Positions 1 through 46,670 are shown, counted from the first letter of the stretch. The stretch: 46,670 nt of DNA from Candidatus Heimdallarchaeota archaeon (GCA_048881705.1 JBHLSH010000021.1:1-46670), one strand, 5' to 3'. Translations and numbers: made by a program. The notes: generated by a model not told the origin, from the sequence alone.

Positions 1-107
1 TTTAATAGCCATTAAATCACTGAAATCTTTATATGTCAAGAGGAGAGGTGAATAATTGAACCTTTAGAGATGTAGCAATTCAATCTACCGGATTAGACCC
101 TGGAGAA

Positions 108-1424
108 TTGATGGTGCGATCTAAGGTAAAGAATAAGCGAGATTTGTTCATATTAATTGTTCTTTCATCCTTCTTTATGTTTTACTTATCTAGTGCTATT
201 TGGGGCTTAGTGGCACCAATATCCTATATAAGGGTTGGCCAAACAGTGGCAGAATATCAGGGAGGTGATGGCATAGACCTGGAAGCCCAAGCTTGGCTGA
301 ATATCGACATTGCAAAAGCGGCGTTTGAAACCTTGCCAATGAATAGATCCCGTATCGCTATTATTGACTCCGGCTTGGCCACAAAAGCTTGGACCTACAT
401 TGAGGCAAACTCAAACAGCCATGTGGTTAAATATGTTCGCTGTAACGAAGTTTTTAATCTGTGGCCTCCTCCTTTTTTTTGGAAATGGGATGGTACTTAC
501 TCCGTGGCTTCGGATCCAAATGATCCTATTGTAACTGACATTAATGGCCACGGAACCGCAGTTACCTCAATACTTGCTAACGCCTTACCTAATGCGGAAA
601 TAATTTTCATTTCCATTCAACGTGGCCATCCCTCCATGGTAGAGGGAGCCTTTCGCTGGATTAAGGCCAACTATAAAGCATTCAATATTAAGACGGTTTC
701 AATTTCCACTGGGGCGAGCTCTGATTACGAGAGATTCCATGACGAAATATCATATCTTTACGATAATGGAGTTACCATTGTGTGTGCAGCTGGTAATAGC
801 GGTACCTCAGAGGCTAACTGCTATCCAGCTGGGTTTTCTGAGACATTAACAATAGGCGCTCACTATGATGATCCAGATGGTTTCTTGGAGGACGGAACCA
901 TCTTAAGGGAAGCGGGAAATATTGTGACGTCAAAGCGCTCAACATCCGGACATGCTACTTCATGGAGCTCGAAGTGTGGACCAATGCTCGATTTCGTCGT
1001 TCCTGGCTTCGATATTGAGTTTCTACAAGTATCTAACAACGATGATGGATATATAAGATTCTGTGTTGGAGGAGGGACTAGTTTTTCGACTCCCCTCGCA
1101 GCTGCAATCGCATCATGGGTAATCGATGTGTATTGCTGCTTTCATGCCCGTCCAGAATGGGGCGATAACTCTTCATCCAGCTCCCTCTTTCATGGGGATA
1201 TTACACATATAAAACACGAATATCCCTCTCCTGAAACAGTCCATTTGATTCTGAGTCAGACTGCGGAATTTTACAACGCTATGCCTAATACAGAAGATCG
1301 TGTCCCTCAACCCAAACCTCTTGGTTATAGAATTTTCCATCCAGATCTGTTCGTTTGGAACAAATGGGTTGGATATGGAGTACTGGATGCTTACGACGCC
1401 ATATTATTGGCCATGGTGTACTGA
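108..1424 (+). CDS. Subtilisin-like S8 family serine peptidase with N-terminal signal/membrane anchor
   Basis: Catalytic motifs in order: IAIIDSG (Asp), HGTAV (His), AAGNSG (oxyanion Asn), GTSFSTP (Ser). C-terminal GYGVLDA. Hydrophobic N-terminal segment. The start could be TTG108 or ATG111 (GGAGA at 102-106). Confidence 0.92.
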   Translation: MMVRSKVKNKRDLFILIVLSSFFMFYLSSAIWGLVAPISYIRVGQTVAEYQGGDGIDLEAQAWLNIDIAKAAFETLPMNRSRIAIIDSGLATKAWTYIEANSNSHVVKYVRCNEVFNLWPPPFFWKWDGTYSVASDPNDPIVTDINGHGTAVTSILANALPNAEIIFISIQRGHPSMVEGAFRWIKANYKAFNIKTVSISTGASSDYERFHDEISYLYDNGVTIVCAAGNSGTSEANCYPAGFSETLTIGAHYDDPDGFLEDGTILREAGNIVTSKRSTSGHATSWSSKCGPMLDFVVPGFDIEFLQVSNNDDGYIRFCVGGGTSFSTPLAAAIASWVIDVYCCFHARPEWGDNSSSSSLFHGDITHIKHEYPSPETVHLILSQTAEFYNAMPNTEDRVPQPKPLGYRIFHPDLFVWNKWVGYGVLDAYDAILLAMVY

Positions 1425-1601
1425 GATACGATCCACTATTAATTTTTCTTGATTCATGAGTGGAGTGATTTAATCCTAGAATTCTCGTAGATTAGATTAC
1501 GAATTGATCAAAAAATTACTTATATCGTAAACATTGTGCTAAGTTGTAATTAAGGGACCTCTTCCCGAATGATAATTAATTCAGGATAACGGCAAAAATC
1601 A

Positions 1602-2423
1602 ATGAATTGGAGACAAAAGGGGAATGAATCCTTGAATCAAAGGTTAACATTGAATAAAAACCAAAATTCGCTTAATCAAATACGAATTCTGCATATCGAC
1701 TCCGAAAAACAGTTTCTTGAGTTGACAAGAGATCAACTTAACCGACTTATGGACAACATCATGATTACCTCCCTTTCTTCCCTTTCGAACCTAGATGCAA
1801 TAGTTGGCCTTAAAGAGTTTGATTTGATCATTAGTAACAGCTTAGAACCGATAAATAGTGTTAGAAAATGGGAGATACCTATTCCATTTGTTGTTTTTTC
1901 GGAGGCTGATGGGGGAGATATGGCAGTAAGAGCTGTCAATTTGGGGGTCGATTACTTCCTTCCAAAAGGAGACTCATCAGAGATTGTTTTCAGGAAACTG
2001 TCCAGTATAATCTCAAGACTTGTCCATGAGAACAGGTTACTATTATCAAAGAACGCGCAGGCCCGATCAAACCAACTAATGATCGATAGTTTTCCGAATA
2101 TTATGGCGCTAATTTCGTTCAAAGCTCGTGAGATTGTGGCTTCTAATAAGGCTGCCAGGTTGATCGGAGCTGAACCTGGCACTAGATGTTTTGAACATTT
2201 CTTTGGCAGGAACGGTCAGTGCCCTTGGTGTAAAACACCCGAATTAGAGAAAGATTCAGAGGATCAATACATTGAAGTAGTAAAGATGGGGAAACAATGG
2301 GCCTGCTACTGGTTTTATGTTTCCGAAGAATACTACATGCACTATATTGAGGACGTTACAAAAAAGCAAATCCTCATAGAGGAATGGGAAAATCAACAGA
2401 AGAAAACGATCAGGGCAAATTAA
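1602..2423 (+). CDS. Atypical response-regulator receiver domain plus PAS-like domain
   Basis: Receiver pattern ILHIDSE...FDLIISN...IPFVVFS...AVNLGVDYFLPKG, followed by PAS-like LMIDSFPNIMALIS...IVASNKAA...CFEHFFGRNGQCPWC. Confidence 0.8.
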   Translation: MNWRQKGNESLNQRLTLNKNQNSLNQIRILHIDSEKQFLELTRDQLNRLMDNIMITSLSSLSNLDAIVGLKEFDLIISNSLEPINSVRKWEIPIPFVVFSEADGGDMAVRAVNLGVDYFLPKGDSSEIVFRKLSSIISRLVHENRLLLSKNAQARSNQLMIDSFPNIMALISFKAREIVASNKAARLIGAEPGTRCFEHFFGRNGQCPWCKTPELEKDSEDQYIEVVKMGKQWACYWFYVSEEYYMHYIEDVTKKQILIEEWENQQKKTIRAN

Positions 2424-2532
2424 ATATCAGTTTTTTTTTACATAAATTGCCAGTAAAACAATTAAAATTGTGTTTTACACCTTAATACGGTTGCCCAAGG
2501 GCCTCCTGTCCCCGTAGAAATACGGACAAGTA

Positions 2533-3276
2533 GTGGGTATAATGAAATCATATGAGGTTATATCGCTAGATCTCTTTAGTACTTTGGTTTACGTTGAAAC
2601 TGAAAACTACAACCCTTGGGCTACATTGGAAGATGCGATCGTTCATACTCCCTATTATAAGGAAGACATTCATCCCTACGTTTCTGTTGAAGAGCTATCA
2701 GAAGCATACTATTCCCAAATTCGTCAATTAATGGAAAATAAGGCACGTGAGGTTGAGTTTTCAAATATCGACGTAATATTGGATGTCTTTTCGAGGTATG
2801 GCATCGATTCAGATTTAACACATTTACACCAGATTGCATCAACTATTATTCAAAACTATTTTAACAATATACTTCAATTGATCAAGATCTACCCTGAAGT
2901 CCATGAAACGCTTGAATATTTACGAAATCGAGGTTATACCCTGGTTTTATCTTCAAATCATTCATTTCCTCAAAACGGTTGGAGTGTTTTAGAGAAATAT
3001 GACCTTGGGTCCTATTTCACTCAGATTACATTCTCAGGGCAGATTGGCTGGAGGAAGCCAAGTAAGAAATTCTTTACCAAAGCGTTATCAGGAGTTTCCT
3101 ACACTGATAAACAACGAATTATCCATGTTGGCGATGACCCGCTTTCAGATGTCCGTGGAGCTATGGCTTTTGGTATCCACGCTTTATGGATTCGTTCACC
3201 TGACCAAAAGGAACGAACGATCGAGGGGGTAATAGCGATCATTGAGGAATTTCGGCAGCTCCCTAAATATGTCTGA
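2533..3276 (+). CDS. HAD-superfamily hydrolase
   Basis: Motif I SLDLFSTL, motif II LSSN, motif III WRKP, motif IV HVGDDPLSDVRGA. ATG2542 is an alternative start. Confidence 0.9.
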   Translation: MGIMKSYEVISLDLFSTLVYVETENYNPWATLEDAIVHTPYYKEDIHPYVSVEELSEAYYSQIRQLMENKAREVEFSNIDVILDVFSRYGIDSDLTHLHQIASTIIQNYFNNILQLIKIYPEVHETLEYLRNRGYTLVLSSNHSFPQNGWSVLEKYDLGSYFTQITFSGQIGWRKPSKKFFTKALSGVSYTDKQRIIHVGDDPLSDVRGAMAFGIHALWIRSPDQKERTIEGVIAIIEEFRQLPKYV

Positions 3277-3584
3277 TTCTCCCCAAAATTATGGGGCCTC
3301 CGTTTTAGTCACGGTACGACCTGTTAATGAATTTTACAACTTCCTATGTCCCTTCCAGTAAAAATAACACATCATGGCCAAAAAAATCAGAAAATAAAAC
3401 TCCATATCATTGTGACATCCACGAAAGACCATACATATCAAGCAGCATGACGAATTGGGATTTTTCCATATTTATGGTCGCGGAATTGAATTTGTCCTCT
3501 AGAAATTAGTATAAAAATCCACAGCAACTTACACTTCAGCCTTTTATATATGAAAATGGGTTATGAATCAGGTGTGAAACAGGA

Positions 3585-4016
3585 GTGAAACAGTTTATAG
3601 TTCATCTTGATGAGACTCTTAAAGTAGAGCTGCTCGCTTCTATAGGAAAGTCTTTAGGAGCTGCCAACATTAATATCCTATCGGCTTGTGAGACTACAAC
3701 CTTTGGGGTCTCTACAGCTATCCTATTGGTTAATCCTCACGACGAAAAACGGGCTATTGAGGTTTTACGAGGAAGCAAGATTGCCTTCAGTGCTCAAGAT
3801 GTCCTGATCGCCTCATTCCCGAATAAACCTGGAACACTGGGTAATTTTTCTCAACTCCTAGGAGATCAGGAAATCCAAATCCAATCATTCTATCTACTGC
3901 CTGCATCCTCTAGTACTCGCACAGAATTTGCCATTTCCGTTAAAGAAGCCGATTTTGAAAAAGCCAAATCCTTTCTAGATGCTTCAGGATTCTTAAGAAC
4001 ATTCGACGGAATTTAA
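3585..4016 (+). CDS. Tandem ACT-domain protein
   Basis: Two ACT-like repeats (LGAANINILS...; FPNKPGTLGNFSQLLGDQEIQIQSFY). CAGGA-GTG start context. Confidence 0.8.
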   Translation: MKQFIVHLDETLKVELLASIGKSLGAANINILSACETTTFGVSTAILLVNPHDEKRAIEVLRGSKIAFSAQDVLIASFPNKPGTLGNFSQLLGDQEIQIQSFYLLPASSSTRTEFAISVKEADFEKAKSFLDASGFLRTFDGI

Positions 4017-4048
4017 AGTTTTTTCCCTACTTCATTGCTCAGTAAACC

Positions 4049-4861
4049 ATGATTTCAGTTTCTGTCTACTGCATTCTGGTGAAAATCATGCCTGACTGGA
4101 CCAAAGCCTACGAAGAGGCATTTTCCACTCCATTCAACGTTTTCCTCTTGCTTTTGATGTTCATAATGCTCTTATTTTGGTGGTCAGCTCATCTTTGGCA
4201 AACCCCAGAACGGGTGCGCCAACGAGCGAGATTCTTCAGTCCCAAACCTACCCAAGTTCTGCAAAAAATTAGAGTGAATTATCCAAGCCTAGGAAAATAC
4301 TTGGATTTCATTTGTATACACATTTGGCTTTGGGTATTCGCATTAACGATCGTTCTTGAAGTGTATATTTGTGGGCTCCAGGGTAAGGAAGCCTGGCGTT
4401 ATGGAGTGATGACATTGCTTGCCTGGGGAACATCCATGCTGATACAGTTTCTATATCCGGTAATAGTTCCCAATCGTTGGGATCAATTTGGACGGAAACT
4501 TCCTATTGTTCCCATCCGACTAATTAAATTCCCCCAAAGCGATAACGTAAATGGTTTACTCTACAATGGACTTCCGAGTAATCATTTTGGGATGATGCTG
4601 GCTGGGGCACTCCTTTGCCTATTTTTCTATGGTGAAGATCGTTTTTATGGACCTGGATTTTGGGGATGGTTAATCTTGGGTGGATTCTTTGTAATTTTGG
4701 GCATTAGTTTCATCTTTGCTACAATTTATCTGGGGGAACATTATATAATAGACTTTATAGCGTCTGCCTTGGTTTACGTTCCTATCATGGTAAGTACGAA
4801 ACTAATTCTTGATGTCCTTGTTCCTATGTCTCCTCCTTCGATCTTTAACAGCATATGGTGA
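4049..4861 (+). CDS. PAP2-superfamily membrane protein (Aur1/IPC-synthase-like, PAP2_3 type)
   Basis: Several TM helices, LYPVIVPNR, GLPSNH and TIYLGEHYIID (C2/C3 phosphatase-phosphotransferase motifs). The likely start is ATG4088, after GGTGA at 4078-4082. Confidence 0.8.
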   Translation: MISVSVYCILVKIMPDWTKAYEEAFSTPFNVFLLLLMFIMLLFWWSAHLWQTPERVRQRARFFSPKPTQVLQKIRVNYPSLGKYLDFICIHIWLWVFALTIVLEVYICGLQGKEAWRYGVMTLLAWGTSMLIQFLYPVIVPNRWDQFGRKLPIVPIRLIKFPQSDNVNGLLYNGLPSNHFGMMLAGALLCLFFYGEDRFYGPGFWGWLILGGFFVILGISFIFATIYLGEHYIIDFIASALVYVPIMVSTKLILDVLVPMSPPSIFNSIW

Positions 4862-4868
4862 CAGCTTG

Positions 4869-5666
4869 TTGACCAAACGCGATATAAAATTCCTTGATAG
4901 CCTTGACCTTATTGGCATTCTATTTCATCCACGAAAAAACCAAGGAAACGTTGCTCAAACGGAAGAGAAGTTTTCTCTCGCGTTTGAGGTTGATAAGAAC
5001 ATCAGGTTGGGAGGGAGGTTTTATCGAACTCACCTATACGAAACAGCACCCAATCTTCTATTCTTTCATGGAAATGGTGAGATTGCCACTGATTACGATA
5101 ATATTGCTCCAATGTACCAGAACCTTGGAATAAACCTTTCTGTTATAGATTTTCGGGGGTACGGTGAAAGTACGGGAACACCGACGTTTTCGAGCTTATT
5201 AACGGACGTATATGAAATCTTTCCTCAATTTAGTGAGTTCTTGGGTGATAATGGATTTGGAGGTTCCGTCTCAGTAATGGGACGTTCCCTAGGGAGCGGC
5301 CCAGCACTTGAATTAGCCAATCATTTTCAGAAAGATCTTCAATGTCTAATACTCGAAAGCGGGTTCGCGAATACTTACTCACTCCTCCGGCGTCTTGGAA
5401 TATCGAATATACGTTCACATTCAGATAAAGCAGAAGCAATTTCAGCGCTGCCTATTATTAGAGAAATTAAAATACCTCTACTAGTTATTCATGGTGAAAG
5501 GGATTTGATTGTTCCCCTAGAGGAAGGAATTGCATTATATCAAAATGCTGGAAGTAAAAGGAAAGAAATCCTTATTATTCCATCAGCAGGCCATAATGAC
5601 CTCCTCTACTGGGGACGGGATGACTATATGGCGGCCATATCCGGGATTATTCGTGATAAAAGGTGA
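4869..5666 (+). CDS. Alpha/beta hydrolase (BEM46/ABHD13-like)
   Basis: FFHGNGE, DFRGYGES, nucleophile elbow GRSLGS, IHGERD, GHND. The ORF track starts at 4809, but GGTGA (4857-4861) overlaps the upstream stop and points to TTG4869. Confidence 0.88.
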   Translation: MTKRDIKFLDSLDLIGILFHPRKNQGNVAQTEEKFSLAFEVDKNIRLGGRFYRTHLYETAPNLLFFHGNGEIATDYDNIAPMYQNLGINLSVIDFRGYGESTGTPTFSSLLTDVYEIFPQFSEFLGDNGFGGSVSVMGRSLGSGPALELANHFQKDLQCLILESGFANTYSLLRRLGISNIRSHSDKAEAISALPIIREIKIPLLVIHGERDLIVPLEEGIALYQNAGSKRKEILIIPSAGHNDLLYWGRDDYMAAISGIIRDKR

Positions 5667-5673
5667 GGGGCCT

Positions 5674-5700
5674 TTCAAAAAAAAAAGAAAAAAAGGAAAT
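5674..5700 (-). terminator. Oligo-T terminator downstream of dodecin
   Basis: A-rich run aaaaaaaaaagaaaaaaagg on the + strand is a long T tract on the - strand, about 40 nt after the dodecin stop and between convergent genes. Confidence 0.5.
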
Positions 5701-5737
5701 TGTAAAGAAAACGTGTTTCAGAGAAATAGGAGAGGGA

Positions 5738-5953
5738 TCATTGACCTTCGAACTTAAAGCTCAACCGTATTCGAGCTCGATATGCTACGACCTTTCCATC
5801 TTCAACTTTAGCATCGAGCTCGTCTACTGTTACATTCCGAATATCACGGAGTGTTTGTGTTGCTCGTTCAACGGCATTCTTGACCGCATCTTCCCAACCA
5901 ATCTCACTTGTTCCAACTAGTCCAATTACCTTATAGAGAGAGGTATCAGCCAT
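5738..5953 (-). CDS. Dodecin family flavin-binding protein
   Basis: YKVIGLVGTSEIGWEDAVKNAVERATQTLRDIR...V.E...KVEDGKVVAYRARIRLSFK is the dodecin pattern; 71 aa. Confidence 0.93.
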   Translation of the reverse strand: MADTSLYKVIGLVGTSEIGWEDAVKNAVERATQTLRDIRNVTVDELDAKVEDGKVVAYRARIRLSFKFEGQ

Positions 5954-5959
5954 ATTAAA

Positions 5960-5966
5960 TCACCTT
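5960..5966 (-). promoter_or_regulatory. Shine-Dalgarno site (AAGGTGA) of dodecin
   Basis: AAGGTGA lies 6 nt upstream of ATG5953. The same motif precedes the AOR-family gene at 45001. Confidence 0.65.
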
Positions 5967-6311
5967 TTGAATAGAAACCAAGAAATATGGTTTTTTGAAC
6001 AAAAGAAACCTTCCTTAAATAATTTACAATCGATCTACTCTAGAATTGATTTACACAATGAATATACAAAAGGATGAACCCAGGTGGAAAAGATGTTCAA
6101 AGCATATCCAAGGCGATAAAAACATCAGTTGAAGACTTTAACAATCAATGATTAATGATATTGCTGTTAGGAGAATTTGGGGTTCATTCCGCCACGCTCT
6201 TTTAATTCCAGATCATAAACTTTATACCGACATCCTTATTCGAGATTCGCAAAAAACTCGATCCCCTGAATTTAATTACGTCTCCACAAAACTCATATTC
6301 CCAACTCCATC

Positions 6312-7361
6312 TTGACAAACCCAATATGGGTGATCAGGGAAATGCAGGTCTTTCTTCAATCCATCCTGGTCGCAGCTCGCAGACTAAAGGTGATCTCCCT
6401 ATTTATAGTTCTGACAGTTGCTATCGGCACGTTTATGTTTCAGTTTTTCTATTCCCCGTTGTATGACCCTCACTTCAACCAAGATTGGTTGGATTCATCT
6501 TTCGCGATAATTGGTTTAATGTTTGCAATGGAGTTGTATACATTTCCACATACAGGAAATATACTGATTAAACTGATATATGTCCTATATCCCTTTCTTG
6601 GTCTTGCATTAATCGGAGTAGGTTTTTTGGAATTTTCTATGGTTATATTCACACAAAGATACAGATTAAATGTTTGGAATGAGTGGATGGCTCGTACAAT
6701 GGAAGAACATACAATTGTAGTAGGGTTGGGGAATGTTGGGACTAGGGTGATTGAGGAACTGCGATCTCGAGAAATGCGCTCTGTTCTTATTACGGAGGAA
6801 TCTGAAGGACATTCCGAACTCTTAGAAGAGTTATTAGCGGATTCCCATATTTCTGTAGTCTCAGGAGACGCCAGTAAACGTTCTGTACTTGAAGAAGCTA
6901 ATGTAGCTAAGGCACGAGCTATCATCATTGTCAACGACGATGATCTGCTTAATTTCAAAGTGGCAACGTTGGCTAAGGAATTGAATCCGAAGATACGAAC
7001 TGTAATGCGAGTTTTTGATCAAAATTTTTCCGAAAAGGTGACAGATCTCTTTGATGTGGATGCCGCTATTAGTACTTCGGCTATTGCGGCGCCTGTATTT
7101 GTTTCTACCAGTTTTGAATCAGGAATCATTCAAACATTGAGGAAAGGTAATGCAGAGTTTCATTTAATGGAGATAGTTTTTACTGGCAGCTTTGAAAGAG
7201 TAACGGTTCGTGAATTGGAAGAAAAATACGATATAAATCTGCTAGCAGTCAATAAAGAAGCTTATCCCGAACCCCGAATGGTTGTAAGACCTGAGATGAC
7301 AGTTCTCGCATTCGGTCATATTGAGGCGCTAAAGGCCATCAAGGACAGATACGCGACTTAG
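6312..7361 (+). CDS. Ion-channel-like membrane protein with TrkA-N/RCK (NAD-binding) domain
   Basis: Two TM helices flank a pore-helix-like segment, followed by VVGLGNVG (Rossmann GxGxxG), GDAS..SVLEEANVAKARAII, DDLLN and NPKIRTVMR. Confidence 0.85.
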   Translation: MTNPIWVIREMQVFLQSILVAARRLKVISLFIVLTVAIGTFMFQFFYSPLYDPHFNQDWLDSSFAIIGLMFAMELYTFPHTGNILIKLIYVLYPFLGLALIGVGFLEFSMVIFTQRYRLNVWNEWMARTMEEHTIVVGLGNVGTRVIEELRSREMRSVLITEESEGHSELLEELLADSHISVVSGDASKRSVLEEANVAKARAIIIVNDDDLLNFKVATLAKELNPKIRTVMRVFDQNFSEKVTDLFDVDAAISTSAIAAPVFVSTSFESGIIQTLRKGNAEFHLMEIVFTGSFERVTVRELEEKYDINLLAVNKEAYPEPRMVVRPEMTVLAFGHIEALKAIKDRYAT

Positions 7362-7413
7362 AAATAAATGCTTCTGGACTTTGGCTTAGGCGACATAAAT
7401 GGAGTAATGAGAA

Positions 7414-8274
7414 ATGGATCTTGAATTTCATGGAGTTTCAGCTGAAACTATTGAGAATATATGTCAAACCCAGGGATTGAAAGGCCAAGTCTTCCCCCTC
7501 ACCAGCCGTGACGTTATTTGCCCAAAAGAAGAAGGCGTTATGTTGGATGATGGCGATATGTACTATATCATGGAGGAAACGTGCTGGCACGGTTATTATA
7601 TATGTGGAAATATAAGGTGTGGACATGCTTCAGGTCGTTTACCTTCCCCTTCAGGTACTTCCACCTTGGGACGTCTCAGACCGCGTGGAGAGGTATCTAG
7701 GAAAAGGTCAGCGCGACAATGTCGTAATGTAGACTGTGGGGGAACGGATTGCTCTGGAACCGATTGTTCTGGTTCAAATGACTCAGCAGGGGCACTAGTT
7801 ATCTTCTTCTTAATCGTGGCCATCTTTCTCCTCCTCATTTATTTGTCTCCCATATTAGGCCCAGTGGTCGCACTCGGGATCGAACTAGGTTTAACGGTAT
7901 TATTGGGGATTTTTGACCTATTAACATTTGGAATTTTCAGGAATCGCTTCAAACGGGCATTGGTGTATTTTCCTCCAGAAATTGTCCCGTCATCTTCTCA
8001 AATCAACAATCTGGTGTCCGAGATCGCTCATCAAGGTGGTTTAACACATCGTTTTCGTCCTGGTTATGGATCTAGCGGCTTCGGAATGATCAGAATCGGC
8101 GCTTATCTGTTTATTCCGTCCTTATTTGCCACAATTCTAGTCTTATGGTTACAACCCGCGAATGGATTTCTCTTCCGTGTTCCTATTACGGCTTTTATTG
8201 TTTCCATCCTGCTAGTATGGTTTGGAAACTTTCTGGTTGTTCGAAGGGCTCGTATCGTGGCTGGTAGCGGATAA
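7414..8274 (+). CDS. Hypothetical membrane protein with a Cys/Gly-rich soluble segment
   Basis: 286-aa ORF with an ATG start and GGAG upstream, four hydrophobic segments, and a Cys-rich CWHGYYICGNIRC...CRNVDCGGTDCSGTDCSG stretch. Confidence 0.65.
   Translation: MDLEFHGVSAETIENICQTQGLKGQVFPLTSRDVICPKEEGVMLDDGDMYYIMEETCWHGYYICGNIRCGHASGRLPSPSGTSTLGRLRPRGEVSRKRSARQCRNVDCGGTDCSGTDCSGSNDSAGALVIFFLIVAIFLLLIYLSPILGPVVALGIELGLTVLLGIFDLLTFGIFRNRFKRALVYFPPEIVPSSSQINNLVSEIAHQGGLTHRFRPGYGSSGFGMIRIGAYLFIPSLFATILVLWLQPANGFLFRVPITAFIVSILLVWFGNFLVVRRARIVAGSG
7741..7770 (+). repeat. Intragenic 15-bp tandem repeat (2 copies) encoding GTDCS-GTDCS
   Basis: ggaacggattgctct / ggaaccgattgttct, 13 of 15 positions identical. 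Confidence 0.8.
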
Positions 8275-8313
8275 TAGCCAAAAAAGAATGGGGAAGGAAT
8301 TTTTGATCTAAGA

Positions 8314-8988
8314 TCACCCCCGATGTTCTATCCGACTTAAGAGTATTCTTGCTAAAAGAAAACTAATCCAGGCCGGAAGTAGCATCACCAGTGCAAGCGC
8401 GGATTTAAGGAGTTGATCAGATCCGATGACTAGGAATCCCACTCCAAGGAAGAGGGCCGCATGTTGTGACAAGCGAAAATAGCCAGGTAAAAAGAGGAGA
8501 TACCGACTATAGGATAAAGTGACAAGTAAAAACCCCAACAAAATTAATGGAAAAGTACCAAATGAAGTGAATAATGGAGGGGAAATAAGGTATGATAAGA
8601 AGATAATTTCAGAACATGAAAGGCCCAAAAAACTGCCAAAACAACCCACACAAATGAAAACGCCCCGAATGAGGATTTCATGATCCGGACGTAAAGAAGG
8701 AGAGTGATGACTTAACTCGATCGATATTTCCGGCCTCTTCCTCCTCCAAACCAAACGTAAATGTAATAAATCTGGGATTAACATAAATCCAGTGAAAATT
8801 ATTAAATAGAGGACGAATACTCGTGTTGGCCACTCTTGATCTAGTCCACCTGGGTAATTTGGAACGAGAACACCAATTAATAAAACTGAAGTCAAAAAGA
8901 ATAGAAATGGAAAAACGCTAAGAAGTAATTTTATCTGCCCAGAATGCATAGAACTCCCTAGGTTAAAATTTGGGCATGAATCAAGCAT
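8314..8988 (-). CDS. Hypothetical multi-pass membrane protein
   Basis: 224-aa ORF with about 6 hydrophobic helices and no family motif recognised. Confidence 0.6.
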   Translation of the reverse strand: MLDSCPNFNLGSSMHSGQIKLLLSVFPFLFFLTSVLLIGVLVPNYPGGLDQEWPTRVFVLYLIIFTGFMLIPDLLHLRLVWRRKRPEISIELSHHSPSLRPDHEILIRGVFICVGCFGSFLGLSCSEIIFLSYLISPPLFTSFGTFPLILLGFLLVTLSYSRYLLFLPGYFRLSQHAALFLGVGFLVIGSDQLLKSALALVMLLPAWISFLLARILLSRIEHRG

Positions 8989-9087
8989 GCCCTCTTCATT
9001 TCGCTGTTCCTAAGGACATACCAAGGTTCTTTTTAAATCCGCGTTAGAAAATAAAGAAAGGATGAGGGTAGAGAGGTAATCCATCAT

Positions 9088-11787
9088 TCAAACACTACTT
9101 GCTACTAGATATTGCATGATACCTCCATGTCTAAAATAGTCTATTTCAACTTCAGAATCGATACGTGCCGTCACATTAAACTCAACAGTTGTTCCTGGTT
9201 TTCGTGCAATCACTTTGAGTTTCTTTTTCGGCGTAAGGCCTTCGCTTAATCCAATGATGTCGTATTGCTCTGTGCCATCCAAGTTCAATTCCTGCCAGCC
9301 TTGGCCAGATTCAAATTCAAGTGGTAGTACTCCCATACCAACCAAGTTTGATCGATGAATCCTTTCAAAGTCCTTTGCAATGACGGCCTTAATACCAAGC
9401 AGTGCCGGCCCTTTTCCAGCCCAATCTCGAGAGCTGCCAACCCCGTAAAGACTAGACCCGAGTACAATTAAGGGAATGTCTTCGTCTTGATATTTTTGAG
9501 AAGCCTCATAAACACTCGTAATCTGATTTGTCGGGTGATGGACGGTCCACCAACCCTCTTTTTCGGGGGTGAGCTGGTTTCGAACGCGGATGTTGGCAAA
9601 GGTTCCGCGTACCATTATTTCATGATTTCCTCGACGGGCACCGTAGGTGTTCCAGTCACGGACGGGGATTTCTTGATCAGTTAGGTATTTACCTGCAGGA
9701 CTTGCTTGGGCTATTGCCCCGGCAGGCGAGATGTGATCTGTTGAAACCTTGTCTCCCATCAACATAAGGACTCGTCCTCCACGGATATCTTTGAATTCTC
9801 GTGGCTTTTGCGAGAAGTACCTTGGTTCGAAGTAAGGAGGCTTCTTTACGTATGTGGATTCTGGATCCCATTCAAATAAAGTGGTCGTTGGAGCTTTAAG
9901 ATCTTGCCAATTGGGATCACCTACCGTTATTGTTTCATACTGTTCTTTAAAAATGTCGGGTGTGACGCCCTTGGCAACCTCCTCAAGGATCTCTGTGTTA
10001 GAAGGCCATATGTCTTTCAAATATACTGGATTACCATTCGATGACTTACCTAGAGATTCTTGAGTTAGATCTATGTCCATTGTCCCAGCTAGCGCGTACG
10101 CAACAACCAACATCGGAGAAGCGAGAAAATTTCCTCGTGTTAATTGATGAACCCGTCCAGAATAATTTCGATTTCCAGATAACACAGTAGTCACGTATAA
10201 ATCGTCTTTGAGAATCGCTTGCTCAATATTTGGATGCAATGGGCCGCTGTTTCCGATGCATGTTGTGCATCCATACCCAACAAGGTGAAAACCAAGCGTC
10301 TCCAGATACTTAGTCAACCCAATACGATCAAGATATTGAGTAACTACTTTGGAACCAGGTGCCAGACTAGTTTTAATCCACGGGGGTACTTTTAAACCCA
10401 GTTCAACTGCTTTTTTTGCGACAAGACCCGCGCCAACCAAAACAGAAGGATTAGACGTGTTTGTACAACTTGTTATGGATGCAATGACCAAGTTCCCTTC
10501 GGTGAAGGGTACTGTTTTACCTTCAAGATCCAAGTCTACCGTTATCCTTTTTCGGTTTTTGCTCTCAAAGTGTTCATCCATAAAGCCACGGAGGTTTTTC
10601 TTGGCATTCCCAAGGGTTATTTTCTCCTCCGGATTCAACGGCCCCGCGATGGATGGAGAGATAGCTGATAGGTCAATCTCTATAACATCACTGAATATGG
10701 GGTCAGGAGACTCCGGTGTACGGAATAACCGTTGTTCGCGAGCATATCTCTTAACAAATTTTGACTCACGACAAGTTAAATCAAGATAAGCAATGGTTTG
10801 ATCATCTATTGGGAATAATCCAATTGTAATTCCCATTTCAGGGCTCATATTAGAAACGGTCGCCCTGTCAGGTACGGTAAGGGTGGAAACGCCTGGTCCG
10901 AAGTATTCCACAAACTTACCTACCAAACCACGTTTTCTGAGATCTGCAGTTATTGTTAGAACTAGATCGGTCGCGGTTGTGCCTTCTGGAAGTTTTCCTG
11001 TTAATTTCACACCAATAACTTCAGGTAGGGGCATGTAATAGGGTTGCCCAAGCATTACAGCCTCAGCTTCGATGCCGCCAACCCCCCATCCGATTACCCC
11101 CACTCCATTAACCATTGGAGTGTGTGAATCGGTCCCCACGCAGGTGTCAATGACCGCGGTTGATTCTCCTTTTAATTCTCTTAAATCGACAACGGATGCT
11201 AGATATTCTAGATTTACTTGATGTACTATTCCGCTTCCAGTGGGAATTATTCTGGTGTTTTCAAAGCTAGCTTGAGCCCATTTGATTAGCTTGTAGCGTT
11301 CCGTATTCCTCTCGTATTCTCTTTCCAAATTCAAAGCAAATGCATCGGACCGCTGCGCATAATCGATCTGGATACTGTGATCAATTACTAGATCCGTTGG
11401 AATCAAAGGATTGATTTTAGAAGCGTCCCCTCCCAAATCAGAAACTGCTTCTCTAATGGCAGCCATATCCACAATAAGTGGTACACCCGTCAGATCTTGA
11501 AGGAGAACTCGCGCAGGCATGTACGGGATTGTGGTCCCAGTCGCGTTGGGCCAGCCAGCAATTGACGTGATATCTTCAACTGTCACCAGGCGACCATCGA
11601 AGTTACGCAGTGCATTTTCAAGAAGAATCCGAATAGAGAAAGGGATTTTGTCTAAATCGTCTATTGTCATCCCTACCTGCTCTGCGAAAGCGGGAAGGCT
11701 ATAAATGACGCATTCTCCTTTTCCCAAATCGACCTTTTTCTTCACTTTAGTTAGTATTTCTTCTGTAATAGGCATCATTAAGGACAT
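9088..11787 (-). CDS. acnA: Aconitate hydratase A
   Basis: RVLLQDLTGVP, DHSIQ, GIVHQVNLEYLA, GTDSHT, SCTNTSN and GYGCTTCIGNSG (three 4Fe-4S Cys), LSGNRN, STDHISPAG, GSSRDWA, FERIHRSNLVGMG. The ORF track extends to 11856; the real start is likely ATG11787 or ATG11778 (GGAGA upstream). Confidence 0.98.
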   Translation of the reverse strand: MSLMMPITEEILTKVKKKVDLGKGECVIYSLPAFAEQVGMTIDDLDKIPFSIRILLENALRNFDGRLVTVEDITSIAGWPNATGTTIPYMPARVLLQDLTGVPLIVDMAAIREAVSDLGGDASKINPLIPTDLVIDHSIQIDYAQRSDAFALNLEREYERNTERYKLIKWAQASFENTRIIPTGSGIVHQVNLEYLASVVDLRELKGESTAVIDTCVGTDSHTPMVNGVGVIGWGVGGIEAEAVMLGQPYYMPLPEVIGVKLTGKLPEGTTATDLVLTITADLRKRGLVGKFVEYFGPGVSTLTVPDRATVSNMSPEMGITIGLFPIDDQTIAYLDLTCRESKFVKRYAREQRLFRTPESPDPIFSDVIEIDLSAISPSIAGPLNPEEKITLGNAKKNLRGFMDEHFESKNRKRITVDLDLEGKTVPFTEGNLVIASITSCTNTSNPSVLVGAGLVAKKAVELGLKVPPWIKTSLAPGSKVVTQYLDRIGLTKYLETLGFHLVGYGCTTCIGNSGPLHPNIEQAILKDDLYVTTVLSGNRNYSGRVHQLTRGNFLASPMLVVAYALAGTMDIDLTQESLGKSSNGNPVYLKDIWPSNTEILEEVAKGVTPDIFKEQYETITVGDPNWQDLKAPTTTLFEWDPESTYVKKPPYFEPRYFSQKPREFKDIRGGRVLMLMGDKVSTDHISPAGAIAQASPAGKYLTDQEIPVRDWNTYGARRGNHEIMVRGTFANIRVRNQLTPEKEGWWTVHHPTNQITSVYEASQKYQDEDIPLIVLGSSLYGVGSSRDWAGKGPALLGIKAVIAKDFERIHRSNLVGMGVLPLEFESGQGWQELNLDGTEQYDIIGLSEGLTPKKKLKVIARKPGTTVEFNVTARIDSEVEIDYFRHGGIMQYLVASSV

Positions 11788-11962
11788 TCTCCAAGAGAAC
11801 ATTTGTGGAGATAAGAATGGTTTTGTAGAGACTATCTCTTCAAAAAAAAGTAACATGTGAAAGATGTGGCGGGGCCATTTTAAGGTTTCGGGTCACCTTC
11901 AACATTGTTTTTAGTTTTTCCACCACTTTTTCTTTGATACTGAGGGTGTGCGCCTTAAGAAA

Positions 11963-12727
11963 TTATTGCGATTTCTTTTGTAATATTCTCTTGGCCTCCC
12001 GAAGATGTTCTTGAAGTTCTGTCTCATTATATGTTATGGTGGGAGAGGCTAGAAGTTGTAAAACACCTGTAGTTCTATACCCACCATTTCGAAGTGTTGA
12101 TATTAGTTCCCTTTCAATTGTAGGAATTAAAAAAGTATAATGAATGATCTTATCCATAGCTAAGACATATCTTGACCATACTTTGGACTCTTTATCGATC
12201 CTATCCACAAGCCGCCTACGTAATCGCTGCCAATGTGCTTCAATCTCGGAAAGGGATCTTTCAATCAGTGCAGTGATTTCCTCGGGCTCAGAATATATCG
12301 TTCTAAATGAAGCAATCACTGCCATTGGATAAAAGGGGGTATGATGTTGCTCCTCCTTGTCATTTGCATCATCATAGAAATAATAGTCTCTAATTGTACT
12401 CTCCCCCCATCGAAACGGGATTAATATGTAGTATCCACGTAAAATCGCGATAATCTCTTCTGTGTCAGGATTCTCCGCCCATAATGAGAAAAGTCTTGCT
12501 GTTCGCGTATCTAAATCAGGAATATCAGTCTTTAGATGAGAATGGAGATTTGTAAAGTCGATATTAATTGGTCCAAGTTCCTCCATTAATGTAGTGGAGT
12601 AGATCACCTTTCCCTCTTTTCCGTACAATCTATCGATAACTGCTTTCATCTCAAAGCTAAATAATCGTTCTCTATCGATTGAGGATGAGAGGCCATCGTG
12701 AAAACGAAGTTGTTGGATCTTCTTCAT
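11963..12727 (-). CDS. Hypothetical protein, possible divergent GNAT-like fold
   Basis: 254-aa ORF with an ATG start. The strand/helix pattern IIAILRGYYIL...MAVIASFRT...LIERSLSEI...TFLIPTIERELISTLRNGGYRTTG only weakly resembles GNAT. Confidence 0.6.
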   Translation of the reverse strand: MKKIQQLRFHDGLSSSIDRERLFSFEMKAVIDRLYGKEGKVIYSTTLMEELGPINIDFTNLHSHLKTDIPDLDTRTARLFSLWAENPDTEEIIAILRGYYILIPFRWGESTIRDYYFYDDANDKEEQHHTPFYPMAVIASFRTIYSEPEEITALIERSLSEIEAHWQRLRRRLVDRIDKESKVWSRYVLAMDKIIHYTFLIPTIERELISTLRNGGYRTTGVLQLLASPTITYNETELQEHLREAKRILQKKSQ

Positions 12728-12910
12728 GAACTAATCAATCCTGAATAGGGGGAGATGAAAACCTATTAAATATGGGAGAGAAATCTGGACTCCGAGAATT
12801 CTCTCATTCTTCGTAAACGGGGTAATTTTACTGGGATTGACACTGTGGTCTCTGGTGGTTCATGTCGCATCATTTCCTTTTAAAAGTCTCATTCGAGGGC
12901 ACCAGATAGA

Positions 12911-13210
12911 GTGGTGACCGAAATTTTGGTCGTGACAGTGACATTTTATGGGCCATTACAAAGATGGGCGGGAAAAACAGTATTCTTTGCTGATGGTAAT
13001 ACTGTTCGACAAGTATTTGACGCTCTAGAAACGGAACTTGGCAAATCCCTTGTAGATCATCTTATAAACACCAAAACTGGACAAATTAAAAGTCATTTCC
13101 ATGTTCTTTTGAACGGGAAAGATATTGAGCTCATGGATGGATTTGAACAACGGGTTTCTAACGGAGATAACATCGTTTGTGTTCCCCCCGTAGGGGGTGG
13201 ATGTCGTTGA
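12911..13210 (+). CDS. moaD: MoaD/ThiS/SAMP-family ubiquitin-like sulfur carrier
   Basis: VTFYGPLQRWAG...TVRQVFDAL...VLLNGKDI...VSNGDNIVCVPPVGGG beta-grasp pattern, directly upstream of an AOR-family gene. It ends GGGCR rather than GG. Confidence 0.88.
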   Translation: MVTEILVVTVTFYGPLQRWAGKTVFFADGNTVRQVFDALETELGKSLVDHLINTKTGQIKSHFHVLLNGKDIELMDGFEQRVSNGDNIVCVPPVGGGCR

Positions 13211-13344
13211 TAAGACAAATCATCCTATTTTACTTTGAGAGAGGGTTTAAACAAATATTAGTGCGATAGGAATGACATTCTTAAGGGGGTGCAAATTCCT
13301 CAGGATTCAGATTTTAGATCCTGAATTCGAAGAGATGTTTCAGT

Positions 13345-15540
13345 ATGACCTCTAAAGTGCTCGCAGAATTAGATTACGAACTTTTGTCTATTCGAAAGGG
13401 CTATGCTGGCCGGATACTGTATGTAAACCTTTCGACAAACGAAATAAGGATTAAACCAGTTACTGAGGAGATGCGAGAGAAGTTTATTGGAGGGAAGGGA
13501 TTTGACTTGTACCTTATGTGGCATTCTCTACCTCGAGATCGGATCGTGAAATGGAACGATGCCGAAAATGAGATTTGTATCGCATCTGGCCCGTTAGGAG
13601 GAACTACGACATATCCAGGTTCAGGAAAATCGATAGTTACTACAATCAGTCCCTTGACGGGAATTATCATAGACAGTAATGTTGGCGGTTATTACGGACC
13701 CTATCTTAAATTTAGCGGATTTGATGCCATCGAAATCCAAGGTAAAGCGACGACAGAAGTCATTATCTTTGTAGACGGTGACAGGGGAGTGGTACGTATA
13801 GAGGAAGCTGATCAAAAACTTTCAGAAATGTCCCATCAATTAACCCAACAGCTTACTGAACATTATTCCGTCGATCCATCCAGTCGAGAAAAGTTTCGTG
13901 TTTCAGTGGTGTCGTCAGGCATCGCGTCCAAACACATCAAATGGGGCTGTTTGAATTTTTCGTGGTACGACAAAAAGCGTGACTGGGCATCGTATAAGCA
14001 AGCAGGCCGAGGTGGTATCGGTACTGTATTTCGAGATAAAAAGATTATGGCACTTGTATGTCGTTCACCCAGAGTTAATTCTAAAATAAACAATCCTGTT
14101 GATTATGATAGAGTGATTCAGGTTGGAAGAGCTCATAACAGGGAGATTATGGAGAATGACCCCAAACAGAACGAAATGCGGGTGGTGGGCACCGGCCATC
14201 TGCCCGAAATAATGAATGACTTTGATCTGTTACCAACAAATAATTTTCAATATGGAGCACACTTGGAACTTAAGGGGGAAGATTTTCCATTTACTCGTGA
14301 GATTTGGCGGAATGTTTATACTGACACGGGCAAGGGTGGTGATGGTTGTTGGATAGGTTGTACAGTTGCGTGTTCCCATGTGGTTTTAGGTAGGCATGTC
14401 GTGCTTACAGGGCCATTCAAGGGACAGACAGTAACGGTCGATGGCCCAGAATATGAGACAATAGCTGGGTGTGGATCGAACTGGGGAGTTTGGGATCCCA
14501 AATGGGTCTTAGAAGCGAATTTCTACTGTGATACATATGGTATTGATACCATATCAGCCGGAACCGGTATTGGGTTCGTCATGGAGTGTTACGAAGCAGG
14601 TATTCTTTCAAAGGAAAATACTGAGGGGCTTGAACTCAAGTTTGGGAATGCAAAAGCCGCGTTGGAATTAATTCATCAAATGGCCCGCGGCGAAGGATTC
14701 GGGGTGATCGTAGGTCAAGGGATAGCAGAGATGAAACAGCATTTTACGGAAAAGTTTGGTGCTGACCCTAAATTCTTATCGGATATCGGAATGGAACATA
14801 AAGGCCTGGAATATTCTGAATATGTCACTAAGGAGTCTCTTGCACAACAAGGAGGTTACGGTCTCACCCTGAAAGGACCCCAACATGACGAGGCTTGGCT
14901 AATATTTGAGGATATGGTGCGTAATAATCTACCTACCTTTGAAGATAAGGCAGAGGCACTCGCATGGTTTCCATACTTTCGAACATGGTTTGGCCTGAAT
15001 GGGCTGTGTAAACTGCCCTGGAACGACATAGTGCCGCCGAATAACAATGAAAATCCGCAAAAACCACTAACATTACCTCACGCCAGAGCGAAAATTCCCA
15101 AACATGTGGACTGGTATACCGAGTTCTTTAACGGCACTGTAGGTACCGATTACTCACAAAACGACATAATTGGAATGAGTGAGCGTGTCTATAATTTCCA
15201 AAGGATCTTTAATATTCGCCAAGGAAAAGGACTCCGAGAACATGATTCTCGGCCTCCTTATCGATCAATGGGGCCTGTTACAGTAAAGGAATACGAAAGT
15301 AGGGCTGAAAGGTATGACCAACAGCTACAGGAAGAGATAGGGATAAGTCCTGAAGGTAAGAATAGCAGGGAGAAATTAAGAATCATACGGAAATATCGTG
15401 AAGAACGATATCGAAAACTTCAAGATGCGGTTTATACCCGTAGAGGTTGGAACCGTAACGGTGTACCAACTGTAAAAAAGGTCACTGAGCTCGGAATAGC
15501 CTATGATGATGTACTTCAGATTATTTCCCCTTATCAATGA
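13345..15540 (+). CDS. aor: Aldehyde:ferredoxin oxidoreductase family (W/Mo-pterin) enzyme, long type
   Basis: GYAGRILYVNLS, FIGGKG, SPLTG..IDSNVGGYYGPYLKFSGFDAI, AGRGGIG, CWIGCTVAC, GPEYET, GIDTISAG, GLCKLPW. Confidence 0.93.
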   Translation: MTSKVLAELDYELLSIRKGYAGRILYVNLSTNEIRIKPVTEEMREKFIGGKGFDLYLMWHSLPRDRIVKWNDAENEICIASGPLGGTTTYPGSGKSIVTTISPLTGIIIDSNVGGYYGPYLKFSGFDAIEIQGKATTEVIIFVDGDRGVVRIEEADQKLSEMSHQLTQQLTEHYSVDPSSREKFRVSVVSSGIASKHIKWGCLNFSWYDKKRDWASYKQAGRGGIGTVFRDKKIMALVCRSPRVNSKINNPVDYDRVIQVGRAHNREIMENDPKQNEMRVVGTGHLPEIMNDFDLLPTNNFQYGAHLELKGEDFPFTREIWRNVYTDTGKGGDGCWIGCTVACSHVVLGRHVVLTGPFKGQTVTVDGPEYETIAGCGSNWGVWDPKWVLEANFYCDTYGIDTISAGTGIGFVMECYEAGILSKENTEGLELKFGNAKAALELIHQMARGEGFGVIVGQGIAEMKQHFTEKFGADPKFLSDIGMEHKGLEYSEYVTKESLAQQGGYGLTLKGPQHDEAWLIFEDMVRNNLPTFEDKAEALAWFPYFRTWFGLNGLCKLPWNDIVPPNNNENPQKPLTLPHARAKIPKHVDWYTEFFNGTVGTDYSQNDIIGMSERVYNFQRIFNIRQGKGLREHDSRPPYRSMGPVTVKEYESRAERYDQQLQEEIGISPEGKNSREKLRIIRKYREERYRKLQDAVYTRRGWNRNGVPTVKKVTELGIAYDDVLQIISPYQ

Positions 15541-15693
15541 TTAGATCCATTCTTATCAATTTGCTCTTTTCCCTGGCCTTATTCCGGCTTTCATCTCCTC
15601 TAGCTAAGTTTATGTATTATTCAACTCAGGTTAATCACCAACCGTAAACCTAAAATCATTGAGATTCCCAAAAATATCCCTACTGAACGCCCT

Positions 15694-16923
15694 TTGGTAA
15701 AGGTTAGGTCATTGAAGGTCCTATTCCCTGATAGTAATAGGAAAAAAACCATATTACCACCTGCTTTAATCTTTCTAATCCTGTTTTTAACAACCGTTCA
15801 AACCTATCACGCCATGGAAGGCGTAGTACCTCAATTAATCAAACCTCTCCCTCTTATCTCTGCAGGTCCTTCCTTGACTCAACATTTATCGTACAGCTCC
15901 CATCCTCCAATAAGCATTGATGGAGATCAAGATTTTACAGCTCAGGCATTAGTTGAGGGATGGTCAGGGAACGGAACTATAACCTCCCCGTACGTAATTG
16001 AGGGGTATAAAATTACTGGATTATATGACACAGATTTAATCGCAATCAAGAATACGGATCTATCATTCAGAATTAGTAATTGCTATCTATTAGGTGGTCA
16101 TTATGGCATTTCTCTAAAGAGCGTCAAAAATGGGTTTATTTCAGATAACAATTTACAAAACAACAGTGATGGTGGAGTTATAGCATGGAGCGCTGAAAGA
16201 CTCGATATCTTGAAAAATTCGGTCGCGTATGCTGGTGGAAACGGGATATCTTTACAATTTTTAGGAAATATCCATATATCATATAATCTCGTTAAAAATA
16301 GTGATCGAGTGGGAATGGTCATTCAAAACGCCAATGAAAGCGTCATTTCGACTAATCTTGTGATTAAAAACAATCTAGCGGGAATTTCCTCCAGATATAT
16401 GGAGAATAGTATTATTTCTGATAACAATTTCTCCTCTAACTATGGCGACGGAATCTCTCTTGACATCTCTAAGAATAGTACTCTTTCAGAAAATATCGTA
16501 GCCAATAACACTGGCGCTGGGATTTCTCTTTCTTTCTCTGATGGTAGTAAGATATCGGATAACCTCATTAGGAGGAATAATAGACTGGGTATCTACCTTT
16601 TTTCCTCCCATTCTTGCTCGGTAAATTGGAACGAGTTAATTGAGAATAACCCCACAGGCCTTTCTCAAGCCTATGATAATGGTAGACAGAATCTATTTGC
16701 CTATAATTATTGGAATGATTGGATAGAACCTGATCGAAACCTCGATGGTCTTGTTGACACCCCTTATCGGATAGATGGTCCCGCAGCAAACAGAGATCAC
16801 TTTCCCAGAACCTTGCCCATTGATAATCCTACAAACAGATTCCCTGAACATATTCTTGTAAATCTGATCCTGATAGCTATCATTGTAGTTGCATTAAGTG
16901 TTTCATTTTGGAAAAAGCAGTAA
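15694..16923 (+). CDS. NosD-like right-handed parallel beta-helix surface protein with C-terminal membrane anchor
   Basis: Repeated GI.L..S.N..I..N.I..N units, SIDGDQDF...WSGNGT..SPYVIEG head, YNYWNDW...PY.I.G..ANRD.FP tail, and a terminal TM followed by KKQ. Confidence 0.88.
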   Translation: MVKVRSLKVLFPDSNRKKTILPPALIFLILFLTTVQTYHAMEGVVPQLIKPLPLISAGPSLTQHLSYSSHPPISIDGDQDFTAQALVEGWSGNGTITSPYVIEGYKITGLYDTDLIAIKNTDLSFRISNCYLLGGHYGISLKSVKNGFISDNNLQNNSDGGVIAWSAERLDILKNSVAYAGGNGISLQFLGNIHISYNLVKNSDRVGMVIQNANESVISTNLVIKNNLAGISSRYMENSIISDNNFSSNYGDGISLDISKNSTLSENIVANNTGAGISLSFSDGSKISDNLIRRNNRLGIYLFSSHSCSVNWNELIENNPTGLSQAYDNGRQNLFAYNYWNDWIEPDRNLDGLVDTPYRIDGPAANRDHFPRTLPIDNPTNRFPEHILVNLILIAIIVVALSVSFWKKQ

Positions 16924-17157
16924 ATGCATAGTTATTGTATGACAAACATGAGCTTAGGTGGGTTATTTTTACTGGAAGCGAGATTTGGTCGTGCTTTACA
17001 TAGATAAGCCTGATGATTAAGCCCCCAAATCATGGCCATGATCTTAGGTCTGAATTTAAAAGAATGATACAAAGACTTGATAGGAATATTAGGTTCTGGA
17101 AACTTGCTGGAATTATGATGAAAGCATACGGAGCGATTCTCAACGATATCAGGAATA

Positions 17158-19443
17158 ATGCTGAAAAAAAGCTGTGTTCGGATTAATACAGTTTTTCCGA
17201 TTCTTCTTTTGATCATCCTAACGTGGACACCGGCTATAACCTCAAATAGTGCTCATAGTCGTTCCTGGAAGAAGATCTCTTCAACGATTAAACGTAGATT
17301 TATAAATCCAGCTCAAAACTATATTGGTTCTTCTCATCAATATGAAACTCACTCTATCATCTCCATTGACGGGGATGTTGATTTTGCCACCCAAGCACAG
17401 GCAGAGAATTGGCCAGGGAACGGTAGTTCCTCTTTCCCATATATTATAGAGAATTTGGCCATTTCTGGCCCAGGAAGTAGCTTGATACAAATTAAGGATT
17501 CAAATGTCCACTTTTTAATAAGGAATTGTCTTCTAGAAGGCGGACAGATAGGTGTGTACCTCAACGGAATAGTTAATGGACAAATCTACAATAATATCAT
17601 AATTTCCCATAATCTTGGGGGAGTACGGTTGGATAATGCCTTTAATTGCACAATATTCGGCAATAGAATTAATAATAACGGGAATTTTGGACTTTTGCTT
17701 GAGTATTCGAAGGATAACCTGCTTTCAGACAATATCATTTCCAATAATCATGGTGACGGCATTTCTTTTTTGAATTCTGGTAATAATCGAATTTTAAATA
17801 ATAAGTTGATTAATACCGGTTTCAATGTAAATGGTGCTCAGCTTGGTGATTTTGTTCAAACAATAATCGTGAATAATACAGTAAATCAAAAACCCTTGGT
17901 ATATAGTCAGCATAGTCGTGGTTTAACTATTCATGGCGGCGCAGGTCAAGTAATCCTCGTCAATGCTACAGATATATCAATAACGGATCAGACTTTGTCA
18001 AATACATCTATCGGTATTCTAGGTGCATATAGTACGGGCTTATCAATTAGTAATAATATTGTAACAGATAATTCAGGGGATGGAATATTCCTTTTAAAAT
18101 CTCAAACTAATAGGGTAAGGAATAATACATTGAGAAATAACGGGAATACTGGTATCAGTATCGTGGATGCTCTGGATGGTGAGATTTTACGTAATTTGAT
18201 AAGGGATAATGACGGATCTGGTGTATTCGCCTCGGATTCCGAAAGCACCACAATAGGGCTCAATACAATTACTAACAACAATAATCATGGTATTTGGCTT
18301 TCTAATTCTATAAATATCGCCATAACATCAAATTCGGTGATGAAAAATGTTGGGGACGGTCTTAGAATTGAGCGTTCCGAATCTAGTGTAATTTATGGTA
18401 ATCAAATGAGCAATAATGGCATGAACGGAGTTTTTTTGGGAACTTCTAACGGAAACTCGATTAGGGATAATTTTGTCTCAAATAATCTGCGTTCGGGCAT
18501 AGAATTCCTAGATTCAGGTGGAAATAACGTTTTGGATAATAGGTTTATCAACAACGGGATTTCCATGTTTGGAACATCCCAGTTTGGAGGAGGAATCAGG
18601 GCCTACATTCAGGCCGAATTTGATCGTAATTTTGTAAATGATTTGCCCCTAATCTATTGGAAGCATAAAACGGGAGAAACCATTCCCAGTGGTGCGGGAC
18701 AGGTCATTTTGGTGAATAGTAGTGATATCATTATTTCAGGTCAGCATTTGTTCAACTCAATCACCGGCATATTTGCGGTATTTTCGTCTGATCTATACAT
18801 TCACGATAATATAATAGAAAATAACAGTAGGAACGGTATCTCTCTTTTTGGGTCAAAAAACAACAGGCTCAGTAACAATCTAATTATCAATAATAGGGGG
18901 GACGGAATAAGTCTATCTAGTCATGAAAACGGTACTATTATGGGCAATAGTGTTGATAATAATGGGAGAAGTGGGATTTTCTTAGATGACTCTGAATATA
19001 CTTCGATTTTCGGGAATCAGATTGATCATAACTCCGATTGGGGTATTTTGCTTAGTTATTCTAGGATTAATACAATTGAGAGGAATATGATTGGTGACAA
19101 CGACGGTGGAGGAATTTATATGCGTTCTTCGAATCTAAACTATGTATTCTGGAACGATTTTCTTAGTAACGGCCAAGATTCGGGTCATCAGGCCCGAGAT
19201 GATGGCTTAAATAATACCTTTTCATATAACTATTGGGACGATTGGCGAATGCCTGATTCTGATATTAATGGGTACGTAGATAATCCCTACCTGATATTTG
19301 GATCCGCAGCCAATCAGGATAGATTTCCCCGAGTTTCTCAACTAAATGGATTGAATCAGTCTCATACAATCATTAGCTTATTATTGGTTATTATAATTAT
19401 CATCGCCATAGGAGCCTCATACTTGATTCAAAAACTATCTTGA
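17158..19443 (+). CDS. NosD-like right-handed parallel beta-helix surface protein (larger paralogue)
   Basis: Same head (SIDGDVDF...WPGNGSSSFPYIIE) and tail (YNYWDDW...PY.IFGSAANQDRFP) as the upstream gene, many Asn-rich PbH1 repeats, a signal peptide and a C-terminal TM. Confidence 0.9.
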   Translation: MLKKSCVRINTVFPILLLIILTWTPAITSNSAHSRSWKKISSTIKRRFINPAQNYIGSSHQYETHSIISIDGDVDFATQAQAENWPGNGSSSFPYIIENLAISGPGSSLIQIKDSNVHFLIRNCLLEGGQIGVYLNGIVNGQIYNNIIISHNLGGVRLDNAFNCTIFGNRINNNGNFGLLLEYSKDNLLSDNIISNNHGDGISFLNSGNNRILNNKLINTGFNVNGAQLGDFVQTIIVNNTVNQKPLVYSQHSRGLTIHGGAGQVILVNATDISITDQTLSNTSIGILGAYSTGLSISNNIVTDNSGDGIFLLKSQTNRVRNNTLRNNGNTGISIVDALDGEILRNLIRDNDGSGVFASDSESTTIGLNTITNNNNHGIWLSNSINIAITSNSVMKNVGDGLRIERSESSVIYGNQMSNNGMNGVFLGTSNGNSIRDNFVSNNLRSGIEFLDSGGNNVLDNRFINNGISMFGTSQFGGGIRAYIQAEFDRNFVNDLPLIYWKHKTGETIPSGAGQVILVNSSDIIISGQHLFNSITGIFAVFSSDLYIHDNIIENNSRNGISLFGSKNNRLSNNLIINNRGDGISLSSHENGTIMGNSVDNNGRSGIFLDDSEYTSIFGNQIDHNSDWGILLSYSRINTIERNMIGDNDGGGIYMRSSNLNYVFWNDFLSNGQDSGHQARDDGLNNTFSYNYWDDWRMPDSDINGYVDNPYLIFGSAANQDRFPRVSQLNGLNQSHTIISLLLVIIIIIAIGASYLIQKLS

Positions 19444-19704
19444 ATCATAGGTTCCAAGTAACAACTGAACTTGCCAGAGTCCTTAATTGAGGAAGCCAAG
19501 CCTCAACCTCTTCTCATGGGAAGACGAAAACCACGCAAACACATACATGATGCCGTTCCTCCTGATAGAAACTATGGTTATCAGGCATTTTGGACAGACC
19601 TTAATTGCTGCGGTTTTACTGGTAAAAACGTATTTAATAGCGTTCACAAGACATTTAGTTGTATGTTCTTGAAATAGAACGGTTTTTTAAACATAGTTTT
19701 AGAA

Positions 19705-20193
19705 TTACGTCTTCCCATCCCGTTTTCTTTGAGCCCGAGCGCGTCCCTCGTTAATGATTCTCAAGATATCTTCCTCAAGTTTTCCTCGTCGGATTTTTTC
19801 CTGGTAGAAACTTTTCCAATCAACTAGGAGTTCCTTTTGAATAATTTCATCGGAGTCCCCTATGTTGGTTATCCTTTCCCACTCTTCGAGATTGATGGCA
19901 TTACGTTTCAGAAGCTTTGGTAAAATACCTCGTAACCAGATCTCCAGGCCGATTCCAGGGTCATCTATGGACACCATAACGAGTCTGAAATAGTGGCTCA
20001 GTTCAAGATACGTTTGTTTTTCAGTAGACTGGAGATGTTTCTTCTTCAAAGGTTCAAGAGAATTATGAAGGGTAGATAAAGGGGGAGTGACGTGAGTGGT
20101 CTTATAATGCCCAAACGTTCTTGAGAGTTCGTTCTCCTCCAACTTTTCGATTTCTTTTAGTAATGAATCCACTTTTTTTTTGTCAATGGGCAT
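19705..20193 (-). CDS. Hypothetical protein
   Basis: 162-aa charged, helical ORF with an ATG start, co-oriented downstream of GGGPS. Confidence 0.6.
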   Translation of the reverse strand: MPIDKKKVDSLLKEIEKLEENELSRTFGHYKTTHVTPPLSTLHNSLEPLKKKHLQSTEKQTYLELSHYFRLVMVSIDDPGIGLEIWLRGILPKLLKRNAINLEEWERITNIGDSDEIIQKELLVDWKSFYQEKIRRGKLEEDILRIINEGRARAQRKRDGKT

Positions 20194-20334
20194 TTAGCAA
20201 TCAGAATGAAATCAGATCACCTCATTCAAATAATTATGTTTACAGGGGATTAGGCCCAGGAATTTGGATCACCCACCCCGTACCAGTAAAAGTGCTTAAA
20301 AGCTGTGAATTCACTACACACGTTCTAAATTCGG

Positions 20335-21108
20335 TTATCGGGTCTGAATAAGGGGAGCATTGTGAAGAGTTTCCAAGAATCGACCTACCAGCTTTTTGGG
20401 ATCATCGACCTTTTCCAAGACTGAGGATACTACGCAGATATCCGCGCCTGCCTTAGAAAGCGTCTTTATTTGTTCGGGTGTTCGAATCCCTCCTCCCGTA
20501 ACTAATAATGCTCCACGAGAATGAGCAAAATTAGCGGTTCGGTTAACAAGATCGATTCTGCTTGCAACCGATGATCCAAAGTTCCCCGAACCAGCTTCGA
20601 GGTACAATCCCCACCAATATTTGCGCCATTTAGTGGAAATCTCCTTGAAAGCAGCTTCGTCATCTAGTTCATAAGCACGTACCTTTTTACCTACAGTAGA
20701 GTGGGGGCTTAACACCATGTATCCATATTTTCTGTCCTTCGGCCAGTGTTTTCCTACCAAACGTCGCGCCCATTTAGCAATCCAATGATATTTCTTGCCC
20801 ATCTTTACAAGAACTTTTATAGAAAAGCGGTGTGTGTTAAGAAGAGTCGGCATCTGGATGTAATCTGCAAATGGGGAAATCTGTAACGGATGCCCAGGAA
20901 ATATGACTACAGGAGGGAGAGCTATTCCGCGGGATATTGCAAATTGGTCTAGTTTCTTCAGGTAACGGTGAACGCCCTTCCACACCTCGGAGGAATCGCC
21001 AATCCAGATCTCAAGAGGTAAAGCTGACGGATCAGAGTTTTCCATCAGGATTTCCTGCAATGTAACGTACAATCGTTCTGTTGCTTCGCCCTTGTTAGGA
21101 TCGATCAA
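20335..21108 (-). CDS. Geranylgeranylglyceryl phosphate synthase family (GGGPS/PcrB, group II-like)
   Basis: LIDPNK, IFPGHPLQISPFAD...LLN, GYMVL...STVG, YLEAGSG, GGGIRTPEQ, AGADICVVSS. The conserved first strand extends upstream of the TTG (see findings). Confidence 0.88.
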   Translation of the reverse strand: MIDPNKGEATERLYVTLQEILMENSDPSALPLEIWIGDSSEVWKGVHRYLKKLDQFAISRGIALPPVVIFPGHPLQISPFADYIQMPTLLNTHRFSIKVLVKMGKKYHWIAKWARRLVGKHWPKDRKYGYMVLSPHSTVGKKVRAYELDDEAAFKEISTKWRKYWWGLYLEAGSGNFGSSVASRIDLVNRTANFAHSRGALLVTGGGIRTPEQIKTLSKAGADICVVSSVLEKVDDPKKLVGRFLETLHNAPLIQTR

Positions 21109-21333
21109 GATTGCTAGTTTTGTAATCGTGAGCCCACTCCTTCACAGGGATAAACGATTGTGGTCATTATTTCTGTGGATTTACGATGGACTTAATACTA
21201 TTAGTCCAATCAATATCATAACTTCGGTGTATTGTGTATATTAAGGGTGCCAGGTTTCGGATAAAAAGCCCTTTGTGTCAGTCACCAAGAGCCGGCCATT
21301 GAAGGAATTTCTTTTTCTGACGAAAAACAAAAG

Positions 21334-21534
21334 TTGAATGCCCAGTTACTCAAGAATGATGGATTTTCACGTCCAAAATACGTTTCAAATGGAATCACCT
21401 TTACAGTTGGGTTCGATCCGCGTGAGAGCCATGATTTTGGGAAAGCGGGAGAATTCCTAGATTTCTTTTACCCTAAAAATCTTCCTGAAAATTGCTTTAT
21501 TCGACTCTCAGGAGTAGAAAGCTGGTGGGGCTGA
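21334..21534 (+). CDS. Possible small hypothetical protein or gene remnant
   Basis: 66-aa ORF in an otherwise empty gap. The frame stays open 23 codons further upstream without a start codon. No motif recognised. Confidence 0.3.
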   Translation: MNAQLLKNDGFSRPKYVSNGITFTVGFDPRESHDFGKAGEFLDFFYPKNLPENCFIRLSGVESWWG

Positions 21535-21609
21535 CCATGCTGAATATCATAGATGGATAGCTTAAATTAGAAAAGGAACCAAGACCGATATTGGGACTTT
21601 GGTATTATT

Positions 21610-22734
21610 ATGACCAATTCAGATGGTAATAGGACGGAAGACTCGGATAAATCGACCTTTCCGTATATTGACATCAGCGAAATAATTGATGAATTTTCCA
21701 GTCCAGCTCAGGAGGCCACTCGCCAAATTTACCCGTTACTTCTTCTTCCACAGCCAAAAATAGCATTTCATGCATCTGATGCCGATGGTATAATCTGTGC
21801 AGCCATTTTGAAATCATGCGGAGTAGATGAATTTAAATCCGCAAATTCAATCTATATTCCCCTAAATTATCAACAGATAAAGCATCCAAGATTTGGGAGG
21901 TATCTTGCTCGAGTACATTGGATTGCGGTGGTTGATCTTCCGCCCATCCAGGATTTAAATGACGGGGTTCTGCTTTTTTGTGACCATCATTTGACCAACA
22001 AGGAGGTTCCAAAAGTCGCCAAGGAGGTACTCTTTGATGAAGAGGCGCCAAGCGCAGCCAAGTTACTCGCGGATCACTTTCAGGAAGCTCTCCCCTCTCA
22101 TATTAAAACATTAGCTGCACTCACCACAATTACAGACACTGCCAGTTATATCATTGAACCACCTGTTGATGTATCGGATGAGGTGCCAACTGATCTATCC
22201 TCACAGGCTTGGCTGATACATGATATATGTGAATCGGTTAAGAGCCCGCTTGAGATAATCAAGCTGGTCGATGATCTAGTAGAGAGGGGATTAACTAACG
22301 CCTTGCTACTTGAATATCGAGGTAACGTTAGGAAGGTTCGAGAAAAGCGAGTAGAAACGCTCCATATGGTTGAGGAAATCAATCTCGCTGATGTAGTATT
22401 GATTGTTCTTGGTAAACGAAAGATCTCGACTACAACACTGGTTCAAAGCCTTTTTTCTAAGGGCGTCAAACTGACATGCTTTTTTTATCCAGGGAAGGTT
22501 TTTACGGGACTATCATTCAGAGTTAATTCCCAATTGCCACAATCGGAAGTCGAGAGTCTAAGGGTCGATAGGATTACACAACAGTTTTCTGGCGGGGGGC
22601 ACCCGCGAGCCGCAGGCGGACGTTCCACCTCTTTTAGTCAGGCACTGAAAAAAGTTAAATCCTGGGTTACTCAGAAAGGAATGTCCTACGAACTATATGA
22701 TCTTAGAGACGAGGGCAACAACCTAGATCAGTGA
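21610..22734 (+). CDS. DHH/DHHA1 family phosphoesterase
   Basis: FHASDADG, VVDLP, CDHH, TDTA and C-terminal GGGHPRAAG. Confidence 0.9.
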   Translation: MTNSDGNRTEDSDKSTFPYIDISEIIDEFSSPAQEATRQIYPLLLLPQPKIAFHASDADGIICAAILKSCGVDEFKSANSIYIPLNYQQIKHPRFGRYLARVHWIAVVDLPPIQDLNDGVLLFCDHHLTNKEVPKVAKEVLFDEEAPSAAKLLADHFQEALPSHIKTLAALTTITDTASYIIEPPVDVSDEVPTDLSSQAWLIHDICESVKSPLEIIKLVDDLVERGLTNALLLEYRGNVRKVREKRVETLHMVEEINLADVVLIVLGKRKISTTTLVQSLFSKGVKLTCFFYPGKVFTGLSFRVNSQLPQSEVESLRVDRITQQFSGGGHPRAAGGRSTSFSQALKKVKSWVTQKGMSYELYDLRDEGNNLDQ

Positions 22735-22874
22735 TGTTCTATTCTTGTTCTTCCGAACGTTAGGACCTATCCCTCAAGAACAATTTTTACTGAACGTATT
22801 CGATGTTTAAAAAGCCTTGGATTCTGGAATCCCTAGTTTATTAATCCCTCGCTCTTGACTTCACTCGATTCCCT

Positions 22875-23852
22875 ATGAGTGGAAGCAATCAAGAAAGATA
22901 TATGGTTTATATTAAAGTGAGTATCATTGCGGTCGCCCTTGTGGCAGGTTCGATCGGAGGATACTTTTTTTTGGCTTTTGATAGCTTATCCTATAACCAA
23001 TATGGTCTAAATTACGACAATGTGACCCATGAGATAGAATCGAAGGTTTACGAAAATGGCCTTTATCATCTGGGATTATTTCATAACTTCCTCAAATTTC
23101 CAAGAACGGTTCAGACAATAGAGTTCTTCGGATCCCTTGGTGCGCCAGGAACTTCAAGCGGGCCATTGAATTCAAGGACAAAAGACGGATTGCTAATCAA
23201 TGTTCAGTTAGCTTTTCAATATCGTCTAAGAAAAGAAGATATTCTCAATTTATTCCGAACTTTCGGTCTGGAGTATGAAGAAAGATATGTTGGACAAGCA
23301 CGAACCACACTCCGTGATGTAGCAAGCTTCTACAACGCAATCGAGTTCTTTAATAACAGAACTAGCATTGGTGACACAATGATGGAAAAACTCAAGGATG
23401 ACCTTGATATAATGTTCGCGGACGTCATGTTTTTTCAACTACGAGAAATCGATCTGCCCGATGAATTCGAAGAAGCGCTTAAACAGGTCCAAATAGCCCA
23501 ACAAGAGTACCAGATCGCCATCTATGAGCAGGAAGCAACTATTGTACGAGCCCAAACTGCCATCATAGAGGCTCAAGCACAAGCAAATATTACCATTATC
23601 TCTGGAGAAGCCGAGGCCCAAGCGTTTCTTATCACTATGGAAGCCCAGGCAAAGGCTTTAAATATTACATTGACTACGGAGCGTTTAGCGTATTATGCTA
23701 TGGCCCAAGAGCTGAATTTAACTTCTACCGAACTTTTGGCTTTGTTATGGGTGTTAGCCATCCAAGAACATGACGATTCTCTCTTGATCATTGGAGCAAA
23801 CACTCCAATTTTGATTGAGGAAACTCTAAATACCACCAAGATGATTAGCTAA
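22875..23852 (+). CDS. SPFH/Band-7/prohibitin-domain membrane protein
   Basis: N-terminal TM, GLYHLGLF, SRTKDGLLINVQLAFQYR, LREIDLPDEFEEAL, and an Ala/Gln/Glu-rich coiled coil. Confidence 0.88.
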   Translation: MSGSNQERYMVYIKVSIIAVALVAGSIGGYFFLAFDSLSYNQYGLNYDNVTHEIESKVYENGLYHLGLFHNFLKFPRTVQTIEFFGSLGAPGTSSGPLNSRTKDGLLINVQLAFQYRLRKEDILNLFRTFGLEYEERYVGQARTTLRDVASFYNAIEFFNNRTSIGDTMMEKLKDDLDIMFADVMFFQLREIDLPDEFEEALKQVQIAQQEYQIAIYEQEATIVRAQTAIIEAQAQANITIISGEAEAQAFLITMEAQAKALNITLTTERLAYYAMAQELNLTSTELLALLWVLAIQEHDDSLLIIGANTPILIEETLNTTKMIS

Positions 23853-23895
23853 AAAATTCGTGGATTATCCAAACCTTTTCTACAATTTAATCAGG

Positions 23896-23915
23896 CGGAT
23901 CCAAATATGGATCCG
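23896..23915. terminator. Perfect 8-bp hairpin between convergent SPFH and MFS genes
   Basis: cggatcca-aata-tggatccg, followed by a T-rich tract (gcttttttgg) on the + strand. Confidence 0.5.
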
Positions 23916-24122
23916 TTAAATGCTTTTTTGGATTCAATAGGAGTTTTTAGCTAGTAAGAAGAAAAATTGGAATCCGAACCATTATTAGATTTTTTGCCTG
24001 GATCAAATAATAAATTATCCCTCCACCAAATTTTCTGATCGAAACTTCGAGACAACTGGAACCTTTGAGTAGGAATCATAAAAACAGAAATGTCGCAAAA
24101 TACTGATTTGAAGACATGATTA

Positions 24123-25409
24123 CTACTCAGCTTCAATTTCGTCCCGCCTTTTATTAAAGACGAATAACGCCCCTGTACCCAGTATCAGAATCATACCAGA
24201 TATTAGCAAGACGATTCGATAAGCTAACGCGGTTTCGGTTCCTAGAAAAATCAAACTATCTGCAATCGGGCCTCCAACGAAAAAGCCAGCCATCCCCCAC
24301 CCTATCCCTAAAGTAATATTGTAAAGGCTAAATCCCGTCCCCTGCAAATCCGCAGGCAAGATATCTGCGGTAAATGCAAATGCCAATGTCTGGATCAGTG
24401 CTGTAGAGATTCCTAAGGCTGAGTAAAATGCACCTACCACTAGAAAATTGGGCGCTTCAGGGAAAGAAAGCAAAAAGAAGCAGAGTGAAGCGATAGCGGA
24501 TGATATCATCATGATCTCAAGTCTGCCAAACTTGTCAGATAATCTTCCTCCAATTGGGGTAAATATTCCTCCCCAGAAGGAAAATACCACTAATAGAATG
24601 CTAATTTCTTGATCCGTTAAACCCAAAGATGGATTTAGGGCAGCGTAAAACAAAAATATTTGTCGACTGGCAAAGAGGCCAATGATCAGAGTCGCAAGAA
24701 TACCAATGAAAGCTGCAAAGGATGGCACACGAAGTACATTCCGTACTGCATTCCCTCCAAGCAGGGGTTGATATTTTTGATCCTCACCTGGTGTTTCATT
24801 GGCGGTCAACATGATTGGGGTCACTTGGATTACGGTGGCACAAGATAGGATTAGAAAAACTACTATGTAGAAGATTACACCGTTATAAAATCCTTGGCCT
24901 CTATCGTATAATATTCCACTCAACAAGAATCCAACAATCTGGCCTGCTAATCCCATTCCATCGATAATCCCCGTAAGCCGACCCCGTGCTTCACCTTGAG
25001 TAACTTCTCCTTGGATAATTCGGATCCCAAGATCACTTCCACTCCACAGTAATTCTAAGAGCGAGAATACGAAAACCAAGAATAGTGCAGCTATTATATG
25101 GGATTCCGCATCGACAATTACTCTATGTCCCAAGAATGCAATGAAATAGGCCAATGCCGCCCCGACTTCTCCTCTTACTACAAATTTTTTTGCTGACGTG
25201 GGATTACGATTCAATCTCGGCCCCCAGATAATGAGTTGGCCAATCGTGCTGGTTAAGAGGTTCATAGTACCTAATAGTGCTGTGAGAGTATTTGAAAGCC
25301 CAAGAAAAACCCTTAAATATATATAAAAGAATGCATAAAAGACAGCGCGACGTAGAAAGGAAAGAAATGAAAAAATACCTGTTGCAAAAAACATGGAACG
25401 CCTTGTCAT
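24123..25409 (-). CDS. Major facilitator superfamily transporter
   Basis: About 12 TM helices, GGRLSDKFGR (MFS motif A) and RGRLTG. Confidence 0.9.
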   Translation of the reverse strand: MTRRSMFFATGIFSFLSFLRRAVFYAFFYIYLRVFLGLSNTLTALLGTMNLLTSTIGQLIIWGPRLNRNPTSAKKFVVRGEVGAALAYFIAFLGHRVIVDAESHIIAALFLVFVFSLLELLWSGSDLGIRIIQGEVTQGEARGRLTGIIDGMGLAGQIVGFLLSGILYDRGQGFYNGVIFYIVVFLILSCATVIQVTPIMLTANETPGEDQKYQPLLGGNAVRNVLRVPSFAAFIGILATLIIGLFASRQIFLFYAALNPSLGLTDQEISILLVVFSFWGGIFTPIGGRLSDKFGRLEIMMISSAIASLCFFLLSFPEAPNFLVVGAFYSALGISTALIQTLAFAFTADILPADLQGTGFSLYNITLGIGWGMAGFFVGGPIADSLIFLGTETALAYRIVLLISGMILILGTGALFVFNKRRDEIEAE

Positions 25410-25669
25410 TGCTCAGATTCCTTTCGTGAATATCTAAGAGGCAGATGAAGTAAATTCATTATCTTAGAATGCTCATCTTTGAATAGTTTTTTAGGTCTTA
25501 GGAAATCATCAACAATCAGGATGGGAGAGAGGGAAAAAATATTACAGATTTTTGGTGCTCGCACGCCAACAAGCATTGGTTCCTTTCTATCTATTTGATC
25601 AAGGGATGAATGGGTTTTTTTTGGAGCTTCCGAGTTGACATTAACCAGAATCTGGAAAAATTTAAACAA
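25406..25669 (-). CDS. Possible small hypothetical protein coupled to MFS gene
   Basis: Its TGA overlaps the MFS ATG (ATGA at 25409-25406), which is typical of translational coupling. No motif recognised. Confidence 0.3.
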   Translation of the reverse strand: MFKFFQILVNVNSEAPKKTHSSLDQIDRKEPMLVGVRAPKICNIFSLSPILIVDDFLRPKKLFKDEHSKIMNLLHLPLRYSRKESEQ

Positions 25670-25758
25670 TCAAACGAAAAAATTTATTAAGATCTCATGT
25701 ACATCGATCTTAAGCAAGGATAATTAACGAGTTCAAAGTTACACTATGATAGGAGTTT

Positions 25759-26070
25759 GTGTATATCATGATATTAGGGCCCATGGAAATTGCATTTGTT
25801 ATCGGGATTGGGCTCCTGCTTTTAGGGCCAGATAAAATTCCGAAGATGGGGAGGGCACTTGGGAATGCAATGAAAGAATATCAAGAAGCATTGAGAGGAA
25901 TCCAAAAATCTGGAAATTCACCCGGGCATATGACTGATCAACTTGTCAATGCGATGGCTAGGCCTCCTTCCGAGGATGAAAAATTAATAGAAAGTGCGAA
26001 ACAACTAGGAATTGAAACAGAAGGAAAAACAGTGGAGCAAATTAGTAAGGAAATTTTGGAGAAATTTTGA
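25759..26070 (+). CDS. tatA: Twin-arginine translocase TatA/E subunit
   Basis: LGPMEIAFVIGIGLLLLGPDKIPKMGRALGNAMKEY (TM, hinge and amphipathic helix) plus an archaeal-type tail AKQLGIETEGKTVEQI. ATG25768 is the likely start. Confidence 0.92.
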   Translation: MYIMILGPMEIAFVIGIGLLLLGPDKIPKMGRALGNAMKEYQEALRGIQKSGNSPGHMTDQLVNAMARPPSEDEKLIESAKQLGIETEGKTVEQISKEILEKF

Positions 26071-26129
26071 TTTTGGCCCCATATTGAATGATCCAGCGCA
26101 ACTGAATTACTTCATGGAATTGATTATTT

Positions 26130-27584
26130 TTGGTGATTTACCTCAATCAATTATCCTTGGGAATACCTCATATTATCCTAAATTTAGATTTCTTCCAACA
26201 GACGCTGGATTTGCACGTCGCAGAGGTATTTTACGTTACTCTTGGGATTTTGCTTGTTTTGCCCTTCTTCACAATCTACCTACTTCCCAAAGCGAATTCT
26301 CCGTTTATAACTATCAGAGGGCTCATTAAGCTCCTTTTAATGGACATTTTCTTCCTTTCAGTCCTATTAATAATCGAGTTTCTGGGAAATCCAACTACTC
26401 CTATCTTCGGACTATTAATTTTTCAACCTGAAACTTCGGAATTCTTCATAGTGGGGTTTCTATGGTTTTTTATTTATCTCACGTTTTTTTACCCAACTTA
26501 TTTGGACTTATTAAGACAGAATATAATCTATGACTCGGATCTCTCACACCACGAGCTGGTAGAATCCATTGAGAAGTCAGTTAACGCACTTCGGGGAAGG
26601 AGAACGAGATCCGCAGAAAATCTCCCTAACTTCTTCCAATATTATATCCCTGGGGCTTACTATCTGACATACTATCTGAATGTATTAATCGGAGATAAAG
26701 ATGAAGAATCAAATCTTACAAAGGTAAATTTTACATTTAGTCATTCCGTTCGTAACCTCAACATTCTGAAGTTTCTTGTTTTCCTTATGTTTGGAGTAAT
26801 CCTCCTCAGTCGATCCGATTGGACTTTAAGACCAACGGTGTTTGGCACCATTGTTGATGCGGAAATTATTTTTACTGTACTGGCATTAGGATTTATTTTT
26901 TTTAATTTACTTATTGCTTACACCTGTGAAAACTTAATGTTTCAGCGTGAGGCAGCCCACAAAAAGATGGTTCTGGATTTCGGTCAATTATCCTCAAACA
27001 AACCCGATTTGGAAGAAATTCGTGAGCGGGCACGAGCAAAGCTGGGAATGACAAAGGAAGAACTCACCATTGCGGAGATCAAAAAACGAGCACGGGAGAA
27101 ATTAGACTCATCCGTTCAAAAGGCAGAAAGAGAAAGGAAAGAGAGGATTGATACTATCCTAGATCGCGCAGATTCAACCCTCAATCCGAAGATTAGTCCT
27201 GGGGTCATTCGGATGGAAACCTTGATCCGAGAAACCAAGAAGATATTAAATGCGACACCTGTGGCCACATCCGTGAAACTAGCGCAGGTTGTTGAAATGC
27301 TGGGGACAGAAAAGACATCTAATGACGAAATCGAATCCATAATAATAGGACTAGTAAATAAACGGGAAGTTCGCGGCGAATATGACATCTGGGGAAAAAC
27401 CTATTCAGGGGGTACCGCTAGAAATCGCTTCATCGATCGAACATTGGAAAATATGGAAATAAACAAAGGTGACTTGGACTCATTGAATGTTAGTGGGGAA
27501 TCTATCCAGGTTACCTTTCGAACCCCTTACAGTGAAAATGAAAAAGTCGACAAGATGAGCGTGAAAAAGAAAGAGTCAGGATAA
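26130..27584 (+). CDS. Membrane protein with coiled coil and C-terminal PCI-like winged-helix domain
   Basis: About 5-6 N-terminal TM helices, a charged coiled segment, then VKLAQVVEMLG...DEIESIIIGLVNKREVRGEYD, which matches the PCI/PINT pattern. Confidence 0.7.
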   Translation: MVIYLNQLSLGIPHIILNLDFFQQTLDLHVAEVFYVTLGILLVLPFFTIYLLPKANSPFITIRGLIKLLLMDIFFLSVLLIIEFLGNPTTPIFGLLIFQPETSEFFIVGFLWFFIYLTFFYPTYLDLLRQNIIYDSDLSHHELVESIEKSVNALRGRRTRSAENLPNFFQYYIPGAYYLTYYLNVLIGDKDEESNLTKVNFTFSHSVRNLNILKFLVFLMFGVILLSRSDWTLRPTVFGTIVDAEIIFTVLALGFIFFNLLIAYTCENLMFQREAAHKKMVLDFGQLSSNKPDLEEIRERARAKLGMTKEELTIAEIKKRAREKLDSSVQKAERERKERIDTILDRADSTLNPKISPGVIRMETLIRETKKILNATPVATSVKLAQVVEMLGTEKTSNDEIESIIIGLVNKREVRGEYDIWGKTYSGGTARNRFIDRTLENMEINKGDLDSLNVSGESIQVTFRTPYSENEKVDKMSVKKKESG

Positions 27585-27676
27585 TTTTTTAGAGTTAGTT
27601 AAGTTATCGAAGAAGAAAGAACCAGCTTAAACTCGCCTGGAGCGTCATCTCAATAAATGATCCAACAAGGCCCCGA

Positions 27677-28663
27677 TTGATTGACACACACGGGAGAACA
27701 GCGACTAATTTCCGTATATCGGTTATTGATCGATGCAACCTCAGATGTTCTTATTGTATTCAATCAGATGAAGGGATAACTTGGCTCAAAAAAGACAAAT
27801 TATTGACATTCCCTGAGATTTTACGGATAACTCAACTCGTTGCAGAACTAGGGGTAGATCAGCTTAGAATAACAGGTGGAGAGCCACTAGTACGGCCAGG
27901 AGTATGTGATCTTATTTCAAAACTAAAAATGATCAATGGAATTAATCGTATTTCTATGACCACGAATGGAGTTTTATTGAGCAGGTATCTAAGCGACCTA
28001 GAGACCGCGGGATTGTCGAGCCTTAATGTTTCTCTGGATACTTTAAGCAAAACGAAATTTAAGAAGATCACAAGCAAAAATAATTTTGAGAAAGTGATCG
28101 ATTCAATTGCACAGGCCCGAAAGACATCCATCCGCGTGAAAGTCAATACTGTTGCCATCAAAGGCTTTAATGATGATGAAATCATTGATTTTGTCGATTT
28201 TGCTGTTAGAAATGACCTTACCTTAAGATTCATAGAGTTTATGCCTTTTGCAGGCAATGCATGGAATTCAAGCAACGTGATCTCGGCCCAGGAAATACGA
28301 AAGATTGTTAGAACACGATATGAGCTGCTTCCTGAACCTCTTGACCATCCCTCCCAAACTAGTCGCATCTATCGGCTTGATGGCACCTCAGGCAAAATCG
28401 GATTTATTGCCAGTGTTACCGAATCATTCTGTAAGTGGTGTAATAGATTGAGATTGACTGCGGATGGCAATTTACGAACTTGTTTGCATAGTTTCAATGA
28501 AGTTCCGCTGCGAGAAAGTTTGAGAAATGGAGTATCAAATACAGCCCTTAAGCAAAAAATTGTTGGGGCAGTCCGTTTGAAGCAAAAGGAACATGTAAAT
28601 TTTCTAGATCCTGACTTTCTCCCTCTAGAAGATGATCGAGAGATGATAAGAATTGGGGGATAA
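27677..28663 (+). CDS. moaA: GTP 3',8-cyclase (molybdopterin biosynthesis radical SAM)
   Basis: FRISVIDRCNLRCSYC, RITGGEPL, MTTNG, NVSLDTL, RFIEFMP, FCKWCNRLRLTADG..RTCL and C-terminal MIRIGG. Confidence 0.97.
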   Translation: MIDTHGRTATNFRISVIDRCNLRCSYCIQSDEGITWLKKDKLLTFPEILRITQLVAELGVDQLRITGGEPLVRPGVCDLISKLKMINGINRISMTTNGVLLSRYLSDLETAGLSSLNVSLDTLSKTKFKKITSKNNFEKVIDSIAQARKTSIRVKVNTVAIKGFNDDEIIDFVDFAVRNDLTLRFIEFMPFAGNAWNSSNVISAQEIRKIVRTRYELLPEPLDHPSQTSRIYRLDGTSGKIGFIASVTESFCKWCNRLRLTADGNLRTCLHSFNEVPLRESLRNGVSNTALKQKIVGAVRLKQKEHVNFLDPDFLPLEDDREMIRIGG

Positions 28664-28715
28664 GGGATACTTGGATCAAGAACAGAAGAATGGTCTGATT
28701 TCAGTTTTGTAACGT

Positions 28716-29471
28716 CTAAAAAATCATTTTTCCTGAAAGAAAATCAGCTGTCTGCCGGTTTTGGGGAGAAGAAAAAACCGTTGGGGTTTCACCCGTTTCG
28801 ATAATTTTGCCGTTTACTAGGACTGCAACCTTATCCGTAATTCTTTGAGCCTGGAAAAGGTTGTGTGTAACAATGATTACAGTACCTTGGAATTTCTTGA
28901 TATTTTTTTCAATGTTCTTTATGTTAGCTGGATCCAAGTTTTGTGTCGGCTCATCTAAGAGTAATACACGCGGTTCCACTACCATTGCTCTGAGTAAACA
29001 TACCCGTTGCTTTTCTCCCCCCGACAAGGATGCGCTATCTCGATGTAAAAGGCCATCCAGATCAAAAGAGGAAATTAATCTTTTCAAAGAGTTGGGATCT
29101 TCTTTCCTCCTTACCTTTAACCCATAGCGAATATTGTATTCAACGGTTCCTTTAAATAGAACGGGATGTTGGTGGATAAAAATGAGTTCTCTTCTTATAC
29201 TTGAGATGTCGAATCCATTCTGAAGCGGAAGGACTTGCTGGCCCGCAAAGTAATAATAGCCGTATATGAAATGTAAAGGAGTTAACAGTCCAAGAGCTTT
29301 TAGCAGTGTTGTTTTACCGGCGCCAGATGGGCCAATTATCCCATAAATTTCGTTAGAACGGATATCCAGATCGATGTTACGAAGAATAGGAAGGGATCCA
29401 TCATTGGGAGGATCACCATGCACCTGAATGTTCCGTAACTGGATTAACGGAAAATTATTTGCCAAATTCAT
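28716..29471 (-). CDS. tupC: Tungstate ABC transporter ATP-binding subunit
   Basis: GPSGAGKT, LSGGEKQR, LLDEPT, VTHN; lies immediately downstream of a tupB-like permease. Confidence 0.82.
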   Translation of the reverse strand: MNLANNFPLIQLRNIQVHGDPPNDGSLPILRNIDLDIRSNEIYGIIGPSGAGKTTLLKALGLLTPLHFIYGYYYFAGQQVLPLQNGFDISSIRRELIFIHQHPVLFKGTVEYNIRYGLKVRRKEDPNSLKRLISSFDLDGLLHRDSASLSGGEKQRVCLLRAMVVEPRVLLLDEPTQNLDPANIKNIEKNIKKFQGTVIIVTHNLFQAQRITDKVAVLVNGKIIETGETPTVFSSPQNRQTADFLSGKMIF

Positions 29472-29472
29472 A

Positions 29473-30192
29473 TCAGTCCGCTTTTTTGGGAATGAATACT
29501 CTCGGGGTATGTTGAAAATATGTAAAAAGCATATTCATAGCGAATGCGGTTAACAGCAGAATCGTACCTAGAGCAAGGGCGTACTCCCACCTTCCTGCAG
29601 CAATCTCTTTACCAATTGCAGTTGTTAATGTACGTGTTCGCCACCTAATATTACCACCCACTATTTGGATCGCTCCAATCTCCGAGATTGCACCTCCAAA
29701 CGCGGCAATAAAAGCAGCAAAGATTTCAGTTCTTACTTCTCTGATTTGAAGCCAAGTTAATTGTAATGGCGTGGCACCTAATGTTGTGGCGGCTTCTTTA
29801 ATACTCGGATCTATACTCGAAACAGCACTCGCGGAAAGTCCAACAATGATTGGAATGGCCAAAAACAACTGAGCCAGCATCATAGCATTCTCAGTTAACA
29901 ACAGATTCACAAATCCAAGGGATCCACTGGATGAAAATAATACAAATATCAATAAACCCATGACAACTGGAGGAAATGACATACCTGTATTAACTACAAC
30001 CCAAATGATTCTCCTTCCTGCAAATGTTCGAGATCCTAAAGCGATTCCGAATGGGATACCGAGAACTCCTGCTAAAACCACAGCGGTGAGAGAAACTCGT
30101 AATGAAAGAAATGTAATAGCTAGGACTTCTGGATCTAATGTTATAATTAGGTTTACAGCTTGGATTAACGAATCCAATAATTCATTGGACAA
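29473..30192 (-). CDS. tupB: Tungstate ABC transporter permease
   Basis: LSLRVSLTA, NTGMSFPPVVMGL, GSLG..LLLT..AMMLAQ, AAFGGAISEIGAIQIVGGNIRWRTRTLTTAI. Confidence 0.92.
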   Translation of the reverse strand: MSNELLDSLIQAVNLIITLDPEVLAITFLSLRVSLTAVVLAGVLGIPFGIALGSRTFAGRRIIWVVVNTGMSFPPVVMGLLIFVLFSSSGSLGFVNLLLTENAMMLAQLFLAIPIIVGLSASAVSSIDPSIKEAATTLGATPLQLTWLQIREVRTEIFAAFIAAFGGAISEIGAIQIVGGNIRWRTRTLTTAIGKEIAAGRWEYALALGTILLLTAFAMNMLFTYFQHTPRVFIPKKAD

Positions 30193-30309
30193 CTTACATC
30201 ATTCCGATAAGAATTCAGCTTTTCGAGTCTAGACAAAAAAAAAGAACTTTGGCCGATGTTATTGAACTTTTCTCAATTGGAACGTAAATTTCGTAGTGGA
30301 TCACTCATA

Positions 30310-30621
30310 CTAGCTTGGTTTCTTCAGTCCATCGATTAAATGACGAGCAGCTAAGATTGGATGTCTTAATGTCATCTTTGGTCCTGAAAAGCGCATGACC
30401 TCCCTAACCAATTCTCTCATCTCTGGTTTATAACAGTGGATTTTACATTTTGCACAGGTTGGTTTATCCATTCCGTAAGGACAGTTCTCTAATCGTACCT
30501 CGGCGTACTGTAACAATTCCGAGCATTGCAGACATAAAGCTGGATCTTTTTGATGTTTTCCTCTACAATAAATATCTATCATTATTCCGATTGTCTTTCG
30601 TTCTCTTTCAAGCCGATTCAA
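30310..30621 (-). CDS. Nitrous-oxide-stimulated promoter (YgbA) family Cys-rich protein
   Basis: RLERERKTI..MI.IYC..KH...LC.QC.ELLQYA..RL..CPYG..KPTCAKCKIHCYKP.MRE..REVMRFSGP.M..RHP.LA..HL.DG. Confidence 0.9.
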   Translation of the reverse strand: MNRLERERKTIGIMIDIYCRGKHQKDPALCLQCSELLQYAEVRLENCPYGMDKPTCAKCKIHCYKPEMRELVREVMRFSGPKMTLRHPILAARHLIDGLKKPS

Positions 30622-30688
30622 CCCAGTTCATTCCTTTGAATGTATATATGGTAATTTCAGAACTTTTTCGTAATAGATTCGGGATACA

Positions 30689-31162
30689 TCAATTGTAACG
30701 CGCTTGCCACTTCCTTAACCGATCCGGAACTAACCGTTGACCGGGAGCATAGAGGTTAGAATTAATGAAGATTAATGGGACTGAGAGTAACAATGGAAGA
30801 CCGTGTAATAAGAGCATAAACCAGTTGGGAATCAATGAAAGGGTGATCAGTGCCAGTATCGATGTACTCAATAAACTCGTGAATCTTAAAAGGAAACCAA
30901 AAAGAAATGCTAATCCTACACTTAACTCTAATATCGCACCGAAGTATCTAACCAGAGTGAACATTTGAGAATTGTCCAAGATGAGGAAGATTAAATCAGT
31001 GAATAGTATGCCATTTTTAGCTGGGAGCTCCAATGTTCTTCGAAAAACTTCATCAAAAATGAGATGATTCATGCCAAGCCAGAGGTAGAGACCGGCTAGC
31101 AAAAATCTTGGTATGAGGATTAACTTGGGAACTTTCGATTTTCCAGAATTGCCGTTCCGCAA
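30689..31162 (-). CDS. DoxX-family membrane protein
   Basis: RFLLAGLYLWLGMNHL...ILELSVGLAFLFGFLLRFTSLL; four TM helices. Confidence 0.75.
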   Translation of the reverse strand: MRNGNSGKSKVPKLILIPRFLLAGLYLWLGMNHLIFDEVFRRTLELPAKNGILFTDLIFLILDNSQMFTLVRYFGAILELSVGLAFLFGFLLRFTSLLSTSILALITLSLIPNWFMLLLHGLPLLLSVPLIFINSNLYAPGQRLVPDRLRKWQARYN

Positions 31163-31442
31163 TTTAAACCCGAAAATAGTTAATCAGAGTCGGATTAATG
31201 TATATGCCTGGTCTTCCGAAAACCTTTTGCCACTTTGGTCTTTTTCATGATAGTTTTCTCCCGAATATTCTTTAATTCAACCCATAGCTATATTTAATGT
31301 ATTCTTGACCGCCTTTCCCTTTTTTAAGTCCGTTAGAATGAGACAAAGTCATTTAGTTCAAAGAAAGCTTTGCATTACGGCAAACGGAAAATATAACTTT
31401 TAACGACGCGAAAAAACGCTCGGGGTTATACCAATCGAATAT

Positions 31443-32384
31443 TTGGTGTCTATTATGAAAAAAATAAAAGTATCAATAAGTCTCTTTTTATTGACTTTAA
31501 GCGTACTCACTGTAGCATACGCAACAGCGGGTCCATCAGGAGTAGGAGATCCAGCTGTCTTGGCAAAGATGCACGGGATCAACGATCAACTCGCGGAGAT
31601 GGGCTACAATATCGCAGTTGAAGAGATTCAGTTTTTCACCATCGGTGGTGGACGTCCTAGCAATCGAATCCATCAACAACCATTTCGATGGGTTGCAAAT
31701 GATCAAGGGCGTTTAGCTCAAGGAAACGATATCACATATTTAGTTGACCAAAGTGATGGCGCAACGTCGAGTCATCTAACATCTGCCCAGACCGAAGCTG
31801 CAATAGATAGGTCAATGACTACCTGGAATGATTTGCTTGCCATGCGAAAAGTCGACCTAGTTAAGCGTCCTGACTCGGGTTTTGATCCTGATATCTTTGA
31901 TTCCTTCTTTGGTTTTGGAGGCTTTGGTTTTCCGTTCTTTGCTGATATTGTTCACGCTGGATGGTTGCCTGCTGCATACTTTGAAGCAGTAGGCGGCCCA
32001 GGTGGAGCCCGTGGAATACTTGCTTTTTCGGTTACTTTTATATGGACGGACGATGTGACCGGGCTTCCTACAGATATCAATGGTGACAACTATCTCGATA
32101 CCGCCCTTAATGAAGTCTATTTCAATGATAATTTCGGGGCTCCATTTGATCCCGCTAATCCTACCTGGGATCGTTCAGGAAATCCCTGGGGAATAGATGT
32201 ACCATTACCTGGAATTGATGTTGAGACCGTAAGCCTACACGAGAGTGGGCATTCCTTGGGTTTAGGTCACTATGGACCGCCACCAGCGGCCGTAATGAAC
32301 CCAGTTTATGCTGGAATTAATCAATACCCTGACCCAATTGATATCGCGGGTATGAATATCGTCTGGGCTTCTTGGCCGAAATAA
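31443..32384 (+). CDS. Secreted metzincin (matrixin/M10-like) zinc metalloprotease
   Basis: Signal peptide MKKIK...AYA (likely start ATG31455), HESGHSLGLGH (HExxHxxGxxH), Met-turn AVMNP and Ca-binding-like DINGDNYLD. Confidence 0.9.
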   Translation: MVSIMKKIKVSISLFLLTLSVLTVAYATAGPSGVGDPAVLAKMHGINDQLAEMGYNIAVEEIQFFTIGGGRPSNRIHQQPFRWVANDQGRLAQGNDITYLVDQSDGATSSHLTSAQTEAAIDRSMTTWNDLLAMRKVDLVKRPDSGFDPDIFDSFFGFGGFGFPFFADIVHAGWLPAAYFEAVGGPGGARGILAFSVTFIWTDDVTGLPTDINGDNYLDTALNEVYFNDNFGAPFDPANPTWDRSGNPWGIDVPLPGIDVETVSLHESGHSLGLGHYGPPPAAVMNPVYAGINQYPDPIDIAGMNIVWASWPK

Positions 32385-32399
32385 ATCAATTTTTTAAAA

Positions 32400-32446
32400 C
32401 TCCAGGATTCCGGTGTAATCTTGGAGGCACCCTCTATCTTTTTTTT
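32400..32446 (+). terminator. Hairpin plus T-tract terminator after the matrixin-like gene
   Basis: ctccaggatt-ccggtgt-aatcttggag (10-bp stem with one G-U pair), then a T8 tract at 32439-32446. Confidence 0.6.
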
Positions 32447-32818
32447 CTCTCTATTTTTTTGTGTAATGTTTTCTAACCCAGTTCTACCAGTGTTGCCGTT
32501 TTGATCCGATCATTATTATGGCAATATCAAAACAATATTCTTGCTCATTTAGAAGCTTTTCTCCTACATGAATCTATATAAGTGTGATCAACGAGTAGCT
32601 GTTGTAAATTACTTTGATTAAAGGCAGTAAATCTTCAATGGGGATCAAATTATCCTATAGGATTTACGAGACAAAATTTAAAAAACAAACAAAGGCCCTT
32701 GCTTCTACTTATATCGATTCTAGAGAATTCATCCGCAAGCTCTCTTGGGGTAGTGCGTATACTGTGAAACTTTACTCCACAGAACCATAAAGGAGAATTC
32801 CTTAGAATTCAAAAAAAA

Positions 32819-34939
32819 GTGTGTGAACTAAAGATGAAGAGTAAAAAAGTGGCTACAGCAATTGTTGGCCTCCTAGTGTTTGGTATGCTTGGAATTGCGC
32901 TGGTAACTCTGGGTAGTACCAGCGAATTAACCAATTATGTACCAATGGACGTCGGGCCAAGATTAAGAGAGATTACGAGTAAAGATGTTGGAGTTGATTT
33001 TATCCAAGGTGAAGCACTTGCCGGAATGGGTGCTGAAGGTGAACTTGATCTTAACATCCTAGATGCGAGATGGTGGATATCCTATAATGATTTTTATGGC
33101 TATGTATATTGGGATGTCTATTATCTGGTGGCTGAGAGCGACCTCACCGAGATTTGGGTACAATCAAACTTAAATTGGAGTGTTGGCGATCCACGACCGA
33201 ATCCAGTTGTTACGCAGGACCAAATCGATTATCTTCTGGACGAATTTGATAGCAACATCTATCCAACTGATACAGATTACTTCGGAAATCCTGATGAACA
33301 CAATGGATCGTTTTCAGTCTTAAGCGCAACCGATTACGAGGATGAAGCTGCACGGAATGTTATCATGGTTTCAAACGTACGAGACGAAAACTTCTATGAC
33401 CCAACCTACCCTTCCTATATCGCAGGATTTTATTGGGGCCTATACGAGTTCTATTTTGACAGGAATATCATAAACATCGATGCATATGATTGGGCGAACA
33501 GGGTCGGCCCAGATGGTTCTCGACCTTTCTTGTATGAAGGTACCATTGCTCATGAATACCAGCACTTAATCCATTCGGATTACGTTTCAGGGGATGCGAC
33601 GTTCATTAACGAAGGATTCTCCGACTTTGCCGAATTACTTTGCGGTTACGGTGCCCCCTGGGGACATATCAATGCGTTTCTTGCTACGCCTGATAATTCG
33701 CTGATATTATGGGGCGATCAAGGGCCACGTAACATCCTGGCGGACTATGGGGCTGCTGCGTTATTTGCTATTTACTTAAATGACCAGTTTGGTGAGGATT
33801 TCATCCCTGATTTCTTACAGGCTGGAATCCCTGGAATTGCGGGTCTTGAAAACGGTTTTCCATCGTGGATGAACTTTGATAGAGTATTTCAAAACTGGCG
33901 AGTTGCCAACCTGATCGACTCGTGGTGGCCGGGCTATGGTGCATTTAACTATCGGAGTATAGATCTACACGGGGATGATGCAGATCCTATGCGAATCTAT
34001 GAGGTTAAAGCAAAGGATACGCCAATGTTAGGAACAGATTTCGGTAACACAATAACTGGTTATGGCAATCCTCCTGCCAATACATGGGTATCCCTGCTCC
34101 GTGGTTATGGAACAGATTACATCAGAATAACGCATATCAAGAAGAATTTTAAAGCCATGTTCAACTTCGATGGCTGGGATGAAGGCAAAGTTTCCATTGA
34201 TTGGTTGAAGGTCGATGAAGGCTTCGATCAAGACGAAGATCTGGAATGGTATTCGACAACAGCGGGCGGTTATCAGGATATCAGTATCGTTGGTGAATTC
34301 ACATTAGATTCTGGTGTGTCACATACTCTCACAATAGATACCTATTATAACATCGAAACAGGATGGGACTATGGATTTGTCCAGGTTTCAACCGACGCTG
34401 GAGCCACATGGACCTCACTCGCAAACGACTATACAGGGACACCACCCGATCCAGATGCCTATGGGCCCATTGTTGCACAACTTCCTGGATTAAGTGGCGT
34501 TACTGATGGGTGGACGACTATGGACTTTGACCTTTCGGATTATACTGGTCAAACCATTATGATTCGCTTCCGTTACATGACTGACGCGTTCGTTCAGCAT
34601 GAAGGCTGGTATTTGGATAACGTTCGAATCGATGGCGTTCTCGTTGACAACGCCGATGATCTTGTGGTCTTCAACCAATACCTCGAACAATACGAAGAGA
34701 ACGATTTCTTTGTTACTTTGGTTAGAGTGAAAAAATACCATGGACATCTATACTATACAGGTGTGAAAACAATCAGATTGGATCCGACAACTGAATCTGC
34801 TACCAAGAACATAGACCACTTCCTCAAAGGGGCTGATAGCGTCATCTTAATTGTAAGTCCCACTACAGGCTATTCGGATTATGAATTTTCCATAGAATAC
34901 AAGCATCGCCACCATCACAAATGGTGGTGGGACGATTAG
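32819..34939 (+). CDS. Secreted zinc metalloprotease, immune-inhibitor-A (M6)/M30-like, with C-terminal beta-sandwich domain
   Basis: Signal/TM segment, AHEYQHLIH and INEGFS zinc motifs, YNIETGWDYGFVQVSTD.G.TW...FRYMTD..V...GWYLDNV InhA-type C-domain. Confidence 0.85.
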   Translation: MCELKMKSKKVATAIVGLLVFGMLGIALVTLGSTSELTNYVPMDVGPRLREITSKDVGVDFIQGEALAGMGAEGELDLNILDARWWISYNDFYGYVYWDVYYLVAESDLTEIWVQSNLNWSVGDPRPNPVVTQDQIDYLLDEFDSNIYPTDTDYFGNPDEHNGSFSVLSATDYEDEAARNVIMVSNVRDENFYDPTYPSYIAGFYWGLYEFYFDRNIINIDAYDWANRVGPDGSRPFLYEGTIAHEYQHLIHSDYVSGDATFINEGFSDFAELLCGYGAPWGHINAFLATPDNSLILWGDQGPRNILADYGAAALFAIYLNDQFGEDFIPDFLQAGIPGIAGLENGFPSWMNFDRVFQNWRVANLIDSWWPGYGAFNYRSIDLHGDDADPMRIYEVKAKDTPMLGTDFGNTITGYGNPPANTWVSLLRGYGTDYIRITHIKKNFKAMFNFDGWDEGKVSIDWLKVDEGFDQDEDLEWYSTTAGGYQDISIVGEFTLDSGVSHTLTIDTYYNIETGWDYGFVQVSTDAGATWTSLANDYTGTPPDPDAYGPIVAQLPGLSGVTDGWTTMDFDLSDYTGQTIMIRFRYMTDAFVQHEGWYLDNVRIDGVLVDNADDLVVFNQYLEQYEENDFFVTLVRVKKYHGHLYYTGVKTIRLDPTTESATKNIDHFLKGADSVILIVSPTTGYSDYEFSIEYKHRHHHKWWWDD

Positions 34940-34987
34940 GTAAAGGAATAATCCCCAGCCTTACCCCTTTTTTTCCCCCTTTTTTTT
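34939..34987 (+). terminator. Pyrimidine-rich terminator after the M6-like gene
   Basis: Weak stem ggtaaagg/ccttacc followed by T7 and T8 tracts. Confidence 0.5.
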
Positions 34988-35503
34988 CCAAGCGAGATTT
35001 TTTTTCCTAGCTTGGCGAGACGCATCCTTGTTTGGCCATCTGACCATTCTCTAACTTCTCAACAGTCTAATAAATCTCCTGGTTGAGTATATCAGCGAAA
35101 CCGAAACAGACCTTATTTACTGAACCATGACCATTAAAAAATCGATATTTTGGATCTGACCTCATGCTGATAAAACTCAGGCAATGTCTTAAAGGGTAAT
35201 ATACCCAAAACCCTATCTCCCAGATTTTACTAGTTCAATGCCTCAAATCATTCATAACCTTGGACTTTCTAATGTTTACGGTCTGTTCTATGATTGACTG
35301 AATCGGGTGCTATAAATGATTTTAAGAATTCAGAGTAACTGTTATCAGGATATCTCACGGGTTAAGGTGGGCGAGCGATCCTGCAATTATTCTTCAAGCA
35401 TCTGCTACCAAATTACCAGGAATGGCAGGAGGAACCATTTGCTCCCTGGGGTTTTGAGGAATCGGTTTTTTTTTCTGTTCTAGGATTCTTCGAATCTAGA
35501 TTA

Positions 35504-36250
35504 TTGGACAATCCAGAATTTTCTCTGAGGAATATTGTCCAATGCGAACCTATTTTTATGGATTCAGGAGCTTTCGCATCGGCATGCCTCGGTTTTACGT
35601 TAGATCCATTCGAAGTTGCAGAAATACATTCACGTCTTAAAGCAGATCTGATAGTGCCTCTAGATGATATTATTTTCTCAGAAGATAACGAGACTATGAT
35701 TAATCAGAAAGTTGCAACGACTATTCTTAACACGGAAATTCTTATTGATTTAAAACCGAAAGAGAGTGAAATCGTTGGTCCCCTTCAGGGGCTCTCCCTA
35801 GACGTTATCGAACGACTTTTTGATGCTTACCGATCGCTTGGAATCAGGAAATTCGCTCTCGGGGGATTAGTTTTTCAATCGAGTCTTAAACAGACTATTG
35901 AACATATTAAAAGGGTTCGCAAGCTTACCAATGGTTTTTTCTTGCATGTTTTTGGACGATTTCTTCATCCTGCATTGTTAAAGCCGATTATGAAAGCCAA
36001 AGCCGATTCGGTCGACGGTTTTGGATATATTCTCAAGTCCGTGAAAGGGATGTATATTGAACAGAAGACAAGAAAATATGTTGCCATAGGAGCCTTAGAA
36101 TCCGTAGAGGAGTGTCCGTGTTCGGTTTGCATAGACAATGATATCTTGGACTTTCAACGAGGGGATGAGGCGGCCCAGTATCTCTTGATCCGACATAACA
36201 TTGCCGCATTAATCGACATCAAGAATCAATCTCTTTCGGAGCTGAACTGA
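35504..36250 (+). CDS. Short tRNA-guanine transglycosylase-like (TGT/DpdA-like) protein lacking PUA domains
   Basis: IFMDSGAF, IVPLD, PLQG, FALGGLV, LHVFG, ADSVDG and the Zn site CPCSVC...RHN. The frame is open back to 35366, so the true start is probably upstream (35378 or 35381). Confidence 0.85.
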   Translation: MDNPEFSLRNIVQCEPIFMDSGAFASACLGFTLDPFEVAEIHSRLKADLIVPLDDIIFSEDNETMINQKVATTILNTEILIDLKPKESEIVGPLQGLSLDVIERLFDAYRSLGIRKFALGGLVFQSSLKQTIEHIKRVRKLTNGFFLHVFGRFLHPALLKPIMKAKADSVDGFGYILKSVKGMYIEQKTRKYVAIGALESVEECPCSVCIDNDILDFQRGDEAAQYLLIRHNIAALIDIKNQSLSELN

Positions 36251-36253
36251 TCC

Positions 36254-37561
36254 ATGGAACAGCTAACGAATTTTCTTGTTTTAAACCGACATCTGACAGC
36301 AGGAGAAGGTTTTTTATTTCGTAAACTTGTACAGCAATGGCCCTATTCTCTCAGAATAAATCGAGTGAAGAAAGAATTGAGGAAAGCGGGGTTTCCCAAG
36401 GCTCAAGAAGTCCTGATAAAGCTTTCTAACAAGAGAATAATACTAGTAGACAAGAGCCAAATTACAATTCATCAGAAGGGGATCCTAAAGTTCTTGGATG
36501 GTCTTCAGGATCAATTATTGAAAATATCGGGAGAGTTTAGCAGACTTAAGCTAAATTTAGAGGAGGAACGGCCGAGACAGAGAAATACATTTGGTCAACA
36601 GATTCTACAGCCCGAAGATGTTCTTCTCTTATTTTCCGGGAACAAACCTGTGCAATCCGAAAAAGTATTCCTAAGTGGAAATGATCTAATTCACACTATG
36701 GAGACAATAGAACGTCTTGCTTATCTGGGCATCCTAAAGATTCAAGAAAAATCCAAGTCTCGTAAAATTTCATTGACCAGTGAGGGAGCCGCCCTAAGAT
36801 ATTTATTTCACCACAAGCATGAACTAAATAAAGTAAATTATGATTATCTAGAAAACGCTTTCCTTAAACCAAATCATGCTACATGGCATAAGTTTTTGGA
36901 AAAATTGAACAATGTTCAGGAGGTACCACTCCTCCCATCTTGGCAAACAAGTTTTTTTGCCATTCTCATCAATCTAAGGATCCTTGTGAAGGAGGAAGGA
37001 AATCTTTCTAGGTTTGTTGTAAAGCCCCCAGAGGGAATACCCCCATTCAATCATGATGAAATTTCATCATTAAAAGAAGAGGTCAGTGGATTCATACCAA
37101 TGATGACAGAAAGGCTCCTTGAAATCCTTATAGAGCTCCGTAACTCAGATAATCCAACATCTATTGGGCAACATTTGGAACTTGGACCATCATCGGTTGG
37201 AGGAAGTTTGAAAATGCTCACGAAGTTCGGCTTGGTGGACAAGTCGGAAAAAAGGGCAATTTACACGCTGACTTCCAAAGGAGAACAGTTGGTGAAATTT
37301 TCGAGGGATATGGAGGAAATGAAAACTCTCCTTGCGAAGGCAATCGAGAAATTCAAAGTCTTTAAAGCGGTGATGAGGTTTGCCGAATCGCAACCAGATA
37401 GTACATTCGGGTTCCTAGACTTGGCGGGTTTTTTTCGGGCTTCAGGGGTAAGAAATTTTAATCCTGCGAAAGCACTCTCAGTAATGCGATTGATGACGCA
37501 GCTCCACATGGGAATAGTGGAGCAGGAGGGCAGTTCTGGACTATATCGCTTAGTCGCATAA
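36254..37561 (+). CDS. Multi-winged-helix DNA-binding protein
   Basis: wHTH-like units: IERLAYLGILKI...ISLTSEG; PTSIGQHLELGPSSVGGSLKMLTKFGLVDK...YTLTSKG; and a terminal ALSVMRLMTQLHMGIVEQEGSSGLYRL. It starts 3 nt after the TGT-like stop. Confidence 0.7.
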   Translation: MEQLTNFLVLNRHLTAGEGFLFRKLVQQWPYSLRINRVKKELRKAGFPKAQEVLIKLSNKRIILVDKSQITIHQKGILKFLDGLQDQLLKISGEFSRLKLNLEEERPRQRNTFGQQILQPEDVLLLFSGNKPVQSEKVFLSGNDLIHTMETIERLAYLGILKIQEKSKSRKISLTSEGAALRYLFHHKHELNKVNYDYLENAFLKPNHATWHKFLEKLNNVQEVPLLPSWQTSFFAILINLRILVKEEGNLSRFVVKPPEGIPPFNHDEISSLKEEVSGFIPMMTERLLEILIELRNSDNPTSIGQHLELGPSSVGGSLKMLTKFGLVDKSEKRAIYTLTSKGEQLVKFSRDMEEMKTLLAKAIEKFKVFKAVMRFAESQPDSTFGFLDLAGFFRASGVRNFNPAKALSVMRLMTQLHMGIVEQEGSSGLYRLVA

Positions 37562-37579
37562 AGGGAGTAACGAACCTGT

Positions 37580-39031
37580 ATGATACGTCTCCAAAAAGTC
37601 CTTAGTTCACGGTCTAGTTTTATTTGCCATTGTGGAAGGATTTTATACGGCAGCTTCGGGTGTGAAGAGCATGGTATGGAGATTCAAATTGATACGACAT
37701 TCATTAAAGCTCGTTTTGAGATTCAATCGAATTCGAGTAAAAATCAAGGTCCAACATTTGATGTGGAGTTGCCACGGAATCTATTTGTCTCCCTCTTCAC
37801 GAGGGAACCCCTTAATCGAAAGGTCTTTGCAGAGAGCAGTTTGGGAAAACTTGGTTACCGAATTACCTTAAATGATCCTATCGAGCCAAAACTAATTCTT
37901 GATGCCTTGAATGAATACCTGGAGATAATAGAAAGCGAAAATTTTCTTTCAAGCTACTTGCTTAAAACCTTCAGGATCAAAATGAAATCTGGGGTAAATA
38001 TTTATTACTTACTTAGCAAAGCTACAGTTTCCTCCTCGAAAAACCTCCTTCTCACCTTCGATATGATTTCCCTCCGAAGATTGAGCTCATACATCATGTG
38101 GCGTATCTTACACTGTGGTGGAACGCCGGAAAACGTCTCTTACTCCCTGAAAAACCATCGAAAAGAAGTCATCACTAAATTTGGCGAATCTACTGTAATC
38201 GATGCAATTAATTGGCCCGTAGAAAAAAAGATACCTTCGTTTATAGTGTGCAAGAGAGTGGAACGCTTTCTTCCTTCGGATTTATTCCATAATGCCAAAC
38301 ATTTTTTGATTAGTGAGCAGTTGACGAGAAAGGCATGGGATGGACTGGAAAGAATAAGTTTTCATTTCGTTGAAGGTTTGACCAGATTTTTCTTTCAAAG
38401 AAAGAGCTGGAATGGGGAATTTCGAAAACTAAAATGCGGCGACGAAACTTTCACGGAATATAAAGGGCGTCAAATACGAGTTCATGCTTCCTTTCTGCAG
38501 ATCGTGGGAAAAAATCAAAACAATTGGCTTTTAAAAAAGCTTAGTTCATTTTTTAGGTCTTCGACTGAGCGTACGACCTCTAATGGTACTCGAAACCTTC
38601 TCCTGATCAGCTGTTCTGCGACCAAAGAGGTTATGGGAAATCTCCTCCCTGCAATCCTAAGGTACTGTGGGAGGGTTCATTTAATGGTTAAGGCTATTCT
38701 TCAAGCAAAATCGTGGCCAAAAAACACAGATATGTTAATTATTAGCGCAAAATATGGGGTACTTTCTCCTTTGGATCCTATTCCGTATTACGAAAGAAGG
38801 TTACTTCCCGAGAACGTTTCTACTCTGAGCAATCTAGTCAAGAGACAGCAGCGAGAGATCTTTCTTCCTCCGTATGAAACCTGTTTCGTCTACCTCTCCC
38901 CTCTTTATTCAATGGCCGCCTCATCTATTATCGATGAGCTATCCACGCTTGGATGTAGAATAATCTTAGGTACGTCACTATCCCAGCTCATTGAGTGGGT
39001 AACACGAACTGATACCATAGAAAAGCTGTAA
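37580..39031 (+). CDS. Protein with N-terminal Zn-ribbon-like motif and C-terminal DUF6884-like domain
   Basis: CHCG-x9-CEEHG near the N-terminus. C-terminal LLLISCSATK...PAILRYCG...MLIISAKYGVL....I.YYERRL...FVYLSPLY. Confidence 0.75.
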   Translation: MIRLQKVLSSRSSFICHCGRILYGSFGCEEHGMEIQIDTTFIKARFEIQSNSSKNQGPTFDVELPRNLFVSLFTREPLNRKVFAESSLGKLGYRITLNDPIEPKLILDALNEYLEIIESENFLSSYLLKTFRIKMKSGVNIYYLLSKATVSSSKNLLLTFDMISLRRLSSYIMWRILHCGGTPENVSYSLKNHRKEVITKFGESTVIDAINWPVEKKIPSFIVCKRVERFLPSDLFHNAKHFLISEQLTRKAWDGLERISFHFVEGLTRFFFQRKSWNGEFRKLKCGDETFTEYKGRQIRVHASFLQIVGKNQNNWLLKKLSSFFRSSTERTTSNGTRNLLLISCSATKEVMGNLLPAILRYCGRVHLMVKAILQAKSWPKNTDMLIISAKYGVLSPLDPIPYYERRLLPENVSTLSNLVKRQQREIFLPPYETCFVYLSPLYSMAASSIIDELSTLGCRIILGTSLSQLIEWVTRTDTIEKL

Positions 39032-39096
39032 AAAAAGCAGTTAATAACATGCTTTCGTGAAATTCCTTCTCGTATGACAGGCTAGTTACTTCCTGA

Positions 39097-39723
39097 ATGT
39101 TAGTAGAAGTTGTGATATTGATGACCAGTCTTTTTTTACATTTTTTGAGTGCAATTATTGTTTTAAGCTTGATTAGTGCGTTATATAGCCTAGAAATCCC
39201 TCTGAGTGACCGTACCCTGCTTGCCAGCTGTACCATACTTCCAGATGCCATCGATAAAACATTAACTGGCACTAGGTATCCTTTTCATTCGTTGCTAATA
39301 AGTAGTGTCGTTCTAATATTACTTAACAGCGTCGTACTCTATTTAATTAGATCGAATCCAAAGCTACCAGTGGAGATGAAAGCAAAGATTACTCTTTATA
39401 TGTTAATGGGCTCCATCGCCTTTCTCATCCATCCGATCATGGATTTGGAGAGTGGGGTACCCCTATTATATCCTTTAGACTTACGCGGTTTTGCACTAGC
39501 GTTTAATATGGAAATAATACAGCGATTTCCCCCACAACTTTCGAAATTTCAATTAGAATTTATCACAAGCCCGTTTAATTTTTCTCAAACATACGACCGC
39601 CAGGCCAGCGCCTTGAGTACGCTGGATGCCTTGTTTATATTTCTAATCCTAACTGTAATCTTATCTAAGGTCTTTGTTGGCTTATTTGAGAAACTCCGCC
39701 CGATTTTTAAGGAAACTGTGTAA
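39097..39723 (+). CDS. YdjM-like membrane-bound metal-dependent hydrolase
   Basis: HFLS, TILPDAIDK, RYPFHSLL, FLIHPIMD and PLLYPL; multi-TM. Confidence 0.8.
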   Translation: MLVEVVILMTSLFLHFLSAIIVLSLISALYSLEIPLSDRTLLASCTILPDAIDKTLTGTRYPFHSLLISSVVLILLNSVVLYLIRSNPKLPVEMKAKITLYMLMGSIAFLIHPIMDLESGVPLLYPLDLRGFALAFNMEIIQRFPPQLSKFQLEFITSPFNFSQTYDRQASALSTLDALFIFLILTVILSKVFVGLFEKLRPIFKETV

Positions 39724-39740
39724 TCGTCCACAAGGCAAAA

Positions 39741-41243
39741 ATGGATAGACCTCTGGCTCTTATCAGCGTGTATGACAAGACAAATATAATTGAATTCTGT
39801 ACAGCCCTTTCAACCCGCTTTAAATTTGTAGCAACTGGAAATACGACCAAACACTTGCGTGAGGGAGAGGTAGAAGTTCAAGAAGTCAGTTCTCTAACGA
39901 ATTTTCCAGAGATTTTGGATGGCCAGGTCAAAACACTCCATCCAACTCTGATAGGGGGGATTCTTGGAAGAACATCTCAAAACAATGAATTATCGAAGTT
40001 TAATATTATCCCTATTGGGATGGTGGTAGTCAATCTTTATCCTTTCTCTCATGTTACTTCTCGTTCCCATGAAGTTGGAGAAGCTTTGGATAATATTGAC
40101 ATTGGTGGAGTTACACTGCTCCGTGCTGGTGCCAAAAACTACCAGGAAGTCATCCCAGTATGTTCGGTCGATGATTATCCATGGATAAGCAAGGCGATTA
40201 TCAACGGATCAATGGATCTTGAACTACGAAAATCACTCGCCAGAAAAGCCTTCGGATATACTGCAGGGTACGATGTCACGATTTCCAACTACTTTAACAG
40301 GATGGCTGACGATCCCTATCCTGATCCATTGATCATGAGCTTTGAAAATCCTCAAGAGCTGCGATATGGAGAAAATTGGCATCAAAACGCCCGATATTAC
40401 CTATTACCTGGAGAAAAACCGTTTTTCGTACAGTTACACGGGCGCAAGGTCTCTTTGAACAACTTAGTTGACTTTTATGCTGTTATGGGGTTATTCTCGG
40501 AACATTCCGACCCTTCATGTGCGATCATAAAGCATACAAGTCCATGTGGGTTCGCTAGCGCTCCTAACATTGAAACTGCATTTGATGATGCGTTTGCCAC
40601 AGACAATCTTTCAGCTTTTGGCTCCGCTATGGGTTTTAATCGTCCGATTACCGTAACCCTGGCGGAAAAGCTTAATAGAATGTTTGTTGACGCTATTATT
40701 GCCCCAGATTTTGATTCAAAGGCATTTGGGATACTGGCACAAAAAGAAAGAATAGTTCTGTGTAAATTTAATGACTACAAGATACCATCTACTTCAATCC
40801 GCTTTATCCCGAACGGAGTTCTAGTGCAACCGACAGATACACGAATCCTAACGGCTGAGGATCTTAAGGTAGTGTCCCGTGTTCAACCCACAACCCAGGA
40901 ATTCCAGGATTTAAATTTTGCTTGGAAAGTAGGAAAGTATGTCAAGTCAAATTCTGCTGTTATAAGCATAGGTACAAAAACGGTCGGAGTAGGGATGGGA
41001 CAAACCTCGAGAATTGGAGCTGTGGACTTGGCAATTAGAAGGGCTGGAACAAGAGCCAAAGGATCGGTCTTGGCATCGGATGCATTTTTTCCGTTTCGTG
41101 ATTGCGTAGACGCTGCTGCTGAGGCGGGAATAACTGCGATCATCGCACCTGGGGGTTCAATTCGCGATACTGAATCGATTGCAGCCGCAGATGAGCATGA
41201 AATCGCGTTGGTATGGTCTGGAGTACGTGCTTTTCTCCATTGA
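39741..41243 (+). CDS. purH: Bifunctional AICAR transformylase/IMP cyclohydrolase
   Basis: ALISVYDKT, VKTLHP, NIDIGGVTLLRAGAKN, LRYGEN.HQ, KH.SPCG, SAFG, KSN, GMGQTSR, SDAFFPF, APGGSIRD. Confidence 0.97.
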   Translation: MDRPLALISVYDKTNIIEFCTALSTRFKFVATGNTTKHLREGEVEVQEVSSLTNFPEILDGQVKTLHPTLIGGILGRTSQNNELSKFNIIPIGMVVVNLYPFSHVTSRSHEVGEALDNIDIGGVTLLRAGAKNYQEVIPVCSVDDYPWISKAIINGSMDLELRKSLARKAFGYTAGYDVTISNYFNRMADDPYPDPLIMSFENPQELRYGENWHQNARYYLLPGEKPFFVQLHGRKVSLNNLVDFYAVMGLFSEHSDPSCAIIKHTSPCGFASAPNIETAFDDAFATDNLSAFGSAMGFNRPITVTLAEKLNRMFVDAIIAPDFDSKAFGILAQKERIVLCKFNDYKIPSTSIRFIPNGVLVQPTDTRILTAEDLKVVSRVQPTTQEFQDLNFAWKVGKYVKSNSAVISIGTKTVGVGMGQTSRIGAVDLAIRRAGTRAKGSVLASDAFFPFRDCVDAAAEAGITAIIAPGGSIRDTESIAAADEHEIALVWSGVRAFLH

Positions 41244-41268
41244 TGGAAGAAGCGAGGAAATTACCTCT

Positions 41269-42438
41269 TTATTGCATGATTGCTTGAACCACGGGCGGAT
41301 CATCATCAGAGATTCGAATTAAACCCTTGTCTACAAGTTCCAGGAGCATCCCATGCAATTTAACGGGGTGAGCACCAACAGATTTTGCCATTGTACCTAA
41401 ATCGAGAGATCCTCCAAGGTTTAGGAGAATTAATACAGATGCATATAGGGGATGGCTGGAGAGAAGCCGCTGGGTATAGTCAACCAGGAGGTTTTGCTCG
41501 TGCTGCATTGCTGATACTTCCTCCAAATGCTTTTTGAGATCTTGACGTTCCTCTTCTAATTGATCCATCATTGTTTTGTAATGTTTCTCACGCAAATGAA
41601 TCTCCTTGTCATACCAAGATTTGGTTTCGTTCCGTATTTGAAGAGCCTGTTTTCGGAGTTCCTCTTCTTTTTCACTGCGGACTTGTACAAGCTTCTCTTG
41701 GAACTCTTCCTCAACTCCAAGACGGATTTGACCCACCCGCTGTTGTAGTTCTTCTTCCACCATCTTTTGATAATAGTTCTCTTGGATCTTATAGGTCTCT
41801 GCTACGGATTGTAGAGCCTCTTCAACATCTTTTTCACGGATCAATTCTCTTTTCTTTAGAGTTTCGATGAGAGCGGACTTAACGTTAACTTCGTGTACTA
41901 ATCCATCTAAACGTTGTTGGTAGAGCGTTTCCTGATCCTGTAGATGTTCTAGCCGATTCTTAAGTCGGTTTAATTCATCTTGAAGCCGATTCAGTTCGGT
42001 TTGATTCATATCGAAAATCTCTTGAGTTTGATCCCTCTGAATCGTAAGGTTTTCAATGATCTTTTCCTGACTTTTAAGACGTTCCCTTAATGCCTGAAGA
42101 TTTGGATCAGGCCTAGGAACTTTTAACGTTTCCTTGGGACGTTTTTCGTTCGGCGTTGGGACTATCAGTTGTTTTCCTTGTATGAAATCACGGATTCGAC
42201 CCAGGGATTTAAGTGTAAGACGAGTGAGCTCAGTATCTACGATTTTGCCCGTGGATTCCCTCACCTGCTTTACGAAATTATTGAGATCTTGATAGGAGAA
42301 TTGTTGCGGCGATTGATCTACGAAACGAGATTTTGTCGCAGATAAGGCAGCTCCAATTTCCTCGTGGGCCCTCTTACGATCCTGAGTCATCTCATTGATG
42401 AATTCTAATCCAAATTCCTTCAGTGTTTGTTGAGACAT
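41269..42438 (-). CDS. Long coiled-coil protein with C-terminal winged helix
   Basis: About 200-aa Glu/Gln/Leu heptad region, then PLYASVLILLNLGGSLDLGTMAKSVGAHPVKLHGMLLELVDKGLIRI. Confidence 0.72.
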   Translation of the reverse strand: MSQQTLKEFGLEFINEMTQDRKRAHEEIGAALSATKSRFVDQSPQQFSYQDLNNFVKQVRESTGKIVDTELTRLTLKSLGRIRDFIQGKQLIVPTPNEKRPKETLKVPRPDPNLQALRERLKSQEKIIENLTIQRDQTQEIFDMNQTELNRLQDELNRLKNRLEHLQDQETLYQQRLDGLVHEVNVKSALIETLKKRELIREKDVEEALQSVAETYKIQENYYQKMVEEELQQRVGQIRLGVEEEFQEKLVQVRSEKEEELRKQALQIRNETKSWYDKEIHLREKHYKTMMDQLEEERQDLKKHLEEVSAMQHEQNLLVDYTQRLLSSHPLYASVLILLNLGGSLDLGTMAKSVGAHPVKLHGMLLELVDKGLIRISDDDPPVVQAIMQ

Positions 42439-42541
42439 CTCCCAGACCTCTTATATCTTGGATTTAGCATAGTAAGTACGATCCAATGTTGATTTAAGAC
42501 ACAATTACTGGGAAATGGAATTCGGATATTAATTTCCTGAT

Positions 42542-43102
42542 TTAACCAACTACTTGGTTCTTACTTCCAACCATCAACTTTTCCTTTGCTATTCTTTCAA
42601 ACGCTTTCAAAATTGAATTAGCTTCTAAAATTTCATAAAAAAAGACTCCTGACTCATTTCCTTCTGGTTCAGGGAATGTTAATTTCTCCGATCGTTTGGA
42701 TTCAGGAATTACGTCAATAAAAACTGTTGTAGTACTATCATCGGGGTTCATTTTTTGGAATTGAAGATAAAGACCACGTGCCTTTTCAATATCATCAGGG
42801 TTGAATCTTTGAAATAAAATAACTAAACCTTGACTGTTTTGAAACAACCAAGGACGATTCCGTTCCATAAATTCCTTCGTATTGACACGAATGATAACGA
42901 ATTTTATTAAAGTCTCCCAGATATGAGTTTTGAGGGTAATGATTGAGACACCCAAAGCCGGGTAGTCTTCATAATCCCCTCCTTGTCCGCTATGAAGATC
43001 TTTCAGATAATCTTTTCCCAAATCATCAGGGATGGAAAGGGTACAAATCCTGATTTGTTGTTCTTTCATCTTAATATATGGAGTTTCCGTCACGCGATCC
43101 AT
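42542..43102 (-). CDS. Degenerate Ras-superfamily (Rab-like) small GTPase fold protein
   Basis: Colinear with Rab: IRICTL..DDLGKD / PALGVSIITLKTHIWETLIKFVII / RPWLFQNSQGLVILF / TVFID / FFYEI...ILKAFERIA. ATG43069 is an alternative start. Confidence 0.72.
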   Translation of the reverse strand: MDRVTETPYIKMKEQQIRICTLSIPDDLGKDYLKDLHSGQGGDYEDYPALGVSIITLKTHIWETLIKFVIIRVNTKEFMERNRPWLFQNSQGLVILFQRFNPDDIEKARGLYLQFQKMNPDDSTTTVFIDVIPESKRSEKLTFPEPEGNESGVFFYEILEANSILKAFERIAKEKLMVGSKNQVVG

Positions 43103-43174
43103 CCGCTTCCAATTTATACCAGATCAAAATCGGACACGGTTTCTTTTAAACTCTCCCCTTTCTTATGTGGATAT

Positions 43175-45001
43175 TCAGCCCAGGAGGTCGGTTACCCGAT
43201 CGATCTCTGGTTGGGTCAGATCCCCTTGTTGGGTACACCGGCGCCGTTTATATAAATATTGAAGCCCGTTGTTGAAATCATCGAGAGATTCAAATGCCCT
43301 TGATCCCGCCGCTCGGCCGGTTGGGAGTGGTTCCTCAAGTAATCGATATGGCAGGCGATCATACTTACCCACAGGTGGTCCAAATTCACGCATGTTAAAA
43401 AATCGGGATACTGCCCATGTATTTTGCGCGATATCTCGTACATCTGTTTCACAGCCAGTTACAGCAGTAAATAAAGCTTGGCCATCGGCTAAAGTTAATC
43501 CTGGAACGATAGAGTGCGTAAAATGGCAAATAACTAGGTTATCCTTTACGATTTTTAGGTCTTGTTCCTCGTGTAACGTCTGGACAATCTCCGGAGTGAT
43601 CGGACCGGCTTGCTTTGGGGGTTTCGTTGTCCTTGGCCAGCCTTGGAGATGTGAAGCTCCCATGGGCGCTGTAGCGTATGATAATCCCAATCCATATCGA
43701 CCGCGTGGATCCCACGCGGCCATTTCAAGGCCTTTCACGTGAACGGCAAACTGCTCTGTTGGAGATCCAAATGCACTGGCTGCGGATTGGACACCATCTG
43801 CTAGGATATCACCAACCCCGCTTCTTTTAACGATTTTCTTTATTAATTCAATGGCTCCTCGAGCATCTCCATAGAATAGACTCTCGTTTGTGTATTGATC
43901 GGGGACAAAACCTCGCTCAGAACATTCCATGAACCATCCGAGAACGTTTCCTAAACTAATCGTGTCTAAACCGTATGCATTGGCCCAATAGTTAATTTCG
44001 ATAGTTGTATCAATATCTAAATTGCAGTTGGCGCCTATCATCCCTAGGGTCTCGTATTCGGGGACCCCAATAATATGATCAGCTTCTCCAAATGGGAACT
44101 CGTATTGATAGATATGTGCACAGGAGAGGGGGCACCTAAAGCATGGTTTTTTCTTTGTAGGATACTTTGTGGCAGCCTCATGGTCAATTCCAGAAGTGTC
44201 CTCTAGCATTCCCTCAGTAAAGTTCTTGATAGGAAGTTGATCTCGCTTTGAGGCTACTTGAACTAGATTGGTGGTTCCAACCCTGTAAATTGGCAATTTC
44301 GCCTCTCTTCCGGCCTTTACGCGAGCTCTTAAATCGGTAGCTAGTTCTTTTACCTTTTCAGGGTCTGCGACGGGGATCTCTTTTCTTGGTCCATTAATCC
44401 CAATTGCAAGGAGACCCTTACTTCCGAAAATAGCTCCTACTCCTCCCCGTCCGAGATTTCGAAAGCCTTCTGCCGTAACGCAGGCGTATTTGACTTTCTT
44501 TTCCCCTGCCTTACCTATGGCCATTACTTTTGTTTTCTCTCCCGCTATCCTCTGAATTTTCCTTTCCTTTTCCAAAGCGGATAATCCAACCAGTTTCTTT
44601 CCATCTTTAAATTCAACATTATCTTCGCCGATCGTGATATAGCACGGATCCTCAGAGGATCCATCCAGAATTACTGCATCGTACCCCGAAAACTTTAACT
44701 CAGGCCCTATAGATCCACCTGCGTGAGTGGCAAGGAAAAAATGGGTAAGAGGGGATTTAGTTATAACCGCATATCGGCCTGTGATTGGTACCCTTGTTCC
44801 TTGTAGCGGCCCCGTCACGAGCATCACTTTATTCTCTGGGCCAAGAGGAGAAAACCCCGGCTTCGTTTCTCGTATGAGCAAATAGGCTCCCAGGCCGTTA
44901 CCGCCCATGAAGTTTTGGATCACCACCTTGGGTAGTGGTTCAACGCGGGTTTCCATGGTTGAGAGATTGATCCTTAATATGGAACCAATAAAACCGTACA
45001 T
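43175..45001 (-). CDS. aor: Aldehyde:ferredoxin oxidoreductase family (W-pterin) enzyme
   Basis: YGFIGSILRINLS, FMGGNGLG, KSPLT, GPELKFSGYD, GRGGVGAIFGSK, CFRCPLSC, PEYET, GLDTISLG, WDPRG, ICHF. The track's GTG45013 lies inside the SD AAGGTGA, so ATG45001 is preferred. Confidence 0.95.
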   Translation of the reverse strand: MYGFIGSILRINLSTMETRVEPLPKVVIQNFMGGNGLGAYLLIRETKPGFSPLGPENKVMLVTGPLQGTRVPITGRYAVITKSPLTHFFLATHAGGSIGPELKFSGYDAVILDGSSEDPCYITIGEDNVEFKDGKKLVGLSALEKERKIQRIAGEKTKVMAIGKAGEKKVKYACVTAEGFRNLGRGGVGAIFGSKGLLAIGINGPRKEIPVADPEKVKELATDLRARVKAGREAKLPIYRVGTTNLVQVASKRDQLPIKNFTEGMLEDTSGIDHEAATKYPTKKKPCFRCPLSCAHIYQYEFPFGEADHIIGVPEYETLGMIGANCNLDIDTTIEINYWANAYGLDTISLGNVLGWFMECSERGFVPDQYTNESLFYGDARGAIELIKKIVKRSGVGDILADGVQSAASAFGSPTEQFAVHVKGLEMAAWDPRGRYGLGLSYATAPMGASHLQGWPRTTKPPKQAGPITPEIVQTLHEEQDLKIVKDNLVICHFTHSIVPGLTLADGQALFTAVTGCETDVRDIAQNTWAVSRFFNMREFGPPVGKYDRLPYRLLEEPLPTGRAAGSRAFESLDDFNNGLQYLYKRRRCTQQGDLTQPEIDRVTDLLG

Positions 45002-45254
45002 TATGAATTTCACCTTAGATTCTGCAGTATATTAGACCATAAGATTCGGCAAGGTTATCCTTACACCCGAATTATTCCTGTCGGGATATTCATCGGTTAG
45101 AATGAGATCTACCAGCTGGATTCTGTAACTAGTAATTACGTATTTTTCTGTTCCCCATGTTTATTAATCTCTTTGAATCTCCCACTAACCATATTGAATC
45201 CATGTTTGTGGTATATTGAAGGTAAACCATGAGCAATTTAGGAGTAGATAAAGG

Positions 45255-46193
45255 ATGAGACCTAGGGAAAAACTACTAGCTATTTTTTTAATTCTTATAG
45301 TCGGAGTAGGATTTCTTCTATGGAGTATTCCATTATTATTACCACAAGAGGGAAGTAACAGAATTACATTGGCCACAACAACGTCAACGGATAATTCAGG
45401 CCTTCTTGAATTCCTTCATCCCATAATGACCAATGATACGGGAGGTTTAGAAGTAGATGTCGTAGCGGTCGGAACGGGGGCCGCAATCGAACAAGCTAGG
45501 AGAGGACTTGCTGATGTTGTGATTGTCCACAATCGTGAATTGGAGGATCAGTTTGTAAAGGACGGATTTGGTTTCCATAGAGTGGATTTGATGTACAATG
45601 ATTTCATTTTGGTCGGCCCCGAGTCAGATCCTGCAGGAGTAAAGGGAATCACGAACTCTAGTGAAATTTTCCGTCGAATTTATGGTGAACGTGCAAATTC
45701 ATCCTTCATGAGTAGGGGAGATGGTTCAGGAACTCATCTTAAGGAACTTGAACTTTGGGAGGCCGCGGGGGTTTCCATAGGGTCTGAAAATTCCTCATGG
45801 GTTGGCGAAAATCCTTGGTATTTGGAATCTGGATCAGGAATGGGAGAAACATTGACCTTAGCTTCCGTTTCTCAGTCCTATACTCTGACTGACCGTGGCA
45901 CGTGGCTTTTCGTGATGGAAAGGTTATCAAGTCTGGTTCTCCTAGCATCAGGCCCGCTAGAATGGCATAATCCATATGGGGCCATGTTGGTGAATCCAAC
46001 CAAATTTCCATCAGGCACAATAAAGCTTGATGCCGCGAAAAAGTACATTCAGTGGCTTATATCGGATAAAGGACAGAACTTGATTGATACCTATTTAATT
46101 GGCGGCGAGCAAGCTTTCTTTGCAGACTTTGCAAACCATCTAAGTGAAATGTCTGGTTCGGAAAAGGAATTTTGGGGAATTAACGGGAATTAG
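45255..46193 (+). CDS. tupA: Tungstate ABC transporter substrate-binding protein
   Basis: TupA signature RITLATTTSTDNSGLL, AVGTGAA, DVVIVH, MYNDFILVGPESDPAG, SRGDGSGTH.KEL.LW, YTLTDRGT and NPYGAMLVNP; N-terminal anchor. Confidence 0.95.
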   Translation: MRPREKLLAIFLILIVGVGFLLWSIPLLLPQEGSNRITLATTTSTDNSGLLEFLHPIMTNDTGGLEVDVVAVGTGAAIEQARRGLADVVIVHNRELEDQFVKDGFGFHRVDLMYNDFILVGPESDPAGVKGITNSSEIFRRIYGERANSSFMSRGDGSGTHLKELELWEAAGVSIGSENSSWVGENPWYLESGSGMGETLTLASVSQSYTLTDRGTWLFVMERLSSLVLLASGPLEWHNPYGAMLVNPTKFPSGTIKLDAAKKYIQWLISDKGQNLIDTYLIGGEQAFFADFANHLSEMSGSEKEFWGINGN

Positions 46194-46203
46194 GTTTTCT
46201 CGG

Positions 46204-46239
46204 CCTGGTGAATGGAAAAGCGCCTTGGGCGTCATCAGG
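46204..46239. terminator. Bulged stem-loop between convergent tupA and tatC
   Basis: Outer stem cctggtga/tcatcagg and inner stem cgcc-ttg-ggcg, with a one-sided purine-rich bulge. Confidence 0.3.
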
Positions 46240-46280
46240 TTTCCTATTATGGTTCGTGGACGTTTTTACGTCGTGATTTC

Positions 46281-46670
46281 CTAGCCTACCTCCCAGGCGT
46301 TCAGAACTCTCTTTAAGGCGTTCAACGGTTGTCCAGCGGCCCTACGTTCTTCCAATCGCATTACCACGACCAAAGCAATTTCATATAGGACAATCAATGG
46401 GAGACTTAACAAAATCATGGAGAGAGGGGTAGGATCTGGAGTAATAACCGCAGTAAGGGCGACAAGGGCAATAAGAACCTCTCGTCTTCGTTGAATCAGG
46501 GTCTCACTAGAAAATAGCCCAGCAAGCGCCCCAAAAACGATCCAGATTGGAAATGTAAAGAGGAGACCAGTCCCCACTAAAGAAAAAAAGATGAATTCGA
46601 TGAAAGATTCAAGAGGCACAAAATTTACTATTCGGCCATATTCTATGATTGTGGTCAACCCAAAAAGTGT
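46281..46670 (-). CDS. tatC: Twin-arginine translocase TatC, C-terminal part (runs off window end)
   Basis: GLLFTFP...LAGLFSSETL..RRREVLIAL..LTAVITP.P...SMILLSLPLIVLYEI. The frame is open to the window edge. Confidence 0.88.
   Translation of the reverse strand, partial: TLFGLTTIIEYGRIVNFVPLESFIEFIFFSLVGTGLLFTFPIWIVFGALAGLFSSETLIQRRREVLIALVALTAVITPDPTPLSMILLSLPLIVLYEIALVVVMRLEERRAAGQPLNALKRVLNAWEVG

Follow-up and report, generated by a model that had tools for sequence, protein, structure and literature searches.

A short TGT-superfamily enzyme with a predicted Argonaute-N-lobe-like partner: a candidate base-exchange module of Asgard archaea

In our study, a three-gene unit was found in the DNA of a Thor-type Asgard archaeon. 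It occupied positions 35378–39031, on the plus strand, of the window (the whole stretch of 46,670 nucleotides analysed). The unit encodes a putative short enzyme of the TGT superfamily, a protein modelled as five winged helices, and a protein in which a predicted Argonaute-N-lobe-like domain precedes a DUF6884-type domain. We tentatively read the three genes as a heteromeric 7-deazaguanine base-exchange module that stands apart from the tRNA archaeosine pathway and has DNA as its target. No published description of such a module was found in the literature. The genes had the same orientation, with spacers of 3 nt between gene 1 and gene 2 and 18 nt between gene 2 and gene 3, as in the original prediction made from this DNA, and all three reading frames were intact in the window. 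An InhA-like protease was encoded upstream, and a YdjM-like gene and purH were encoded downstream (Pfam matches and the annotation of locus L008), in agreement with the flanks first described. The intergenic region 5' of gene 1 (34940–35377, plus strand) is presumed to contain the promoter of the unit.

Gene 1 (35378–36250, plus strand) encodes a putative guanine transglycosylase of about 290 aa. Its frame was open from 35366 (a 294-residue frame, along which the residues are numbered here), and the first ATG/GTG/TTG codon was found only at 35504. Because the 45 residues upstream of that codon were conserved in 25/25 aligned homologues, the gene most likely starts at the ATC at 35378 or the CTG at 35381. 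An SD-like AAGGTG (35364–35369) preceded these codons; both features were kept in G102, an 82%-identical relative, together with the AAGGT(G/A)GG...GCGATCCTGCAA stretch upstream of the gene. The product matched the Pfam TGT family (PF01702) at residues 48–283 with 47.2 bits, above the gathering cut-off of 26.3. The TGT catalytic motifs and the CxCxxC...H zinc site that had been noticed in it were all present, and they were invariant across the family as FMDSGAF, VPLD, DSVDG and CPCSVC...H. The key aspartates Asp66 (DSG), Asp100 (PLD) and Asp217 (DSVDG), the Gln141-Gly142 and Gly166-Gly167 pairs, and the zinc ligands Cys250, Cys252, Cys255 and His277 were likewise invariant (n = 26 sequences). 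The catalytic, base-binding and zinc residues aligned with the active site of the P. horikoshii arcTGT (1iq8), and the catalytic residues remained invariant at 50–60% identity across Thor, Heimdall, Hod, Odin, Borr and Loki-type lineages. No C1, C2 or PUA domain was found in gene 1, whose protein stops about 15 residues past the zinc-site His.

The genome was found to contain its own full-length arcTGT, a protein of 667 aa with TGT, TGT_C2 and PUA domains encoded on contig C1, and also an ArcS-like gene (290 bits). This agrees with the proposal that gene 1 is a spare TGT paralogue devoid of PUA. As judged from its sequence, the gene 1 enzyme is nearer to arcTGT than to DpdA, and the DpdA-like identity first given to it was not upheld. 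The gene 1 family profile scored 54 bits on the arcTGT of the genome and 28 bits on 1iq8, and 12–16 bits on the DpdA proteins of phages 9g and CAjan. At the base-binding position, the family contained Gln141-Gly142 as in the tRNA TGTs, in contrast to His181-Gly182 of the Salmonella DpdA. The arcTGT model TIGR00432 gave 45.2 bits on gene 1, below its cut-off of 350, and matched all 26 family members weakly. The DpdA model NF041059 gave 23.4 bits, below its cut-off of 200 (24 bits for the PADLOC DpdA model), and is a weak test because the proven DpdAs of the two phages score merely 13–16 bits on the same model.

Gene 3 (37580–39031, plus strand) was found to consist of two parts. The N-terminal part (residues 1–330; 37580–38569, plus strand) begins with a CxC...CxxH zinc knuckle at residues 16–31, which was kept in four lineages; the conservation of the knuckle places the start at the ATG at 37580 and makes the gene calls of 451 aa too short. 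In the AF2 model of gene 3 (pLDDT 89), the remainder of this part models as an Argonaute N-L1-L2-like scaffold, a resemblance of middling strength (Z 8–9.6). The best ~45 Foldseek matches in the PDB were all Argonaute/PIWI proteins (best E 3e-6). In VIA-align, residues 93–285 superposed on residues 32–390 of HrAgo1 with Z 8.2 (187 residues, 18% identity) and on MILI with Z 8.9, with 186–187 residues aligned across the Argonaute matches. No sequence similarity was found between the N-terminal part and the Pfam and PADLOC models.

The C-terminal part (residues 336–483; 38585–39031, plus strand) is a domain of about 150 aa with a YaaA-like fold in the model. The DUF6884 motifs have been defined as CxxxK and LSAxxG (PMC11701544); the domain contained CSATK and ISAKYG, the latter in the SAxxG form, and both motifs are carried by P0002 and shared by most of its orthologues. 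The Pfam DUF6884 model (PF21818) gave 20.8 bits on the gene 3 product, below its cut-off of 30; orthologue P0043 carried PF21818, and a family profile search gave >1,000 DUF6884-type matches on profile positions ~330–477. Model residues 329–478 superposed on YaaA (5caj) with Z 8.4–8.5 and an rmsd of 3.4–3.5 Å over 136–138 residues at 19% identity. These motifs and the YaaA-like 'cantaloupe' fold agree with the description of gene 3 as a DUF6884-like protein. DUF6884 is a broad family that includes DpdC and YfjM; DpdC, which converts preQ0-DNA to ADG-DNA, is one of its members (bioRxiv 10.1101/2025.02.24.639861). The earlier statement that no dpdC lies in the window therefore has to be corrected in family terms, since gene 3 ends in a domain of the Pfam family of DpdC. 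The PADLOC DpdC model matched gene 3 with E 0.039 and 11 bits over profile positions 54–114 of 312, and no full-length DpdC match was obtained.

It is the N-terminal domain of gene 3, rather than the winged-helix gene, that constantly partners the TGT. This domain (330 aa) followed the TGT in 13/13 loci with DNA, in three architectures, and stood alone after it in the two-gene loci. The original prediction had asked whether the neighbours co-occur with gene 1: across the Asgard lineages they are conserved together with it, except that the winged-helix gene is missing from the two-gene loci. No DUF6884 was found nearby in three two-gene loci. At locus L010, a separate DUF6884 protein was encoded directly upstream of the TGT, which outscored the other DUF6884-type proteins on the DpdC models (33 bits; ten proteins scanned). 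A complex of the TGT with the N-terminal domain of gene 3 was predicted with an ipSAE of 0.75 (0.78, 0.75 and 0.68 in the separate runs), compared with 0.00 for the best control; at least 57% of the contacts agreed between runs and the pLDDT of the partner was at least 74. In the calibration of the tool, this ipSAE mark was reached by 58/80 solved complexes and 2/110 mismatched pairs, counts that hold roughly here because own alignments were used for the complex prediction. The predicted interface sits on the invariant TGT residues D80, P81, E83 and E86, within a putative docking surface formed by the family-specific LDPYEVAE.

Gene 2 (36254–37561, plus strand) encodes a protein of 435 aa, for which the AF2 model (pLDDT 87) contained five winged helices. 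It was confined to the three-gene form of the module and contained a very conserved C-terminal motif, GFxDLxGxFR...NFNPAK. Foldseek matched it to the winged-helix arrays of RPC82/RPC62 and SelB, and VIA-align gave matches to single winged-helix domains with Z ~10. The last two winged helices (residues 266–435) resembled the N-terminal part of the nickases N.BspD6I (Z 9.6) and SspB (Z 9.3). From these models, the product is probably a nucleic-acid targeting subunit.

In the base-exchange reading, gene 1 would be the catalytic subunit and would act by the double displacement of TGTs, with one Asp as the nucleophile and one as the general acid/base. We infer that guanine is swapped for a 7-deazaguanine base, with salvaged preQ0 as the most likely one. 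QueC was not found in the genome; a YhhQ/Vut_1 transporter was found (127 bits), in keeping with precursor salvage. Devoid of the tRNA-binding C-terminal domains of arcTGT, gene 1 is predicted to dock through LDPYEVAE onto gene 3, at the Argonaute-N-lobe-like domain; this domain may hold the substrate nucleic acid. The fused DUF6884 domain might then act on the inserted base and, by analogy with DpdC, hydrate the nitrile of preQ0 to an amide. The five winged helices of gene 2 would add further, possibly sequence-specific, nucleic-acid binding. With DNA as the substrate, the cell would mark its own chromosome by modification alone, without a linked nuclease. A bolder version, which we consider very unlikely, makes gene 3 a PIWI-less Argonaute-like scaffold with a nucleotide-flipping DUF6884 domain at the place of MID. 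Such a scaffold, bound to a guide or to a specific duplex, would steer the docked TGT to chosen guanines. If true, the closest archaeal relatives of eukaryotes would possess a programmable or sequence-directed base-exchange machine.

A possible but less probable explanation is that the module modifies RNA: with the gene 3 scaffold standing in as a guide for the lost C1/C2/PUA, the short TGT would put preQ0 at a second tRNA site, in rRNA or in another structured RNA, and the DUF6884 domain would finish the base on the RNA. The descent of the gene 1 family from the arcTGT branch and not from DpdA, the Gln-Gly retained from the tRNA TGTs, and the chromosomal housekeeping context devoid of restriction genes all suit this explanation. 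Winged-helix arrays such as SelB, which is among the gene 2 matches, also bind RNA, and Argonaute N-lobes contact RNA duplexes. However, G15 of tRNA is already served by the canonical arcTGT and the ArcS-like gene, the studied DUF6884/YaaA members (DpdC, YaaA and YfjM) have DNA or DNA lesions as substrate or ligand, and the two C-terminal winged helices of gene 2 are similar to the N-terminal part of DNA nickases. The TGT family was found in only 7/301 Asgard species genomes, and pseudogene remnants with stops were found in G217 and G259; such rarity and repeated pseudogenisation are unexpected for a housekeeping RNA modification. We infer that DNA is the more likely substrate.

The named relatives of the TGT family were all Asgard archaea, and the patchiness first asked about is borne out by the same 7/301 species genomes. 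The locus was syntenic between G000 and G102 and has decayed in place in G259, and decay accounts for the absence of the module in relatives. One metagenomic copy contained a TAG at an invariant Trp. Such a distribution suggests a dispensable accessory function. Patchy occurrence and frequent loss, along with homology to two members of the Dpd modification trio (TGT superfamily and DUF6884), would also suit the role in defence or conflict first proposed. In such a role, self DNA would be labelled by base exchange for a restriction component encoded elsewhere, or invading DNA would be attacked by the complex through this exchange, in the manner of Dpd-type restriction-modification. This role is unlikely and found no support, since the module is not accompanied by an effector gene: across 13 loci, no nuclease, helicase or other effector recurred beside it. 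A self/non-self role is likewise not evident, as no nuclease or restriction partner recurs there. The PADLOC matches were all sub-threshold, tblastn against 50,697 phage records gave no match at E ≤ 0.01, and no integrase, transposase or island boundary was found in those flanks whose Pfam families were examined, in keeping with the chromosomal, syntenic context and the decay in place. That the unit is a leftover of an old arcTGT duplication, in decay or without function, is scarcely credible: the remnants of G217 and G259, the metagenomic TAG copy and the Heimdall orthologue P0044, in which both DUF6884 motifs were lost, point that way, but the three frames are intact, the catalytic residues are invariant from Thor to Loki-type lineages and the predicted interface is conserved.

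Among the known systems, the closest sequence relative of gene 1 is arcTGT, for example that of P. horikoshii (1IQ8), with which it has the active-site residues, including Gln-Gly, and the zinc site in common. Gene 1 differs from it by the lack of C1, C2 and PUA, by the new conserved N-terminus of 45 aa, by its presence alongside a genuine arcTGT, and by its ties to partners from outside the tRNA pathway. The DpdA proteins of Enterobacteria phage 9g and Escherichia phage CAjan, of about 315 aa, are likewise short stand-alone TGT-fold enzymes without PUA or DpdB (PMC6884629). Their F(L/M)DSGAF(S/A)A motif is similar in gene 1, whereas the alignment is confined to the DSG region, and the phage genes have preQ0/G+ synthesis genes as neighbours, of which this locus has none.

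The earlier statement that no dpdB lies in the window was confirmed: no match to the DpdB/DndB-type ATPase (PF14072) was found in the window or in the 91%-complete genome. To our knowledge, phage DpdAs have not been reported to require DpdB. The bacterial DpdA-DpdB-DpdC system of Salmonella enterica serovar Montevideo (PMC10164549; 7UI4) also combines a PUA-less TGT-superfamily transglycosylase with a protein of the DUF6884 family; both share the three catalytic Asp and the Gly-rich loop, and both draw on a precursor supplied by genes elsewhere. In contrast, the archaeal module contains neither the ATPase nor the dpdD–K restriction genes, gene 1 falls far below the cut-off of the DpdA model and contains Gln in place of DpdA His181, the DUF6884 domain is fused to a partner and about half the length of DpdC (~310 aa), and the Argonaute-N-lobe-like domain and the five-winged-helix protein are new partners.

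Compared with the Argonaute N-lobe and the APAZ partners of short prokaryotic Argonautes, residues 93–285 of the gene 3 model superpose on N-L1-L2 with PAZ skipped, and its alpha/beta domain appears to occupy the place of MID. Gene 3 differs by the lack of PIWI and PAZ; no MID/PIWI was found in it or its partners, as no residues lie past DUF6884 and the other genes encode the TGT and the winged-helix array. Adding the C-terminal domain lifts the Z of the N-L1-L2 superposition only from 8.9 to 9.6, with an rmsd of ~11 Å, whereas its superposition on YaaA is that of a compact domain.

Three ORFs in one orientation were found at nucleotides 35378–39031 of the window, which is contig C21 of a 91% complete Asgard archaeal assembly of Thor type (G000; 3.96 Mb, 155 contigs). 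Gene 1 (35378–36250) encodes a short TGT of about 290 aa. It is followed, after a 3-nt spacer, by gene 2 (36254–37561), encoding a five-winged-helix protein of 435 aa, and an 18-nt spacer precedes gene 3 (37580–39031), in which an N-terminal domain (N-domain, residues 1–330) is joined to a C-terminal DUF6884 domain. The Pfam TGT model matched gene 1 with 47 bits (cut-off 26.3). The 26 family members were found to contain the invariant Asp residues of FMDSGAF (general acid/base), VPLD (substrate) and DSVDG (nucleophile), together with invariant Gln-Gly, the Gly-Gly loop and the zinc ligands CxCxxC...H; in the alignment, the invariant residues matched the active site of the archaeosine tRNA transglycosylase (arcTGT) of P. 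horikoshii (1iq8). Judged from its sequence, the enzyme should be active.

Gene 1 was placed by model scores and profile comparison, the DpdA, DpdA2 and bacterial TGT references being too few for a tree. The arcTGT model gave 45 bits (cut-off 350), the general tgt model 23 bits (cut-off 47.6) and the DpdA model 23 bits (cut-off 200), a failure which alone carries little weight since the DpdAs of phages 9g and CAjan fail the same model. The rank order of the three models was the same in all 26 members, and gene 1 is outside every curated subfamily scored. The family profile matched the genome's own arcTGT with 54 bits over the entire catalytic domain, and it matched the DpdAs of phages 9g and CAjan, which are proven modifiers of DNA, with 12–16 bits in the DSG motif only. 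Salmonella DpdA contains His181-Gly182, whereas the gene 1 family contains Gln-Gly at that position. On the subfamily scores, the profile comparison and the Gln-Gly, gene 1 looks like the catalytic domain of an arcTGT from which C1, C2 and PUA are missing and to which a new N-terminus has been added. A tblastn search of 50,697 phage records with gene 1 found nothing at E 0.01 or better, and the arcTGT of the same genome retrieved bacterial-type tgt genes, not DpdA. Pfam TGT matched nothing in four phage records (9g, nt-1, CAjan and STSV1), among which the DpdA model matched 9g and CAjan only; in the PDB, the family profile failed to retrieve DpdA 7UI4 with E values of up to 1. One further Asgard locus (L019, G086:C28) contained two convergent TGT-like genes, at 1492–2457 (+, 321 aa) and 2464–3762 (−, 431 aa). 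With 95 bits to the short-TGT profile, the 321 aa protein ranks as a remote sister of that family, and no gene-3-type partner was present within the 3.9 kb examined.

The frame of gene 1 is open from 35366, and ATG, GTG and TTG are absent before 35504. The 45 residues ahead of the first TTG were kept in 25 of 25 aligned homologues (consensus MxxLYFKHLYPSxxEWQExPFAPW), whose Met aligned with an ATC at 35378; the next candidate is a CTG at 35381. An AAGGTG lies 8–11 nt ahead of these candidate starts (stretch 35364–35383), and both it and the ATC-CTG-CAA were retained in an 82%-identical relative (G102, locus L014). A non-canonical start at ATC (or CTG) is therefore the most economical reading, and it would account for the shortening of the protein to 230–248 aa in public gene calls. 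The start of gene 3 at ATG 37580 had been predicted correctly; its first 31 residues, with a CxC...CxxH knuckle, were conserved in four lineages, so that public calls of 451 aa are too short. Compared with G102, about 5 kb of additional sequence (30230–34939) separates the TGT from the ABC-transporter genes in the window, with genes for two secreted-protease-like products, a matrixin-type M10 peptidase (31443–32384) and an InhA-like MAM-domain protein (32819–34939).

A homologue of the first ~330 residues of gene 3 was found after the TGT in all 13 loci with downstream DNA, in three architectures. The TGT, the winged-helix gene and the N-domain with DUF6884 were present in the window and in L008, L034, L012, L020, L021, L022 and L042 (the contig of L022 is cut at the 5' side and the TGT is not on it). 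The TGT was followed by the N-domain alone (about 300–313 aa) in L010, L011, L032 and L033, and by a full gene 3, with no winged-helix gene, in L041. The N-domain-only proteins also formed separate clusters in an exhaustive profile search. In L010 the DUF6884 is a separate gene immediately upstream of the TGT, and its product had the top DpdC-model score (33 bits) of ten DUF6884-type proteins scanned; the flanks fetched for L011, L032 and L033 contained no DUF6884. These architectures define a core of the TGT and the gene 3 N-domain, with the winged-helix protein and DUF6884 as add-ons. Gene 2 was rejected as a conserved partner because it is missing from the two-gene loci. The YdjM-like gene was also rejected as a member of the module, since the YdjM-purH pair occurs without the module in the genomes G211 and G139. 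A TauE/SafE-family membrane protein gene adjoined the module in three loci outside the Thor lineage (L011, L020 and the contig of protein P0024). A YdjM-family gene was found less than 2 kb away in L011 and on the P0024 contig, both of which have the two-gene form, and immediately downstream in the Thor loci. These neighbours may stem from lineage synteny or from a weak link in function.

The complex of the TGT with gene 3 residues 1–332, each supplied with its alignment, was predicted with an ipSAE of 0.75 (runs 0.78, 0.75 and 0.68), the best of three controls reaching 0.00. When the tool was calibrated, 58 of 80 solved complexes attained this mark, as did 2 of 110 mismatched pairs; the counts apply here only approximately because our own alignments were used. 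The runs shared at least 57% of contacts and the pLDDT of the partner was at least 74. The predicted interface contained residues 42–47, 75–90 and 129 of the TGT, including the invariant family-specific LDPYEVAE motif (D80, P81, E83, E86), and residues 135–137, 175–194 and 239–243 of gene 3, which form the conserved YIxWR...SL block. The prediction supports binding of the gene 3 N-domain by the TGT.

The AF2 model of gene 3 had a mean pLDDT of 89. In a Foldseek search of the PDB, the top ~45 places were all Argonaute/PIWI proteins, led by Hili (E 3e-6, probability 1.0) and including HrAgo1 from Asgard archaea. VIA-align placed residues 93–285 on N-L1-L2 with PAZ skipped, both in HrAgo1 (32–390; Z 8.2, 187 aligned, 18% identity) and in MILI (227–560; Z 8.9, 186 aligned). 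Gene 3 lacks PIWI and PAZ, and the N-part has no sequence similarity to Argonautes. As the Z values are middling and the model is a predicted one, we describe the N-part cautiously as Argonaute-N-lobe-like and not as a member of the Argonaute family. No usable match to it was found in the ESM Atlas, where the model itself was poor.

Residues 329–478 of gene 3 were superimposed on E. coli YaaA (5caj) with Z 8.4–8.5, an rmsd of 3.4–3.5 Å, 136–138 aligned residues and 19% identity; the second-best fold match was AF0587 (2Q07), on which nothing useful was found in the literature. The domain contained CSATK and ISAKYG, corresponding to the two DUF6884 motifs CxxxK and LSAxxG described in Pfam (PMC11701544). 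DpdC has been assigned to the same family (bioRxiv 10.1101/2025.02.24.639861), so the earlier statement that the window has no dpdC was wrong at the family level. DpdC converts preQ0-DNA to ADG-DNA and needs neither DpdA nor DpdB. The DpdC model matched the domain with E 0.039 and partial coverage, and the domain is not a DpdC orthologue; phmmer found no match to it among PDB sequences.

The AF2 model of gene 2 (pLDDT 87) consisted of five winged helices linked by a long helix. Foldseek matched it to the winged-helix arrays of Pol III RPC82/RPC62 and SelB, and VIA-align to single MarR- or Z-alpha-type domains (Z ~10). VIA-align also matched residues 266–435 to the N-terminal parts of two nickases, with 154 residues aligned to N.BspD6I (Z 9.6) and 166 to SspB (Z 9.3). 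These matches hint that gene 2 may recognise DNA. In the metagenomic locus L021 (218–2395), the TGT starts with GTG and continues in frame into gene 2, with no stop. This apparent fusion (P0050) was not accepted as Rosetta-stone evidence, since a TAG replaces an invariant Trp of the TGT in that copy. The TAG could be explained by decay to a pseudogene, by an error of sequencing or by recoding of the stop codon.

Gene 1 had been taken as a spare TGT, and the genome bears this out: a canonical arcTGT (667 aa; TGT + TGT_C2 + PUA) was found on contig C1, with an ArcS-like gene (290 bits) 27 kb away, so gene 1 is not the sole arcTGT. QueC and members of the DndB/DpdB family were not found in this 91% complete genome, and a weak QueC match on contig C42 was rejected as a ThiI-type PP-loop protein. 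A YhhQ/Vut_1 transporter (127 bits) was present. This is the family of the preQ0 importer, which makes precursor salvage plausible. Taken over contigs C1, C2 and C42, the arcTGT, the ArcS-like gene and the transporter, with no QueC found, suggest that 7-deazaguanine is salvaged and not synthesised. Two other carriers, G102 and G041 (of which G041 is 100% complete), likewise gave no QueC, and it was present in G190, G262 and G086. Among the carriers, the DUF6884-fused form (G000, G102, G041) was found without QueC and the two-gene form (G190, G262) with it, a pattern in which no more than about three lineages are independent. Elsewhere in the genome, at G000:C11:68517–68918 (+) (L005), a second DUF6884 gene stands alone; its ORF of 170 aa scored 42 bits, which exceeds the Pfam cut-off.

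Among 5.8 billion proteins, 38 homologues of gene 1 were found, and every named one was from Asgard archaea (Thor, Hod, Heimdall, Odin, Borr and Promethearchaeota). The distribution was patchy across related genomes, with matches at E 1e-20 or better in only 7 of 301 Asgard species genomes. In that search, the 20 other genomes of the same genus yielded an intact gene in G102 and, in G217, a remnant interrupted by two TAA stops. The complete genome G259, also of this genus, lacked both the TGT and gene 2 and retained in the same place, beside the YdjM-like gene, a decayed gene 3 (L028, G259:C1 8313–9151, −) disrupted by three stops and a frameshift. For the DUF6884 part, an intact ORF of 161 aa remains, as if kept for a function of its own. 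The remnants in place and the synteny of the locus between G000 and G102 indicate that the patchiness is largely due to loss in place and not to recent transfer.

We consider it highly probable that the module comprises an active guanine/7-deazaguanine exchange enzyme that forms a heteromer with a nucleic-acid-binding partner of a new kind and acts on a substrate other than tRNA G15. As that substrate we tentatively prefer DNA to RNA, because the studied DUF6884/YaaA members (DpdC, YaaA and YfjM) are linked to DNA, the genome already has a complete tRNA pathway, the module can be dispensed with and is frequently lost, and a winged-helix pair of gene 2 is similar to DNA nickases in their N-terminal part. 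An RNA substrate appears rather unlikely, although the arcTGT ancestry of gene 1 and its Gln-Gly speak for it and neither accessory fold is specific to DNA. The role in defence put forward in the original prediction is improbable, since no recurrent effector was found beside the module. If DNA is the substrate, the chromosomes of some Asgard archaea would bear a base modification not described before, built on a precursor obtained by salvage, with consequences for the sequencing of carrier genomes and for the reading of their chromatin and virus interactions; action on RNA would mean a new modification site and a new mode of substrate recognition.

To our knowledge, TGT enzymes are the sole route of 7-deazaguanines into nucleic acids. 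Their substrates are tRNA for the bacterial TGT, arcTGT and the eukaryotic QTRT pair, and DNA for the bacterial and viral DpdA. We found no paper joining Asgard archaea to DpdA or to 7-deazaguanines in DNA. The module would be a further branch of TGT, derived from arcTGT within the Asgard archaea, in which the tRNA-binding domains were traded for a partner with an Argonaute-like front half, and it has a family of finishing enzymes, DUF6884, in common with the bacterial Dpd system.
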